64,000 nt of DNA, from positions 160,001 through 224,000 of the forward strand of contig CAZALK010000004.1 in the NCBI GenBank assembly GCA_964486045.1, given 5' to 3'. Position 1 is the stretch's first letter, and each line of letters opens with the position of its first letter. Of the stretch, positions 1 to 64,000 are shown piece by piece. This stretch comes from an uncultured archaeon (lineage in GTDB: Archaea > Asgardarchaeota > Lokiarchaeia > Sigyniarchaeales > SOKP01). The translations under genes and the position numbers were made by a program. The notes under the pieces are model-generated. The model was not told the DNA's origin. It saw nothing but the letters and a program-made list of their open reading frames with translations, and did not search any database.

Positions 1-1
1 A

Positions 2-436
2 ACAAAGGGATTCATCTTCAGGGCTTTACCGATAATTATTGGTCTAGGGATTTTATTGGAGCTGCTTTTAATTTTTAACATATTAGAACCAATAAATGGT
101 ATATTATCTCCAATTACGGTGTTTTGGTTAGGGTTACCCGCAGTAACCGGCTTGTTTTTAATTTATGGGATCTTGAGAAAGGAGTTGACATTAGTTCTCT
201 TATCCTTATTCGCAGCAAACGTTGGATTAACTATATTAGAACTACTCACACCAATTCAAATGATCGTATTTAGTTTGGTGACAATGTTATATGTTCCTTG
301 TTTTGCGACAATCGTCATTATCGCGAAAAATTCAAGCTGGAAATATGCTTTACAAATCACATTTTTAGAAATTTCAATGGCTTTATTAATAGGTGGGATT
401 GTCCATTTTGGTTTTATATTATTCTCAAGTGTCTAG
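2..436 (+). CDS. feoB: Ferrous iron transporter FeoB, C-terminal part (starts before window)
   Basis: Frame open from window start; GILRKE and LYVPCFATI motifs in a multi-TM C-terminus typical of FeoB. Confidence 0.85.
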   Translation, partial: TKGFIFRALPIIIGLGILLELLLIFNILEPINGILSPITVFWLGLPAVTGLFLIYGILRKELTLVLLSLFAANVGLTILELLTPIQMIVFSLVTMLYVPCFATIVIIAKNSSWKYALQITFLEISMALLIGGIVHFGFILFSSV

Positions 437-517
437 ATCCTGGAAGAAAAAATTAATTGAAACCAATGTTGGCAGTCTTAGAAATAAATTTTAGAAACAT
501 AAGAAATAAGTAACTAT

Positions 518-1264
518 ATGAAAATTTGTTTTTTAGGAACAAATGGTTGGTATTCAACGGCTTTAGGGAATACTGTTTGTATTCTTATTGAAACGAAAAC
601 TCACTATATAATTTTAGATGCGGGAGATGGATTTCATAAAATTGATCAATATATTGACAATAAAAAGCCAATTATTCTAATTCTTAGCCATCTCCATCTG
701 GATCATATAATAGGGCTTCATTCATTGGCAAAGTTTCGTTTTAATCAGAAAATAGACCTATATGGATATAAAGGAACAAAGAAGGGAATAGGAAATATCA
801 TCAAACATCCTTATTCCTCGCCTATAGCTGGTTTACCCTTAAATTTTCAGATTAATGAATTGAAAGAAGGAAATCATAATATTGGATTCCCAATAACATG
901 CAAGCTTTTGGTCCATGCTGATCCCTGTTTAGGTTATAGAATGCAGATCGAAAATAAAATAATTACTTATTGTACAGATACAGGATTGTGTGATAACATG
1001 TATGAACTTGCAAAAGGTGCGGATTTACTGATAACAGAATGTTCTTATAAACCAGGTCAAGAAGAATGGGGATGGCCACATCTTAAACCAGTAGATGCTG
1101 CTGATGTTGCTGTGAAATCAAGCGCAAAAAAGTTAATCCTCACTCATTTTGATGCCAGCACTTATTTAACAATACAAGAACGGAAAGAAGCCGAGGAAAT
1201 TGCTAGAAAGATATTTAAAAATACATTTGCGGCATCAGATGGCTTAGAAATAATGATTCAATAA
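518..1264 (+). CDS. Metallo-beta-lactamase-fold hydrolase (RNase Z/ElaC-like)
   Basis: FLGTNG start, SHLHLDH motif, TDTG, LTHF. Confidence 0.85.
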   Translation: MKICFLGTNGWYSTALGNTVCILIETKTHYIILDAGDGFHKIDQYIDNKKPIILILSHLHLDHIIGLHSLAKFRFNQKIDLYGYKGTKKGIGNIIKHPYSSPIAGLPLNFQINELKEGNHNIGFPITCKLLVHADPCLGYRMQIENKIITYCTDTGLCDNMYELAKGADLLITECSYKPGQEEWGWPHLKPVDAADVAVKSSAKKLILTHFDASTYLTIQERKEAEEIARKIFKNTFAASDGLEIMIQ

Positions 1265-1418
1265 ATTTTTTTAAATCTTCAAGTGTTAAAAAAAAAGAAA
1301 AAAGATGTAATGATAAAATAGTGTTAAACTTTCAAAAGGCCATCATAGGCTTTTCTTTTTTTATTAGTTACACTATTAAATTTTCATTTTTTTATAATTT
1401 ATACAAATTAGTGGAAGT

Positions 1419-1778
1419 TTATTCTTTATTTTGAATTATAACGTGTAAATTTTTTTCGATTTCATCAATTTCTTTTGAACCTGGCTCTAAAATATACACT
1501 GTCTCTTTATTTTTTTCTTGAAGTATAATCATACCCGATCCCTTCACTCTGTCATTAATATAAATGTCCCTATTTTTTATGGCTTCTCTTAAGGTCGAGG
1601 TTATTTTATCATATTGTTGTTCGGAGATTTCTTTCTTGATATAATCTCCCCCGTCATAAATTCCGCTTGAACTTTGTAAAGGTTTTACGGGGTTATATTC
1701 TATCGTGATTTTAGCTTCATTATTGATAATGTATTCATTCCCACTTCCATCAAGATACCTACAAATATTTAAGTCCAT
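1419..1778 (-). CDS. Hypothetical protein
   Basis: 119-aa ORF with normal composition, GGTGTGA RBS-like sequence upstream; no motif recognised. Confidence 0.65.
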   Translation of the reverse strand: MDLNICRYLDGSGNEYIINNEAKITIEYNPVKPLQSSSGIYDGGDYIKKEISEQQYDKITSTLREAIKNRDIYINDRVKGSGMIILQEKNKETVYILEPGSKEIDEIEKNLHVIIQNKE

Positions 1779-1850
1779 TTATCGTTCACACCATGCTTGA
1801 AAAAATTAAAAAAAGGGTTACTAATGATTAGAATAAAGAAGTTTTTAAGG

Positions 1851-2732
1851 TTAAGCTTTTGCGGCGTTTACACTAATCGCGTCACTTATTTGAGTCCATG
1901 TTTCAGGAGGTAAACTATGCCCCATTCCATCTATAACTATTAATTCGGATCCAGGTATTGCTTCATGTGTATCCTTACCACCTTCAAGAGGTACAAGGGG
2001 GTCATCACCGCCATGAATTACAAGTGTTGGGACTGTTACTGATGATAATTTTGGTTTTCTATTTCCATTTGCCATGATTGCGAGTAGTTGTCGACCAAAT
2101 CCCGGTGGATAGTAACACCTATCATAAGCTTTACCCGTAAGTTCACGTGCTCTTTCTTCATTATATGGGAACCCAGAACCATAGAGTAACTTTCCCGTTT
2201 TTACAGCATTTTCAATATAAGCCTCACGTTCTGGAGGAACTGGCGTTGTAAGTAATTGTAATATTTCTGGCTTTGCTGGTGGAAGATCAGGATTCCCAGT
2301 TGAACTCATAATTGAACATAGGCTTATAACACGGGTTGGGTGCCGGAACGCTATAACTTGTACAATCATACCACCCATTGATGCCCCACAAATATGAGCC
2401 TTTTCAATATTTAATGCATCTAAAAGTCCAACAGCATCATCTGCCATATCTTCCAGCGAATACGGCGCTTCTATTGTTCCTCCAGCTTGAGCGGCCATAA
2501 AGGCTTGTATTAAATTTGGTTCACCTGCTTCCTCACACTTTGTTGATAAACCAACATCCCTATTATCAAATCTTATTACATAAAAACCACGATCTACTAA
2601 ATGTTGGATAAATCTTTCATCCCAGCCAATCATCTGAGTACCTAAACCCATTACTAAGAGTAATGGTTTATCTGAAGTGTTTCCAAAAATTTCATATTCA
2701 ATTTCAATATCATTTGCTTTTGTTTTTGGCAT
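1851..2732 (-). CDS. Alpha/beta hydrolase (esterase-like), paralog 1
   Basis: FDNRDVGLS, GASMGG nucleophile elbow, HGGDDP, GMGH; start moved to MPKTK (2732) by homology with paralogs. Confidence 0.9.
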   Translation of the reverse strand: MPKTKANDIEIEYEIFGNTSDKPLLLVMGLGTQMIGWDERFIQHLVDRGFYVIRFDNRDVGLSTKCEEAGEPNLIQAFMAAQAGGTIEAPYSLEDMADDAVGLLDALNIEKAHICGASMGGMIVQVIAFRHPTRVISLCSIMSSTGNPDLPPAKPEILQLLTTPVPPEREAYIENAVKTGKLLYGSGFPYNEERARELTGKAYDRCYYPPGFGRQLLAIMANGNRKPKLSSVTVPTLVIHGGDDPLVPLEGGKDTHEAIPGSELIVIDGMGHSLPPETWTQISDAISVNAAKA

Positions 2733-2852
2733 ATTTATCAATTTAAAATACAATTTTAATGTACTTTCTAAATATTCAAAAATTTTTAAATTTTCACAAA
2801 TAAGAGTAAATCGCAATCCGATGTTTTCGTACAAATCACTTAATAATAAATA

Positions 2853-3743
2853 TTATTTTTGGATTTCAGCTTTCGTTGCAATCTTAGCTATTGCATCAGA
2901 TATTTGAACCCATGCCTCAATAGGTATACTATGCCCCATTCCCTCTACAATAATTAATTCTGATCCAGAAATAGCATCGTGAGTGTCTTGACCACCTTCA
3001 ACAGGTATAACAGGGTCATCAGCACCATGGATTACAAGTGTAGGAATTCTAATGGAAGACAATTTTGATTTCCTATTTCCATTTACCATTATTGCTAGTG
3101 ATTGTCGTCCAATCCCGGGAGGATAAAAAGATCTATCAAAAAATCTTCCCGCAATTTCACGATTTTTAGCTTCATCATAGGGGAATGAACCATAAAGTAA
3201 GCGTCTGAGTTTTACATAATATTTAATATATCCCTCCCGCTCTGAAGGTGCAGGAGTCATCATGACTTTGCCTACTTCCGGATCCCCTCGTGGAATATCT
3301 GGGTTCCCTGTTGTACTCATAATTGATGTAAGGCTTAATACGTGGGTAGGGTGCTTTAAACCTAATAATTGTACAATCATCCCACCCATTGAAACTCCAC
3401 AAATATGTGCCTTTTCAATATTTAGAGCATCTAGAAGTCCAACAGCATCATTAGCCATATCTTCTAGCGTGTACGGAGGTTCAAATGGTTCTCCTGCTTG
3501 AATAGCTAGGTATGCCTGCATCATATCTGGTTCACCTGCTTCTTCACACTTTGTTGATAAACCAACATCCCTATTATCAAATCGAACTACAAAAAAACCA
3601 CGGTCTACTAAACATTGGATAAACCCTTCATCCCAATTAATCATTTGACTTCCTAAACCATTTATTAAAAGTAATGGATTATCTGAAGCGTTTCCAAAGG
3701 TTTCATATTCAATTTCAATATTATTTGTTTGTGCTTTCGGCAT
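2853..3743 (-). CDS. Alpha/beta hydrolase, paralog 2
   Basis: FDNRDVGLS, GVSMGG, HGADDP, GMGH. Confidence 0.9.
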   Translation of the reverse strand: MPKAQTNNIEIEYETFGNASDNPLLLINGLGSQMINWDEGFIQCLVDRGFFVVRFDNRDVGLSTKCEEAGEPDMMQAYLAIQAGEPFEPPYTLEDMANDAVGLLDALNIEKAHICGVSMGGMIVQLLGLKHPTHVLSLTSIMSTTGNPDIPRGDPEVGKVMMTPAPSEREGYIKYYVKLRRLLYGSFPYDEAKNREIAGRFFDRSFYPPGIGRQSLAIMVNGNRKSKLSSIRIPTLVIHGADDPVIPVEGGQDTHDAISGSELIIVEGMGHSIPIEAWVQISDAIAKIATKAEIQK

Positions 3744-3773
3744 TATTATTCCTCATATATTTTGATATTAAAT

Positions 3774-4655
3774 TTAGGCTTTCACTGCGTTCTTAGCAAT
3801 TGCATCAGATATACGATCCCAAGTTTCAGGAGGTAAACTGTGACCCATTCCCTCGATAATTAATAACTCAGATCCTTGTATTGTTTCAGCTATTTCTTTT
3901 CCACATTCAACGGGGTAAAGCAAATCTTCTCTCCCATGTATTACCAAAGTGGGTACTTTTATTACAGAAATCTTTTCCTTCAAATTTCCCTGTACCATAA
4001 TCGCCATCATCTGTCGCTGAATCCCTTGGGGGTAAAAACTTCTGTCAAAAGATTTCGCTACAATAGTACGTCTTCTTTCCTCATCAAAAGGAAATCCTGA
4101 TCCATATACAAATTTACCGACCTTTATTTGATTTTCAATTTGAGCATCACGCTCAGGAGGTACCGGACTCATAAAAACTACTGCTGTTTCTTGAGTCATT
4201 TGAGGGAGGTCGGGATTATTAGTGGTACTCATAATACAAGTGAGGCTTAATACTCTGGAGGGATGTCTATAAGCTATAGATTGAGCAATCATTCCCCCCA
4301 CGGAAACTCCGCAAATATGAGCTTGTTTAAATCCTAATACATCCAGGAGTCCTACAGAATCATCTGCCATGTCATCAATTGAGTATGGTGCTTTAATTGG
4401 TTCCCCTTGCTGAAAAGCCATCATAGCTCCCATTAAATCTGGCTCACCAGCTTCATCACATTTAGTTGATAATCCAACATCCCTGTTATCAAATATAATT
4501 ACACAAAATCTTCGATCTGTAAAACTTTTTATAAAACCTTCATCCCAAGAACTCAATTGGTCACCTAATCCCATAATTAGTAGTAACGGCTTATCTGAAG
4601 GATCCCCGAAGGTTTCATATTCAATTTCAATATTATTAGCTTTTGCTTTCGGCAT
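3774..4655 (-). CDS. Alpha/beta hydrolase, paralog 3
   Basis: FDNRDVGLS, GVSVGG, GMGH; start at MPKAK (4655) by homology. Confidence 0.9.
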   Translation of the reverse strand: MPKAKANNIEIEYETFGDPSDKPLLLIMGLGDQLSSWDEGFIKSFTDRRFCVIIFDNRDVGLSTKCDEAGEPDLMGAMMAFQQGEPIKAPYSIDDMADDSVGLLDVLGFKQAHICGVSVGGMIAQSIAYRHPSRVLSLTCIMSTTNNPDLPQMTQETAVVFMSPVPPERDAQIENQIKVGKFVYGSGFPFDEERRRTIVAKSFDRSFYPQGIQRQMMAIMVQGNLKEKISVIKVPTLVIHGREDLLYPVECGKEIAETIQGSELLIIEGMGHSLPPETWDRISDAIAKNAVKA

Positions 4656-4748
4656 TTTTTTTGCCTTAAAAAACATTATGATTTAAGTTTTAAATCATTA
4701 ACAACTTTTATTTTTAATTAATAAATAGGTATAAAGAGTAGAAATGTT

Positions 4749-5588
4749 GTGAGTATAGAAGACAAAATTTGTATCATCACCGGAGCTAATTCTGGGATAG
4801 GTAAAGCTACTACTCTTGGTTTAGCTAAAATGAATGCTGTGGTCGTAATGCTATGTCGTAGTAAAGAGGCTGGGGAAGAAGCCCAAAAAGAAATTATCGG
4901 TGAATCTGGGAATAATAGAGTAGATTTGTTTTTATGTGACTTGTCATCTCAAGAGCAAATTCGTAGGGTTGTAGATGAGTTTAACCAGAAATACAAAACC
5001 TTACATGTTTTAATAAACAATGCGGGAGTTATGGCTGCTAAGCGAAAATTATCTGTTGATGGGTTTGAAATGAATTTTGCTGTGAATCACCTTGCACCTT
5101 TTTTATTAACGAATTTATTACTCGACGTATTAAAAAAGAGCGTTCCGAGTAGAATTATAAACGTTAGTTCAGGTGCGCATAAAATGGCAAAAATAGATTT
5201 TGACGATCTTCAGAGTGAAAATAAGAAACATCGCTTATTTAAAGTGTATGGTATTTCTAAACTGGCACTTATGCTAACTTCTTATGAATTAAGCAGGAGA
5301 TTGGACGGAACTGGAGTTACTGTTAATATAGTTCACCCAGGGGTTGTGAAAACTAATTTAGGCAGAGATATGTCAAAAATCGGAAGAGGATTTGGCAAAC
5401 TCTTTTTTAAAAATCCTGAAAAAGGAGCTGAAACTTCTATTTATTTAGCAACTTCACCAGAAGTGGAGGGAATAACCGGAAAATATTATGTAAAAAAACA
5501 ACAACGAAATTCTTCTGAAGAATCTTATAATGAAGAATATGCTAAAAGGTTATGGGACATCAGTACAGAATTAACAAAGTTAAAATAA
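4749..5588 (+). CDS. Short-chain dehydrogenase/reductase (retinol dehydrogenase-like)
   Basis: TGANSGIG, NNAG, YxxSK (YGISK), VHPG. Confidence 0.92.
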   Translation: MSIEDKICIITGANSGIGKATTLGLAKMNAVVVMLCRSKEAGEEAQKEIIGESGNNRVDLFLCDLSSQEQIRRVVDEFNQKYKTLHVLINNAGVMAAKRKLSVDGFEMNFAVNHLAPFLLTNLLLDVLKKSVPSRIINVSSGAHKMAKIDFDDLQSENKKHRLFKVYGISKLALMLTSYELSRRLDGTGVTVNIVHPGVVKTNLGRDMSKIGRGFGKLFFKNPEKGAETSIYLATSPEVEGITGKYYVKKQQRNSSEESYNEEYAKRLWDISTELTKLK

Positions 5589-5686
5589 CATATAGAAAAC
5601 TTGAGAAATTAACTTGCAAATGAAATTTTATATGTTTTCTTTTATTTTCTATTCCATATTTTCTAAAAAATGTCAAGGAAATTATC

Positions 5687-7042
5687 ATGCAATCCGAAGA
5701 TTATCCTAGTGAAGAAGAACATGAAGAACAACTGAAGCAATATCAAATAAACCCTAACCGTGCTATGTTTACCCTTATTCTCAGTATTCTTGTTGATGTA
5801 TTTGGCTTTAGCATGGTTCTCCCATTATTACCCAGTCTAGCGATATCGTTTGGTGCAGATAACCTTATGTATGGTATTATTCTTTCCTCTAATGCTATTG
5901 CTGCATTAATTTTTGGCCCCTTATGGGGTAAGTTAAGTGATAGATACGGTCATAAACCGATCTTGATGATTTCTCAAGCTGGTACAGGGCTTGCATTTCT
6001 ATTATTAGCCTTTTCTAATTCTCTTTATATAATTTTTGCGGGTCGTATTTTAGATGGAATTTTCAGTGGGCAATTTCCAATTATACGAGCATATATCTCT
6101 GATGTGTCAACCCCACAAACACGAGCTTCACAAATGAGTAAGATCATGGTGGGATATACCTCTGGAATGATTATAGGACCTCTATTAGGTGGATTTTTAG
6201 GTACTTTTGGATGGTCGTATCCAATGATATTCGCAAGTTTCCTCTCAATTATTTCGATTATTTTAACTTCAACAGTTTTAATCGAAAGCATGCCACGGGA
6301 AAGAATAAAAGATTTGAAAGCCGAACGGCAATTAAAAATAGATTCTCCTGACGGTAAACAAAGTATTTGGAGTGGAGAAGTTGGCATTCGTTTAGTTCAG
6401 GTTTTCTTACAATCTTTAATTTCCATCATCTTTAGCTCCAGTTTATCCTTAATCCTTTTTAGGAGATTTAATGCGAGCCCATCGATAATTGGAACAATAA
6501 TGTCAATAACTGGTGTTATCCTATTGACTTATGGGTTATTTTTAATGAGACGAGTTCTTCAGAAAATAGGGGAAAAACGAATTTTATTTTCCTGCATTAT
6601 TGGTTATGTTGTATTATTCATTATTTATCCTTATTTAAATGAACTTTGGATGGTTTATGTATTTATGGTGCCATATGCATTTTGTATGGCCTCTGTTTAC
6701 CCACTTATTTCTAGTAATATAACTAAAGCAGTAGGCCCGGATAAACAAGGAACTATTAGTGGATGGACTACAAATGTTCAATCGATCTCTCAAACTGTTA
6801 GTCCGCTAATATCAACCGGTTTTTTACAGATTGGTGGATTGACATTTGGCTTAATATTTATAAACGCCTATCAATTAATTGGTTTTACAATCGTGATTTT
6901 AGCTGTGATACTATTAACAATTGCCTTTATTGATGTAAAGAAACATCCTAGACTTTATGCGTATGAGAAAATAAGACGAAAAAGAAAAGAAGTAACGAAA
7001 AGAAATTTAGAAAAGAAGAGAGAGGAGCAAACCAAAATCTAA
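5687..7042 (+). CDS. MFS transporter (TetA/DHA1-like)
   Basis: About 12 hydrophobic segments, motif A GKLSDRYGHK, GRILDG. Confidence 0.9.
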   Translation: MQSEDYPSEEEHEEQLKQYQINPNRAMFTLILSILVDVFGFSMVLPLLPSLAISFGADNLMYGIILSSNAIAALIFGPLWGKLSDRYGHKPILMISQAGTGLAFLLLAFSNSLYIIFAGRILDGIFSGQFPIIRAYISDVSTPQTRASQMSKIMVGYTSGMIIGPLLGGFLGTFGWSYPMIFASFLSIISIILTSTVLIESMPRERIKDLKAERQLKIDSPDGKQSIWSGEVGIRLVQVFLQSLISIIFSSSLSLILFRRFNASPSIIGTIMSITGVILLTYGLFLMRRVLQKIGEKRILFSCIIGYVVLFIIYPYLNELWMVYVFMVPYAFCMASVYPLISSNITKAVGPDKQGTISGWTTNVQSISQTVSPLISTGFLQIGGLTFGLIFINAYQLIGFTIVILAVILLTIAFIDVKKHPRLYAYEKIRRKRKEVTKRNLEKKREEQTKI

Positions 7043-7111
7043 AGATAAAGTAAATCTTTATCTAGTTCAATGTTGAAACTCATATTTATTCTGTGTAATT
7101 CTAAGATTCGA

Positions 7112-7972
7112 TTAAATTATTTTCTCATAATCAACATATGGCCGAAATTTACCTTGATTTTCTGCTTCCTTTAAAGCTCTTACATATTTTTTTAGGTTTC
7201 CCCTTACCGATTTTCTCATCATTTCCCAATCTGTATCAATAGCTCCTTCAGGGCATGATTTTTCACAATAGCAGCAATAAATGCATCCTTCATTTTGGAT
7301 TTCTGGAGGATCGCTTTCTACATTTATCGCATCAACGGGGCAATTTTCTTGACAAGTTAAACACTTAGTACATTTATCAACATTAATACTGAGCCTTGGA
7401 TGGATCTTTCTTAAAAGGGCGAGTGTTAAAAATTTTGAATCTCTTGCCCACCAAGTATCTTCGATCTCTTCAAATTTGGGGATCAAACTCGATTCTCCGT
7501 TTTGGATCCTCAAACTAATATCACATATAGTTTCACCAAATTTAATCGCCTCCTCAACCTCGATTTCATCTGGATGATTAGAAGTATGCATAATTTTTGG
7601 ATAATACTGAAGGGAGGATTCGGAGTATGAATCAAATGAACCTATAACCGTATATCCTTTTTTCGATAATTCTTCACTCATGTAATAAAGAGTATTTCCA
7701 ATAATACTCCCATGAGTACAAAAAAGGAAAGAGTGATTCCCTTTTGCCATTTCCATAGCTTGAATGAATTTAAGAACGTTAACCGGTTCTCTAAAATAAA
7801 AAGTTGGTGCTCCAATCCCAATTAAATCGTAATTATTTAAGTTTTTCGAATTTGCTCGTTTTATCCCTATAATATCGCAATCATCACCACTTCTTTCAAC
7901 CCCTTCCTTTATTTTCTCAGCAATTTTTTCAGTCCCACCTGTTTGAGAAAAATAAATAATCAACACTCTCAT
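7112..7972 (-). CDS. Flavodoxin-ferredoxin fusion (EFR1-like)
   Basis: YFSQTGGT flavodoxin loop plus two CxxCxxCxxxCP 4Fe-4S motifs. Confidence 0.88.
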   Translation of the reverse strand: MRVLIIYFSQTGGTEKIAEKIKEGVERSGDDCDIIGIKRANSKNLNNYDLIGIGAPTFYFREPVNVLKFIQAMEMAKGNHSFLFCTHGSIIGNTLYYMSEELSKKGYTVIGSFDSYSESSLQYYPKIMHTSNHPDEIEVEEAIKFGETICDISLRIQNGESSLIPKFEEIEDTWWARDSKFLTLALLRKIHPRLSINVDKCTKCLTCQENCPVDAINVESDPPEIQNEGCIYCCYCEKSCPEGAIDTDWEMMRKSVRGNLKKYVRALKEAENQGKFRPYVDYEKII

Positions 7973-8083
7973 TATTCAATCATCCTTCTTAGATTCAAAT
8001 TTGTATTATTTTCTAATTAGTAATACCTTATAACATAAAAATTCTTATGGTTGATAGCATTTTATTAAATTGACTCATTACTT

Positions 8084-8677
8084 ATGATTGAATGGATTAA
8101 TTTTTTTTCTTTATTTCTCAGCACCCTTATTTTTAGCTATTTTTATACATTAAGCATCCAACCTGTTAAGAGGGAGGAAAAAAGAGGGGAACGTGCCTGG
8201 AAGGAATGTATGATGTTGCGTTCCTTATCAATAGGGCTTGAATTTATAAAAACAATCAACCTTGTGCTTTGGCCCTCATTTCCCATCCCAATTTTAAACT
8301 GGAAAATATTTTCTAATAATTTACTCGGAATTGCTATAGGAAGTATAATTAGTATTCCGTTTGCTTTTATTCTTCTCAAGGGTGTGAAAGATACAGGTTC
8401 TGAGACTATTCAACCTTCTAAGGAGTCTCTCATGAATCGTGGCATCTATAAATATATTCGTCATCCTCAATCAGCTGGAGAATTTCCATTATTTGTAGCT
8501 TTGGCTTTTGCGTTAAATTCTTGGTTTCTTGTGATAGTTATGGCTGCCCACATGATAATATATTTACCGATAATGATTTTTTTTGAAGAAAAAGATTTAA
8601 TTAGACGGTTTGGAGATAATTATCAAGATTACCAGAAAAGAACAGGCGCTATATTTCCCAAAATCAGAAAAAATTGA
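8084..8677 (+). CDS. ICMT/PEMT-family integral membrane methyltransferase
   Basis: GIYKYIRHPQ and EEKDLIRRFGDNYQDY motifs, TM helices. Confidence 0.85.
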   Translation: MIEWINFFSLFLSTLIFSYFYTLSIQPVKREEKRGERAWKECMMLRSLSIGLEFIKTINLVLWPSFPIPILNWKIFSNNLLGIAIGSIISIPFAFILLKGVKDTGSETIQPSKESLMNRGIYKYIRHPQSAGEFPLFVALAFALNSWFLVIVMAAHMIIYLPIMIFFEEKDLIRRFGDNYQDYQKRTGAIFPKIRKN

Positions 8678-8849
8678 ATATGTGAAGCTTAAATTGAGGT
8701 TTAATAAGCTAACCTTATTACAATTCTGTAGATTTTTATCTATTTGTTTACATATTTGAGAAAGATCATATTAAATGAAATTTATATGGATCCCTTTATT
8801 TTCAAATCCATACATTACACGGTTTTCAATAAATACAAAGGATAAAATA

Positions 8850-9041
8850 ATGGAGACTCAAGAATTTCAAGATGAAAAAGAACATAAAGAATCTTTAGCG
8901 AAGTATCAGATAAATCCCAAGCGTGCGATGTTTACAATCATCCTAAGCATATTTGTTGACTCACTTGGGTTTATTATGGTTCTCCCTTTATTGCCAGGAA
9001 TTTTTTTTACATTTTTCTACTTTTTCTTAGAAGATCAATAA
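8850..9041 (+). pseudogene. 5' fragment of an MFS transporter paralogous to 5687..7042
   Basis: YQINPKRAMFTIILSIFVDSLGFIMVLPLLP matches the N-terminus of 5687 then runs into a T-rich tract and stops. Confidence 0.8.
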
Positions 9042-9122
9042 AATTTTCGATAAACCTAATATATGAAGATTTCTTATTTAATTAGTTAATTTTCTCTTGA
9101 AATAATACACTAGTGAGGTTTC

Positions 9123-10055
9123 ATGACTCAGAACAAAACTCCCGCAAATAAAAAGATCAAATGCCCAATTTGTAATTTTGAATTCATACCAGAATCATTT
9201 CATTTTGAGAAAAGCCACTTCGACCTTGTTGAATCTAAGGGAGAACTTATGGAGTTTCATAAGGAAAAACACCAGATAGCCGTTAAACCATTTTCTTCAA
9301 TCAGAGGATCATGGGTAACATACTGCCCTGAATGTGGGTTTATGTTCAAATTTGCAGCAGAAGTAGGCAAAAAAGAAATCGTTGAGGAATCATCTCGTAT
9401 TAAAAAATTGAGTTCGTTTAAAGAATTTGGTAAGCATTATAAATACACATTCGTCCCTCAGAATAAGCCTTATATGGATTATTTGGATTATTTTATTGAA
9501 AAAGTTGATGTTATAAGGAACACTATTAAAAATGCCTTAGATGAGGTTAATTTATTCCAGTGGGGAGATCCCTATCGAGAATGGAAACATGACAAAAATG
9601 TTGATTCCTTTAAGTTTTTGGTAAGATTCTTTACCAATTTAGAGGAATATACTAAAACCCAAGTTGAAGAGTATAACAATAAAGATATGGAAGAAAAGAT
9701 TAAAGAATTAGATTTGCCAGAAGATCTTGAAATTTTAATGCATTCAATAAGAAAATTAAGAAACAAAATTGTTCATGAAGCTTATGAAATAACTGAAGAA
9801 GAGGATAACACAATTGAAAGAGCTTTTATAAAGTTTGTATCTCATTTAGTAGTGAAACAATTGAAACCATTAAATTTAGATAAAATAGAGATTGAACCTG
9901 GATATGAATTTATTGATATAAATAAGATTAATTATGAAATTCAAAATTTCTTACAGCTTTACCTCTATAGCACATTACGGATTAAAGAATTTCAAAAACT
10001 GTTTTTAAATCCGTTATTAGAAGACCTAGGAATTCTTATGCAAAATTTGTTATGA
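9123..10055 (+). CDS. Zinc-ribbon plus putative HEPN-like domain protein
   Basis: CPIC and CPEC pairs near the N-terminus; RNKIVH (Rx4H) in a helical C-terminal region. Confidence 0.55.
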   Translation: MTQNKTPANKKIKCPICNFEFIPESFHFEKSHFDLVESKGELMEFHKEKHQIAVKPFSSIRGSWVTYCPECGFMFKFAAEVGKKEIVEESSRIKKLSSFKEFGKHYKYTFVPQNKPYMDYLDYFIEKVDVIRNTIKNALDEVNLFQWGDPYREWKHDKNVDSFKFLVRFFTNLEEYTKTQVEEYNNKDMEEKIKELDLPEDLEILMHSIRKLRNKIVHEAYEITEEEDNTIERAFIKFVSHLVVKQLKPLNLDKIEIEPGYEFIDINKINYEIQNFLQLYLYSTLRIKEFQKLFLNPLLEDLGILMQNLL

Positions 10056-10194
10056 TTTTCTCTTATCCTTAATCAGTGTTATCAGCGATATTTCGCTTTA
10101 ATTACTGAATAAAGGTCTCTATTTTACATTAAAATCGGAAAATGATAAATAGTTAATCAACATCCTATCTTTACAAAAAGAAGATAGAGAAAAA

Positions 10195-11160
10195 TTGACA
10201 ATAACAATCAAAATTTTTAACGGGGATGATTTTGAATTTGAAGAGTTGTTACAAATAACATATGAAATATGAAAGCAGGTATTGTTAGACAAAGGAATCA
10301 CATTTGAAGATTTAGGCACAGTTTTTAAAGAGAACTCTTTAAATGGCTCAATTAATTATGTTATAGCTTATGAAGATGAAACAATTGTTGGATGGCTTTT
10401 ACTCTATCCAACATATCATGAAACTCTTGAGATAAATTTTGGTCAGGCTCTAGGTGGTAATCCATTAGTTGCTTCAACTTACAATTGGACTGAGATTTCA
10501 TCAAATCTTCTTGCTACAACAAAAATTTTAGCAAAAAAACAAGGATATAGGAGTATTGAGATAACTCTTCCCTTAAATGGGGCAGGAGAAATTGCATCTT
10601 TCCCAAATCCAGTTACTTTATTCCGAACCCTAGGTTTTACCACTAAATTAAAATATGTTGAAATGGTGTATGATATCAATTCGAGAGAAATTCCTGAACT
10701 TATTATACCCAAGGAAATATCTATGAAATTATTGAATCACGTAGAAGAAATTGCTATATATCTGTGCTATATTGCTTCATTTGAATCGGGAGATGCTAAA
10801 TTCTTCTCTTATCAAACTAATAATGAGAGATTAGAATACTTTCAAACACTTTACGAACCAGGTATATTAAATAAAGAAGCTTCTATTGCTTTAATGAAGG
10901 ATAATATGTTAATTGGGTTTTCATATGTTTTAGAATTTGAAGATAACAGTAGACATATTAGTTGTATGTGTATCCATCCTGATTTTCAGAATACAGGATT
11001 AGGAAAACTCTTATTATTCAAGATTATCAATGTAGCCTCTAAGCAAGGAGCAAAATATATCACATTAGGAACTGAAACGGAAATGCGAGCATTTCATCTC
11101 TATAGAAATAATGGTTTTACTGTATCTGAAGGTTCTATGATTCTTCGCTGGGAATTATAA
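10195..11160 (+). CDS. Tandem GNAT acetyltransferase, apparently interrupted by an in-frame TGA at 10270-10272
   Basis: C-terminal HPDFQNTGLG and AFHLYRNNGF GNAT motifs; frame continues upstream of 10282 through one TGA to a TTG at 10195. Confidence 0.7.
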
Positions 11161-11328
11161 AAATTTAAACTCTTTTTCAAATTTACTAGTTTAATTTAAT
11201 TATAAGAGATTGATTTCTAGGACCATAAAAAATAGCTAAAATCCTTAATAATTGAGTTAAGAAGTTTACAATGAATAAATTCAAATGTTAGAGTTAATTT
11301 TTTAAATAAAATCATTGGATATATTGAA

Positions 11329-12045
11329 ATGAATGTAGAAAAAATCTGGAAACAGGAAGAATGGGTTGTTCATGCACGGAATATTATTGAAAACTTGGAT
11401 AAGTTTCCACTTGACTCAAGACTAATCCTAATTTTAAGACATTCTCACAGAAATGATCCAAAACCCTTAGAAAATGTTAATAAGTTAAGATTAACACCTA
11501 AAGGTCATGCTATAGCAAAGAGATTTGGTGAAAACTTACCTGAAAACAGACCTATAAGACTTTTTCATAGTATAATTTGGCGATGTGAGGAAACAGCAGA
11601 AAATATCCACGCTGGTTTTCAAAATATTGGGGGGAGCAGCGAAATAAAAGGTGTGCTTGGGCCACTCTTTGATATTGGACTGCAAGAAAAGACTTTGACG
11701 GAGAAATTCAAAAATGATCATTTTCGTAAAGTTTTGTTTCGTTGGTCTGCGGGATTTTATTCTGAAAAAGATTGGACTCCATTTACGATATATTGCCAAC
11801 AAGCAGCCCAACTCATTTGGAATCAAGAAAAAAGCGCCCCCAATAACGGAATAGATATTTATGTGACACATGACTGGCATGTAATGTCTTTTCGATTTGG
11901 TTGGTTTGGCCTTCCCCCAGACGAAAATTGGGTTAAATATCTTGGGGGATTTGCATTTACATTTGAAAACGATCATATTCTATTGTATGATCATCAGGGT
12001 TTATCGTCTTTAGAATTTCCTCACTGGTGGAAACCTAAAAATTAA
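11329..12045 (+). CDS. Histidine phosphatase family protein
   Basis: LRHS, LTPKG, HSxxxRCxETA, VTHD. Confidence 0.85.
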   Translation: MNVEKIWKQEEWVVHARNIIENLDKFPLDSRLILILRHSHRNDPKPLENVNKLRLTPKGHAIAKRFGENLPENRPIRLFHSIIWRCEETAENIHAGFQNIGGSSEIKGVLGPLFDIGLQEKTLTEKFKNDHFRKVLFRWSAGFYSEKDWTPFTIYCQQAAQLIWNQEKSAPNNGIDIYVTHDWHVMSFRFGWFGLPPDENWVKYLGGFAFTFENDHILLYDHQGLSSLEFPHWWKPKN

Positions 12046-12064
12046 ATGTATACCAAGTGAACTA

Positions 12065-12793
12065 ATGCAAAATAATGTTGAAGTAGAAGAAGTTTGGAGC
12101 AAGGGAGTTTGGACAGAACAAGCTCGAAATCTTATCAAAAACCTTAAAGATTCTTCCTTTAATTCAAAAACTATTCTTATAATTAGACATTCACAAAGAT
12201 ATGAACCAAAACTCACAGATGAAAATCAGTATATGGAGCTTACACCACAAGGAAAAAAAATTGCTAGACTGTTTGGTACGAAATTACCTAAAAAAAGGAC
12301 AATTCGAATTTTTCATAGTCCTGTAAATCGATGTAAAGAAACCGCTGAAATAATCCGCACAGGATATAGTGAAATTGGGGGAGAAGCTATTTTTAAAGGA
12401 GAATGTAAGGCAGTATGGGGGATTGGTATAAAAAAACAATTTTTTATGTCCGAATTACAAAAATATCAATATAGAACAGTTTTTTTTAAATGGGCATCAG
12501 GTTTTTACACCACAGAGGAGTTTCCTTCTCTAATTCGATATTGTCAGAGAGGTGCAGATGTCATTTTGAATCAACTCAAATTAGCTCCTAAAAATGGAAT
12601 AGATATATATATTTCTCATGACTGGCACACAACTGCTTTTCGTTTTGGTTGGTTCGGACTACCGCCACATGATAAGTGGGTAGATTATCTCGGAGGATTT
12701 GCATTTACATTTGAGAATAACCAAATTACTTTATCTGATTATGGTGAAGTAAAGTCAATAAAAGCCCCGTATTGGTGGAAAAAGAATAAATAA
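12065..12793 (+). CDS. Histidine phosphatase family protein (tandem paralog)
   Basis: IRHS, LTPQG, HSPVNRCKETA, ISHD. Confidence 0.85.
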   Translation: MQNNVEVEEVWSKGVWTEQARNLIKNLKDSSFNSKTILIIRHSQRYEPKLTDENQYMELTPQGKKIARLFGTKLPKKRTIRIFHSPVNRCKETAEIIRTGYSEIGGEAIFKGECKAVWGIGIKKQFFMSELQKYQYRTVFFKWASGFYTTEEFPSLIRYCQRGADVILNQLKLAPKNGIDIYISHDWHTTAFRFGWFGLPPHDKWVDYLGGFAFTFENNQITLSDYGEVKSIKAPYWWKKNK

Positions 12794-12831
12794 GAAAAAA
12801 AAAAAAATTAAAATAATCTTGTTAACTATCT

Positions 12832-13716
12832 TTAGCTGTTTACCTTGTTAATATTGGTAACAAGTGCTTCTAGAATTTGAGGTGCAACTTCTGGAGGGAA
12901 ACTATGTCCCATACCATCTAAAATAAGTAGTTTTGCTCCTTGTATTGCCTCGGCAGTGTCGATTCCTCCCTCAAAAGGAATGAGAGGATCTTCTCTTCCA
13001 TGCACTACCAGAGTGGGGACGGTTATTGACGCAAGGTTAGGCTTTCGATTTCCATTAGCAGAAATCGCTGCTGCTTGACGCATAATACCTACTGGATAAA
13101 AACAGCGATCATATGCTTTAGTCCTCAATATACGTGCTTGTTCTTCATTATATGGGAATGTTCCATATGTAAGGTGACCACGTTTAACTCCTTCTTCAAT
13201 ATTCGCCTTACGTTCCATCGGAAGAGGTGCAAATAACTCCTGCATTAATTCTTGGGTTGGTTGCCTTAAATCAGGGTTCCCAGTGGTGCTCATTATTGAA
13301 GTTAGACTTAACACTCTAGATTGATGTCTATATGCTATGACCTGTGCTATCATCCCTCCCATAGAAGCCCCACAGATGTGTGCTTTCTCAATATTTAGAT
13401 CATCCAAAACCCCAATTGCATCATCTGCCATATCCTCTAATGTGTAAGGTACTTCAGGTTTCTCCCCACGTGCTACAGCTGCACCTATTTCCAACAAGTT
13501 TGGTAAACCAGCGTCATCAAATTTTGTCGACAATCCAACATCTCGGTTATCGAATCTAATAACAAACAATCCTTGATTTGCTAGACCTTCACACATTTCA
13601 TCCACCCAAGCGATCATTTGACCACCAAGTCCCATAACTAATAATAAGGGTTTTGATGAGGAGTCACCAAACGTATCATATTCAATTTCTATATTATTGA
13701 CCTTTGTTTTTGGCAT
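12832..13716 (-). CDS. Alpha/beta hydrolase, paralog 4
   Basis: FDNRDVGLS, GASMGG, HGREDP, GMGH. Confidence 0.9.
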   Translation of the reverse strand: MPKTKVNNIEIEYDTFGDSSSKPLLLVMGLGGQMIAWVDEMCEGLANQGLFVIRFDNRDVGLSTKFDDAGLPNLLEIGAAVARGEKPEVPYTLEDMADDAIGVLDDLNIEKAHICGASMGGMIAQVIAYRHQSRVLSLTSIMSTTGNPDLRQPTQELMQELFAPLPMERKANIEEGVKRGHLTYGTFPYNEEQARILRTKAYDRCFYPVGIMRQAAAISANGNRKPNLASITVPTLVVHGREDPLIPFEGGIDTAEAIQGAKLLILDGMGHSFPPEVAPQILEALVTNINKVNS

Positions 13717-13894
13717 ATTTCTTACCTTTTTAATTATTTTAAATCAAAGGTATTTTTATTTCAATTAAAATCATACTATTTTAATTTAGCTCAATATTCA
13801 ACTTATAGTCTTTAACCACAATAATTTTATAAAGTATTAGTCATATTACAATAAATCAATATCTCTATTCATAAAAATAACTGTAATCTTTAAG

Positions 13895-14830
13895 ATGTCA
13901 AACCTTAAAGCTAGAAACCGGTATAGAAATTTAGTAATACTATTTACTCTCTATTGTGTATTTTGGATTATTTTAGTAGTAATTTTGCGTGATGTGTTAA
14001 AACCTCAAACTCGGTTTGCTTTGACGCGCTTTCTTCCATTGAATGATGCACTAATAGAACTAGCTATTATTTTTAGCGTAATCTTGCCAATATCAAGCGT
14101 CATCGGTGTAATTATTGGAGGATATTTAATTACTCCTGCAGTTTTGTCTTTCCATAAGAAGATTTATGGTTCGAAAATGTACTATGGAATTCAGTATGAA
14201 AAACCTTCTATGGATGTAAGGCTATTTTCTCGATCTTTTTTCCCAGTTTTGATGGCGATTAATTTATCATCACTTTTTTTAACTCCTACTGTTATTCAGT
14301 TTATTATTGATACAGATCTGTTCGCAGAAATTGATGGAGTTTCGAAGGCGCCTGTACTAACGCGATTTTTAGCAGAAGCAATTTTATTGATGATAACTTA
14401 CGGTGTATCTACTATGTTATTCTCATCTGTTTGGTTTTTAAAAGATTCAGGAATAATATATTCAAATAAGGAGAGATTAGAGAATTCTAATGAATCCTTT
14501 ACCCTAAAATCTATTGGAGATTGGCTACAAACAATGTTTCGAGGTTACGCGGGGATTGGGTCCATCATTACCTACATAATAATCATATATGATTTTCTTA
14601 CGAATTTTATAAATCACTTAGGTTTTCCAGGAAATATTCTTAATATTCCTGGGATAATTTTGTGGATAGGATTACCATTTTATTTAGCAATTTCTCTAAT
14701 ACCAGCTTTAATTTTTAATGATTTAATCAAAAAAAGCAGAACATCATATGTAAGAAAATTTGGGAACAAAATTGGGATTAAAGACTCAGTAGTGATTTCA
14801 TTTGAACTCAAGAAAAGAGAGCGAGTGTAA
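13895..14830 (+). CDS. Uncharacterised multi-pass membrane protein
   Basis: About 6 TM segments; DSGIIY.NK and GYAGI motifs shared with 17913..18773. Confidence 0.75.
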   Translation: MSNLKARNRYRNLVILFTLYCVFWIILVVILRDVLKPQTRFALTRFLPLNDALIELAIIFSVILPISSVIGVIIGGYLITPAVLSFHKKIYGSKMYYGIQYEKPSMDVRLFSRSFFPVLMAINLSSLFLTPTVIQFIIDTDLFAEIDGVSKAPVLTRFLAEAILLMITYGVSTMLFSSVWFLKDSGIIYSNKERLENSNESFTLKSIGDWLQTMFRGYAGIGSIITYIIIIYDFLTNFINHLGFPGNILNIPGIILWIGLPFYLAISLIPALIFNDLIKKSRTSYVRKFGNKIGIKDSVVISFELKKRERV

Positions 14831-14982
14831 TTAGCAAATTTTTTTTGTACTTTTATTTTTTAATCATTACATAGACAAACTTACCTACAAAGGATTTCAA
14901 AATTTGTATCTTAAGAAATTATCTATTTATAAAATAGTGAATTTAAATACTAAATAATTAAAAGTATAATCAAAATTTTGAA

Positions 14983-16659
14983 GTGAAGTTCATGAAAATT
15001 GTGGAAGGTTTCTTTACTGATACAAAAGAGAATTATCAATTAAATATGATAAATGTTATGAAACATGCTATTAGAAATTTCTCTCGACAGGAAATTGTTA
15101 GCAGGAAAATGGACGGAACTCTATTTCGATACACATATCTTGATTCTTATAAAAGGATGCAACAATTAGCTAATGCTTTAATTTCTATCGGGGTTAAAGT
15201 TGGTGATAGAGTAGGAGTGTTAGCTTGGAATCATTATCAACATTTCGAAATATACTATGGGTTACCTGGTACTGGAGCGGTAATGGTTTCTTTTAATCTC
15301 CGTCTTTCTATACAAGATTTATCATATGTAGTGAATCATTCCGGCGCTTCATTTATTATTGTCGATGAGGATTTAATTCCAATCGCAGAATCAATAATGG
15401 ATTCTTGTAAGAATGTGAAAGGATATATAATAATAACTGAAAAAGAGCTTAATGAGATAGAAACCAAACTAAAACCATGTTACAGTTATGAACAGCTCTT
15501 GAGTAACGCCTCTCCTTACTATAAATGGCCATATTTGGATGAAAATTCTGCTTATGCAGCATGCTATACAACAGGGACTACAGGAAAACCCAAAGGGGTC
15601 TATTATTCCCACCGTAATGCCTATATTCAGACAATTGTGTTCGCTGCACAATTTTCAATGACTGTGGATGATGTAGTTTTTCAACTAGTTCCAATGTTTC
15701 ATGTTCTTGGTTGGTCTAAACCACTCGCAGGAGCTTATGCAGGTTCTAAAATTATTTTTGCCGGGAAATGGAGTTTGGATGATCTTGAAGAGTTAACTAA
15801 TATAATGGTTCTGGAAGGAGTCACAGTTTCTGGAGCAGTACCCGCTGTTTTCATGGCTATGCTTGAATTTATAAGGAAAATGGACCAAAAACCAGATCTT
15901 TCTAAAGCCCGTTTGATTTGTGGGGGTTCAGAGCCCCCAATAGCCTTAATGCGTGGTTTTTGGGATGAAACTGGAGGTGAAATAATTCATTCATATGGTT
16001 CGACAGAAGCAATGGCTATTACTACTTTGAATTTTTTTAAACCTTGGTTGAGAAAAGAATTGTCAGAGCAAGAGTTATGGAATCTAAAGAAAAAACAGGG
16101 AACAATCGCTCCTGGACTGGACGTTAAAATAATTGATGAAGCGGGTATAGAACTCCCTTTTGATGGAAAATCTTCCGGCGAAATACTTCTTCGTGGGCCT
16201 TGGATCTCTAAAAGTTATTACAATGCCCCAACTGCTAAGGATAGTTTTACCGAGGACGGATATTACCGTAGTGGTGATGCGGGGTACCTTGACTCTGAAG
16301 GGTATCTGAAAATTACAGACAGAATAAAGGATGTTATTAAAAGCGGTGGGGAGTGGATTAGTTCCATAGATATGGAAAATACTCTAGTATCGCATTCCGC
16401 TGTTCTTGAAGCTGCGGTGATAGGAATACCTCATCAAAAATGGGTCGAAAGACCTTTAGCTCTAATAGTTTTACGCAACGAGTTTAAATCCGTGACTAAA
16501 GATGAAATTAAAAATCACCTTATCAAAACCTTTGCAAAGTGGCAGATTCCTGACGAGATTTTATTTGTCGATTCGATTCCTAGAACTAGTGTTGGGAAAC
16601 TTGATAAAAAAGTAATGCGGAACGAATATAAAGATCTTTATGTTGAAAATGAAAGTTAA
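14983..16659 (+). CDS. Medium/long-chain fatty-acid--CoA ligase (AMP-forming)
   Basis: YTTGTTGKPKG, YGSTE, SGD, DRIKDVIKSGGEWI, GKLDK. Confidence 0.93.
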   Translation: MKFMKIVEGFFTDTKENYQLNMINVMKHAIRNFSRQEIVSRKMDGTLFRYTYLDSYKRMQQLANALISIGVKVGDRVGVLAWNHYQHFEIYYGLPGTGAVMVSFNLRLSIQDLSYVVNHSGASFIIVDEDLIPIAESIMDSCKNVKGYIIITEKELNEIETKLKPCYSYEQLLSNASPYYKWPYLDENSAYAACYTTGTTGKPKGVYYSHRNAYIQTIVFAAQFSMTVDDVVFQLVPMFHVLGWSKPLAGAYAGSKIIFAGKWSLDDLEELTNIMVLEGVTVSGAVPAVFMAMLEFIRKMDQKPDLSKARLICGGSEPPIALMRGFWDETGGEIIHSYGSTEAMAITTLNFFKPWLRKELSEQELWNLKKKQGTIAPGLDVKIIDEAGIELPFDGKSSGEILLRGPWISKSYYNAPTAKDSFTEDGYYRSGDAGYLDSEGYLKITDRIKDVIKSGGEWISSIDMENTLVSHSAVLEAAVIGIPHQKWVERPLALIVLRNEFKSVTKDEIKNHLIKTFAKWQIPDEILFVDSIPRTSVGKLDKKVMRNEYKDLYVENES

Positions 16660-16676
16660 AAAGGAAATGAGATTGT

Positions 16677-17729
16677 ATGACGATTTTAGATAGAGCAAAA
16701 ATAACAAGACCAGAGATAATTAAAATCCTTGAAATACAAGATAAGCAACTTGCTCAGGCAGCATCTATATTTTTTAACATAGAAGAAAATAAAAAAATAG
16801 ATTTTGATTCTCTGTGGGCTAAGGTAATGGACGGCAATACTCGTTGGTTCAGTGGTGAAGAGGTACGAAACTTATTAACTATGAAAGAAATGCGTTTTCT
16901 TGCAAAAATGCATAGGAATGCTGTAGAAATTCGATCAAATCTTATGCAAAAGCAAGCATCCTTTATGGCTGATGTAGAAATAAACTCTGTAGATTTAGAT
17001 GGGGTTCCCGCTGAATGGCAAATTGCAGCTGGGGCAATGAAAGATAAGGTAATTTTATATTTTCATGGTGGGGGATATATTATGGGCTCACCAAATTCTA
17101 CTAGAATGATTTCGATAAAGCTTGGAATTGCCACAAAAGCGCGAATTTTAAGCATTGATTATCGGCTTGCTCCTGAAAATCCATATCCTCAAGGTATAGA
17201 AGATTGCATTTCTTCATATAAATGGCTTTTGTCAAGAGGATTCGACCCTAAAAATATAATAATCTCAGGTGATTCTGCAGGGGGATATTTTACATTAATA
17301 ACACTAATAAAACTGCGAGATGAAGGCATTCCTTTACCAGCTGGTGCTATTCTCTTCTCACCTGCTACTGATTTGGCCTTAACTGGAGAGTCTGTTATTA
17401 CAAATGGACCAACTGATCCGATTCTCGCTGACCTAGGAGTATTTTGGTGGAATGAGTGTTATCTAGCGGGGGCGGATCCTCTTAGTCCTGAAGTCTCACC
17501 TTTTTATGCTAATCCTATAAACTTACCACCTATATTAACTCAAGTGAGTACGAGTGAAATGTTATACGATGACGCCAGATTATTTGTTGAAAAAGCAAAA
17601 ATCGCAGGCGTAGATGCGATATTGCAAACCTGGGATGATACACTGCATGAATTTCAGATATATGACTTACCAGAATCTACAGAAGCATTTGAAAAAGTAA
17701 GAAAATTTGCTTATTCAATATTTAAGTAA
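16677..17729 (+). CDS. HSL-family esterase/lipase
   Basis: HGGGY, DYRLAPE, GDSAGG. Confidence 0.9.
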   Translation: MTILDRAKITRPEIIKILEIQDKQLAQAASIFFNIEENKKIDFDSLWAKVMDGNTRWFSGEEVRNLLTMKEMRFLAKMHRNAVEIRSNLMQKQASFMADVEINSVDLDGVPAEWQIAAGAMKDKVILYFHGGGYIMGSPNSTRMISIKLGIATKARILSIDYRLAPENPYPQGIEDCISSYKWLLSRGFDPKNIIISGDSAGGYFTLITLIKLRDEGIPLPAGAILFSPATDLALTGESVITNGPTDPILADLGVFWWNECYLAGADPLSPEVSPFYANPINLPPILTQVSTSEMLYDDARLFVEKAKIAGVDAILQTWDDTLHEFQIYDLPESTEAFEKVRKFAYSIFK

Positions 17730-17912
17730 GACATTTATTACAAAAAGAATAATTAGAATAATTAGACTAAAGTACAAGTTGTAACCGAATACCTTAGCTC
17801 TTCAATTATTTTATTCTTAGTCTTTTACGGATAATTAGTAGTATGCCAAATGATTGAGTTTTTTTTAAGGACCTTATCTTCAAGAACAAAAAAAGTAAAT
17901 TGAGAGAATGAA

Positions 17913-18773
17913 TTATTTGATCTCGATTTCCATTGGTTGCTCAATTTGAAACTTCTTTACTTTTTTTAATAAGTAAGTTCTTCTTTTTTCACGAGTCTTA
18001 TCTAAAACAATTATAGTAGGAATTATCAATGTAGTGATTAAAATTGGATATGTTGCTAAAGTAAAAATTGAAGCTATCCCACTAGTAAGATCTGGACTAC
18101 TAGCCATTAGTTCGATCATATTATAAAAGAAACTAAAATAATTATAAAAAACAGCGATTCCAGCATATCCCTTTAGAAGCGTGTTATACCAACTTCCAAT
18201 ATTTCTAACTTCAGTTGAATCATACATATCTCGTGTTTTATCTTTATTATGATAGATTATCCCTGAATCTATTAAATGCAAAACTGGAGAAAACACAATC
18301 AATGAAGCAGCTGTCGTGATTGGAAGTATTGCGATAAATGTCGCCCATGGTGCCAGAGGGGATTCAAGATCAGGAGTAGGAACTGAAGTTATTAAGTCAG
18401 TTACTTTTGGATAACTAGCAAGAATTAAAGCAATATTTATTGAAAATAAAGCTGGCCAAAGAGCTTTGATGAAATAACCTTTAAATTTCTTGGTTAAAGG
18501 CTTTTCTTCTATTCCATATACCATATTCCTCCCTACAGTTTTTTTATGGATAAAAATAAAAAGAGGTCCTAAAATATATCCAAAAAAATATCCAAAAATA
18601 ATAGCACTAAATACAGTTAATAGATTTATTATCAGTGAATCCACCGACATACTAGTGGAAAGTAGTATTATGAACCCTGGTGCGGTCCCTAAAAGTAGAA
18701 AATTAATGATAAAAACAATAACTATAGAAAAAATAAATATAATCAGCGATTTTAAATATTTCGAGAAAGTCAT
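17913..18773 (-). CDS. Uncharacterised multi-pass membrane protein (paralog of 13895..14830)
   Basis: TM segments; DSGIIYHNK and KGYAGI motifs. Confidence 0.75.
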   Translation of the reverse strand: MTFSKYLKSLIIFIFSIVIVFIINFLLLGTAPGFIILLSTSMSVDSLIINLLTVFSAIIFGYFFGYILGPLFIFIHKKTVGRNMVYGIEEKPLTKKFKGYFIKALWPALFSINIALILASYPKVTDLITSVPTPDLESPLAPWATFIAILPITTAASLIVFSPVLHLIDSGIIYHNKDKTRDMYDSTEVRNIGSWYNTLLKGYAGIAVFYNYFSFFYNMIELMASSPDLTSGIASIFTLATYPILITTLIIPTIIVLDKTREKRRTYLLKKVKKFQIEQPMEIEIK

Positions 18774-19008
18774 AAATCTAACCTTGCCTTATCTTAATTA
18801 GTGGATTAATACATTATAATTAGTTCGGTAAATATAAACATTTTATGAATCAAATTCTATTTAAATATATGTGAAAGGCAAAACTTACGCTTTTCCTCTT
18901 TATAGAAAGAATTAAAATAGTATCAATTACCTTTTTTAAATATTTTTAATATCTCTACTAAAATTTTTAACTGAATATTTTTTTGTCTAAAAATAATTTA
19001 AAGCGTGC

Positions 19009-19425
19009 TTAAGAATTAGCAAAACGACCATTTACTTGCTTAATGGGAAAAATTGAAAAAGTTCCAAATGCCTTAGCAACAAGATTTTCATTGTTCATTA
19101 TTTCAGATTCTAACACACTAATACTCCGTCCTTTATGAATAACCTTAGTGTTGCAAATAAGTTCTCCCTTCAATACCGGTTTTAAATAGTTTATTTTCAC
19201 TTCTATTGTAGCACAACTTTCATTTTCTTCTAATAGAGAATATAGTGCAGCTCCCATACCCGTATCTGCCATTGAATACATAACACCCCCATGCATAACA
19301 CCGTGGGGATTCATCAATTTTTTTTCCACCTTTAAAGTGCATTGAGAATATCCTTTTTCACGTTCAACGAATGTTAATCCAATTAGCTCAGCGAAAGGAT
19401 GAAAAACCTCAAATTCTTTCGTCAT
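19009..19425 (-). CDS. PaaI-family (hotdog-fold) thioesterase
   Basis: NPHGVMHGG..SMAD motif; probable start MTKEF at 19425. Confidence 0.9.
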   Translation of the reverse strand: MTKEFEVFHPFAELIGLTFVEREKGYSQCTLKVEKKLMNPHGVMHGGVMYSMADTGMGAALYSLLEENESCATIEVKINYLKPVLKGELICNTKVIHKGRSISVLESEIMNNENLVAKAFGTFSIFPIKQVNGRFANS

Positions 19426-19746
19426 ATGTAAATTCAATAACTCTTTAAATAAAAGACCTTCTAAGTTCACTACCTAATGCACAATTATTATTAAAAGATG
19501 GGTTTGTTTTATCATTCTGCCACCAATGTAACCATAAAAATAATAAATTAGAACACCATAATACTATTCTTCTTCCTTAATAAAACTCATAAAATATGAG
19601 ATTATAAGAAGAATTCTCTCTTTCGAGGAAGATGTAAATTAAACGAATGAGAGATTCCATGAAAAGTTAAATTAAATTACTACTGATTAATATATAAATT
19701 TTAAGAGTGAGAAAAAAAACTCTATCAATCTTCCCAACAATAAAAA

Positions 19747-20592
19747 ATGATTATTTGGATATTGGAAAGTGATTCTGGAATTAAATTGTTATATAAGTCT
19801 TTTTTAAAAACAGATGCTGATGAGGATATAGTTTCTGGGTTTTTAACAGCCTTCAATCATTTTTCTGTAATGGAGTTTAAACAATCAATAGATTCAATAG
19901 AAATGGGTGGCTTACGATGGATATATATATCAGAACCTAAATATAACCTGCTCTTTGTAGCAGCAGGTACTAAAGAAATGAAAACTGAGATCCTTAAGAG
20001 CAGATTAGTGGTGATAAAAAACGCGTTTATAAAGGAATTTGATAAAGTTTGGGAAAAAAAAGGACATAATTGGGATGGAGATCTTAACATCTTTAACCCC
20101 TTTCTTCAATTGATAACGGATTATTATCATCAATGGAAAGAAGTTGAAAATTTAACTCAAACAGCAGATTTCTTCGATATTTTAGGAATATTCCAAAACC
20201 TTTTTATAATGCTGAGAAATATCGTTGAAAATAAAATGTATAAGAAGTCAAAAAATGAAATACTGGATATTATCAATTCTCATTTTACATCTTATATCAC
20301 CCAAAAAGACTTTAAAGCTGAACCAGAGTTGAAGAATATATCCTTTACAAAAGACGAATGGTTTAACATTATCGATATTAATTTAATTAAATGTGATAAA
20401 GAGCTTGTAATTAATAATCTAAAGCATTTACTTACGCATGTAGTAAAAACATTAAAAGAAGTTAAAGGAAATAATTTGTGTCTGAAATATTTTAGAGAAG
20501 AAAAGATATACGGTTATATTATTAATAATATGACTTTATTAAATGATCTAAGTTTAGATATGTATTTATTGGAACTCTTTTTGCAGCTGTAA
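19747..20592 (+). CDS. Longin-like domain protein with helical C-terminal extension
   Basis: N-terminal pattern IWILESDSGIKLLYKSF..DEDIVSGFLTAF..F, beta hairpin, LLFVA then helix, resembling Asgard longin-like domains. Confidence 0.6.
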   Translation: MIIWILESDSGIKLLYKSFLKTDADEDIVSGFLTAFNHFSVMEFKQSIDSIEMGGLRWIYISEPKYNLLFVAAGTKEMKTEILKSRLVVIKNAFIKEFDKVWEKKGHNWDGDLNIFNPFLQLITDYYHQWKEVENLTQTADFFDILGIFQNLFIMLRNIVENKMYKKSKNEILDIINSHFTSYITQKDFKAEPELKNISFTKDEWFNIIDINLIKCDKELVINNLKHLLTHVVKTLKEVKGNNLCLKYFREEKIYGYIINNMTLLNDLSLDMYLLELFLQL

Positions 20593-20700
20593 TATTTGAT
20601 AAATTTAAACTTATTCTGAAGCAATTAAAGTTCAGCCAATATTAGATTGGGATGAAAATTGATGGATAATATATAAAAAGTAATTTATTTTTTTTTAAAC

Positions 20701-20913
20701 GATTTTCCTTTAAAACTACCACTTCAAAACGAAACTCAAGGCAATTTCGATGGATTTTTAACTATTTTTCAACAAGGAAATGAAAAATTCGGTCTGCAAA
20801 CAGTACTATCAATACCTGGATATTCAATTTTAACTTTTTTATTCATATTTGGGATAGTAATTATCATTTCTGTTGCATCTAAATATAATTTGAATGGCAA
20901 AACCAGAATTTGA
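20701..20913 (+). pseudogene. 3' relic of a cell-surface protein with Loki-CTERM-like sorting signal
   Basis: Startless open frame DFPLKLPLQNETQGNFDGFLTIF...SIPGYSILTFLFIFGIVIIISVASK...KTRI*; not in the ORF track. Confidence 0.65.
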
Positions 20914-20958
20914 TGCACTAATTCTATGAAAGATTTTTACTTTTAATTATGAAAAGGT

Positions 20959-21107
20959 GGTTCCTGCCAAGGACCTCAATATGAGGTCAAATCCAATAAA
21001 AGAAAAAGTTAAATTTTTAAGTGTGGCTCAAGAGCTACACTACCAAAAGACAAAATTCTGACGAAATCGAGATTTTCGAAATCGGATCCAGGGGATTGAC
21101 AGGAACC
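20959..21107. other. 149-bp element with 12-bp terminal inverted repeats and internal hairpins (MITE or structured RNA candidate)
   Basis: GGTTCCTGCCAA ... TTGACAGGAACC (11/12 match); internal hairpins GACCTCA-ata-TGAGGTC and AGTGTGGCTC-aa-GAGCTACACT. Confidence 0.5.
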
Positions 21108-21314
21108 TTGTTTTAAGGACATAATTTTTAGATTTAACATCTCTTATTTTTCATTAAATTCAAGAAAAATTTGTCTTACTTACTTAATCTAATTATTTTC
21201 ATGAATATAAATATTTAGTGTATAATTTATTCTTTATATAGGAATATCTTGAATTTATACATTAATATCACCATAAAAATAATAAATTATAATACAATAT
21301 TCTTATTAGGATAT

Positions 21315-21344
21315 AAATAATTTCAACCCTAAATATTTTGAAGT
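21315..21344. promoter_or_regulatory. Putative MarR operator, copy 1
   Basis: 22/30 identity to 21873..21902, directly upstream of the MarR start codon. Confidence 0.45.
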
Positions 21345-21350
21345 GAAAAA

Positions 21351-21830
21351 ATGTCTGAAAAAGATTCTACTTGTGAAGATGATACCTGCGAGGTGCTCGA
21401 TTTCTCTAAAATTTTTCAATTAATCAATATTTTAAATAAAAAGTATGATAAGTTGCAACGTAAAATTGTGAAGAATGATAATCTCACCCCACCTCAACAT
21501 TCAATATTAATGCAGTTATGGGATTCTGATGGAAAACGATTTAAAGAATTAGCGTCGGCGTGCTGTTGCTCCCCTTCAACAATAACGGGAATAGTAGATA
21601 CTATGGAAAAACATGATTTAGTTTATAGGAAAAATAATCCAGAAGATAGACGAAGTCTTCTTGTAAACCTTACCGAAAAGGGAAGAGAAATTCAAAAGAA
21701 TACTCAACCAATCAAAATTATTTTAGAGAACTGTTGTGAAGGTTTTTCAGCTGAAGATGTTGATCAACTTACTCATTTATTAAATAAATTGTCTGATTCA
21801 TTTGAAATTAGTGGATTGGATAACTGTTAA
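21351..21830 (+). CDS. MarR-family regulator, Cys-rich (putative arsenite/metal sensor)
   Basis: LTPPQ..IL, HTH, DRRS..V.LTEKG wing motif; 8 Cys including CCC in the HTH region and CC near the C-terminus. Confidence 0.88.
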   Translation: MSEKDSTCEDDTCEVLDFSKIFQLINILNKKYDKLQRKIVKNDNLTPPQHSILMQLWDSDGKRFKELASACCCSPSTITGIVDTMEKHDLVYRKNNPEDRRSLLVNLTEKGREIQKNTQPIKIILENCCEGFSAEDVDQLTHLLNKLSDSFEISGLDNC

Positions 21831-21872
21831 TCATTACTTCCATTTGTGGATTAGAATTTTTAATAAATCAAT

Positions 21873-21902
21873 AAATACTTCGGACCCGAAATATTCGGAA
21901 CT
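21873..21902. promoter_or_regulatory. Putative MarR operator, copy 2 (imperfect palindrome)
   Basis: ATACTTCGGACCCGAAATAT is 16/20 self-complementary and GC-richer than the surrounding spacer. Confidence 0.55.
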
Positions 21903-21983
21903 CTTATATATTAGTATTGATTATTAATAATTAAAATAAATTTTTTCTTAAAACTCAAAAAAATAAATAATCTTGAAAGAAAT

Positions 21984-22127
21984 ATGACAGATCAAAAAAC
22001 AGCAGAATTAATTAAAGTGTACGAGTCGAAAAAAGCGAAGAAAGCACTTTATTCTCAATGTAATACTCACCAATGTTACATTCCTCAGTATAATTTGACT
22101 TATCAAGGATCTTCCTGTCGATGTTAA
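21984..22127 (+). CDS. 47-aa Cys-rich small protein
   Basis: ATG..TAA ORF MTDQKTAELIKVYESKKAKKALYSQCNTHQCYIPQYNLTYQGSSCRC, co-oriented 30 bp before the methyltransferase; below the ORF-track cutoff. Confidence 0.6.
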   Translation: MTDQKTAELIKVYESKKAKKALYSQCNTHQCYIPQYNLTYQGSSCRC

Positions 22128-22157
22128 GATTGTGGGAAAATAATTAAATAGGATTAA

Positions 22158-22973
22158 ATGATAAGACTTATGAAAAGGCAAGGGATTTATAAACCAACAA
22201 TAGAGGATATTATTGAAATAAGTGGTATTGAGACTCTCCACCCTGGAGGTATGGTTTTAACACTCCGAGCAGCTGAATTTGCTGGATTAAAGCCAGGAAT
22301 GAAGGTTTTGGATGTATCGAGTGGTAGAGGTACTCAATCTATTTTGTATGCTAGAGAATTTGGAGTTCATGTTACTGGTGTTGATATTTCGGAAGATATG
22401 GTTAAATCTGCTACGGAGAATGCAAAAAAGGAACAAATGGATGAATTAACTACTTTCAAAATAGGTGATTCTCAAAAATTACCATTTGAAGATAATTATT
22501 TTGATGTAGTTATTAATGAATGTGCTGTCGGAATTCCAGATGATTCTCAAAAGGTTTTGGATGAGATGGTCCGAGTTGCTAAAAATGGAGCATCAATAGT
22601 GATTCACGAATCGACATGGCGTAAAACTATAACCGAAGAAGAAAAGAATGAGATTTCTGAGAGGTATGGTACTACACCATTAGAATATGATGAGTGGATT
22701 TCTATGTTAGAAAAAGCTGGTGTAAGGGAAATTACTACCGAGTTTGATGAATGGTCAAAACCTGAGATGTTTTGGAAAATTCGACAAGATCGTGATGTGG
22801 AAGATTTTTCGAAAATATACACACGTTCTGAATTATCAACATTAATTGGAAGAGTTTCTCAAAAACACGGACAAGAAGGAGTAATGATAGCACTTGAAAA
22901 TCAGAAAAAATTTACACAAGTAGTCCTTGATGGTAAATTGGGCTATGGTTTATTTAAAGGAATCAAAAAATAA
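22158..22973 (+). CDS. Class I SAM-dependent methyltransferase
   Basis: LHPGG, VLDVSSGRG motif I, GVDIS, LPFEDNYFDVV. Confidence 0.9.
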   Translation: MIRLMKRQGIYKPTIEDIIEISGIETLHPGGMVLTLRAAEFAGLKPGMKVLDVSSGRGTQSILYAREFGVHVTGVDISEDMVKSATENAKKEQMDELTTFKIGDSQKLPFEDNYFDVVINECAVGIPDDSQKVLDEMVRVAKNGASIVIHESTWRKTITEEEKNEISERYGTTPLEYDEWISMLEKAGVREITTEFDEWSKPEMFWKIRQDRDVEDFSKIYTRSELSTLIGRVSQKHGQEGVMIALENQKKFTQVVLDGKLGYGLFKGIKK

Positions 22974-23002
22974 CAAAAAGAAAAAAACAAGATGGAACAA
23001 AA

Positions 23003-23971
23003 ATGGTTGAAGAAAATTCTTTAGAAGATGAGAAAATTAGGCAGATAGTAAGAGAACAATATGGAAGGGTAGCCGAAGGGCGATCAGAGAGTTCAAGTTG
23101 TTGTGGTCCTACTGCAAATACAGAAGTCCCCACTAATAGTTGTTGCGGTCCGGCTGCACCTACTGTGAACTTAGAGTTAAACTCCAGCAGTGAAAATGCC
23201 AGCAGTCCTATAAAGATCCCAGCTGATAAATTAGGTAAATTCATGAAAAGTTATAGTTCTCAATTAGGGTACACTGAAGAGGATCTTAGAACTATTCCTG
23301 ATGGTGCTAATCTGGGGCTAGGGTGTGGCAATCCAACCGCACACGCATCTATTCAGGAAGGAGAAACAGTTCTGGATCTTGGAGCGGGTGGTGGTTTAGA
23401 TTGTTTCATAGCAGCAGATAAAGTAGGAAAAACAGGGAAAGTTATTGGAGTAGATATGACTCCTCAGATGATTGATCGAGCTCGAAATAATGCAAGAAAG
23501 GGCAATTATGAGAATATTGAATTTCGGCTAGGGGAAATCGAGAACCTCCCTGTTGCTAATGATTCTGTGGATCTAATTATGTCAAATTGTGTTATTAATC
23601 TTTCTCCTAATAAAGATAGGGTATTTAATGAAGCTTTCAGAGTGCTCAAGCCAGGTGGAAGGATGCTGATTTCAGATATTGTTCTACTAAAAGAATTACC
23701 CGATGTCATCAAAGATAACAAAGAAGCATATTGTGGGTGCATATCAGGAGCAATCTTGAAAAAGCGGTATATAGAATTAATAGAAGAAGCGGGATTTCAA
23801 GATGTTGAAATTATGGAAGAGAGCGATTACTCTACAGTTGATTTTTTACTTGATGATCCAATCGCTGGAGCAGCTTTAAAAGAACAAGGAAGAGATCTTG
23901 AGGAATTGAAAAATCTAGAAGAATACATCACAAATTCAAGTATAAAAGTTAAAGCAATAAAACCAAATTAA
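23003..23971 (+). CDS. arsM: Arsenite S-adenosylmethionine methyltransferase
   Basis: [31 protein letters not shown]; N-terminal SCCGP twice. Confidence 0.92.
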
Positions 23972-24018
23972 TACTTTTTTTATTTATTTTTTAAACTAAA
24001 ACCTTAGTTCCAACAATT

Positions 24019-25047
24019 CTAATTCTTATTACCACAATAAGGACATATTTCGACTTTTAGATCAATCAGGTTTTTACAAAATGAACACTCTAATTGATTG
24101 TCTTTAACATTATCTAAATCCTTACTTTCTAGTGACTCAAGGTGATTAAGGAAATCAGAAATAGTTTGCTTATTAATAATCATATAATCACCATCAATTG
24201 TGAATTCAAACTTCTTAGCCCACTCAAAAATTTTGTCATTAAAACTATGTTTTTCTAATTCTAATGTGGTACGTATCATCTTAAGTTTTAAACGATTCGA
24301 AACTTTTAACATCGTTTTTAATTTTTTAAATTTTTCTTTCTCACTTTTTTTAAATTCTAGGCGTTCGGATTCCTTATACATTTTAGTTTGATTTAATACA
24401 TCATATAGTTTTTCAGTTTTCAACTTATCTTTTCTTAGTTTTCTCCGTTGCATTTTTAAAGGAAATATTGAATAAGTTTTTCCATTTTTTGTTTCAATTT
24501 TTACATACGTGGTTGAACCTTCGATTTCCATTGTTATCTCTCTAAAATCTAAGACATCAATCTTATACATTCCTTCTGAATGGAAAGATTTGAATAAAAT
24601 ATAGTTTTCCGTTAAAAAAAGCTGTCCATGAATCGTAATATCTTTTAAATCATAATTGAGGAGAGAACCAATGTGAAAACTTACTACGGCATCAAATAAA
24701 ATTATTTGATCTCTATTAAAAATTAATCTAGTTAATTGTCTAAACAACTCCATCGTCATTTCTTTGGAAGGACTATAGATATTATTCTTTTGTCTCATGG
24801 GATATAGAGTATAAAATGTATGATGTGGTGTCTCGAGTTCTATTAGTGTAATCTTAAATCTAATTTTCCTTGATATATCTTGAATCTCAGATAGTTTAAC
24901 TTGAAATAGGATTTTATCTACTAATGATTCAAATGAAAGGAAGGTTTCCGTTAGGAAAATAGTTCCTTTGGATTTTTTAGAAACTAAGTGCCTAAACGAA
25001 GGTATTCCTGTGCTGAAACTCCCGTATGATTCAAATAAAGTTGCCAT
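24019..25047 (-). CDS. Protein with two GRAM/PH-like repeats, a helical domain and a C-terminal zinc ribbon
   Basis: Repeated GTIFLTETFLSF / GQLFLTENYILF units; CSFC..CPYC at the end. Confidence 0.55.
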   Translation of the reverse strand: MATLFESYGSFSTGIPSFRHLVSKKSKGTIFLTETFLSFESLVDKILFQVKLSEIQDISRKIRFKITLIELETPHHTFYTLYPMRQKNNIYSPSKEMTMELFRQLTRLIFNRDQIILFDAVVSFHIGSLLNYDLKDITIHGQLFLTENYILFKSFHSEGMYKIDVLDFREITMEIEGSTTYVKIETKNGKTYSIFPLKMQRRKLRKDKLKTEKLYDVLNQTKMYKESERLEFKKSEKEKFKKLKTMLKVSNRLKLKMIRTTLELEKHSFNDKIFEWAKKFEFTIDGDYMIINKQTISDFLNHLESLESKDLDNVKDNQLECSFCKNLIDLKVEICPYCGNKN

Positions 25048-25233
25048 ACTTAGTCCTCAATAGCAATTATCGGTAAAATGTGTGTTATTATTTTAATATT
25101 GATTTTTATGAAGATAAATTTATAGTACCGATTTTTCTTTATAATCAAATTGTACTTACTAAAAGATTAAATTATAAAAACTCTAAAAATTTTCCCTAAT
25201 TAATAATTTGTAATTAACGAGAAATTACGAGAA

Positions 25234-25602
25234 ATGGTATCTTTTACATTTGTTGTCTGCGCCGAACCTTATAAGTATGAAGCAATAGATACTGTAATTA
25301 ATTTAGGTGAAGCTATAATAAAAAAGGGGCATGAGATTTTAGGAGTTTTTCTCTATGGAAGCGGTGTATACAATATTAAAAGCAGAGAAATTTCAAGTGA
25401 TTCCCTAAGAGATTTACCAAAGCGTCTGAGGAACTTCTGTAAAATAAATAAAACCATATTAACATCTTGCAGCACATGGATTAGTTTTACTGGCATCCAA
25501 TCACCAGAAATTATTGAAGGGGCATCCCAAGAAGGATTAGGGGCATTATCAGATTTTATTGCAAGATCTGATCGAGTTCTCTTTTTTGGTCCAGGAGGGT
25601 AA
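25234..25602 (+). CDS. dsrE: DsrE/TusD-like sulfur relay protein
   Basis: EPY, GHEILGVFLYGSGV, Cys in TSCS, GLGALSDFIARSDRVLFF. Confidence 0.75.
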   Translation: MVSFTFVVCAEPYKYEAIDTVINLGEAIIKKGHEILGVFLYGSGVYNIKSREISSDSLRDLPKRLRNFCKINKTILTSCSTWISFTGIQSPEIIEGASQEGLGALSDFIARSDRVLFFGPGG

Positions 25603-25608
25603 TAGTTA

Positions 25609-25977
25609 ATGGCAAATTCAATAATTATAATTTGTGAAGACTCTCCATTTGGAAAAGATTCTCCTGTGGAAACTATTCGTATGGCTACGGGGATATTAGC
25701 AATTGGGGATATAGAGAATTGTAAAGTGGTGTTCATGAAAGATGCTTTATACTTTCTTAATAAGAAATTGAATCCTGACGCTTTACAAGTTGATCATTTT
25801 GATAATATAATGAGGTTAATTAAGCTTTCTGGGTTAGAGATTTATGTCCATGATACTGCAATGGAAGTAGCTGGGCTGCTTAGATCAGATCTACTGCCAA
25901 TCGATAATATAAAAATAGTAGGTATAGAGGAAATTAGCCAATTAATATTAGACGCAGATATGAGTTTTAAATATTAG
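25609..25977 (+). CDS. dsrF: DsrF/TusC-like protein
   Basis: SPFG..E.IRMA, VVFMKDALY; middle gene of the triad. Confidence 0.72.
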   Translation: MANSIIIICEDSPFGKDSPVETIRMATGILAIGDIENCKVVFMKDALYFLNKKLNPDALQVDHFDNIMRLIKLSGLEIYVHDTAMEVAGLLRSDLLPIDNIKIVGIEEISQLILDADMSFKY

Positions 25978-25994
25978 AAAAGTGGTGAAAACTA

Positions 25995-26336
25995 ATGGCG
26001 GACAATAATTCCATTGTATATTTATATGGATTTAGCACGGTGTTGGAGTCAAAACTAATAAATTTAATAAAAATTATCGAAAAACAAATTGAGCAAAACA
26101 GTAAAATCAGTGTTGTTTTTATCCATGATGGGGTAATTGGAACTTCTAGTGTAAATAAAGCATCACCATCTATGACAAAGCTATTAAATTTACCCATTAC
26201 GACTTATTCCCTTCTTCCTGATCTTAATGCTCGTGGGATTGATGCAACACAACTTAAAACTAAAATTGTTGGAATTGCTTATGAAGATTTGGTTGACATA
26301 CTAGTTACAAACCCAAAAATAGTATCGTGGATGTAG
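25995..26336 (+). CDS. dsrH: DsrH/TusB-like protein
   Basis: FIHDGV, DLNARG, YEDLVD...SW. Confidence 0.75.
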   Translation: MADNNSIVYLYGFSTVLESKLINLIKIIEKQIEQNSKISVVFIHDGVIGTSSVNKASPSMTKLLNLPITTYSLLPDLNARGIDATQLKTKIVGIAYEDLVDILVTNPKIVSWM

Positions 26337-26382
26337 ATTGAGTTATTTCTTCAAAAAAAAAATAAGTAAAAAATATAAAAGT

Positions 26383-28368
26383 TTATTCTAAATTTCTGGC
26401 AAAAGTTTGAGCTTCCTTTATAGCTACTTCAATATCTCTAGGTTTTTTTCCATCACCAATGAGAACTATTTCGGGAGCTACACCTTCAAATTCTTCGTTT
26501 AATTTTTTGCCATGAGTAATGCGTGGACCACAGTAAACCAGAGTTTCAGCTTCAATTGATTGTTCTTCTCCGTTTTCATCAAGGAATTTCACTTCCTTTT
26601 CAGTAACATCTACTAACTTTGCATTCTTATATATGGGTATATCTTTTTTCTTTAAATAGTTGAGTAGCCAATGTCTTCTTCCCATATGGGTCTTAAGAAG
26701 CCCCGCGACAGTTTTTTCAGGACCAACAATAGCCTTCACATTATATCCTTCTTCTATAAGCGAGATTGCTGATTCTACTCCACCTCTCCAATACACTTCA
26801 AGTCCCCAAACTACAATATCCTTCCCCATAGGTTTAGTTTTTAATATCGACTCATCTTGAGTGACTACATTTGGTTTACCTTGTAAATTAACAGGAAGTG
26901 TTGCTTCTGAACCTGTAGCAAGCACTAAGATGTCAGGTTTTAATGCTGCGATTTCATCCTTGGTTAATTCCTTGTTTAAATGGATTGGAACACCAAGTTT
27001 TTTCAGTTGTGATTCGGTGTAGGTAACTGAATTCATAAAATCAGCTTTTCCAAACTCTGCAGCAACTAACGGGATTAATCCACCAACTTTATCAGACTTT
27101 TCATATATCTCAACCTCATGACCTCGGAGTTTTGAAACCCTTGCAGCTTCTAATCCGGCAATCCCTGCTCCTAATATAGTTATTTTCTTAGGGTTAGTTG
27201 AAGAAGTAAGTTCTTTGTAGTTTTGGGCACCAAATGCATCTTGTACACAATTCCGACCACAATTTTGCAAACATCCCATACAATGTCTAATCTCATCAGA
27301 ACGTCCGTCAAAATATTTATTTGGCGTTTCTGGATCACATATTAACTGCCGTCCCATATAAATTATATCTGCTTTTCCTTCTTGAATGAACTGATCTGCC
27401 ATTGCAGGGTCTATAATTCTTCCAACCCCGATAACGGGAATGTTAACCTCTTTCTTAATAGCTGCGGGGTTGTCCATAAAACATCCGTGTTTACAATAAG
27501 AAGGTATCTCGATACCAAACGGGGTTCGATATATAATACCTTGGGTTATATCTAGAACATCAGCACCTCCTTTTTCTAATGCCTTTGCTATTTCTATACC
27601 ATCTTCAATCCTGTTTCCCTCAGATATAAGTTCATCAGCAGAAAATCGTATAAAAATTGGATGTTCCGGACCTATTTTTTCTCTAATTTTTTGTATAGTT
27701 TCAGTATGAAAACGACACCTATTTTCTACAGATCCTCCGTATTCATCAGTTCTTTTATTAAGCCATGGGGATAAAAATGTAGCATGTGTCGTACCATGAC
27801 CAGAGTGAATGTCTACATAATCGAATCCCGCTTCAATAGCTCGGCGTGCTCCTTCTGCGAATTGATCTTCTATTGCGATAATTTGTTCTTTGGTAAAAGC
27901 TTGCATTTCAAAATTTCCACTTTTAATCTGATCAGGCCATGTTGGATCGGCTAACGTTACTGCAGCAGTAGCTTTTGCAATATCAACTTGAGATGGTCCA
28001 AAAGGGTTCCAAGTAGGATTAAAATTAAATAAATACTTCATAAAAACAAATCCGATTAAACTCGAGTTTGCAAGTTGCATTCCGATTTTTGCACCATAGC
28101 CATGTACCATATCAGTTAGCTTTTTATATGCTGGAATTTTGTCATCGTTCCCCATATTCGCACCTCCGGGACCTGCTTGGGGTTCAAGCCCGGTAGCTTC
28201 AAATGTTATTAATCCTGCTCCTCCTTGAGCTTTTAGCCTATGAATATTAAAGGTTCTAGGTGAAGGAGTACCTTTCCCGTCAGCTGAGAATGAAAGCATG
28301 GGTGGATATCCTAACCTGTTCTTTGCGGTCATTCCTCTAATTGTGATTGGATCACTTAATTTTGGCAT
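26383..28368 (-). CDS. OYE-family NADH:flavin oxidoreductase with Fe-S and FAD domains (2,4-dienoyl-CoA reductase/BaiH-like architecture)
   Basis: N-terminal TIM barrel (NKRTDEYGGSVENR), Cys cluster CMGCLQNCGRNC, GAGIAG FAD motif, ATGS, IGD. Confidence 0.88.
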   Translation of the reverse strand: MPKLSDPITIRGMTAKNRLGYPPMLSFSADGKGTPSPRTFNIHRLKAQGGAGLITFEATGLEPQAGPGGANMGNDDKIPAYKKLTDMVHGYGAKIGMQLANSSLIGFVFMKYLFNFNPTWNPFGPSQVDIAKATAAVTLADPTWPDQIKSGNFEMQAFTKEQIIAIEDQFAEGARRAIEAGFDYVDIHSGHGTTHATFLSPWLNKRTDEYGGSVENRCRFHTETIQKIREKIGPEHPIFIRFSADELISEGNRIEDGIEIAKALEKGGADVLDITQGIIYRTPFGIEIPSYCKHGCFMDNPAAIKKEVNIPVIGVGRIIDPAMADQFIQEGKADIIYMGRQLICDPETPNKYFDGRSDEIRHCMGCLQNCGRNCVQDAFGAQNYKELTSSTNPKKITILGAGIAGLEAARVSKLRGHEVEIYEKSDKVGGLIPLVAAEFGKADFMNSVTYTESQLKKLGVPIHLNKELTKDEIAALKPDILVLATGSEATLPVNLQGKPNVVTQDESILKTKPMGKDIVVWGLEVYWRGGVESAISLIEEGYNVKAIVGPEKTVAGLLKTHMGRRHWLLNYLKKKDIPIYKNAKLVDVTEKEVKFLDENGEEQSIEAETLVYCGPRITHGKKLNEEFEGVAPEIVLIGDGKKPRDIEVAIKEAQTFARNLE

Positions 28369-28532
28369 TTCTATACTTTTCTCCTTTTATTCACTTTTAT
28401 AATTTTATTTTTATAAATTGTCAAATACAAGTTCTTTTGTAAACTTTATTCAAAACATTAGAAAAAAGCGATATTTATTCTCAAAATAGTACAAAATAAA
28501 TTTGTAAATTTAAACTTAAAAAAAAGAAAAGT

Positions 28533-30506
28533 TTATTCTAATTCTCTCGCAAAATTTTGAGCATCTTTAAGAGCTTCTTGAATATTTCGAGGGCTCTTAC
28601 AATCTCCAATAAGAACAATCTGAGGTGCGGCACCTTCAAATCTTTCTTTTAGTTTCTTCCCGTTCGAAATACGGGCTCCACTATAGATAAGAGTGTCAGC
28701 TTCAATGAATTGTTCTTCTCCACTCTTATCAAGAAATTTTATGCCATTTTCAGTGAAGTCTATTAGTTTTGCTTTTGGATAAATTGGAATACTTTTTTCT
28801 TTTAAATATCTAATTATCCAAAACCTCCTTGCCCCTGGAAGAACTTGCCCAACTACCGATTCTGGCCCAATAAAGGCTTTCACATTATATCCTTCTTCAA
28901 TAAAAGATAGAATCGTTTCAGCCCCCCCATGCCAATATCCGTTTAATCCCCAAAGGACTACATTCTTACCAATTGGTTTACTTTTTAAAATCGCTTCATC
29001 TTGCGTTAGCACATTTTGTTTTCCTTTCAAATTCACTGGAATTGTCGCTTCTGAGCCTGCAGCTAATACTAATATGTCAGGATTTAGGGTAACTATTTCC
29101 TCTTTCGTCAATTCTTTATTAAGATGGATAGGTACTCCTGCTTTTTCTAATTGAGCCTCTAAGTAATCGGAAGCTTTTTTAAAATCCTCTTTTTTGTATT
29201 CTAATGCAAGAAGGGGCATTAAACCTCCTTTTTTATCTGATTTTTCATAAATCTCCACTTCATGCCCTCTAAGATTCGCTATTCTTGCAGCTTCCATCCC
29301 AGCAATTCCCGCCCCTAATACAACTATCTTTTTGGTATCTGTTGAGGCTGTAAGTTCTGTAAAATTTTGACCACTAAAAGCATCTTGCGCACAAACACTT
29401 CCACATCCCACTAAACACCCGATACAGCATCTTATATCGTCATATTTACCTTCAAAAAATTTATTTGGTGTATCAGGATCACATATCAATTGACGGGCAA
29501 GGTAAATTATGTCTGCCTTCCCTTGTTGGATAAAGGCATCAGCCATTTTTGGATTGTTAATTCTCCCGACGCCTATTACAGGTATATTAACATTTTTCTT
29601 TATCGCTTCAGCATAGTGAATGAAACCACCATGATCGATGTATGTAGGAATTGTTATACCAAACGGTGTCCGATAAATAACTCCTTGCGTAACATCAATA
29701 CAATCTACTCCTCCTTTTTCCAAAATTTTGGCTATTTCAACCGTATCTTCAATTCGATTTCCATTATCAACAAGCTCATCGGCAGAAATCCTTACAAAAA
29801 TGGGATATTTATCACCGATTTTCTTCCTTACCTTACCAACAGTCTCAAGCAGGAAACGACAACGATTTTCATAAGACCCTCCGTATTGATCAGTCCTTTT
29901 GTTTAAATAGGGAGATAAAAATGTATGATACAATGAACCATGACATGAATGAATTTCTACATAATCAAATCCCGCCTCAACACCATTTTTGGCACCAGCT
30001 GCAAACATATCTCCTATTCTATCCATATCTTCGACACTCAACACCTTGACTTCAGGATTATCTTTTGCTACTTTTTCCTTCCACTCCGGAATTAATAACT
30101 GAGCTGCTGAAATTGTTTCATACAAATCAACTTTTGATGGACCTATAGGTTGCATGTAAAATCCTGCCGCTTTGTAAAAATAATAAGTTATTAATCCCCC
30201 GTCAACTATCTGTACTCCCGTTTTTACACCGTATTTGTGGATCACATCGGTCATTTTTCGGTAATCTGGAATATTGTCGACTATCCCAATATTCGAACCA
30301 GTCCCACCAATACCTTTAGGATCAACCCCCGTTCCTTCATAAGTAATTAATCCTACTCCTCCACGAGCGATTCCTTCATAATGATTAAAAGTCTTCTGAG
30401 TTGGGCGTCCTTGTTTATCAGATGAACCTGTTAGACATGGAGCAAACCCCAATCGGTTTTTGATTTCCATCCCTCTTATGGTAATGGGATCAGTAATTCT
30501 AGGCAT
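28533..30506 (-). CDS. OYE-family NADH:flavin oxidoreductase (tandem paralog)
   Basis: NKRTDQYGGSYENR, CIGCLVGCGSVC, GAGIAG, IGDC. Confidence 0.88.
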   Translation of the reverse strand: MPRITDPITIRGMEIKNRLGFAPCLTGSSDKQGRPTQKTFNHYEGIARGGVGLITYEGTGVDPKGIGGTGSNIGIVDNIPDYRKMTDVIHKYGVKTGVQIVDGGLITYYFYKAAGFYMQPIGPSKVDLYETISAAQLLIPEWKEKVAKDNPEVKVLSVEDMDRIGDMFAAGAKNGVEAGFDYVEIHSCHGSLYHTFLSPYLNKRTDQYGGSYENRCRFLLETVGKVRKKIGDKYPIFVRISADELVDNGNRIEDTVEIAKILEKGGVDCIDVTQGVIYRTPFGITIPTYIDHGGFIHYAEAIKKNVNIPVIGVGRINNPKMADAFIQQGKADIIYLARQLICDPDTPNKFFEGKYDDIRCCIGCLVGCGSVCAQDAFSGQNFTELTASTDTKKIVVLGAGIAGMEAARIANLRGHEVEIYEKSDKKGGLMPLLALEYKKEDFKKASDYLEAQLEKAGVPIHLNKELTKEEIVTLNPDILVLAAGSEATIPVNLKGKQNVLTQDEAILKSKPIGKNVVLWGLNGYWHGGAETILSFIEEGYNVKAFIGPESVVGQVLPGARRFWIIRYLKEKSIPIYPKAKLIDFTENGIKFLDKSGEEQFIEADTLIYSGARISNGKKLKERFEGAAPQIVLIGDCKSPRNIQEALKDAQNFARELE

Positions 30507-30575
30507 ATTTTTAATATCACCTTCTTTTGATTTTTGTAATTCGTAAAAATTAATAAAAAAATTGTAAAAAAAAAT

Positions 30576-31781
30576 TTAGCTTAAAGCTTGGTTTACTAAT
30601 TCTGTTAAATCTACCATTTTGATGGTTGAACCAAGAGCTGATATCGCGTCAGATAGGTTCCTATAGCAGAAAGGGCAAATACTCACTAAATAATCAGCGC
30701 CAGTTTCTTCAGCTTCCTGTACTCTACTCTTTGCAATCTCCAAAGCTAGTTCAGGAAAACCTTTCTTAACTCCTCCACCAGCACCACAACATTTGGCACT
30801 CTGTTTAATCGTTTTCATCTCTGTTAGATTCGCAATTTTCTTTAAGATCTCTCTTGGTTCTTCATAAACACCAATGTGTCGACCAGCATGGCACGGATCA
30901 TGGTATGTGACATTATAGCCTAAGTTCTTCAACTGTACATTCTTTTCTTTGATTAATTGATTTAAAAACTGAGCAGTATGTAGAACCTCAACTCCTAATT
31001 CTTCAAAACGATCAGCATAGTCTTTCTTTAAAGTTCTAAAACAACCTGAACAGCTTGTAACAATCTTTTTTACTCCACCCTTTTTAATGAGCTCATAATT
31101 TTTATTAGCAATCTCATTAAAGGCTTTTAGATCTCCTGTCCTCATTCCTACGCTTCCACAGCACACCTCATGCTCACCAAACACTGAAAAATCCACATCC
31201 AACTTTTTAAGAATTTGAGCAGTGTTAATAGCAACATTTTCTATATCTGGAGTTAATGCCGCAGTACATCCTACGAAAAATAGGTATTCTGCTTGCTCAT
31301 TATTAGCATCCTTGACTTTAAAATCAAGTTTTTCAATCCATTTACTTTTGAGTTTGTTATCTCTTTCATAAGGATTTAAAAGTTCAACCATTGCTTTATT
31401 CATAGGAACATGCGCTTCTAAACCACAACCCGCATCTACTAATTCCGCTCTTAATGCTTCAAACAACTCAACATTATCCATATCATAGGCACATGCTTCT
31501 GAGCAGGCGTTGCACGTTGGGCATTGGAAAATAACCTCACCCATTTCTTTGCTTAACTCCAGTTTGCCTTGCCATAAGGATCGAATTATCTGCATTTTTC
31601 CCCTTCCAAAATAAGGCTCAAATCCAGAAGTATGATCTCTGGAAACACATACACCCCATTTTGGTGGGTTAGCTGAAAAATCGGTTTGTTCTCTACAATC
31701 GCCACACGCAATACATTGCAAAACATTTGGACCAATTTCTGCCAAATGTTTAAATTTTACTTTTGGTTCAAATTCTGTCAT
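30576..31781 (-). CDS. Fe-S/CCG-domain oxidoreductase subunit (GlcF/HdrD-like)
   Basis: CIACGDC and CPTCNACSEAC; two CCG domains (EVCCG, YHDPCH, KCCGAGGG, SICPFC). Confidence 0.9.
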   Translation of the reverse strand: MTEFEPKVKFKHLAEIGPNVLQCIACGDCREQTDFSANPPKWGVCVSRDHTSGFEPYFGRGKMQIIRSLWQGKLELSKEMGEVIFQCPTCNACSEACAYDMDNVELFEALRAELVDAGCGLEAHVPMNKAMVELLNPYERDNKLKSKWIEKLDFKVKDANNEQAEYLFFVGCTAALTPDIENVAINTAQILKKLDVDFSVFGEHEVCCGSVGMRTGDLKAFNEIANKNYELIKKGGVKKIVTSCSGCFRTLKKDYADRFEELGVEVLHTAQFLNQLIKEKNVQLKNLGYNVTYHDPCHAGRHIGVYEEPREILKKIANLTEMKTIKQSAKCCGAGGGVKKGFPELALEIAKSRVQEAEETGADYLVSICPFCYRNLSDAISALGSTIKMVDLTELVNQALS

Positions 31782-31791
31782 ATTTTCTCAT

Positions 31792-33342
31792 TCACTCCTC
31801 ATCTTTTACTATATATTTTGAAATATCATCATCATAACTATGTAGGTGAAATTTATTAGGACTTAATAAAAAGTCTGGATCTACGGTCTTTTTCATGTCT
31901 TTAAAAAATTGACTAAATTCAGGGGTATACGCACCCGCTTCAACAACAGATTGCGAGATCGATTCTCCAAGCCAATAATGAGCTGCACCATATTTTACTT
32001 GGTATTGAATTTTCTTATGCCAGATAGCCATCTGCTTTTCTCGGGCTTCATCCTTGTTATCACCACCTAAACCTCCCAAAACTACAAAATTTCCGTTTGG
32101 TAAATAATATAACATCGCGGTGAACATTCCTGGAAAATTCCCAGTGGGAAATTCGTCTTTATGGGCTACATCAAAATTGATAACTTTTTGATGCACTTCT
32201 CCCATATTTGAGATTGGAATCTTATGGCATGTTACCATTGAGATCCTTGCTGGAGCTGGGGAAATATTTGCTTGAAAGAAATGAAAGGTCGCTTTTAAAT
32301 TATACCCGAATATTGTTGAATCATCGGATCCTTCTCTGATAGCTAAGCCAGATATAGATGTACATGCATCATCTTTTGTCATAATTTCTTCAAGTTTTTG
32401 GAGATAAGTATTTAGAATACTTTCCTCCGTTGCTTCCAATGTAATATTCATTACGGGACCTTTAATTCTAAGCTTTTTACCATCAGCAGTTTTAGTCTGA
32501 CCAGCAATCATCTGAGCTGCTATTGTTGGATATACAGATAGATCACGTAATCCATCAGTAATTTCAAATCTTATATCATGGGCTAATTTGGCAACTTTAC
32601 TGTAATCTTCTTTATTGAGGGCATACATCCTTGCAGCTTTAAAAGGGGGATCACGAAATAATCGTAGAGAAGCTTTCACTTTTACTCCAAGGGTCCCAAC
32701 ATCTCCTAAAAATAAACCTGAGAAATCTGGTGACACTCCATACCTACAAAAAGGCTTCGCATATTTGTTTGCCCATGATCCAGTCTTTATAATCGTCCCT
32801 TCAGGATTCGGAAGTACGACTTCAAGCCCAAGACAAATATCTGGAACGAGCCCGTACTTAGTAGAGCCCCCACCGGCAGTACTGTTTGAAAGCCCTCCCC
32901 CTATGGTCGCTGCGTAACCACTCCCAGGCCCGATCACACCTGTAGTATAGCCGAGAGGATGTAACGCTGAGATTAACGCGCCCCAAGTAACTCCACACTC
33001 AACCACTACATAGTAATCATCCGTATTGATTTCAATAATCTTGTTCATTCGGGTTAAGTCAAGGAGGATTCCACTATCTGTCACAGAACCACCAACCAAG
33101 TCTGCTCCGCCCCCTCGCGGTACGATCCGCAGTTTGTACTTATTTGCTACTTTGACAATTTCAGACACTTCTTCTGGAGTCTCGGGGCGTACAATTATAT
33201 CAGCCCATCTATCTGGGAACGCAGGATCAACATTCCGAGAATATGCTGCCTTCATAAAATCTTTATCAGTAACAAAGTCCGATCCTAATACGTCCTCTAT
33301 TTCTTTGTAAGCTTCTTTTACCTTAGACACATTTTTCACCAT
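31792..33342 (-). CDS. FAD-binding oxidoreductase (GlcD/VAO-PCMH superfamily), paralog A
   Basis: PRGGGADLVGG, ATIGG, GLEVVLP, C-terminal DPDFLLSPNK; 10 bp downstream lies the Fe-S subunit. Confidence 0.88.
   Translation of the reverse strand: MVKNVSKVKEAYKEIEDVLGSDFVTDKDFMKAAYSRNVDPAFPDRWADIIVRPETPEEVSEIVKVANKYKLRIVPRGGGADLVGGSVTDSGILLDLTRMNKIIEINTDDYYVVVECGVTWGALISALHPLGYTTGVIGPGSGYAATIGGGLSNSTAGGGSTKYGLVPDICLGLEVVLPNPEGTIIKTGSWANKYAKPFCRYGVSPDFSGLFLGDVGTLGVKVKASLRLFRDPPFKAARMYALNKEDYSKVAKLAHDIRFEITDGLRDLSVYPTIAAQMIAGQTKTADGKKLRIKGPVMNITLEATEESILNTYLQKLEEIMTKDDACTSISGLAIREGSDDSTIFGYNLKATFHFFQANISPAPARISMVTCHKIPISNMGEVHQKVINFDVAHKDEFPTGNFPGMFTAMLYYLPNGNFVVLGGLGGDNKDEAREKQMAIWHKKIQYQVKYGAAHYWLGESISQSVVEAGAYTPEFSQFFKDMKKTVDPDFLLSPNKFHLHSYDDDISKYIVKDEE
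32655..32844. repeat. 190-bp perfect inverted repeat, left copy (partner 45140..45329)
   Basis: Base-by-base reverse-complement identity, including synonymous positions. Confidence 0.95.
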
Positions 33343-33530
33343 ATATTATTTTAGAAATATAAGAAATTTCATCTTTTAAATAAATAAAAGTTTACTTATT
33401 AGATTAACCATTTAGTCAAAGTTGATATTCATTTAAAAAGCTATTCGTTTTCCAAATCTGGAATTAGATATTCTCAGCTATTCTGAAATCTATAAACGAA
33501 AAATAATTAAAAAAAATATTATTGATTATT

Positions 33531-35024
33531 TTAATCTGGTTCTGTATAATAATCTGCGAATTTTGAATCGTAAGTATGAAGATGAAATTTGTTAGGGCTC
33601 AATAAGAAGTTTGGGTCAACTGTTTTCTTCATGTCTCTAAAAAATTGCTCGTACTCGGGTGTGTACGCTCCTGCTTCAGTAACTGCTTGTGAGATGGATT
33701 CCCCTAACCAATAATGTGCTCCACCGTATCGGACCTGCGTTCTGATTTTTGAATGCCATAGCTCCATATTCCTTTCCCTCATTTCATCAACATTATCTCC
33801 CACTACACCTCCTAGCACAACCATATTTCCATTAGGTAAGAGGTATTGCGTAGCTTCAAATATTCCTTTCGTCACGGCGCCTGGTATGTCATCTGCATGC
33901 CTATTATTCCAATCGACGTTTTCGTCATGAATTTTGCCCAAAGTTGAGATAGGGACCTTGTGACAGGTGGCCATAGCGATTTTACCCGGCACTGGGGAAA
34001 TTCCTGCTTGAAAATAGTGAAAAGCCGCTTTCAAATTAGGTTTAACGTTAGCGCCAGGGGCGGCAGGAACCATAACTGTGTCCTCTTTCATGATTTCTTC
34101 AAGTGTTTTAAGGTACATCTCAAGGATCTCTATTTCCATAGCCTCTAGTGTAACCGTTACCCCTGGGCCTTTAGTATCTTTAAATTGTGGGACATTTTTA
34201 AATTGTGCAAAGTAAAACGGTGGAAATGAGCTTAAACCAAGTAGACCATCAGGGATTTCGTACCTAATTTTTTTAGCTAATAAATAGACCTTGTTATAAT
34301 CATAATCTTTGAGGATAAAAACCCGATTGGCTTTATAGGGATGTTCGCGATATATTCGCATGGAGGCCTTGCACTTAATTCCCATTACACCAACATCACC
34401 TAAAAACATTCCCGAGAAATCTGGTGATACACCATACCTACAGAAAGGTTGCGCATACTTGTTTGCCCATGATCCGGTCCTTATAATTGTTCCTTCTGGA
34501 TTTGGAAGTACTACTTCAAGACCGAGACAATTATCAGGAACAAGACCATACTTAGTAGAACCCCCACCTGCGGTACTGTTTGAAAGCCCACCACCAATAG
34601 TCGCAGAGAATCCGCTTCCGGGCCCAGTAACACCTGTAGTGTATCCTTGAGGGACTATTTGAGAAAGTAAATCCCCCCACGTAATTCCCACTCCAACTAT
34701 TATATAATAATCGTCTTTGTTAAATTCTTCAATCTTATTGAAACGAGTCATGTCTATTAAAATCCCTTCTTCTGTCGTAGAACCACCGACCAAATCAGCC
34801 CCGCCCCCGCGAGGAACAATTCTTAGTTTATACTTATTTGCAACTTTTACGATTTCAGATACTTCTTCAGTAGTTTCCGGTCTTACGATAATGTCCGCCC
34901 AACGGTCGGGGAAAGCGGGATCTACATTTCGAGAATAAGCAGCCTTCATGAAATCTTTATCAGAAACATAATCTTCTCCAACAACACTTTCAATCTCAGA
35001 ATAGGCTTCTTTTACTTTTGACAT
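33531..35024 (-). CDS. FAD-binding oxidoreductase, paralog C
   Basis: Same motifs as 31792..33342; HYWLGES near the C-terminus. Confidence 0.88.
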   Translation of the reverse strand: MSKVKEAYSEIESVVGEDYVSDKDFMKAAYSRNVDPAFPDRWADIIVRPETTEEVSEIVKVANKYKLRIVPRGGGADLVGGSTTEEGILIDMTRFNKIEEFNKDDYYIIVGVGITWGDLLSQIVPQGYTTGVTGPGSGFSATIGGGLSNSTAGGGSTKYGLVPDNCLGLEVVLPNPEGTIIRTGSWANKYAQPFCRYGVSPDFSGMFLGDVGVMGIKCKASMRIYREHPYKANRVFILKDYDYNKVYLLAKKIRYEIPDGLLGLSSFPPFYFAQFKNVPQFKDTKGPGVTVTLEAMEIEILEMYLKTLEEIMKEDTVMVPAAPGANVKPNLKAAFHYFQAGISPVPGKIAMATCHKVPISTLGKIHDENVDWNNRHADDIPGAVTKGIFEATQYLLPNGNMVVLGGVVGDNVDEMRERNMELWHSKIRTQVRYGGAHYWLGESISQAVTEAGAYTPEYEQFFRDMKKTVDPNFLLSPNKFHLHTYDSKFADYYTEPD

Positions 35025-35223
35025 TTTATCACTTTTTTGATATTTAATTTTCTTAATTTTCTTGTAATGATCGTTTGAATTTAATTATTTCTCATTCTTC
35101 TTCTTGATTATGAAATCGATAACACACTTAACCAGAGCTTTTAAATTAATTAAAATCTTGAGTTTAAATATTATGGATTAGATGTGAAGGTGGTGTGATT
35201 TATTTTAATTCAATTCAACCTCA

Positions 35224-35595
35224 AATAATAACTACGCAGATGCCTATTTAGTAAGAACATTTCTTGAAATGAATCAAATTCCCATAATTCCCGTCGATAT
35301 TTCATTAGAATTGCCAAAATTTAGGGATCCTGGTGAGACAAGCTGTTATATCTTAGCAGAATCAGAAGGTCTATGTATCAGCTCAGATATTCGCGCAATA
35401 AAAAAATTTAATAATTTTCAGATCCCTTGTATCCAATTAGATACATTCTTTTACAAACAATTTTTAAATAAGAAGATAAGAAGAAATAAATTTACTAGTA
35501 TTCTAGGAGATCTTAAAAACGTAAATGGTACATCAGCTAATAGGATATCAATTTTTTTAGAATTAATTTCACAAGGAGGAATAAAAGATGAGTAA
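35224..35595 (+). pseudogene. 5'-truncated PIN-domain (DUF3368-like) protein
   Basis: Frame upstream of 35269 reads NNYADAYLVRTFLEMNQI, matching the middle of 53360..53857; DPGE and SSD motifs present, N-terminal PIN strand missing. Confidence 0.65.
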
Positions 35596-35902
35596 AACCA
35601 TAAGCACAAGAATAGATGATGAATATGTTAAAAAATTAGAAGAAATAGCAAAAAGAGAACATATCGACCGTTCTGCATTAATAAGAAAATTTATTCTGCA
35701 AATGTTAAAAGAATATGAGCTTAAACGGATGGCAGAATTATATCGTAAGGGCATTGTTAGTCTCCAAGAGGCTGCAACACAGGCAAAACTATCGCTATAT
35801 GAAATAATGGAATATGTTAAAAAGGAAAATATTCACCCTCCAGACCAAACTAAAGAGGAAATTCTCTTTGAAATTGAAAAATCCAAAAATTATGATGTAT
35901 AA
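35588..35902 (+). CDS. UPF0175-family antitoxin with N-terminal RHH
   Basis: TISTRID..DRSALIRK; LYRKGIVSLQEAA. Confidence 0.85.
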   Translation: MSKTISTRIDDEYVKKLEEIAKREHIDRSALIRKFILQMLKEYELKRMAELYRKGIVSLQEAATQAKLSLYEIMEYVKKENIHPPDQTKEEILFEIEKSKNYDV

Positions 35903-36042
35903 TTTCATTTATGATAGTGAAAATACTTTACCATTCATTTAGATCAGAGAAATAGGTCAGGAAATTTAATAACAAAACTTTACTAAAATAATCCCAAGGT
36001 AAAGGAATTTGAAAAAAAAATTGGTAGATAGTTATTAATATG

Positions 36043-36072
36043 TATATTCACATATATTCACATATATTCACA
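36043..36072 (+). repeat. Three tandem copies of TATATTCACA upstream of an antitoxin gene
   Basis: Exact 10-bp unit at 36043, 36053 and 36063. Confidence 0.85.
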
Positions 36073-36102
36073 TAACTAACAAATCAACAAATTAAGATTA
36101 AA

Positions 36103-36327
36103 ATGGCAAATTTAACTTTATCAATTCCCAATGAATTAAAAAAAATGATGGAAAATTTTCCAGAAATTAATTGGTCTGAAGTAGCAAGAGATTCAATAAA
36201 AAAAAAAATAGCACAATTAAATTTTATAAAAGGTTTCCAACTCGATAGTGAAATATCTCCTGAAGAAGCTTTAAATCTTGGAAGAGAAATAAGTGAACTC
36301 TTACTAAAACATTATAAGAGTGAGTGA
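36103..36327 (+). CDS. RHH-type antitoxin
   Basis: NLTLSIP..LK..M..FPEINWSEVAR; precedes a PIN gene. Confidence 0.8.
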   Translation: MANLTLSIPNELKKMMENFPEINWSEVARDSIKKKIAQLNFIKGFQLDSEISPEEALNLGREISELLLKHYKSE

Positions 36328-36330
36328 AAA

Positions 36331-36750
36331 ATGAAATTAGTTGTTGATGCTAATATTCTTTTTGCTGCTTTAATAAAAGAGGGATCAACAGCTGAGCTCT
36401 TAATTAGCGATAAATTACAGCTTTTTGCCCCCGAATTCTTATTTACGGAATTTATTAAATATGAAGAACTTATTCTTAAGAAAACTCATCGTTCCCGTGA
36501 AGAATTCAAATAGTTTTTAGAATTATTAAAAGAACAGATTACCATTATTCCAAAAAAGGATATAACCTCTTTTATAGATAAAGCCGAAAAAATCTCTCCC
36601 GATCCCAAAGATACAGTATATTTAGCTCTTGCTTTCGCACTTAAATCTAATATCTGGTCGAACGATAAAAGGTAAAAGCAACGTCAAGTAAAAATAACTG
36701 TATTCTCAACAGTAGAATTAATTCATAAAACCAGTTTATTAAAAACCTAG
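36331..36750 (+). pseudogene. PIN/VapC toxin with two in-frame stops
   Basis: MKLVVDANIL; reading through TAG (36511) gives PDPKDTVYLALA..IWSNDKR, then a TAA, then KQRQVKITVFSTVEL to the TAG at 36748-36750. Confidence 0.85.
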
Positions 36751-36931
36751 ATAGATATAGCATTATTAAAATATGAGAAATTACAAGAATATGGATGGTA
36801 TTAAATTGAAGCTATTAAAGAGTGGTTTAAGAAATATTCAAAAAAGCTGATAATTTTTATTAAACTACTTTAAGATCTCCTAATGAAAAGTGTATATTTT
36901 CCTTCTATTCATTCAGAAAAAGGTCACAGAC

Positions 36932-37180
36932 TTAATTAGTTTTAATATTAAGTGTCAATAGTGGGTTTTTACTCGTAAATATCTCTGTTATAAAACCTTC
37001 AAGGAAAGGAAAATTCTTTAATTCAATAACTTGGCTCGTTTCAGAAAACCTATCAAGAGTTTGCATTATTGAAGGAATATTTTGGAGGCGTTCGATAAAA
37101 TATCCCAACTTCTTTTTTGCCACGTATGTTTGACCTTTATATAAATAACAGATTGAGAACTTTGAAATAGTTTCGATTAA
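36932..37180 (-). pseudogene. 3' relic of a longin-like domain gene
   Basis: LIETISKFSICYLYKGQTYVAKKKL...QTLDRFSETSQVIELK aligns with the C-terminus of 39762..40673. Confidence 0.8.
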
Positions 37181-37213
37181 ATATTATGATTTTTAACCAA
37201 CCAATCCAACTCT

Positions 37214-38167
37214 TCAAGAAGGGGTGTTCCGTTTCAACCAATCTAGCAAGAAAACATTCACTTCATTAGACTTTTCCTGTTGAATCCAATGTCCGCAGTC
37301 TAACGTAATGCTTTCTAGATTCGGGATATAGTTCGAAACATCACCACCTTTAGCTACAATGTCGTGGTTACCATATATCATTGCACAGGGAACATCAATG
37401 TGTTGAATAAGTTCAGCCGAGTTCTCCCAGTTTCGAGTGATGTTTCGATACCAGTTGATCGGTCCTGTAAAACCGCCTTTAATGAATGCAGAAACAAACA
37501 CGTCCATTTCCTCTTCCGACATAAGAGGTTCACCCGGAGGATCCAACATCTCAAGTATATTCATCAGAGACACAACGGGAGCAGGGTCACCTGTTGAGGG
37601 TAGTGTAGTTTGATTTACCCATTGTCGTTGACGGAATATATTATTGAAAAAGCGTTTTGGTTTGGCTGCAAAAGCAGCATCGGCTACACCGGGTTGTCGG
37701 TTGAAATGAACAATATAATTTTCCGGACCAAGGAACTGCTCTAACGCGGAGATGGGTTCAAAATTTCCTCGAGGGAAAAAAGGTACACTCATTCCAACCA
37801 CACCCGCAACCCTTTTGGGGTGCATAAGCGGCATATTCCAGACAACCATGGATCCCCAGTCATGTCCGATGAAGATCGCTTTTTCTATGTCGAGGGTATC
37901 CATCAACCCAATTAAGTCACCACAAAGATGACGCATATCGTATGCTTCTACGGGTTCAGGTTTGTCTGTCTCTCCATATCCCCGCTGATTCGGTACAATA
38001 ACCCGGAATCCTGCTTCAGCCAGTACGGGAATCTGAAATCGCCAAGAATAGGCGAGTTCAGGAAATCCATGTGCTAAAATTAATGGAAATCCTTCTCCTT
38101 GCTCAAAGATTTCTATATTGATCTCGTTGACACGAAGAATCCTCGGTTCGGGAAATTTAATATCCAT
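37214..38167 (-). CDS. Epoxide hydrolase-like alpha/beta hydrolase
   Basis: HGFPELAYSW, RGYGET, GHDWG, NWYRN, GHWIQQE. Confidence 0.9.
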   Translation of the reverse strand: MDIKFPEPRILRVNEINIEIFEQGEGFPLILAHGFPELAYSWRFQIPVLAEAGFRVIVPNQRGYGETDKPEPVEAYDMRHLCGDLIGLMDTLDIEKAIFIGHDWGSMVVWNMPLMHPKRVAGVVGMSVPFFPRGNFEPISALEQFLGPENYIVHFNRQPGVADAAFAAKPKRFFNNIFRQRQWVNQTTLPSTGDPAPVVSLMNILEMLDPPGEPLMSEEEMDVFVSAFIKGGFTGPINWYRNITRNWENSAELIQHIDVPCAMIYGNHDIVAKGGDVSNYIPNLESITLDCGHWIQQEKSNEVNVFLLDWLKRNTPS

Positions 38168-38466
38168 TTTTCTTAATCCTCCTTTTACATGAAGTTTTGA
38201 TTTTTAGTAATGATTATTTCATTCTTTTTCATAATAAATTAAATTATTTAAGCCTTTACTCTAACGAGTTAAGGTAATTTTATAAAACCTGACAAAAAAC
38301 TATAAAATTATTAATATTTATTGACTTTTTACTTAAATAATTTAAAACAAATTCTATTTTAGAATTTAATAATTATTGTTTTATTCTATTTGTGTTTTAA
38401 ATTTTTTAAATTGAATGAAATCGAAAAATTAAAAAAATGAAATGAAAAAAATAGGAGCCAAGAAAA

Positions 38467-39045
38467 ATGAGTGTAACAATTTTGAACGGAAGCAGAAATG
38501 ATCTGGAGCAAACAATGGTTGTTAATAAGATACTTGAGCAAGAATTCGAAAATGCAGGGTTGAAACCAGAATCAATAATTCTCCGAAATATTGAAGATCT
38601 AAAGCATTGCGTGGGATGTTTTAGATGCTGGGACGAGACACCCGGTATATGTATTATCCCCGGTCCACATCGGGAAATAAATCAAAAGATTATCAATAGC
38701 GATCTATTAGTTTACTTGACACCTTTGACATTCGGCGGATACTCATCGGAGATCAAAAAAATGATTGAATTTCAACTTGGGCTTCTACTTCCTGATATGA
38801 CCTTGAGCAGTGGTGAAACACACCATAAAAAAAGATACAAAAAATATCCATCCGTACTTGCAATAGCAACAACCGAAAATCAAGATGAGGAAGAGGAACG
38901 GATGTTTAAAAATCTTATCGACCGCCATGCACTTAACTGGTATCCCCCAGAGCACAGAGCTGTTATAATTCATGCGAAAGAAAATGAAAAGTCCATTCAA
39001 GATCGGCTTAAACGCATCATTGAAGAAATGGAGTTGAGAAAATGA
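38467..39045 (+). CDS. Flavodoxin-fold / iron-sulfur flavoprotein-like protein
   Basis: LNGS, CVGCFRCW...C, TPLTFGGYS. Confidence 0.82.
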   Translation: MSVTILNGSRNDLEQTMVVNKILEQEFENAGLKPESIILRNIEDLKHCVGCFRCWDETPGICIIPGPHREINQKIINSDLLVYLTPLTFGGYSSEIKKMIEFQLGLLLPDMTLSSGETHHKKRYKKYPSVLAIATTENQDEEEERMFKNLIDRHALNWYPPEHRAVIIHAKENEKSIQDRLKRIIEEMELRK

Positions 39046-39758
39046 ATAATTTTAAAAAAGTTTTATTGCTTATCGGTAGCCCCCGGGGTATAAGAAGCAA
39101 TTCTACATCCGTAGGTAATTATTTGGTTGACACGCTGAAGAAAAACGGAACCATTGATGAAACAGAAACCATCGTACTTACCAGAACGATACGATCTGAT
39201 GTAAAAATGGAAGAAATGATAGCTTCAATAAAAAAATCAGATTTAATAATACTCGCTTCACCTATTTATGACGACACAGTTTCTTACGTAACTTTAAAAG
39301 CGCTTGAATATATCGCGGAACACCAAAAGAAACCTGGAAACGAAAATAAATTTAATGAAAAACTCTTATTTCCCATCGCAAATTCGGGATTTCTCGAACC
39401 GGAGCAAATGGAAATGCTTATTGCGCTATTCCATTTCTTTGCAACTAAGACAGGGTTTAAATGGGCAGGTAGTTTATCGGTAGGATCGGGACAAGGTTTG
39501 GGGGGGGATAAAGGTAAGACTCTTGAAGAAGGGGGAAAGATGGTTAAATCCGTAATGGAGGCACTGGAAAAAGTAGCAGACTCATTAGCAGAAGGAGAAT
39601 TCTCGGATGAAACCGTGGGATTGTTCCCGGATCTGTTCTTCAAGTGGTATTTCCGCCCGATGACGAAACTTTTTGTTTGGATTGGAAATAAATCCTGGAA
39701 GAAAGAAGCGAAATCGAATGGTGGAAATGTCAAAGCGAAACCTTATGCAAAAGGATAA
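39042..39758 (+). CDS. NAD(P)H-dependent FMN reductase-like flavoprotein
   Basis: GSPRG..SNS, ASPIYDD, NSGFLE; ATGA overlap with the upstream gene. Confidence 0.8.
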   Translation: MNNFKKVLLLIGSPRGIRSNSTSVGNYLVDTLKKNGTIDETETIVLTRTIRSDVKMEEMIASIKKSDLIILASPIYDDTVSYVTLKALEYIAEHQKKPGNENKFNEKLLFPIANSGFLEPEQMEMLIALFHFFATKTGFKWAGSLSVGSGQGLGGDKGKTLEEGGKMVKSVMEALEKVADSLAEGEFSDETVGLFPDLFFKWYFRPMTKLFVWIGNKSWKKEAKSNGGNVKAKPYAKG

Positions 39759-39761
39759 TTT

Positions 39762-40673
39762 TCAGATTGGTTCTTTCCTTTGAGTAAAGATTTCAGTAAT
39801 GAGTGATTCGAGGGAGGGGATATCCTTTAATTCAACAACCCGGCTTGTTTTATAAAACTTCTCTAGAGTTTGAGATATTGAAGATTTGTTTTGTATCTCT
39901 TGTGCAAATTTAGCTAATTTTTTCGCAGCTAGAGAGGTTCGGCCTTTGAATAAATAACAGATTGAGAAGTTTGCTACAGATTCCATTAGTACTGTATATT
40001 GACCGAATTTGGCTCGATCGAATTCTTCAGAAAAGAACTCATCACTGAAGGAATTAAATGCAGATAAAAAACTTCCAAATAGAACATCATCACGTTTCCA
40101 TTCATCAACAAAAGGATAAGAGAATAAAAGAACACCACCAGCTGTTATAATGAGAAGTACTACTGGTTCTTCATCAACTAACTCCTCGGTAGTAGAGCTA
40201 GGTTTTTCAGTGAAAAAGAATAATGAGTCCTCAACTTTAGCCTGCTTTTTAGGTAATAATTTTTTAGGTTTAGCGGATTCTTCTTTTAATCCTAAGTAAA
40301 AAAACAAAAAACAAAAATTAATCCCAATTCTTATGATATATAATCCGAATCCAGGAGCTAAAAATAGATCAAAAAACGTAAAGAAAACAAAGATAAAGAA
40401 GCCAATTGACAAATACAAATTTTTTCTTCTTATAATGCCTTTTGATTGAAGACTTTTACGAAAAAAGCCAATTCCGTTAAAGAGAACAGAAAAATCGAAA
40501 ATTACTATAAGAATAAATGCGGGATATAAAATTTTAAAACTAGAATCAATTAAACTCCATCCTGGGTTCTCGGGAAGATGAAATATAAAGGAATTCTCAT
40601 TATCAAAAAATACAAAAATTATTCCCAAAATAATGTAAATTGAGACTATATACCATTTCTTCTTGGTAAACAA
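39762..40673 (-). CDS. Membrane protein with C-terminal longin-like domain (probably 5'-truncated)
   Basis: Four TM helices then VLLIITAGGVLLFSYPF..LFGSFLSAFNSF..; TTG start preceded by an in-frame stop close to the upstream gene end. Confidence 0.6.
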   Translation of the reverse strand: MFTKKKWYIVSIYIILGIIFVFFDNENSFIFHLPENPGWSLIDSSFKILYPAFILIVIFDFSVLFNGIGFFRKSLQSKGIIRRKNLYLSIGFFIFVFFTFFDLFLAPGFGLYIIRIGINFCFLFFYLGLKEESAKPKKLLPKKQAKVEDSLFFFTEKPSSTTEELVDEEPVVLLIITAGGVLLFSYPFVDEWKRDDVLFGSFLSAFNSFSDEFFSEEFDRAKFGQYTVLMESVANFSICYLFKGRTSLAAKKLAKFAQEIQNKSSISQTLEKFYKTSRVVELKDIPSLESLITEIFTQRKEPI

Positions 40674-40695
40674 AATCTCAACAACTTCTCAAGGA

Positions 40696-41661
40696 TCATT
40701 CTGGGAACAAATGCAAACCCTGCTTGTATATTTTTTCCTCATACCAGGTAATCTGTTTTCTAAGTATCTCTTCCAAGCTAGTTCTAGGTTTATAGTTCAA
40801 GATACTCCTGGCTTTATCAATGTTAGCCTTGGTACGTAGTTGATCTCCAAGACGTTTTGGCATCGATTTAAACTGGGCTTTTCTACCCATTATTTTCTCA
40901 ACAAGGGCAATCCCCTCACTTGTTTTGATCTCTTTATCAGAACCTATATTGAAGATCTCTCCAATGGCTTTTTCAGGTTGTTTGAGTATAGCTATAAATC
41001 CTTCCACAATATCCGTAACAGCAGTATAGCTGCGTGAATGATCCAGACTACCTTCGAACAACGGAAAAGATTCATCTAATAGAATTGAACGAATTAGCTT
41101 TGTAAAAAGCTTTTCTGGTCTTTCACGAGGACCGATAACTGAAAAAATTCGCAAAGAACAAGTCGGTAATTTTAACTCTCGGTGATAAGCTAATACTAAC
41201 TGCTCAGCGGCTAGTTTAGTAACACCATAATATGAGGTAGGTTTAGGTGCCATATCTTCATTATCGTATGCAAATCGACCATAAATCGAGGAAGTAGCGA
41301 TATTGACTATACACTGCAGATTTGGTAGAGATTTCGCGGCTTCCAATAAATTATGGGTTGCGTGTATATTATTGCGGATATATAGCTCATATGGGGTTGT
41401 AGGGGAAATTCCAGGTTGTGCTGCTGCATGATATATGAATTCAACACCTTCTATGATGTCAACTAAGTTATCGGTGGCTAAATCTGCTTCAAAAATCCTC
41501 ACCCCTTTATCAGAGATGTCTTTAGCATTAAGTCGCTTTAATTCAGGAGCATAATAAGTATTGAAGTTATCAATCCCAATAACTTCATGCCCCATTTCAG
41601 CTAGGGTTTCAGATAAATGAGAACCTATAAATCCAGCCGCACCTGTGACTAAAATTTTCAT
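40696..41661 (-). CDS. NAD-dependent nucleotide-sugar epimerase/dehydratase
   Basis: TGAAGFIG, HAAAQPG, YGVTK. Confidence 0.92.
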   Translation of the reverse strand: MKILVTGAAGFIGSHLSETLAEMGHEVIGIDNFNTYYAPELKRLNAKDISDKGVRIFEADLATDNLVDIIEGVEFIYHAAAQPGISPTTPYELYIRNNIHATHNLLEAAKSLPNLQCIVNIATSSIYGRFAYDNEDMAPKPTSYYGVTKLAAEQLVLAYHRELKLPTCSLRIFSVIGPRERPEKLFTKLIRSILLDESFPLFEGSLDHSRSYTAVTDIVEGFIAILKQPEKAIGEIFNIGSDKEIKTSEGIALVEKIMGRKAQFKSMPKRLGDQLRTKANIDKARSILNYKPRTSLEEILRKQITWYEEKIYKQGLHLFPE

Positions 41662-41927
41662 GGTTGTGTTCTCTTTTGATTGATGTTTCTTTAATTGTTG
41701 TATTTATAGAGTTTCAGAAAGAAAATAAATACATGTATATTCAAAATGATGAAATTAACAATAGTAATATTAACGCCTATTTAAGAAAATTAGATAAAGC
41801 AAAAATAATAGAATTAAAATAGGAAGATTGAAATTATATAATAGTAAATTCAAAACCTAACTTCATCTTGATTGAAAAACATTGTGTTTGTAAGATGTTC
41901 TATTCCTTGAATATAGTTATAAAATAA

Positions 41928-42473
41928 TTATCCGACTTCTATAAATTTTTCTTTTAAAGCTCCACAAACTGGGCATTTAGTTGGAGTAGTTCCCTCCGAA
42001 GGATAACCACAGAGTGGACAAAGAAAAATCTCCCCATTAGGCAAATCTTTTCCATTTTTAAAAGAATTCAATGCATTTTCAAACACCTTATGATGGATTT
42101 TTTCAACCTCACTTGTCATATGAAATGTTCGTTCAGCATCTTTGTTTCCTTCTACCTTTCCATCTTCAATAAATCCAGGATAAATCTTTGTGAAAGCCAT
42201 GTATTCTCCCATAACTACTGCGTTTAAATTCTCTTCTAGTGATTTTAACTGAATTTTACCGACTTTTAAATCCTTTTTTAATATTTTCCCACCACCCATG
42301 GCACGTAACATATTGTGCGCATGGATTGATTCTCCTATAGCTCCTGCTCGAAATAGTTTCGCAATTTGAGGAAATCCTTCCCCTTCTGCGCCTTCAGCAA
42401 AAGCTAATAATATCCTATAACCGTAGTTTTCTCCAGAAAACGACCCTACAAGATTTTTTTCTGATTTAGTCAT
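41928..42473 (-). CDS. rbr: Rubrerythrin
   Basis: GE..., ESIHA and EKIHH diiron ligands; CPLCGY..CPVCG rubredoxin domain. Confidence 0.88.
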   Translation of the reverse strand: MTKSEKNLVGSFSGENYGYRILLAFAEGAEGEGFPQIAKLFRAGAIGESIHAHNMLRAMGGGKILKKDLKVGKIQLKSLEENLNAVVMGEYMAFTKIYPGFIEDGKVEGNKDAERTFHMTSEVEKIHHKVFENALNSFKNGKDLPNGEIFLCPLCGYPSEGTTPTKCPVCGALKEKFIEVG

Positions 42474-42769
42474 TTAATCACCATTATATCAATAATTTTT
42501 TATAAATAAACCATATTCTCAATAATTAAACTTTTTCCCTATTATTTTATAAATGCTTTCTTAGAAATAAAATTCTAATAGCAAGATTCATAGATTAGAT
42601 AATAAAATTGTAGGATTGGAATATAAATAAAAAAATCAAAACCTAGCATTTTAGAATTTAATATTTTTTGAAAAATTCCTGCTGTTTCGAGTGAGAAGTC
42701 AAGAAAGATCTTTTATTAGATCACGACCCTATTTAATATAATAATATAAAAAAATATAGAGGAATAGAT

Positions 42770-43087
42770 ATGGCAAAAATAAAAATATCAGTAATTAAAA
42801 CTTTCCACCCAGAAGAAGTTTTTGGCCATGAAATGAAGTACCCCAATGGTAAAGTAGTAACTTCGTGTGATCATAAAGGATTGAGTGAAGGAAAGGAATG
42901 GGTTGTAGAAAATTTGGAAAAACCAGAGAATTTTTGTGAATGGGCGTGGCACGATTTGTATAAAGACTTATGTATACTTTCATTTGGGGGAGATCATTTC
43001 TGGTCAGAACCAGGTGTCACATATACAGCCTGTTCTGATGGAATGAGACCGGTATGTTATAAACTTGAAAGGTTTGAATCGACTTAA
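42770..43087 (+). CDS. Small Cys-containing protein (TIGR04076-like family)
   Basis: PENFCEWAWHD and CSDGMRPVCYKLER motifs. Confidence 0.75.
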   Translation: MAKIKISVIKTFHPEEVFGHEMKYPNGKVVTSCDHKGLSEGKEWVVENLEKPENFCEWAWHDLYKDLCILSFGGDHFWSEPGVTYTACSDGMRPVCYKLERFEST

Positions 43088-43452
43088 CTTTAGATCTTAG
43101 CTGTGTTAGAACATTCCTCAAACCGTTCCAACGATGTAAATCTTTTATAATACTTAAGCTAAAAATCTTTATTTTTTCTAATTCATCAATATTATTTTTT
43201 CGATGATAAATTCCAAATCTCGTCTGTATTGTTCTCTTCGTATTATTCTGAGAATAATGTAATATTTTTTTAAGTTCAAATAGACATATTCCGCTAGAAA
43301 ACCTATTGATTAAATTTAATAAGCTTAAATAGTAAGAATTACTTTTTCATTATTTTTAAATTAATATTACCTAATTTATCGTATTTCTACATCCCAAATT
43401 CGAAATTGAGAATCCAAATATAAAAATTTCCTTTAATTCAAGTAATATAGAA

Positions 43453-43875
43453 TTAAGAGATAGGGTCAATCACTTCAATGTTAGGTACTTGTTTAAAACT
43501 TTTATCGTGTGTACATATCTTTTGAACTGATAACTTCTTCATTGAGGCTAATATTGTTGCATCTCTAGCTCCTATCCCTGTATGTGTAAAATCTGATAGT
43601 TCATTAAATACAAGATCTAAGTCTTGAAATGTTAAATCGTCGTATAAGAAATTCATAGAAGAAAAAAGATCCCATTTAGGTTTAGCAAGATTAGTTCCTA
43701 ATCTTTTTACAAGGTAATGCATAACTTCGATCATTACAGGGATATTAATAGCAAATTGACATTGATCATAGATTTTTTCAAAATGATTTTTAACATCAGT
43801 GTGTTCTACTGTAGTTTCGTCGAAAAGATATATCCAATAATTTGAATCAATGAAAATTATTATTGCATTTTCCAT
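43453..43875 (-). CDS. VapC/PIN toxin
   Basis: FIDSNYW, E, RDATILA, THDKSF. Confidence 0.88.
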   Translation of the reverse strand: MENAIIIFIDSNYWIYLFDETTVEHTDVKNHFEKIYDQCQFAINIPVMIEVMHYLVKRLGTNLAKPKWDLFSSMNFLYDDLTFQDLDLVFNELSDFTHTGIGARDATILASMKKLSVQKICTHDKSFKQVPNIEVIDPIS

Positions 43876-44099
43876 ATTTCTTTAATCGACTCCGGGGTAG
43901 GTTTTTTTTCAGAAGGGATCTTAATACAACCTACTAGTTTCTCAAATATTTCTTCTTTTGAAGGTTTTTTCTGAAGAGTTATAGTATTATCCGGATTCGT
44001 TTTAATAGTTAGTTTATCTCCTGGTTTTATGTTTAAGGAATCTCTTAATTTTGCGGGTAATGTTAATCGACCTCTATCATCAATTTCAATCTTTCCCAT
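43860..44099 (-). CDS. AbrB/MazE-family antitoxin
   Basis: IDDRGRLTLPAKLRDSLNIKPGD; overlaps the PIN gene. Confidence 0.9.
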   Translation of the reverse strand: MGKIEIDDRGRLTLPAKLRDSLNIKPGDKLTIKTNPDNTITLQKKPSKEEIFEKLVGCIKIPSEKKPTPESIKEIWKMQ

Positions 44100-44152
44100 T
44101 TAATTTCCCATTCCCATAATTTTACCCATTAAATGAAATATGAATTTTCTCT

Positions 44153-44444
44153 TTATATATTTACTGGATTTCTACTTGTAAAAATTTCTGTTATAAAACC
44201 TTCAAGGAAGGGAAAGTTCTTTAATTCAATAACTTGACTTGTCTCATAAAATTTATCAAGTGTCTGCATAATTATAGGAATCATTTCTGGTATTATTGCT
44301 TCTTTAGTTCCAATTAAATTTTCAATTGAGTCACTTAACGATGCAAGATTCAATGTAGGTGATTTTATCAAGTGCCTCTGACAATTTACCGTCATACATG
44401 AGTTCTTCTGCTTTTACCACTTCTTCGGACCTTGGATCAGACAT
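44153..44444 (-). pseudogene. Internally deleted gene retaining a helical N-terminus and a longin-like C-terminal end
   Basis: ATG at 44444 gives MSDPRSEEVVKAEELMYDGKLSEALDKI; nearby QTLDKFYETSQVIELKNFPFLEGFITEIFTS matches the 36932 relic. Confidence 0.6.
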
Positions 44445-44644
44445 ACTTCTTCTAAAGAATATACTTGGATTAAAAAAGAGAAAGAAAAGTTTCCTTAAAA
44501 GCCTTTTGAACTGTGTGATATCAACCGTTAAATTTGACTCAATAAACAGAATTTTTTCTGTTAAAACTAAACCAAATCTAGAGAAGTAACTTTTATTAGG
44601 TTATGAGGTCTATCTTTTAATTATTACAATTTTTAAAAAGTAGG

Positions 44645-46192
44645 GTGTTAAAAATTAGCAAAGTTAAAAATGCGTATAAAGAAATAGAAGATATCCTTGG
44701 ATCAGACTACATATCAGATAAAGATTTCATGAAGGCGGCTTATTCTCGGAATGTTGATCCTGCGTTCCCAGATCGATGGGCTGATATAATTGTAAGGCCT
44801 GAAACCACAGAAGAAGTATCTGAAATTGTTAAAATTGCCAATAAATACAAAATTAGAATTATCCCTCGTGGTGGGGGCGCTGACCTTGTCGGGGGGAGTG
44901 TAACTGAGAAAGGGATTCTTCTCGACATCACACGAATGAATCAAATACACGAAATTAATGTGGACGATTATTACTGTATTGTGGGATGCGGTATTACTTG
45001 GGGTGCGATGCTTTCAGAATTACAGAAAAAAGGAATGACTACCGGAATTCTTGGGCCAGGCTCTGGATATTCTGCCACTATTGGAGGAGGTCTTTCAAAC
45101 GCAACCGTAGGATTTTGCTCTACTAAATACGGAGTTGTACCAGATATTTGTCTTGGGCTTGAAGTCGTACTTCCGAATCCTGAAGGGACGATTATAAAGA
45201 CTGGATCATGGGCAAACAAATATGCGAAGCCTTTTTGTAGGTATGGAGTGTCACCAGATTTCTCAGGTTTATTTTTAGGAGATGTTGGGACCCTTGGAGT
45301 AAAAGTGAAAGCTTCTCTACGATTATTTCCTGATCCTCCATATAAAGCGCGAAGATATTTTATGCTTGCAAAAGATGATTACAATCAAGTATTCAAGATA
45401 GCTCACAAAATGCGCAGGGAAGTCGGGGATGGATTAAACGATTTAATGGTGTGGCCATCCATATTATTTCAAATGCTTTCCGCCCAAGTCACAAATAAAC
45501 CAAGTACTAGGCCAAAAATAACCGGTCCAGCATTTGGGGTGACATTAGAAGCAACCGATCAACGAATTTTAGACGTTTATCTAGAAAAAACTAATGAGAT
45601 TATGATGAAAGACAATGTGTGTCGACCATTTGAATGGCAAGAGATTGATTTAGACATGGTATTGTCGAGAGACTGGAAGTTCACACTAAAGGAAGAGTTC
45701 AATTTCTTTCAAAAATACATATCAGCAGCTCCACCAAAAATCTCGTGTACAACTTGCCACAAGGTTGCAATATCCAGACTTGATGAAAGCGTTCAAAAAG
45801 GCGTGCAATTCAATATTACTAATCAAAAAGAGTTTCCACCAAAGAATCCACCATATCCCGTTTTTGCTTCCTTCTTGATGTTTTTACCTAATGGAAATGT
45901 TGTTATAGTTGGGGGACTCGGCGGTGATAATACTGATGAACATCGTGAAACTACTATGAACATTTGGCATAAAAAGATACGACACCAAGCACGGTATGGG
46001 GCTGCTCATTATTGGTTAGGTGAATCAATCAGTCAGTCAATTGTCGAAGCTGGTGCTTTCACTCCTGAATATATGCAATTTTTTAAGGATATGAAAAAAG
46101 CAGTCGACCCAAACTATCTCTTGAGCCCAAATAAATTCCACATGTATTCATACGACCATGATTACACCCAACATCTTGTAAAAGACGAGTAG
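44645..46192 (+). CDS. FAD-binding oxidoreductase, paralog B
   Basis: PRGGGADLVGG, ATIGG, HYWLGES, DPNYLLSPNK. Confidence 0.88.
   Translation: MLKISKVKNAYKEIEDILGSDYISDKDFMKAAYSRNVDPAFPDRWADIIVRPETTEEVSEIVKIANKYKIRIIPRGGGADLVGGSVTEKGILLDITRMNQIHEINVDDYYCIVGCGITWGAMLSELQKKGMTTGILGPGSGYSATIGGGLSNATVGFCSTKYGVVPDICLGLEVVLPNPEGTIIKTGSWANKYAKPFCRYGVSPDFSGLFLGDVGTLGVKVKASLRLFPDPPYKARRYFMLAKDDYNQVFKIAHKMRREVGDGLNDLMVWPSILFQMLSAQVTNKPSTRPKITGPAFGVTLEATDQRILDVYLEKTNEIMMKDNVCRPFEWQEIDLDMVLSRDWKFTLKEEFNFFQKYISAAPPKISCTTCHKVAISRLDESVQKGVQFNITNQKEFPPKNPPYPVFASFLMFLPNGNVVIVGGLGGDNTDEHRETTMNIWHKKIRHQARYGAAHYWLGESISQSIVEAGAFTPEYMQFFKDMKKAVDPNYLLSPNKFHMYSYDHDYTQHLVKDE
45140..45329. repeat. 190-bp perfect inverted repeat, right copy (partner 32655..32844)
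   Basis: Base-by-base reverse-complement identity. Confidence 0.95.
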
Positions 46193-46382
46193 AATCTGTA
46201 ATATTTGGTTTTAATAAAATTTTAATTCATTTTTTTTAATTTCATAATATTTTAATATTATATTCCTTCTTTGAGAAATAGACAGTTGAATTTGTATTTA
46301 CTAAAATTTTTTAATACTCGCACTATTAATTTTTAGGAGATTAGTACTCGTTTTTAAATTAATTAAATTAAAGTCTGGCACA

Positions 46383-47222
46383 ATGGATACTGAAAGAAAC
46401 GATTATTACGAAGCTTCAAAAGCACAAGAAAAAAGCCGTGAAGATTTAGAATCATATAAGGAAGCGTTAAAGAAGGAACTCGATAGTATTAAATCTTTAG
46501 TGAGTTCTGAAATCCCAGAAAATAATACGGCTAACAAAGCGAGTATAACCTCAAATAATTCAATTTCACCGGTTGAGTACGAGAAATTAAAGGAAGAAAA
46601 CAGAACACTAAGATTTGAAAATGAATCTTTGAATTCTACCAATTTAATGTTAGTAAATGATAATAAATTACTAAGAGAGAATCTTGAGAGATTAAATCTG
46701 CAAACCTCAAACACCGCCGAATTAGAAATTGAAATTACAATGTTAAAAGAAGTAATATTAAACTTAGAAAAAGAAAATTTAGAGCTTAGAGCGAAAAAAC
46801 CCGCAGTAATATCTAAAGAACAAGTTTCTCATGACCAAAATCTCCCTGTAGATGTTTCAAATGAGATTAAATCAATATTTGATAGCAATCAACCTCCAGA
46901 AACGAGCACTCCACCGGTTCATACAGGTTATACCGTACCTCCTTTAAAACCGAAAAAATTCAGGAGGAAAACAACCTCAAAACCTGAAGAGTTGAAGGTA
47001 GAAGGCCCAAAAACCACTTCTAGTGAAGATTCCTCTGCTTTTCAAGAGGTAGACTCTGAAAAAATTATTGCAGAAACAGTAAGAAGAAGGTGTCCAACCT
47101 GCTTAAACACAAATAAAAAATTTATTCGTGAATTTCCCGATAAATCTAATATAATTATGCAATATCCACGGATATATGGGAAAATGTACAAATGTGGTTT
47201 GTGTACAACAACTTGGAAGTAA
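46383..47222 (+). CDS. Coiled-coil protein with C-terminal zinc ribbon
   Basis: Heptad-rich N-terminal half, Pro/Ser/Thr linker, CPTC...CGLC. Confidence 0.7.
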   Translation: MDTERNDYYEASKAQEKSREDLESYKEALKKELDSIKSLVSSEIPENNTANKASITSNNSISPVEYEKLKEENRTLRFENESLNSTNLMLVNDNKLLRENLERLNLQTSNTAELEIEITMLKEVILNLEKENLELRAKKPAVISKEQVSHDQNLPVDVSNEIKSIFDSNQPPETSTPPVHTGYTVPPLKPKKFRRKTTSKPEELKVEGPKTTSSEDSSAFQEVDSEKIIAETVRRRCPTCLNTNKKFIREFPDKSNIIMQYPRIYGKMYKCGLCTTTWK

Positions 47223-47349
47223 GGAGTGGTTTCTGAACCTAATAAAATACTAATAGTTTTTTCTTTAGAAACAACTCTTCCTCCGTAATTTCTGCAATAA
47301 ACTGTACATATAGTTTCTTGATTTTGATTTTTCCTCATATTTACTAAAA

Positions 47350-47518
47350 TCTCATTCTTAAAAAAAAAATTAAATAACCATTGTTTATTTTATGAGTTAG
47401 AACCAAGTTCTCTAAATGTTAAGTGCGTAAAATGGAAGTATATCTCATATTAAAAATAAATAGTAATCCGAGCTAGAATTAAGAGCACAAAATTACTCAA
47501 ATTGCTTTAATGGCCGGA
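47350..47518 (+). pseudogene. Degenerate copy of the upstream region and 5' end of the 3-hydroxyacyl-CoA dehydrogenase gene
   Basis: aaccaagttctc..aaaatgga..tatatctcatattaaaaata..ctcaaattgctttaatggccgg aligns to about 48690..48860. Confidence 0.7.
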
Positions 47519-47544
47519 AATCATAATGATAAAATGAAGATTAT

Positions 47545-48651
47545 ATGAAAAACTTCGACATTATTGTTATTGGGGCAGGACCAGGAGGATCAATAGCAGC
47601 TAAGGTAGCTGCTGAGAATGGATATTCGACTTGCTTGATAGAAAAAGAAAAACTAAATGAAGAGGGTAGATATAAAGCCTGTGGAGGAGCAATAGCATGG
47701 GATTTGATTAAAGAAATCGGCTATCCTGAAGAAAAAATAAGCCGAATTATTGAGTCTTTAGAGTTACATCATCTTGATGGTAATATGTATTCCAAAGCAG
47801 GAAAGGGAGCTGTCATTTGGAGAAGCACATTTGATAATGTTCTAACTAATAATGCATCGAATTCAGGAGCGATACTAAAAGATCAAGAACCTGTGATTAA
47901 TATAAAACAAATAGAAAACGGTTATCAAATTATCACTGAAAAAGAGAAATATTCTACTAAATATGTGATTGCAGCTGATGGGGTAACATCTTCAGTTTTA
48001 AAACTGCTGAAATGGCCTTTTTTCAAAAAAGAAGATATAATTTTAACAATCACTCAAGAGATGAAGACATCGAGAGAATATATTAATAAAGTTCTTGGAA
48101 AAGACTCACTTCATCTATTCTTTAGTATTAAAAGTTTAATTCCTATGGGATATGCGTGGTTATTCCCTAAAAAAGAAACTATCACCGTAGGATGGGGGAA
48201 TCAGATTAATTTAATAAAAAACAGTAGAACAGAATTTACAAAATACCTTACACTACCATTTGTTAATCAAGCGCTAAAAAATTCAAAACTTGAAATTTTT
48301 AAACCCCACTTAATTCCAGTAGGATTAAGACCTATCATTTATAGCAATAAAGTTTTTGCAATTGGGGATGCGGGTGGATTTGTAGATCCTATAAGTGGAA
48401 AGGGGATACCCTATGCTATGTTATCTGGGAAGATAGCAATAGAATCAATTAAAACCTGCGAAAAGAAGGATATAATTAATAAATTAGGAAATATCTATAG
48501 AAAATCATTAGATAAAAGTTTTTTAAAAATTTTAAAACTTAAAAGAATCGCTCGAGATGAAATTTATAGAAGCGACGAAACTTTGAAAAAATTTCTATCA
48601 TTGTGGGAAAAACATCGCAGTTCAGAAATAGTTTTGAGAAAATTGATGTAG
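47545..48651 (+). CDS. Geranylgeranyl reductase-family FAD oxidoreductase
   Basis: GAGPGG, KACGG, R..FD, AADG, GYAWLFP, GDAGGFVDPISGKGI. Confidence 0.88.
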   Translation: MKNFDIIVIGAGPGGSIAAKVAAENGYSTCLIEKEKLNEEGRYKACGGAIAWDLIKEIGYPEEKISRIIESLELHHLDGNMYSKAGKGAVIWRSTFDNVLTNNASNSGAILKDQEPVINIKQIENGYQIITEKEKYSTKYVIAADGVTSSVLKLLKWPFFKKEDIILTITQEMKTSREYINKVLGKDSLHLFFSIKSLIPMGYAWLFPKKETITVGWGNQINLIKNSRTEFTKYLTLPFVNQALKNSKLEIFKPHLIPVGLRPIIYSNKVFAIGDAGGFVDPISGKGIPYAMLSGKIAIESIKTCEKKDIINKLGNIYRKSLDKSFLKILKLKRIARDEIYRSDETLKKFLSLWEKHRSSEIVLRKLM

Positions 48652-48771
48652 ATTACCTTGTTGTTTTACAGTCCGAATCTTATTATAATCCTTACAAAAA
48701 TTAAAAAAATTAAATAGCTAATCGTTATTTTAAGAGATAAAACCAAGTTCTATAAATATTAGGTGTAAAAA

Positions 48772-49971
48772 ATGGTAGATATATCTTATATCAAAAATAT
48801 TGCAGTAATCGGTGCTGGAATACAAGGGCACGCGATTGCTCAAGTTGCTTTAATGGCTGGTTTTGAAAAAGTATTTTTAAACGATCTTACTATGGAAACA
48901 ATAGATAAAGGAGTATCTTTAATTAAAAATAATCCAAGACTGGGATTGAAAAAACTTGAATCTGATGGGTTATTAAAAGCAGGGGAGACAGCAGATCTTA
49001 TCCTAAAAAGGTTGATAAAAGAACCAGATCTTAAAAAAACGGTCGAACAAGCCGATTTTGTATTTGAAGCAGTACCAGAAGTAATGGAAATTAAGAAAGA
49101 GGTGTATCGAAAATTGGGTGAATATACCCCAAAAGCCACTGTTTTAGCTTCAAATACGTCTACCATGAGTCCTACAAAATTAGGTGAAGCGTCAGGTAAA
49201 CCAGAAAATGTTATAGGAATGCACTTTTTTGGACCAATAAGGAATGAATTAATCGAAATTACAAAAGGTGATAAAACTTCAAGTAAGACCATGGAAATAG
49301 GTATTGCTGTAGGTAATAAGTTACCATCTACGGGGGGAAAAAGGGTTATAATTCAACTCGAAAAAGAAACTCCCGGACACATCGCGAATAGAGTAGTTGT
49401 ATCAAGTTACATATATATTAATTGGATTTTCGATCAAGCACGAGAAAGAAATATACCTTTTGAACAACTTGATGCCGATTTTATGGAACTTACTCCTAGA
49501 GGTATTTGTGTTCTAGCTGATACTGTTGGATTAGATACACTTTATAATGTATTGAAATACTATTCAGAGACATTATCACCCGAATTCACCCCCGGTAAAG
49601 TTCTATCTAATCTAGTCGAAAATGGGGATTTTGGCGTAAAGACGGGGAAAGGCTTTTATGATTGGTCTAAGGGATCCCCTCCTAAAATCGATCCCTCAAA
49701 GAAAGCTGGATTTGTGGATGTTGAAGTTTTAATAGCTCACATGTTAAACGAAGGTTGTAGGCTTTTAGAACAAGGAATCGTTAAGGGATACAGAATTATA
49801 GATAAAGCAGTTTCTGTAGGATATCGAATGCCGGGTCCTTTCAGCTTGGGAAAAAGAAATTACAAGCACTTATCAAACAAGTTAGAAGAAATTTCAGAAG
49901 TTTCAGGTATAACCTATTTAAAACCTTGTTCTCTTATGAAATCTGGTGAATTTCTTAAAATGAGAAAATAA
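48772..49971 (+). CDS. 3-hydroxyacyl-CoA dehydrogenase
   Basis: GAGIQG, EAVPE, SNTST, GMHFF, GVKTGKGFY. Confidence 0.92.
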   Translation: MVDISYIKNIAVIGAGIQGHAIAQVALMAGFEKVFLNDLTMETIDKGVSLIKNNPRLGLKKLESDGLLKAGETADLILKRLIKEPDLKKTVEQADFVFEAVPEVMEIKKEVYRKLGEYTPKATVLASNTSTMSPTKLGEASGKPENVIGMHFFGPIRNELIEITKGDKTSSKTMEIGIAVGNKLPSTGGKRVIIQLEKETPGHIANRVVVSSYIYINWIFDQARERNIPFEQLDADFMELTPRGICVLADTVGLDTLYNVLKYYSETLSPEFTPGKVLSNLVENGDFGVKTGKGFYDWSKGSPPKIDPSKKAGFVDVEVLIAHMLNEGCRLLEQGIVKGYRIIDKAVSVGYRMPGPFSLGKRNYKHLSNKLEEISEVSGITYLKPCSLMKSGEFLKMRK

Positions 49972-50141
49972 AAGTCGTTTTTAAAATAACGCTCATCTTC
50001 TTTTTTTAGGTGGTTTTATACAAAGACAGAAACAATTATTTTCAAAACAAATTTTGAAATCACTTATTATTATAATAATAACTTTTTAATTCTGTTATAG
50101 ATAAAATATGATTAATAAATATCAACAAACCAAGTTAAAAT

Positions 50142-51170
50142 ATGAAAGAAATTACTTTTGAGAGCCAAGCGACTAAGATCGAGAATTTTTATAACGGTTT
50201 TGCGGCGACTCATTTGATTCACATAGGAGATAAATTAGGATTATTTGAAGTTTTAAATGATGCTAAAAAAGGGTTAACAACTTCAGAATTAGCTTCAGAA
50301 TTAGGTCTACACGAGCCTTATTTAAAAATTTGGTGTCAAACAGCTCTATTTTTAGGGATCTTAGATTATGACGAAGGGGGAAGATTTAAATTCCAACCAT
50401 ACATGAATGAGATCTTAGGTAATAAATCCAATTTCAGAAATATTTTAGGAAGATTTAATTCAGCTGTTAATATCCATGGAGAAAGACTTAAAGAAAGTAT
50501 TATACTTTATAAAACTGGAAAAATCTTAGAAGGATATAGCCCGCAGCATTCAGAAATGGTAGCAAAAGCAACAAAACCTTTTCACACTTATTTAAATGTC
50601 TACTTCAAACAGTTACCTAGTACAAATCCTCTCAAACAAATGTTGGAAAAAGGTGTTAATTTTCTTGATATTGGTTGTGGAAATGGAAGGCTCATTATGC
50701 AGTTGGCAATGTTATTTACAAATAGCCGTTTTACAGGTGTAGATCCTAGTCTATATGGGATTAATAGTGCTACAAAAAATATTGAACAATTAGGATTAAA
50801 AGATCGTGTTTTTGTAAAGAATCTTGGTGGTGAAGAGCTCCAATATAAAGAAGAGTTTGAAATTGCATGTATGACAGTAGTCTTTCACGAAATTAATCCC
50901 ACTATTCGTTTTAAAGCATTGGAGAACATTTACAAAGCATTGAAAAAAGGAGGACGCCTTATTATTTTTGATTTTTCTTACCCAGAGCATATTGATGATT
51001 TCAAAAACCCAAATTACGGTTCAGCAATAATTCATCAATTTAACGAAACATCCTTAGGAGTTGTATTCCTTAACCCTACTGAACAAACCGAAATGTTTAC
51101 AAAAATCGGATTTAAAGATATCCAACGGATGTCATTAAAAGCAATTGAAATAATTACCACCATGAAATAA
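50142..51170 (+). CDS. Winged-helix plus class I SAM methyltransferase
   Basis: N-terminal LGLFE..TTSELA dimerisation/wH region; LDIGCGNG, VFHE, LKKGG. Confidence 0.85.
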   Translation: MKEITFESQATKIENFYNGFAATHLIHIGDKLGLFEVLNDAKKGLTTSELASELGLHEPYLKIWCQTALFLGILDYDEGGRFKFQPYMNEILGNKSNFRNILGRFNSAVNIHGERLKESIILYKTGKILEGYSPQHSEMVAKATKPFHTYLNVYFKQLPSTNPLKQMLEKGVNFLDIGCGNGRLIMQLAMLFTNSRFTGVDPSLYGINSATKNIEQLGLKDRVFVKNLGGEELQYKEEFEIACMTVVFHEINPTIRFKALENIYKALKKGGRLIIFDFSYPEHIDDFKNPNYGSAIIHQFNETSLGVVFLNPTEQTEMFTKIGFKDIQRMSLKAIEIITTMK

Positions 51171-51240
51171 ATATATTCAGTGAATTCTATCCATATTTTC
51201 ACCATTTTCTCCCGTGATACAGCGAAAACAAAAATCCCAT

Positions 51241-51410
51241 TTAGGTTTTTTCCAAGGTTATAACTACATTTCCCTTTTTATGCCCTTTATCAACATAGCT
51301 ATGAGCCTCGACCATTTGTTCCAAAGGATAGCGTCTATCTATGACCGATTTTAGCTTCCCTGCCTCAATCAGTTCTCTGAGGAAGATCAAATCTTCTTCC
51401 TTTTCTGTTG
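51241..51410 (-). pseudogene. 3' relic of an MDR-family (quinone reductase/alcohol dehydrogenase) gene
   Basis: [46 protein letters not shown] is a typical MDR C-terminus; the rest is absent. Confidence 0.8.
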
Positions 51411-51567
51411 CTGCGCCACCTTTATATTCAAAAAATCCAAATCTTCGCTTTTCATTTACTAAATTTATCAATATTCATAGAAAAAATCATAAATAATCAA
51501 ATTTTAAACAATATAAGGAAATAAGGAGACATTTTGTTGTTATATTGTCGGAGAATTGATAATAAAA

Positions 51568-53154
51568 ATGAGTGATTCAGTATTTAAAATTGTTGATTTA
51601 TTTTATAATCCAAAATCAATAGCAGTGATTGGTGCTTCAAAGGTTCCCATGAAAGGAGGAAACCGGATAGTTAACAATCTACACTCAAATGGCTACAAAG
51701 GTCAGATTTATCCTGTTAACCCCAACTATAGCATAGAAGATGAAATATATGGTTTCAAATTCGTAAAATCTGTTTTAGATATTGAAGGGGAGGTAGATCT
51801 TGCCATTTTTTATGTAAACAATCGAATCGTAACTAATATTCTAAAAGATTGTGTCAAGAAAGGAATAAAAGCAGCTATAATACAAAGTGCTGGTTTTGAG
51901 GAAGTGGGGGTAGAAGGGTTAAAACTAAGGGATGAAATTGCAGTTATAACAGAAAATTTCTCCAAACTACGTATTATTGGTCCTAACTGTATGGGAATCA
52001 GTCGGTTCGATGGGGATTATGATGATAAAAAAGGGGGTTTCTTTACTGGACAATTTGCTCTTACAAATTATAAAAAAGGTAACGTTGCGATCATCACTCA
52101 GAGTGGTTTCTTGAATGGTGGAATAGCACCACTAATTTTTCGACAGTACCCAAATCTTGGATTTAGGTACATTGTTTCAATTGGAAATAAGATGGACTTA
52201 GGAGAAAATGAATTTTTAGAGTATATATTAGAAGATGAATCTGTGAATGTTATTGCAATATATTTAGAGTCATTTAAAAACCCTAGAAAATTCATCTCTT
52301 TATGTAGAAAAGCAAAACAATTACCTAAAAAGACTATTATTCTTGTAAAAGGTGGAAAAACAAGCCAAGGGATGAAAGCAGCTTCTAGTCACACAGGTGC
52401 TTTAGTTGAAGATGAAAGATTAATTGATGCTATCATTAAACAAGCAGGAATTATTCAAGCAAATAACTTTTTTGAAATGTTCCAATTTCTAAGAACGTTT
52501 TCTATGATGTATAAATCAGGAAAGAAATTCCCTATAAAAGGAAATATCGCTCTTGTTGTTGGGAGTGGAGGTATGGGAACTGTAATGGGAGATATTGCTA
52601 TGAAATACGGTTTAAAGTTCCCTGAGTTTGGTGAGAATAGTTATAACATTCTTAAAAGTGTATTCCCTGATTGGATGCCTCCAAATCGATTTGCTCTCGT
52701 TGATGTTTGGCCTACCATGGAAAAAGCAATGATGGATGCAGCCAAAAAAGCCAAGAGTACTGTTAATAAGTCAACTAAAAAACCTATCAAGAATAATAAT
52801 GAAAAAAATCCAATTCATGTTATGGGTTCTTTTGGAAATGTTATGCAAGTGATTCAAAGAGCCGTTTTAGAAGAACCTAAAATTGAAGGTTTGTTTACAT
52901 CCATGCCAGGTGGTCCAAGAGGACGTGGAGGGACAATGGACTTTATGAAACTGATGCTGGAACGCATAGCAAAATACCCAAAGCCCGTTTTCTTTTATTC
53001 AATGATGGAAAGTGAGGAATCTTTAGAAATGTTAAGGTTATATGGCAAGTATAATATTCCTTTATTTACCAGAACAGAAGACATTGCCAAAAATTTTGCA
53101 GCTTTGGTTCAAGAAACAAAGAATAAAGAAAGATTTTCAAAATTTGGTTTTTAA
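51568..53154 (+). CDS. Acyl-CoA synthetase (NDP-forming) alpha-subunit-like CoA-binding protein
   Basis: PKSIAVIGAS, IIGPNCMG, QSG, SIGNKMD, AASSHTG phospho-His motif. Confidence 0.88.
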   Translation: MSDSVFKIVDLFYNPKSIAVIGASKVPMKGGNRIVNNLHSNGYKGQIYPVNPNYSIEDEIYGFKFVKSVLDIEGEVDLAIFYVNNRIVTNILKDCVKKGIKAAIIQSAGFEEVGVEGLKLRDEIAVITENFSKLRIIGPNCMGISRFDGDYDDKKGGFFTGQFALTNYKKGNVAIITQSGFLNGGIAPLIFRQYPNLGFRYIVSIGNKMDLGENEFLEYILEDESVNVIAIYLESFKNPRKFISLCRKAKQLPKKTIILVKGGKTSQGMKAASSHTGALVEDERLIDAIIKQAGIIQANNFFEMFQFLRTFSMMYKSGKKFPIKGNIALVVGSGGMGTVMGDIAMKYGLKFPEFGENSYNILKSVFPDWMPPNRFALVDVWPTMEKAMMDAAKKAKSTVNKSTKKPIKNNNEKNPIHVMGSFGNVMQVIQRAVLEEPKIEGLFTSMPGGPRGRGGTMDFMKLMLERIAKYPKPVFFYSMMESEESLEMLRLYGKYNIPLFTRTEDIAKNFAALVQETKNKERFSKFGF

Positions 53155-53359
53155 AAGGAATTTTCATGATTTTGGGCGAAGAATCTATGTGAATGGTATT
53201 GAAATTGAAGTAGGACCAGAAATTGAAAAAAACAAACTTAGAGAAGCAATTAAAAATGTATAAATAGGAAGCCTACTTCATCATCTATCTAATTAATAGT
53301 TTAGTATGAGAAACTCAGATATTATCATGTTTATATAGGATAAAATCGTATACTATAAT

Positions 53360-53857
53360 ATGGTAATATCCAATTCAAGTCCATTAATACATTTAACTAG
53401 ATTAGGAAAAATCCAGTATTTATTTAAATTGGCGAGAAATATCAACATCCCCAAAGCTGTATTTGATGAGGTCGTGACACAAGGAAAATTGAAGAATTAC
53501 ACAGAAGCATTTATTATTGAAAGTTTTATAAAAAAAGAAAAAATTACGGTAATTAATTTAGATCCCTTTGATGAATCATTTTATCCTCCACTAGGGAGAG
53601 GCGAAATAGAGGTTCTAGAACTAGCAAAACAGAAAAATGAATTATTAATAATTGATGAAAAGAAAGCTAGAAATATGGCTCAAATCCTTCAAATTAAACA
53701 TCAAACAACTATTGCAACAATTTTTGAATTATTAATATCAAAAAATATAGATTTTTTGGATTATAAAACTAATTTGAAGATGTATGCGGAAAGTAGCTGG
53801 ATTTCAGCAGATGTTATCCAAGAATATATTGAAAAAGGTGAGAATTATGGGGGATAA
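53360..53857 (+). CDS. DUF3368-type PIN-domain protein
   Basis: VISNSSPLI, IPKAVFDE, LGRGE, IIDEKKAR. Confidence 0.85.
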   Translation: MVISNSSPLIHLTRLGKIQYLFKLARNINIPKAVFDEVVTQGKLKNYTEAFIIESFIKKEKITVINLDPFDESFYPPLGRGEIEVLELAKQKNELLIIDEKKARNMAQILQIKHQTTIATIFELLISKNIDFLDYKTNLKMYAESSWISADVIQEYIEKGENYGG

Positions 53858-54164
53858 AATATCTATTATTCTACCAGATGATTTAAAGAAAGAAATTGAC
53901 AAGTTAAAGGAATTACATAAGGAAGATCAATCCTCGTATATAAGAAAGCTCCTATGGAAAAGTATTGCGCAAGAAAAATTAACTTATGCTCTAAACCAAT
54001 ACCTCGATGATAAGATATCTCTGGGAAAATCTTCCGAAATGGCAGGGATTTCCATTTGGGAAATGCTCGATGAATTACATAAAAAGGATAATACATTAAA
54101 ATACAAAATTTCAGAAGCAGAATTAGAAATTGAAAAGATATTAAAAAAATATATGAAAATTTAA
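53847..54164 (+). CDS. UPF0175-family antitoxin with RHH
   Basis: Start at MGDK (53847); DQSSYIRKLL; ISLGKSSEMAGISIWE. Confidence 0.85.
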   Translation: MGDKISIILPDDLKKEIDKLKELHKEDQSSYIRKLLWKSIAQEKLTYALNQYLDDKISLGKSSEMAGISIWEMLDELHKKDNTLKYKISEAELEIEKILKKYMKI

Positions 54165-54415
54165 GATTAATTTTTGAATTATCTTTTTTTCTTGATGAGT
54201 ACAGCTGCTATCGATATCATAGGAACTATTTATGTATTCTTGCTTATCATAATTTCAAAAGAATTTTCATTGAAATCAGACGATGAATTCACCTTTCCAA
54301 CCCAATTACAAGGGAAATTGAGACAAAATTTAAAAAAGCTCGAACTTTACAATGCAGAAAGAATTTTAAAAATCAACAAGATTATTTAAAATAATATTTA
54401 GGGAGATTTTAGAAA

Positions 54416-54835
54416 ATGAATAAAAATACTAAAAAAACTTCAATCGGGGAAGCATTTGCATCGCAGTATGATAAAATTTGGGAAATACTGATGGAAGCCA
54501 TTGATAATGCTTCGGATGATTTATGGAAATACTTCAAAAACACATGGCGTTATGCGTAGAACGTATTTCACGTGGTAGAGGTAATCTTTTATTTTACTCT
54601 TGACGATCCCGAAGGGATGAATTGGGGTGAACGTGCAAATATAAACTGGGAGAAAGATAATGAAATCAAATCTTTAGAAAAAATGACAAAAATAACAAAG
54701 GAATTAGTTAGAGAGTTTATTGATGAGATTAGAGATAGTTGGTACAAAAAAATAAAAGAAAAGTCCGACGAACATTTTTTGTCTAAGGATGATTTCGGTA
54801 CCTTTACATCGAATTTAGAACGATTTACTAAGTAA
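54416..54835 (+). pseudogene. DinB-like protein with in-frame TAG at 54557-54559 and probable 3' truncation
   Basis: ATG 54416 gives ..WEILMEAIDNASDDLW..WRYA*NVFHVVE.., in frame with ORF 54572; terminal HxxxH helix absent. Confidence 0.6.
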
Positions 54836-54869
54836 TGATTATTTAGTAAAAATATCTAAACTAAAAGAA

Positions 54870-56114
54870 TCAAATTGCTTCTAAAATATGTACACACATG
54901 GCTGCGGGTCCTGAACCAATGGTACCGCCACCATTTTCAGCTAATGCAAATTTTGGGTCATTAGTTTGTCTTTTTCCAGCGTCTCCACGTAATTGTGTCA
55001 CAAGCTCATAGATTTGTGCTAAACCAGAAGCACCTAGAGGGTGTCCACGTGATAATAAACCACCGCTAGGGTTTACAGCGACCTTTCCTCCAATCTCTGT
55101 TTCCCCGCTCTCAGTAAATTCCCCTCCTTTTCCTAATCCGCAAAATCCCATCTGTTCAATTTGTTCGAGTTCTCCATAAGCTGTAGCATCGTGTACTTCA
55201 GCAACGTTTATATCATTAGGGCTAAGACCTGCCATTTTATAAGCCGCTGTAGAAGTTCGCTCAGAAACATTATCTTTTTGCCAAGAACCAGATCTTAGAA
55301 TTGAAGCTCGAATTAACACAGCTTTATCGTTGGGATGCTCTTTTAAGAACTTTTCAGAACAGAGTATTGCTGCCGCCGATCCATCTCCTACTGGGGCACA
55401 CATTGCTCTAGTTAATGGAAAAGCTACTTCATAATCATCCATTACCTGATCCACTGTCATGGGAAAAGTATATTGAGCAAGTGGATTCATTGTAGAATTG
55501 TTATGGTTCTTTGCTGCGATTGCGGCAAGTTGTCGTTGAGTAGACCCGTATTCTTTCATATGGGCTCGGGCTCCTGCTGCATAGAAATCCATGAAGACAG
55601 AATGACCTCCCTTTCCTTTCTTTTTTCCACCGTCTTTTTGACTAGCAGCTTTTTCTGCTCTAAGTTTTGCTGCTTTTTGCATTTGTTCCATCATGGCTTT
55701 AGTTCTTTCAACATCTGTATAAGTAATAAATCCTCTCATCATTTTAGCTCGATCTTCTTGATATACTTTTTCAGTGCCGATAGCTAAGGCGCAGTCAAAT
55801 ACTCCTGCTTTTATGCCCATCCATGCTCCATTAAATGCTGTACTCCCACTGGCGCAGGCATTTTCTACATTTGTAATTGGAACTTTATCAACACCATTCG
55901 GAGTAAGTGCTACTTGACCACGAATGCTATGTTGAAAATCTGTCATACCCCAACCTGTATTAGAGAACCAAGCAGCCTCAATATGGCTCAAATCAAAATT
56001 GTTATCACTTTTTATAGATTTAAGCGCTTCCGCAGTCAAATCTTTAATACCCCTATCAAGAAATTTACCAAACTTAGTCATTCCTACACTATACACATAA
56101 ATCTTATCACTCAT
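54870..56114 (-). CDS. Thiolase family protein (SCP2-thiolase-like)
   Basis: NVENACASGS, EVHDA, NPSGG..SRGHPLGASG; probable start MSDK. Confidence 0.9.
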   Translation of the reverse strand: MSDKIYVYSVGMTKFGKFLDRGIKDLTAEALKSIKSDNNFDLSHIEAAWFSNTGWGMTDFQHSIRGQVALTPNGVDKVPITNVENACASGSTAFNGAWMGIKAGVFDCALAIGTEKVYQEDRAKMMRGFITYTDVERTKAMMEQMQKAAKLRAEKAASQKDGGKKKGKGGHSVFMDFYAAGARAHMKEYGSTQRQLAAIAAKNHNNSTMNPLAQYTFPMTVDQVMDDYEVAFPLTRAMCAPVGDGSAAAILCSEKFLKEHPNDKAVLIRASILRSGSWQKDNVSERTSTAAYKMAGLSPNDINVAEVHDATAYGELEQIEQMGFCGLGKGGEFTESGETEIGGKVAVNPSGGLLSRGHPLGASGLAQIYELVTQLRGDAGKRQTNDPKFALAENGGGTIGSGPAAMCVHILEAI

Positions 56115-56288
56115 CGGTATCAACTCTTAAAAATTAATGCTACAAAATTATAATACAATATAATTGATAATTATTTCCAATATTGTTATTGGCAGTGCAA
56201 AATAAAATATTAATATTAGTTTTCCTTCTTTTTTAGTTATATACTTTTTTAGATAATTAAATAATCTTACAAAATCAATTGGTATATT

Positions 56289-57797
56289 ATGAACGAAACT
56301 CAAACTGCTTACGAGGAAATAGAAAATATCGTAGGAACAAAATATGTCAGCGATTCAGAGCCAATACGTTATTCTTATTCAATGAATTGTGATTTCACGT
56401 TACAAGGCATCCCAGACATGGTTGTGAAGCCAAAAACTCCCGAGGAAGTTTCTGAAATCTTAAAAGTAGCAAATAAATACGGCACAACAGTTATTCCTAG
56501 AGGTAATGGTGCGGATTTAACTGGAGGTTCTAAGCCTATTGGAGATGGGGGCATCGTACTTGACGTTACGCTAATGAATAAAATATTAGATGTCGATGAG
56601 AAAAACCGTGTCGTTACTGTAGAAGTTGGAATTTCGTGGAGTGAATTGTGTGAGCAGTTAAGCAATGTGGGAATTGGATATTATACGGGATCTACTGGTC
56701 CGGCCTCTGGATTTTCAGCTACTATTGGTGGTGGTCTTTCTAACAATTCGGTTGGAGGAGGAGGTGCTGCCATGTATGGAGCTGTAACAGAGCAGTGTGT
56801 TGGATTGGAAGTCGTGTTGCCTACAGGAGAGATAATCAATACTGGAGCAAAAGCTAATTCCTTTCGAGACAAAGCTTTTACTAGATTTGGACTAGGCGCA
56901 GACTACTCTGGTTTATTTTTAGGTGATGTTGGTATTCATGGTGTAAAAACAAAAGCTTCTTTTAATATATATCCACTTCCAGAATATAGAGGATATGCGA
57001 CATATGTTGTTAGAAAAACTGGTGAGAAGACTCCAGTAGAGCGAGTGACAGAATTAATGACTAAATGGCAACATCAAAGATTACCACTACATGATTTCTT
57101 TTATCTTACCCCAAATAATGTGAAAAGTAAAATAACCCGAAAGATAGCAAAGGGTTTGTTGAATAAAAATATCGAGGGAGGAATTCTATATTATACTACT
57201 GTAGCAGATAGCCAAAGACAATTAGATTATAATATTGAAAGAATAGAAAAGCTTGCTGATGAAGCTGGACTTGAAAAATTAGGCCCTACCGTTGAAGAAG
57301 GTAACATAGGAAAGTGGTTTTATGAAGAAGATGGAAAATGGCAATGGGCTAATGGTGGTTGGGGAGGGGGATTTGTATTCAGTTTGAGTGCTTGCTTAAA
57401 AGCTCCTACAAATCTTTTACCTGAGTATCGCAAAATGTATGATGAATGGTCAAGAAAGAATTTTTCAAAAATGGCTGAAATTGGACCCGGTGGAGGTGCT
57501 GGTTTTATTGCGTTTGGTGTTTATCCATCTTACCTTGATGTTGCGGGTGGTGTAGGTCTCATAAGTACTATAGAACACAGAGAAAAACAGGAGGAAATAT
57601 GGAAGGATCTCTTAACTACTCAAATAAAAACATTGGGAGGTGTGCACTACTGGATGGGAGAAATTATTGGAAGAGCATTAGTTGATTCAGGGGCATTGAC
57701 GGAAGAATATTATAATTTCATGATTACAATAAAGAAGGCTCTTGATCCTAACAAAATTTTAAGCCCTGGTAAATTTTATCTCACCGATAATTATTAG
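56289..57797 (+). CDS. FAD-binding oxidoreductase, paralog D
   Basis: PRGNGADLTGG, ATIGG, GLEVVLPTG, HYWMGE, LDPNKILSPGK. Confidence 0.88.
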   Translation: MNETQTAYEEIENIVGTKYVSDSEPIRYSYSMNCDFTLQGIPDMVVKPKTPEEVSEILKVANKYGTTVIPRGNGADLTGGSKPIGDGGIVLDVTLMNKILDVDEKNRVVTVEVGISWSELCEQLSNVGIGYYTGSTGPASGFSATIGGGLSNNSVGGGGAAMYGAVTEQCVGLEVVLPTGEIINTGAKANSFRDKAFTRFGLGADYSGLFLGDVGIHGVKTKASFNIYPLPEYRGYATYVVRKTGEKTPVERVTELMTKWQHQRLPLHDFFYLTPNNVKSKITRKIAKGLLNKNIEGGILYYTTVADSQRQLDYNIERIEKLADEAGLEKLGPTVEEGNIGKWFYEEDGKWQWANGGWGGGFVFSLSACLKAPTNLLPEYRKMYDEWSRKNFSKMAEIGPGGGAGFIAFGVYPSYLDVAGGVGLISTIEHREKQEEIWKDLLTTQIKTLGGVHYWMGEIIGRALVDSGALTEEYYNFMITIKKALDPNKILSPGKFYLTDNY

Positions 57798-57887
57798 TTT
57801 AAACTTTATTTTAACTAGATTTTCTTCTTTTTATGTTATTGAATTTTTTAATTAATTTTATAATGTTTCAAAATCTATAAATGAATT

Positions 57888-59408
57888 ATGAACGAAACTC
57901 AATCTCAAACTCAAAACGCCTATGAAGAAATAGAAAATATCGTAGGAACCAAATATATCAGCGATTCAGAGCCAATACGTTATTCCTATTCAATGAATTG
58001 TGATTTCACGTTACAAGGCATCCCAGATATGGTTGTGAAGCCAAAGACTCCCGAGGAAGTTTCTGAAATCCTAAAAGTTGCAAACAAATACGGCGTTAAA
58101 GTTGTTCCTAGAGGTAATGGAGCAGACTTAACCGGAGGTGCTAAGCCTATTGGAGATGGTGGATTAGTCTTAGATGTTACTTTGATGAATAAAATATTAG
58201 ATGTTGATGAGAAAAACCGTGTCGTTACAGTGGAAGTAGGAATTTCGTGGAGTGAATTGTGTGAGAAGTTAAGTAATGTAGGAATAGGATTTTATACCGG
58301 ATCTACAGGTCCAGCATCTGGATTCTCTGCTACTATTGGTGGTGGTCTTTCTAACAATACAGTTGGAGGGGGTGGTGCCGCTATGTATGGAGCTGTAACA
58401 GAACAGTGTGTCGGATTGGAAGTTGTTTTGCCTACAGGAGAGATAATCAATACTGGAGCAAAAGCTAACTCGTTTCGTGACAAACCGTTTACTAGATTTG
58501 GGTTGGGAGCAGATTATTCCGGTTTATTTTTAGGGGATGTGGGAATTCATGGCGTAAAAACTAAAGCTTCACTTAATATTTATCCGATTCCAGAATATAG
58601 AGGATATGCAACTTATGTGGTCAAAAAAACGAAGGAGATGACTCCAGCAGAGCGTGCATCAGATTTAATGGTAAAATGGCAACATCAAAGATTGCCATTA
58701 CATGATTTCTTCTATTATACACCATCTACTGTGAGTAGTTTAACATCACGAAAGATTGCAAAGGGTTTAGCTGATAATAAAGTTAGGGGAGCAATTTTGT
58801 ACTATACAACTGTGGCTGATACTCAAAAACAATTAGATTATAATGTAGAGAGAATAGAAAAGCTTGCTGATGAAGCTGGACTTGAAAAATTAGGACCTAC
58901 TGTTGAAGAAGGTAACGTAGGGAAGTGGTTTTATGAAGAAGATGGAAAGTGGCAATGGGGTAATTCTATGTTTGGCGGAGGAAATTTTTTTGGAATGAGT
59001 GGTTGCTTGAAAAGTCCCACGGGACTATTACCTGAGTATGATAAGATGGTTACTAATTGGGTAAAAAGGAATTTGCCAAAAATGACGGAAATTGGAGCTG
59101 GCGGTGGTGCCGATTTTGTTGCGTTTGGAGTTTATCCTTCTTATATCGATGTAGCCGGTGGTGCTGCTGTCTTTAGCTCAATTGATAATAGAGAAGGTCA
59201 AATAGAATTATGGAAAGATTACTTAATCACTCAAATAAAAACTTTAGGAGGAATTCACTACTGGATGGGTGAAATTATTGGAAGAGCTTTAGTTGATTCG
59301 GGGGCATTGACGGAAGAATATTACAATTTCATGATTACAATAAAGAAGGCTCTTGATCCTAATAAAATACTTAGTCCGGGAAAATTCTACCTGACTGATA
59401 ATTATTAA
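57888..59408 (+). CDS. FAD-binding oxidoreductase, paralog E (tandem duplicate of D)
   Basis: Near-identical N- and C-termini to 56289..57797. Confidence 0.88.
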   Translation: MNETQSQTQNAYEEIENIVGTKYISDSEPIRYSYSMNCDFTLQGIPDMVVKPKTPEEVSEILKVANKYGVKVVPRGNGADLTGGAKPIGDGGLVLDVTLMNKILDVDEKNRVVTVEVGISWSELCEKLSNVGIGFYTGSTGPASGFSATIGGGLSNNTVGGGGAAMYGAVTEQCVGLEVVLPTGEIINTGAKANSFRDKPFTRFGLGADYSGLFLGDVGIHGVKTKASLNIYPIPEYRGYATYVVKKTKEMTPAERASDLMVKWQHQRLPLHDFFYYTPSTVSSLTSRKIAKGLADNKVRGAILYYTTVADTQKQLDYNVERIEKLADEAGLEKLGPTVEEGNVGKWFYEEDGKWQWGNSMFGGGNFFGMSGCLKSPTGLLPEYDKMVTNWVKRNLPKMTEIGAGGGADFVAFGVYPSYIDVAGGAAVFSSIDNREGQIELWKDYLITQIKTLGGIHYWMGEIIGRALVDSGALTEEYYNFMITIKKALDPNKILSPGKFYLTDNY

Positions 59409-59420
59409 AAGGTGATAATT

Positions 59421-60650
59421 ATGACTGAGATAAAAGAATCATTAAAAAATTTGAGCAAATTTGAAGAAGCAGCTTTAGCATGTGCTCAATGCGGACAGTG
59501 TAGGGTTGCTAATTGGCCATCGAAGGGAATATTTTACAGTTGTCCTGTTTATAAGACTGAGGGTATACCAAAATTTGATCCATTTATTCCTCGTGGTAAG
59601 AATCTTATCATGAAAGGTCTTCTTTGGGGTCATTTAAAACTAAGCCAAGAAATCAGTGATGTAATTTTTCAATGTACACTCTGTGGTCTATGTGAAGAAT
59701 TTTGTTTTAACTCTCAAAGCGAAAGTTTTGACTTTCCTTTACATAATATCATGGACCATGTCAATACATTTGAAGCTCTAAGAGCTGATTTAGTAGCTGC
59801 TGGATTTCCAATAGAATCTCAAGTTCCTATGAATAAAGCAATGGTTGAATTATTAAATCCCTACGAGCGTGATAATAAAGAAAAACACACTTGGACCGAA
59901 GAATTGGATTTCAAAATTAAAAATGCTTATACTGAAGACGCTGAAATTCTTTATTTTGTTGGATGTACCTCTGCATTAACTCCTCAAATCAAACATGTTG
60001 TTATAGCTTCTGCAAAAATATTCAATAAACTAGGCATTGATTTTTCTGTATTCGGAGAACGCGAAGTCTGTTGTGGGAGTGTAGGTATGAGAACGGGAGA
60101 CAGAAAATCTTTTGGAAAAGTTTCAGAACAGAACGCTAATTTATTTAAAGAAAGGGGAATAAAGAGGATTGTTACAAGTTGTGCTGGGTGTTATAGAACT
60201 TTTAAAAAGGATTATGGAGAAAACTTAGAAGGTATCGAGGTTCTCCATACAGTTGAATTTCTAAATGATATCATAACTGAAAAAAATGTGCAGTTAAAGA
60301 ACTTAGGGATAAAAACAACTTATCATGATCCTTGTCATCTAGGACGACATATGGGCGTATATGATGCGCCACGAGAATTATTAAACAAGATATCAACTCT
60401 GACTGAAATGAAAACGAATCGCAATGGTGCAATGTGCTGCGGAGCAGGGGGCGGTGTGAAAAAAGGGTTTCCAGAATTATCTATGGAGATGGCTAAAAAC
60501 CGCGTAAAAGAAGCTGAAGATACAGGCGCAGAATATTTGGTTAGTACGTGTCCATTCTGCTGGAGAAATCTATCTGACGCAATAGAGGCCCTTAACTCCA
60601 ATCTAAAAATGAAAGATTTAGTAGAATTAATTCTCGACTCTATTTCTTAA
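59421..60650 (+). CDS. Fe-S/CCG-domain oxidoreductase subunit (GlcF/HdrD-like)
   Basis: CAQCGQC, CTLCGLCEEFC, two CCG domains; paralog of 30576..31781. Confidence 0.9.
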   Translation: MTEIKESLKNLSKFEEAALACAQCGQCRVANWPSKGIFYSCPVYKTEGIPKFDPFIPRGKNLIMKGLLWGHLKLSQEISDVIFQCTLCGLCEEFCFNSQSESFDFPLHNIMDHVNTFEALRADLVAAGFPIESQVPMNKAMVELLNPYERDNKEKHTWTEELDFKIKNAYTEDAEILYFVGCTSALTPQIKHVVIASAKIFNKLGIDFSVFGEREVCCGSVGMRTGDRKSFGKVSEQNANLFKERGIKRIVTSCAGCYRTFKKDYGENLEGIEVLHTVEFLNDIITEKNVQLKNLGIKTTYHDPCHLGRHMGVYDAPRELLNKISTLTEMKTNRNGAMCCGAGGGVKKGFPELSMEMAKNRVKEAEDTGAEYLVSTCPFCWRNLSDAIEALNSNLKMKDLVELILDSIS

Positions 60651-60680
60651 AAAGAGCTTTAAAATTTTTTTTAAATTTAT

Positions 60681-61724
60681 TTATGCTTCTTGTTGTTCTG
60701 TCTGGCGAACGCTTGTTTTTTCTGGTATTCCCGGTTTGTCCTTATCTTCCCTAAACCATTTCACGGGTCTTCTTTCACGTGGCACCATTCCTTCTTGTTT
60801 AAATTTAGGGTATCCTATGCACAATGAACTAACACAAATCCATGGAGGTTCAATTCCTATTTCTTTCTTTAAAGTTGGGTGATAAGTAGCTCCTATTGCA
60901 AAAAAACCTGACCATGTAGCCTTAATACCTAATGAATTAGCAACCAAATTCATAGTCTGACCACATATTCCAATACTTATTTGAGGATCACCAATTGATC
61001 TTTTATCAGCAAGTAATAGTATTACCGCGGGGGCATTCAAACTTGGTGTTAATCCTCCTTCTGTTCCAACTGCACCCATCCCTCCAATAATAATTCTCGG
61101 ATCAAAACCCCCTACACCTCCTTTTACCATACTTTCAAGAGCTTTTACAGAATTATCATTCATATAGGAATTATGCAAATTTTTAATTATATTAATTGTG
61201 GTTTTGTCAATTTCCTCTATCATTTCTTTATTGGTGATAACTACAAATTTCCAGGGTTGGCAATTACCTCCACTTGGAGCAAATCTACCAGCTTCTAATA
61301 TTCTCTGAATTAAAGGTTCTGGAACTGGTTTATCTTTAAAATTTCTCACACTTCGTCTTGTAAGAACAGCTTTCTCAATTTCATTCCATTCTGCTGGATT
61401 TCCCTCAGTATTTTTGGGCTCAAGTGGCATTTCAGGGGGTAATGGATGCGGTTCGGTTTTAAAAACTCCTGCATCTACATGGTACGAATCAATTATTGAT
61501 ATTGCATTGTTCGGGCATGCTATTTTACAGTTATAGCAACTAAAACAGGCGTATTCTTCTTTTAGAATTGGAAACCCTTCATCATTTTTTTCCCAACATC
61601 GGAATGGGCAGTTTTGCATGCATAATTCACACTTATTACATTTGGCTTCATCAACTTTCATGACACCCATATGTACGTCATCCAAATTTGGGCGTAAAAT
61701 ATCTTTTACATCTTCCCATGGCAT
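60681..61724 (-). CDS. Ferredoxin-nitroreductase fusion
   Basis: Two CxxCxxCxxxCP motifs; RRSVRNF, APSGGNCQPW, IGYP. Confidence 0.9.
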   Translation of the reverse strand: MPWEDVKDILRPNLDDVHMGVMKVDEAKCNKCELCMQNCPFRCWEKNDEGFPILKEEYACFSCYNCKIACPNNAISIIDSYHVDAGVFKTEPHPLPPEMPLEPKNTEGNPAEWNEIEKAVLTRRSVRNFKDKPVPEPLIQRILEAGRFAPSGGNCQPWKFVVITNKEMIEEIDKTTINIIKNLHNSYMNDNSVKALESMVKGGVGGFDPRIIIGGMGAVGTEGGLTPSLNAPAVILLLADKRSIGDPQISIGICGQTMNLVANSLGIKATWSGFFAIGATYHPTLKKEIGIEPPWICVSSLCIGYPKFKQEGMVPRERRPVKWFREDKDKPGIPEKTSVRQTEQQEA

Positions 61725-61954
61725 AATTTTTTTATTTCTCCTTAAAAATTGCTTTTAGACATAAATTTTGAGTTATAAAATATTAAATTAACACTATTTT
61801 AAACTTTATACAATTCTTAAATTACAAAATTATTGGTTGGTTGAGAAAAATAAAGTCATTCAAAACCGAAATGTCGCTGTACGAGACTATAATAAAAAAT
61901 GTTGTAAAAAAAATTAGAGAATAAAATAATTAATTTTTGGATAATTTTTTTACT

Positions 61955-63007
61955 TTAAGCTTCTTGTTGACCTTTTGAAGGAACCTTTACTTCTTCTTTT
62001 ACTTCAGATCCTTCCGATTCTTCCTGGAACCAAGCTACGGGTCTGTACTCACGTGGTACAATCCCTTCTTGTTTAAATTTAGGATATCCAAGGCACATTG
62101 AGCTAGCAACAGTCCAAGGTTTCTCAATACCGAGTTTTTTCTTTATTGGTTGGAAAAAATTTACACCAGCAGCCATAAATCCATTCCAGCATGCTTTAAT
62201 TCCTATAGAATTCGCAACTAAATTCATATTCTGACCACAAATACCAAGGTTTAATTGAGGGTCTCCAATGGATCTTTCGTCAGCGAGAAGTAAAATAACA
62301 ACAGGTGCATCCATACTAGGAAAAAGTTCTCCATGCTTAGCAAGTGTACCAAAGCCTCCGAGCATAACTCGAGGATCAAAAGCCGAAACACTCAAAGGAG
62401 GGCCCTCTACCATAGATGCTAAACCCTGTACTGACGTATCATTCTTATACATATTGTATAAATTCTTGAGTAGATTTTTAGTAACCTTGTCAATTTCCGA
62501 AATTATTGCTTTATCGGTAATCACTATAAATCTCCAAGGTTGACAATTCCCTGCGCTTGGCGCAAATCTTCCGGCTTCCAAAACTCTCTCGATCAATGAT
62601 TTTGGTATTGGTTTATCCTTATAGTTTCTTACACTTCGACGAGTAAAAATTGCCTTTTCAATCTCATTCCATCCTGTTGGATTTCCTTCAGCGTCTTTAG
62701 CTTCACGTGGCATCTCAGCGGGGAGTGGATGTGGTTCAGTCTTCCAAAATCCATCATCCACATGGTAACTCTCTATTATGTTTACCGCATCATTTGGGCA
62801 GGCTACTTTACAGTTATAACAACTAAAACATTCATGATTCTCTTCAAAAATAGGAAATCCTTCATCATTCTTTCCCCAACAACGGAGAGGGCAGTTATCG
62901 ATACATAATCCACACTTATTACATTTATCCTCATCTACTTTCATAACCCCCATGTGGAGACTATCCAAATTGGGGCGTAATATATCTTTCACATCTTCCC
63001 ATGGCAT
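61955..63007 (-). CDS. Ferredoxin-nitroreductase fusion (tandem paralog)
   Basis: Same motifs; RRSVRNY, APSAGNCQPW. Confidence 0.9.
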   Translation of the reverse strand: MPWEDVKDILRPNLDSLHMGVMKVDEDKCNKCGLCIDNCPLRCWGKNDEGFPIFEENHECFSCYNCKVACPNDAVNIIESYHVDDGFWKTEPHPLPAEMPREAKDAEGNPTGWNEIEKAIFTRRSVRNYKDKPIPKSLIERVLEAGRFAPSAGNCQPWRFIVITDKAIISEIDKVTKNLLKNLYNMYKNDTSVQGLASMVEGPPLSVSAFDPRVMLGGFGTLAKHGELFPSMDAPVVILLLADERSIGDPQLNLGICGQNMNLVANSIGIKACWNGFMAAGVNFFQPIKKKLGIEKPWTVASSMCLGYPKFKQEGIVPREYRPVAWFQEESEGSEVKEEVKVPSKGQQEA

Positions 63008-63164
63008 AATTTACTTATCCTCCTTAATAATCATTCTTAGACATAAATATTGAGTTATAGAATATTATATTAACAATATTTTAAACTTTATACGGTTTTC
63101 AAAATAATTATGTTACATTTTAATTCTTAAAGGAGAATGCATTTAGAAATGATAAAAAAATTTC

Positions 63165-63529
63165 TTACTTGGTTTTCAAAACTATTCCATCTTCCTTCAA
63201 AATAACTATGTTACTTTCTAATTCCTCAAAGGAGAATGAATTTAGAAACTTTTCAAATTTTGGAAGAACATTTTCATCAATTAAGGGATGGATATCAATT
63301 AGAATTAAAAAATCTTCATTTTCCGCTTTAATTCAATGAAATCTTTATCATATGTTATAAGAATGCGACTTTCTTTACTGGCTATTTCTAGAAGGGTGCT
63401 ATTTTTCACCCCTCTTTTGTTCAAATCTTGAACTGTAATAGCATCATATCCTTTAGAGATCAATAGCTTTCTTAAGTTATTAGATACGTTTTCATCTAGT
63501 AAAAATTTTGCTTCATGAGATTGAGGCAC
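63165..63529 (-). pseudogene. DUF5615-type PIN-like toxin with a frameshift
   Basis: FLLDENV..RILITYDKDF, then continues in another frame LILIDIHPLIDENVLPKFEKFL..IVILKEDGIVLKTK* (one base missing near 63320). Confidence 0.75.
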
Positions 63530-63740
63530 TTTCCTCTTCCTCGATTATTTTTCTTGCGTATCTAACAGTAGCAGATATATCTTCTTTGGATAACTCGGGG
63601 TAAGCATCCATAATCTCCTCAAATGTTTTCCCTGCTTCTAACCATTCAAGAATAATTGAAATTATCATACGAGTTCCTTTTATGCGTGGTTTACCATGGC
63701 ATATTTCAGGATCTATTTCAATTTTCTCCTCAATTACCAT
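63513..63740 (-). CDS. DUF433-family antitoxin
   Basis: IDPEICHGKPRIKGTR..ILEWLEAG..EEIMDAYPEL. Confidence 0.92.
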   Translation of the reverse strand: MVIEEKIEIDPEICHGKPRIKGTRMIISIILEWLEAGKTFEEIMDAYPELSKEDISATVRYARKIIEEEESASIS

Positions 63741-64000
63741 TACTATTATCTCAACATGCTAATTACAAATATAAGAATATACTTCTTCATTAAATAAATG
63801 ATCAAATCTCAATTAATATTTATCTTTCTCAAATTGAATTTGAAAGTAAGTAACCCTATATTGCACAAAAGAAATTACTCGGTTTTGCTAAAATCATTCA
63901 ACAACTTAGTTAATCCATACCTTAAATGATTTGCACCACAATAGCCAAGTTATTGAATTGAAGGATTTTACTTTCTTATAAGACTTCATTAAAGATATTT

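Follow-up and report, generated by a model that had tools for sequence, protein, structure and literature searches.

A MarR–ArsM module with conserved cysteine clusters and operators marks a candidate thiol-regulated arsenic-methylation locus in an Asgard archaeon

Introduction

One MarR-family repressor that senses arsenic is AdMarR_ars of Achromobacter deleyi As-55, which is freed from DNA by As(III)/Sb(III) by way of three cysteines, the adjacent pair at positions 36 and 37 and a C-terminal one at 157. AdMarR_ars regulates arsV, and other MarR_ars proteins regulate arsN or arsP; neither arsM nor archaea are mentioned in that study (Yu et al. 2021, bioRxiv 10.1101/2021.08.12.456183). Searching the literature on MarR with arsM, arsenite methyltransferase or hgcA, we found no description of a MarR–arsM module; one paper (PMC10349881) mentions in passing that two bacteria have MarR genes 5' of hgcA.

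Here we analyse a MarR- and arsM-containing locus within a 64,000-nucleotide stretch of DNA from an uncultured Asgard archaeon (hereafter, the window). The original prediction had read this locus as a two-methyltransferase pathway with a peptide carrier under MarR control. From comparisons of genes, proteins and promoter sequences, we conclude that the locus as a whole is probably best explained as one dedicated to arsenic methylation and switched locally by a thiol-based MarR.

Results

The MarR–arsM pair is the conserved core of the locus

Four predicted co-oriented genes were recovered as ORFs on the + strand, together with a possible terminator:

21351..21830, + strand: Cys-rich MarR-family regulator, 159 aa (PF01047)
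21857..21861, + strand: T5 run, a possible archaeal terminator 3' of the marR stop codon, read from sequence
21984..22127, + strand: micropeptide, 47 aa, with 7 distinct homologues in the same position
22158..22973, + strand: MT2, a class I SAM methyltransferase, 271 aa, with Methyltransf_31/11/25 domains
23003..23971, + strand: ArsM, an As(III) S-adenosylmethionine methyltransferase, 322 aa (NF008823)

The T5 run would possibly set the marR transcript apart from the downstream unit, and MT2 may truly start at its fifth codon, a Met. Consistent with the original prediction, the window gave zero matches to HTH_5/ArsR, Acr3 or ArsC; an ArsR(CxC)–Acr3 pair lies on another contig of the same genome. 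The proposed departure from the usual ArsR-controlled ars operon is real, but MarRs that sense As(III)/Sb(III) have been published before and this genome keeps its ArsR–Acr3 as well.

Across genomes, we considered distinct MarR orthologues with an identity of 55% or more and 1.3 kb or more of sequence on their 3' side; 34 of these 37 are followed by arsM on the same strand, and this gene order holds in three or more differing flanking contexts. A whole-genome search added six adjacent and two divergent MarR/arsM pairs. MarRs of the bacterial sister clade (Chloroflexota, Actinomycetota, Nitrospirota and Bacteroidota) are also mostly arsM-linked, and in sister clades there is linkage to HgcA-like corrinoid methyltransferases. 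The complete four-gene set, whose recurrence elsewhere had been named as a check, was present in the window and in three further loci (L010, L011 and L103). Neither MT2 nor the peptide occurs in 25 of the 37 MarR–arsM loci; MT2 without peptide and peptide without MT2 were both found, in several orders and combinations. By this comparison of gene neighbourhoods, the obligatory unit is MarR–ArsM only, with MT2 and the peptide as optional sub-lineage accessories that both track arsM. Judged from the sequences, the arrangement is far beyond chance, because dozens of independent contigs share the gene set and its conserved operator.

Candidate operators mark both promoters

Two candidate operators and a TATA box were placed in the regions upstream of marR and of the downstream unit:

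21306..21338, + strand: candidate operator O1 and marR promoter, with TTAGGAT at 21306-12, TATA-like ATATAAATA at 21311-19 and AATTTCAACCCTAAATATT at 21319-37
21879..21901, + strand: candidate operator O2 TTCGGACCCGAAATATTCGGAAC, 23 bp, conserved in 40 distinct loci
21903..21910, + strand: TATA box CTTATATA of the peptide–MT2–arsM unit, 1 nt past O2, with TTTATATA invariant in orthologous loci

O2 comprises three alternating TTCGGA/TCCGAA half-sites that form two overlapping palindromes. Its consensus always stands beside TTTATATA, with varying flanks, and a scan of the 5.18-Mb genome with up to 3 mismatches returned one match only. The 12-mer TTCGGNNCCGAA by itself was not significant in the window (at least one match in 49 of 100 shuffles); the significance of the candidate operator rests on the full 23-mer and its conservation. 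In O1, AATTTCAACCCTAAATATT repeats the O2 half-site in weaker form and lies between the TATA box and the marR start codon. The O1 block is kept upstream of marR in orthologous loci in the form TTAAGGAT-TATA-..ATCCTAAATA, and the O1 and O2 regions make up a direct repeat (D2) with 77% identity over 30 nt. Where MarR and arsM are divergent, the O2 motif lies inside their common intergenic region.

These positions suggest that, without metalloid, a MarR dimer would sit on O1 and O2 and block TBP/TFB or RNA polymerase, repressing both marR and the peptide–MT2–arsM transcript. The predicted MarR control of two methyltransferases and a peptide has strong backing for arsM, from the conserved adjacency, the Cys clusters and the operators at both promoters, but MT2 and the peptide are not obligatory members of the controlled set.

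MarR might instead be an activator or dual regulator that, once loaded with metalloid, recruits TFB/TBP at the arsM unit and represses its own promoter, a reading that we consider unlikely though credible. Archaeal MarR-type activators are known, and those of the BldR type also bind just upstream of the TATA box; the placement of O2 upstream and O1 downstream of their respective TATA boxes would suit such a role. However, O2 ends 1–2 nt before the TATA box and therefore covers the BRE position instead of lying upstream of BRE. In addition, the O2-related motifs of bacterial relatives overlap the -10 region, a repressor position, and the characterized AdMarR_ars is a repressor.

Conserved cysteine clusters suggest a thiol-based MarR sensor

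The regulator matched the MarR profile PF01047 with 67.4 bits (cut-off 24.6) and had no match to the HTH_5 profile (PF01022, ArsR/SmtB). Its AF2 model shows a wHTH fold with helices a1–a6 and a two-strand wing; among PDB entries the protein matched 86 MarR chains, and OhrR and MgrA were the best by sequence. The eight cysteines of the original prediction are all there: C8, C13, C71-73, C128-129 and the terminal C159. The CCC at 71-73 lies within the a3–a4 turn. Conservation of the cysteines, which had been posed as a further check, was borne out for both clusters: among orthologues 55–94% identical, C72, C73, C128 and C129 are invariant and C71 is nearly so. The CC at 128-129 is found in all arsM-linked members, accompanied by either clustered cysteines in the HTH turn or an N-terminal CC. 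An apparently solved MarR–ArsM pair in the PDB, 8XT8/8XTA (MarR) with 8XT7 (ArsM), was set aside, as 8XTA is an unrelated C. difficile redox MarR; the entries had looked paired owing to their neighbouring codes.

In light of these features, MarR is most likely a repressor that responds to As(III)/MAs(III) through its thiols. The vicinal C128/C129 in the a5–a6 hinge would catch As(III) and possibly MAs(III) or Sb(III); C128 aligns there with OhrR Cys127, which is a known allosteric hot spot. C159 or the N-terminal cysteines probably join in binding, and the CCC of the HTH turn may take part. In the metalloid-loaded protein the wings would shift and free the DNA, allowing ArsM to be produced and to methylate As(III). 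Two observations count against an arsenic-responsive MarR: an ArsR with CxC is already present in the genome, and the cysteine positions differ from those of AdMarR_ars. Alternatively, the several cysteines could coordinate Zn or an Fe–S cluster, or detect oxidants or polysulfide.

We find it rather improbable that MarR is a general thiol or redox sensor like OhrR, SarZ or MsvR, responding to oxidants, polysulfide or electrophiles, with arsM as simply one redox-regulated gene. Many Cys-containing MarRs are redox sensors, OhrR and MgrA are the best PDB matches, and the residue that C128 matches in Xanthomonas OhrR, Cys127, is the resolving cysteine. Yet the position of the sensing Cys22 of OhrR is Ile in the window MarR, and a vicinal CC pair is a typical mark of As(III) sites, AdMarR_ars included. 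The sole predicted high-affinity MarR site in the genome is that of the arsM unit, and MarR linkage to arsM or HgcA-like corrinoid methyltransferases is kept across domains.

ArsM has the hallmarks of an arsenite methyltransferase

ArsM matched NF008823 with 336.5 bits, above the cut-off of 263 (324.9 bits in the genome search), and its best PDB matches are the ArsM structures 5evj and 4fr0. C34, C108 (GCGNP), C196 (SNCVINL) and C246 (GCxxGA) show no change across 9 orthologues and are the counterparts of the four catalytic cysteines of CmArsM (C44, C72, C174 and C224). By profile and catalytic cysteines, therefore, this protein is a bona fide arsenite methyltransferase. It also carries the duplicated N-terminal SCCGP noted at the outset.

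MT2 and the micropeptide are conserved accessories of arsM

MT2 adjoins arsM in 8 of the 9 MT2 loci examined, in varying order, and its orthologues are 65–87% identical. Its single cysteine, C122 in NEC, is invariant among them and, as predicted, occupies the ArsM-equivalent position, aligning with C196 of the ArsM SNC motif in a profile–profile comparison (hhalign probability 99.8%). MT2 has only this C174 equivalent and no counterparts of ArsM Cys224, Cys72 or Cys44. With 91.6 bits against a cut-off of 263 and an incomplete Cys tetrad, it was rejected as an ArsM; with 102.7 bits against 155, it was likewise rejected as a DVU_1556 family methyltransferase (NF045667). Its fold neighbours TleD, PMT and RebM are ordinary small-molecule (N-, O- and C-) methyltransferases, and in the protein atlas it appears only in generic methyltransferase clusters. 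The proposed two-methyltransferase pathway, taken as a two-step arsenic methylation, is not upheld by a protein that is missing three of four ArsM cysteines and has such neighbours.

The micropeptide is rich in Lys over its N-terminal half, and its C-terminal half follows the pattern C-x4-C ... C-R-C-end. Its homologues (in the window, L010, L011, L015, L100, L101 and L103) share C26 and the terminal Cys invariantly, and the other two of the four cysteines are replaceable. A pN/pS of 0.2–0.5 in closer pairs points to purifying selection, and the peptide is always the first ORF past the operator. Profile searches gave no family match and the protein atlas held nothing; Pfam SR1P, at 16.8 bits against 26, fell under threshold. 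Predicted complexes of ArsM with the peptide scored a median of 0.40 (runs 0.54, 0.40 and 0.00; best control 0.00), with agreement in at least 2% of contacts and a partner pLDDT of at least 34. Of the solved complexes, 58 of 80 pass the same mark, as do 2 of 110 mismatched pairs; only 7 of those 80, and both mismatches, had a score no higher than 0.60, making this a weak pass of a kind that is more often wrong than right.

The peptide could still be an As(III) carrier that feeds ArsM, with MT2 as a second arsenic methyltransferase, acting for example on DMAs(III), for which one thiol ligand is enough; we doubt this fuller version of the original prediction. In its favour are the position of MT2 beside arsM in varying order under two different Cys-rich regulators, the ArsM Cys174-equivalent being the sole invariant MT2 cysteine, the conservation, purifying selection and leading position of the peptide, and the complex prediction, weak as it is. 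Set against these are the majority of MarR–arsM loci that have neither gene, the separate occurrence of peptide and MT2, the absence from MT2 of the Cys224, Cys72 and Cys44 equivalents, its resemblance to TleD, PMT and RebM, not ArsM, the two replaceable peptide cysteines and the low reliability of such a complex score. Most doubtful is an extended, hitherto undescribed organoarsenical pathway in which ArsM would yield MAs/DMAs(III) and MT2 would add a further methyl group, for example turning DMAs(III) into trimethylarsine or giving an arsenobetaine/arsenocholine-type product. The peptide would then chaperone As(III) to ArsM, and MarR would be an archaeal arsenic sensor that evolved independently of MarR_ars; a further one-thiol methylation of this sort is in keeping with the betaine/PMT-like fold of MT2.

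In the reading that we prefer, a local MarR switch for arsM, MT2 and the micropeptide would be lineage-specific accessories on the same transcript and in the same physiological context, and the ArsR–Acr3 pair elsewhere in the genome would handle efflux separately.

Discussion

Arsenic methylation in anaerobes is thought to yield MAs(III) as a primitive antibiotic and, to our knowledge, the induction of arsM in these organisms is poorly known. This work offers a precisely defined candidate regulator–operator pair for an uncultured Asgard lineage. It further outlines one MarR family, in archaea and bacteria, linked to genes of arsenic methylation (arsM) and of mercury-type methylation (HgcA-like), and it flags MT2 and the micropeptide as two conserved proteins travelling with arsM. 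For bacteria, the principle of a Cys-rich MarR that leaves DNA on meeting As(III) was already established; what is new is an archaeal variant, linked to arsM and accompanied by two accessory genes. The advance is thus one of scope and detail, not of kind.

Among known systems, AdMarR_ars is alike in its MarR fold, arsenic-gene neighbours, operators at its own and its target promoter, and a vicinal Cys pair plus C-terminal Cys. The arsenic gene context that characterizes MarR_ars proteins is shared by the window MarR through its arsM neighbour in the great majority of orthologous loci. On the basis of the published description, the two differ in that AdMarR_ars is bacterial and paired with arsV, whereas the window MarR is archaeal and paired with arsM. 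Compared by position numbers, the window MarR has no Cys at 36-37 and has its vicinal cysteines at 71-73 and 128-129, with a terminal C159. None of the species named by Yu et al. 2021 is among the best 120 relatives of the bacterial sister clade.

ArsR/SmtB proteins such as R773 ArsR, with its CxC in the HTH, are As(III)-released repressors whose Cys clusters arose at different places in the fold, the HTH among them; the window MarR belongs to a different fold family. Xanthomonas OhrR (PDB 2pfb and 2pex), one of the best PDB sequence matches, shares the a5 hinge position of C128 with its resolving cysteine, whose cross-linking rotates the wHTH in OhrR. In contrast to OhrR, the window MarR lacks the sensing cysteine, and its extra CCC, CC pair and terminal Cys are not OhrR features.

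The window ArsM has in common with CmArsM/CrArsM (PDB 4fr0/5evj) the SAM-binding core and four catalytic cysteines; it differs in its duplicated SCCGP, in an insert of ~35 aa seen only in its closest relatives, and in a short C-terminus of bacterial or archaeal type. Finally, in sister genomes the MT2–arsM pair is headed not by MarR but by HgcC (NCBIfam NF040962; 97 bits, cut-off 70), a Cys-rich AbrB-type regulator found next to hgcAB. HgcC, an analogous candidate for a Cys-rich metal(loid) switch, is absent from the window, and its AbrB looped-hinge helix fold is unrelated to that of MarR.

A MarR-ArsM module within the four-gene locus

The host assembly (5.18 Mb; completeness 99%, contamination 7.8%) comes from an Asgard archaeon (Promethearchaeota) of marine sediment. 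As originally predicted, four genes lie in the same direction in the window, with gaps of 30 and 29 nt within the peptide-MT2-arsM unit:

21306-21338, + strand: weaker relative of the predicted operator in the marR promoter, a TTAAGGAT...ATCCTAAATA inverted repeat around a TATA-like box
21351-21830, + strand: MarR-family protein, 159 aa (PF01047, 67.4 bits)
21879-21901, + strand: predicted operator TTCGGACCCGAAATATTCGGAAC, window copy of the consensus
21903-21910, + strand: TATA box CTTATATA, just after the predicted operator
21984-22127, + strand: micropeptide ORF, 47 aa, co-oriented with marR
22158-22973, + strand: co-oriented ORF for MT2, the second methyltransferase (class I, SAM-dependent)
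23003-23971, + strand: ArsM (NF008823, 336.5 bits against a cut-off of 263)

ArsM has both of the N-terminal SCCGP copies described in the original prediction, and its canonical cysteines in GCGNP, SNCVINL and GCxxGA align with those of solved ArsM structures. Profile searches of the window gave no match to ArsR-type HTH_5, Acr3 or ArsC, again as predicted. On a separate contig of the same genome (C25:35729-39685), an ArsR (116 aa, CxC in the HTH) is divergent from an Acr3-like permease (341 aa; 279.3 bits, below the cut-off of 282.8); no glutaredoxin-type ArsC was found in the genome. This ArsR-Acr3 pair places the classical arsenite efflux module elsewhere, with arsM under separate regulation.

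We mapped the four window proteins onto loci from species-representative genomes (76) and from metagenomes (80), and counted architectures for 37 distinct close MarR sequences, each with 1.3 kb or more of sequence downstream.

Table. Gene order at close MarR loci
MarR-ArsM: 25/37
MarR-peptide-MT2-ArsM: 4/37 (window, L010, L011, L103)
MarR-peptide-ArsM: 2/37
MarR-MT2-ArsM: 2/37
MarR-ArsM-ArsM: 1/37
Close MarR without arsM: 3/37

The order MarR-ArsM-MT2 occurs in at least one further locus (L020, L115), and the genes flanking MarR loci fall into at least three distinct contexts. Judged by gene order, the core unit is the MarR-ArsM module; the four-gene set, first proposed as one unit, does recur beyond the window, with MT2 and the peptide as optional members. 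Among 251 sampled Asgard genomes, ArsM passed its cut-off in 124, the MarR family of the window was present in 23 (21 of them in the window's own GTDB family) and MT2 in 6. Comparison of coordinates in this sample gave six more co-directional MarR/ArsM pairs and two divergent pairs, with the two genes apart in one genome.

Several loci depart from the common order. At L018:7627-9582, a tandem arsM pair follows MarR, and the 39-codon remnant between them (62% identity to the MT2 C-terminus) is by its similarity a trace of a lost MT2. Two loci with a close MarR orthologue (L022 and G204:C38) keep the operator and TATA box, but a short ORF similar to the N-terminal part of ArsM follows in place of a complete arsM; in G204, arsM lies ~78 kb from MarR on the same contig. 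L020 (DATKTW010000167.1), filed as an actinobacterial MAG (Nanopelagicaceae), carries a MarR-ArsM-MT2 locus of the Asgard type, complete with operator and archaeal TATA box, matches Asgard genome G162 and is probably mis-binned. Syntenic with the module in several related genomes are an upstream 281-aa protein (19747-20592), a convergent GRAM-domain/Zn-ribbon protein after ArsM (24019-25047) and three small DsrE/F/H-like proteins downstream (25234-26336). These genes are missing in other contexts, which makes them neighbours by descent, outside the MarR-arsM module.

Conserved MarR cysteines and a predicted operator

Every close orthologous locus carries an element ~45 bp past the marR stop, aTagTTCGGAtCCgAAATaTtCGGAACC followed directly by TTTATATA, a consensus built from 40 distinct sequences whose flanks are unconserved on both sides. 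Three alternating half-sites in the predicted operator form a 12-bp and a 15-bp palindrome, and the 23-mer has a single match in the whole genome, even at three mismatches. The shared intergenic region of divergent MarR/ArsM pairs has the motif too, as does a MarR group at greater distance. That group (L063, L066, L072, L075-L078) shows ~40% identity and only one or two cysteines, and its marR is followed by genes for a wHTH protein (108-118 aa) and a methyltransferase (186-191 aa); the same TTCGGNNCCGAA motif lies after marR in L072 and L075. Bacterial relatives show related TT(C/A)GG-N11-T(N)GG motifs, one overlapping the -10 box in front of marR and another ahead of arsM. The placement of sites on the BRE by the TATA box, between TATA and start codon, and over the bacterial -10 box fits a repressor in every case; an activator role of MarR at the promoter of the arsM unit is less probable.

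The translated MarR has the eight predicted cysteines (C8, C13, C71-73, C128-129 and C159). Their conservation had been set as a test of the original prediction, and the clusters are kept among orthologues: in an alignment of many 159-aa proteins (55-94% identity), C72, C73, C128 and C129 never change, C71 rarely does and a terminal cysteine is usual. An AF2 model (pLDDT 73) puts CCC in the turn between α3 and the recognition helix α4, and CC 128-129 in a low-confidence α5-α6 hinge. By phmmer alignment, C128 falls exactly on Cys127 of Xanthomonas OhrR, the residue whose intersubunit disulfide rotates the wHTH; the peroxide-sensing Cys22 of OhrR is Ile in the window protein. All arsM-linked MarRs share xCC at 128-129, paired with an HTH-turn cysteine (CCC, CxC or xCC) or else an N-terminal CC. 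In ArsR proteins, As(III) sites are likewise built on vicinal cysteine pairs and shift in position.

We conclude that a dedicated cysteine-rich MarR with a defined predicted operator probably controls arsM as a repressor released by As(III)/MAs(III). Of the proposed MarR-controlled metalloid methylation pathway, the tie of MarR and predicted operator to arsM stands; MT2 and the peptide are optional accessories.

Optional MT2 and micropeptide genes

MT2 is sporadic, yet adjoins arsM in 8 of 9 loci examined, on either side. Sequence identity among its orthologues is 65-87%; HPGG, NEC(122) and IHESTWR are among the blocks that never vary. Three genomes of the same genus (L085, L086 and L087; G201:C54, G049:C34 and G150:C153) have MT2-arsM headed by a 103-aa cysteine-rich AbrB-type protein in place of MarR; this protein has CxC, CC and CC motifs and scores 97 bits on the HgcC model NF040962, above the threshold of 70. 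One and the same operon is thus found under either of two unrelated cysteine-rich regulators. The strongest case for a place of MT2 in arsenic physiology is this arsM linkage under both regulators.

The single cysteine of MT2, C122, sits opposite ArsM C196 in a profile-profile alignment (hhalign, 99.8% probability), bearing out the predicted equivalence; the remaining three ArsM cysteines have no counterpart. MT2 scores under the cut-offs of ArsM and DVU_1556, and its predicted fold (pLDDT 74) is nearest TleD, phosphoethanolamine and sarcosine N-methyltransferases and RebM/AtmM, not ArsM. The proposed role as second methyltransferase of the pathway is favoured by linkage and disfavoured by score, cysteines and fold. 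We speculate that its substrate is of a single-thiol type, such as DMAs(III). The window's genome also encodes a 272-aa MT2 paralogue (L002, C3:9291-12791; 31% identical, cysteine kept in SEC), which overlaps the stop codon of a 435-aa radical SAM protein resembling TrsS/Tes (313.9 and 301.6 bits, below cut-offs).

For the micropeptide, tblastn gave one homologue only, and inspection of the gap after the operator gave seven distinct ones, always the first ORF past the TATA box, with or without MT2. The homologues share frame and stop position; C26 and the terminal cysteine are invariant, C31 and C45 are replaceable, and pN/pS is 0.2-0.5 in closer pairs. The peptide matched no family and no protein atlas entry. 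It is probably a genuine sub-lineage gene. Complex prediction with ArsM gave a median of 0.40 (runs 0.54, 0.40 and 0.00) against 0.00 for the best control. The mark was reached by 58/80 solved complexes and 2/110 mismatched pairs; both of these mismatched pairs scored 0.60 or lower, as did only 7 of the 80 solved complexes. At least 2% of contacts agree between runs, and partner pLDDT is at least 34. The modelling lends weak support to a candidate pairing of ArsM with the peptide. By comparative evidence, MT2 and the micropeptide are real, arsM-linked, optional accessories.

MarR relatives and comparison with known regulators

The MarR tree resolves three well-supported clades: an Asgard, arsM-linked clade (SH-aLRT 99); an Asgard clade tied to a methyltransferase/HgcA-like fusion and an HgcB-like ferredoxin (SH-aLRT 99); and a bacterial, mostly arsM-linked clade (SH-aLRT 96) from Chloroflexota, Actinomycetota, Nitrospirota, Bacteroidota and unclassified MAGs. 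The fusion (550-560 aa) joins a CpaM-like methyltransferase to an HgcA-like corrinoid/membrane protein. One example, of 552 aa, comes from the window's own genome (L094, C16:93019-96336; SAM methyltransferase, corrinoid and transmembrane parts, cap-helix motif NVWCAARG) and is followed by an HgcB-like ferredoxin ending CCG; both fall short of the NCBIfam HgcA/HgcB cut-offs. Elsewhere among Asgard genomes, the pair comes after the sister-clade cysteine-rich MarR. In an uncultured bacterium (L058:5646-8494), MarR-ArsM-HgcA-HgcB run in one direction, with HgcA (430 bits) and HgcB (101.7 bits) each over its cut-off, an order that puts arsenic and mercury methylation genes behind a single MarR.

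Our literature search turned up no account of a MarR-arsM module. This type of switch is already known from AdMarR_ars of Achromobacter, a MarR repressor of arsV that is released by As(III)/Sb(III), binds both promoters and needs Cys36, Cys37 and Cys157; the paper mentions neither arsM nor archaea (Yu et al. 2021, bioRxiv 10.1101/2021.08.12.456183). None of the species it names is among the 120 best relatives of the bacterial MarR clade. The window family differs from AdMarR_ars in cysteine placement, target gene, domain of life and promoter architecture. With the sensor principle known from bacteria, the novelty here is the archaeal variant.
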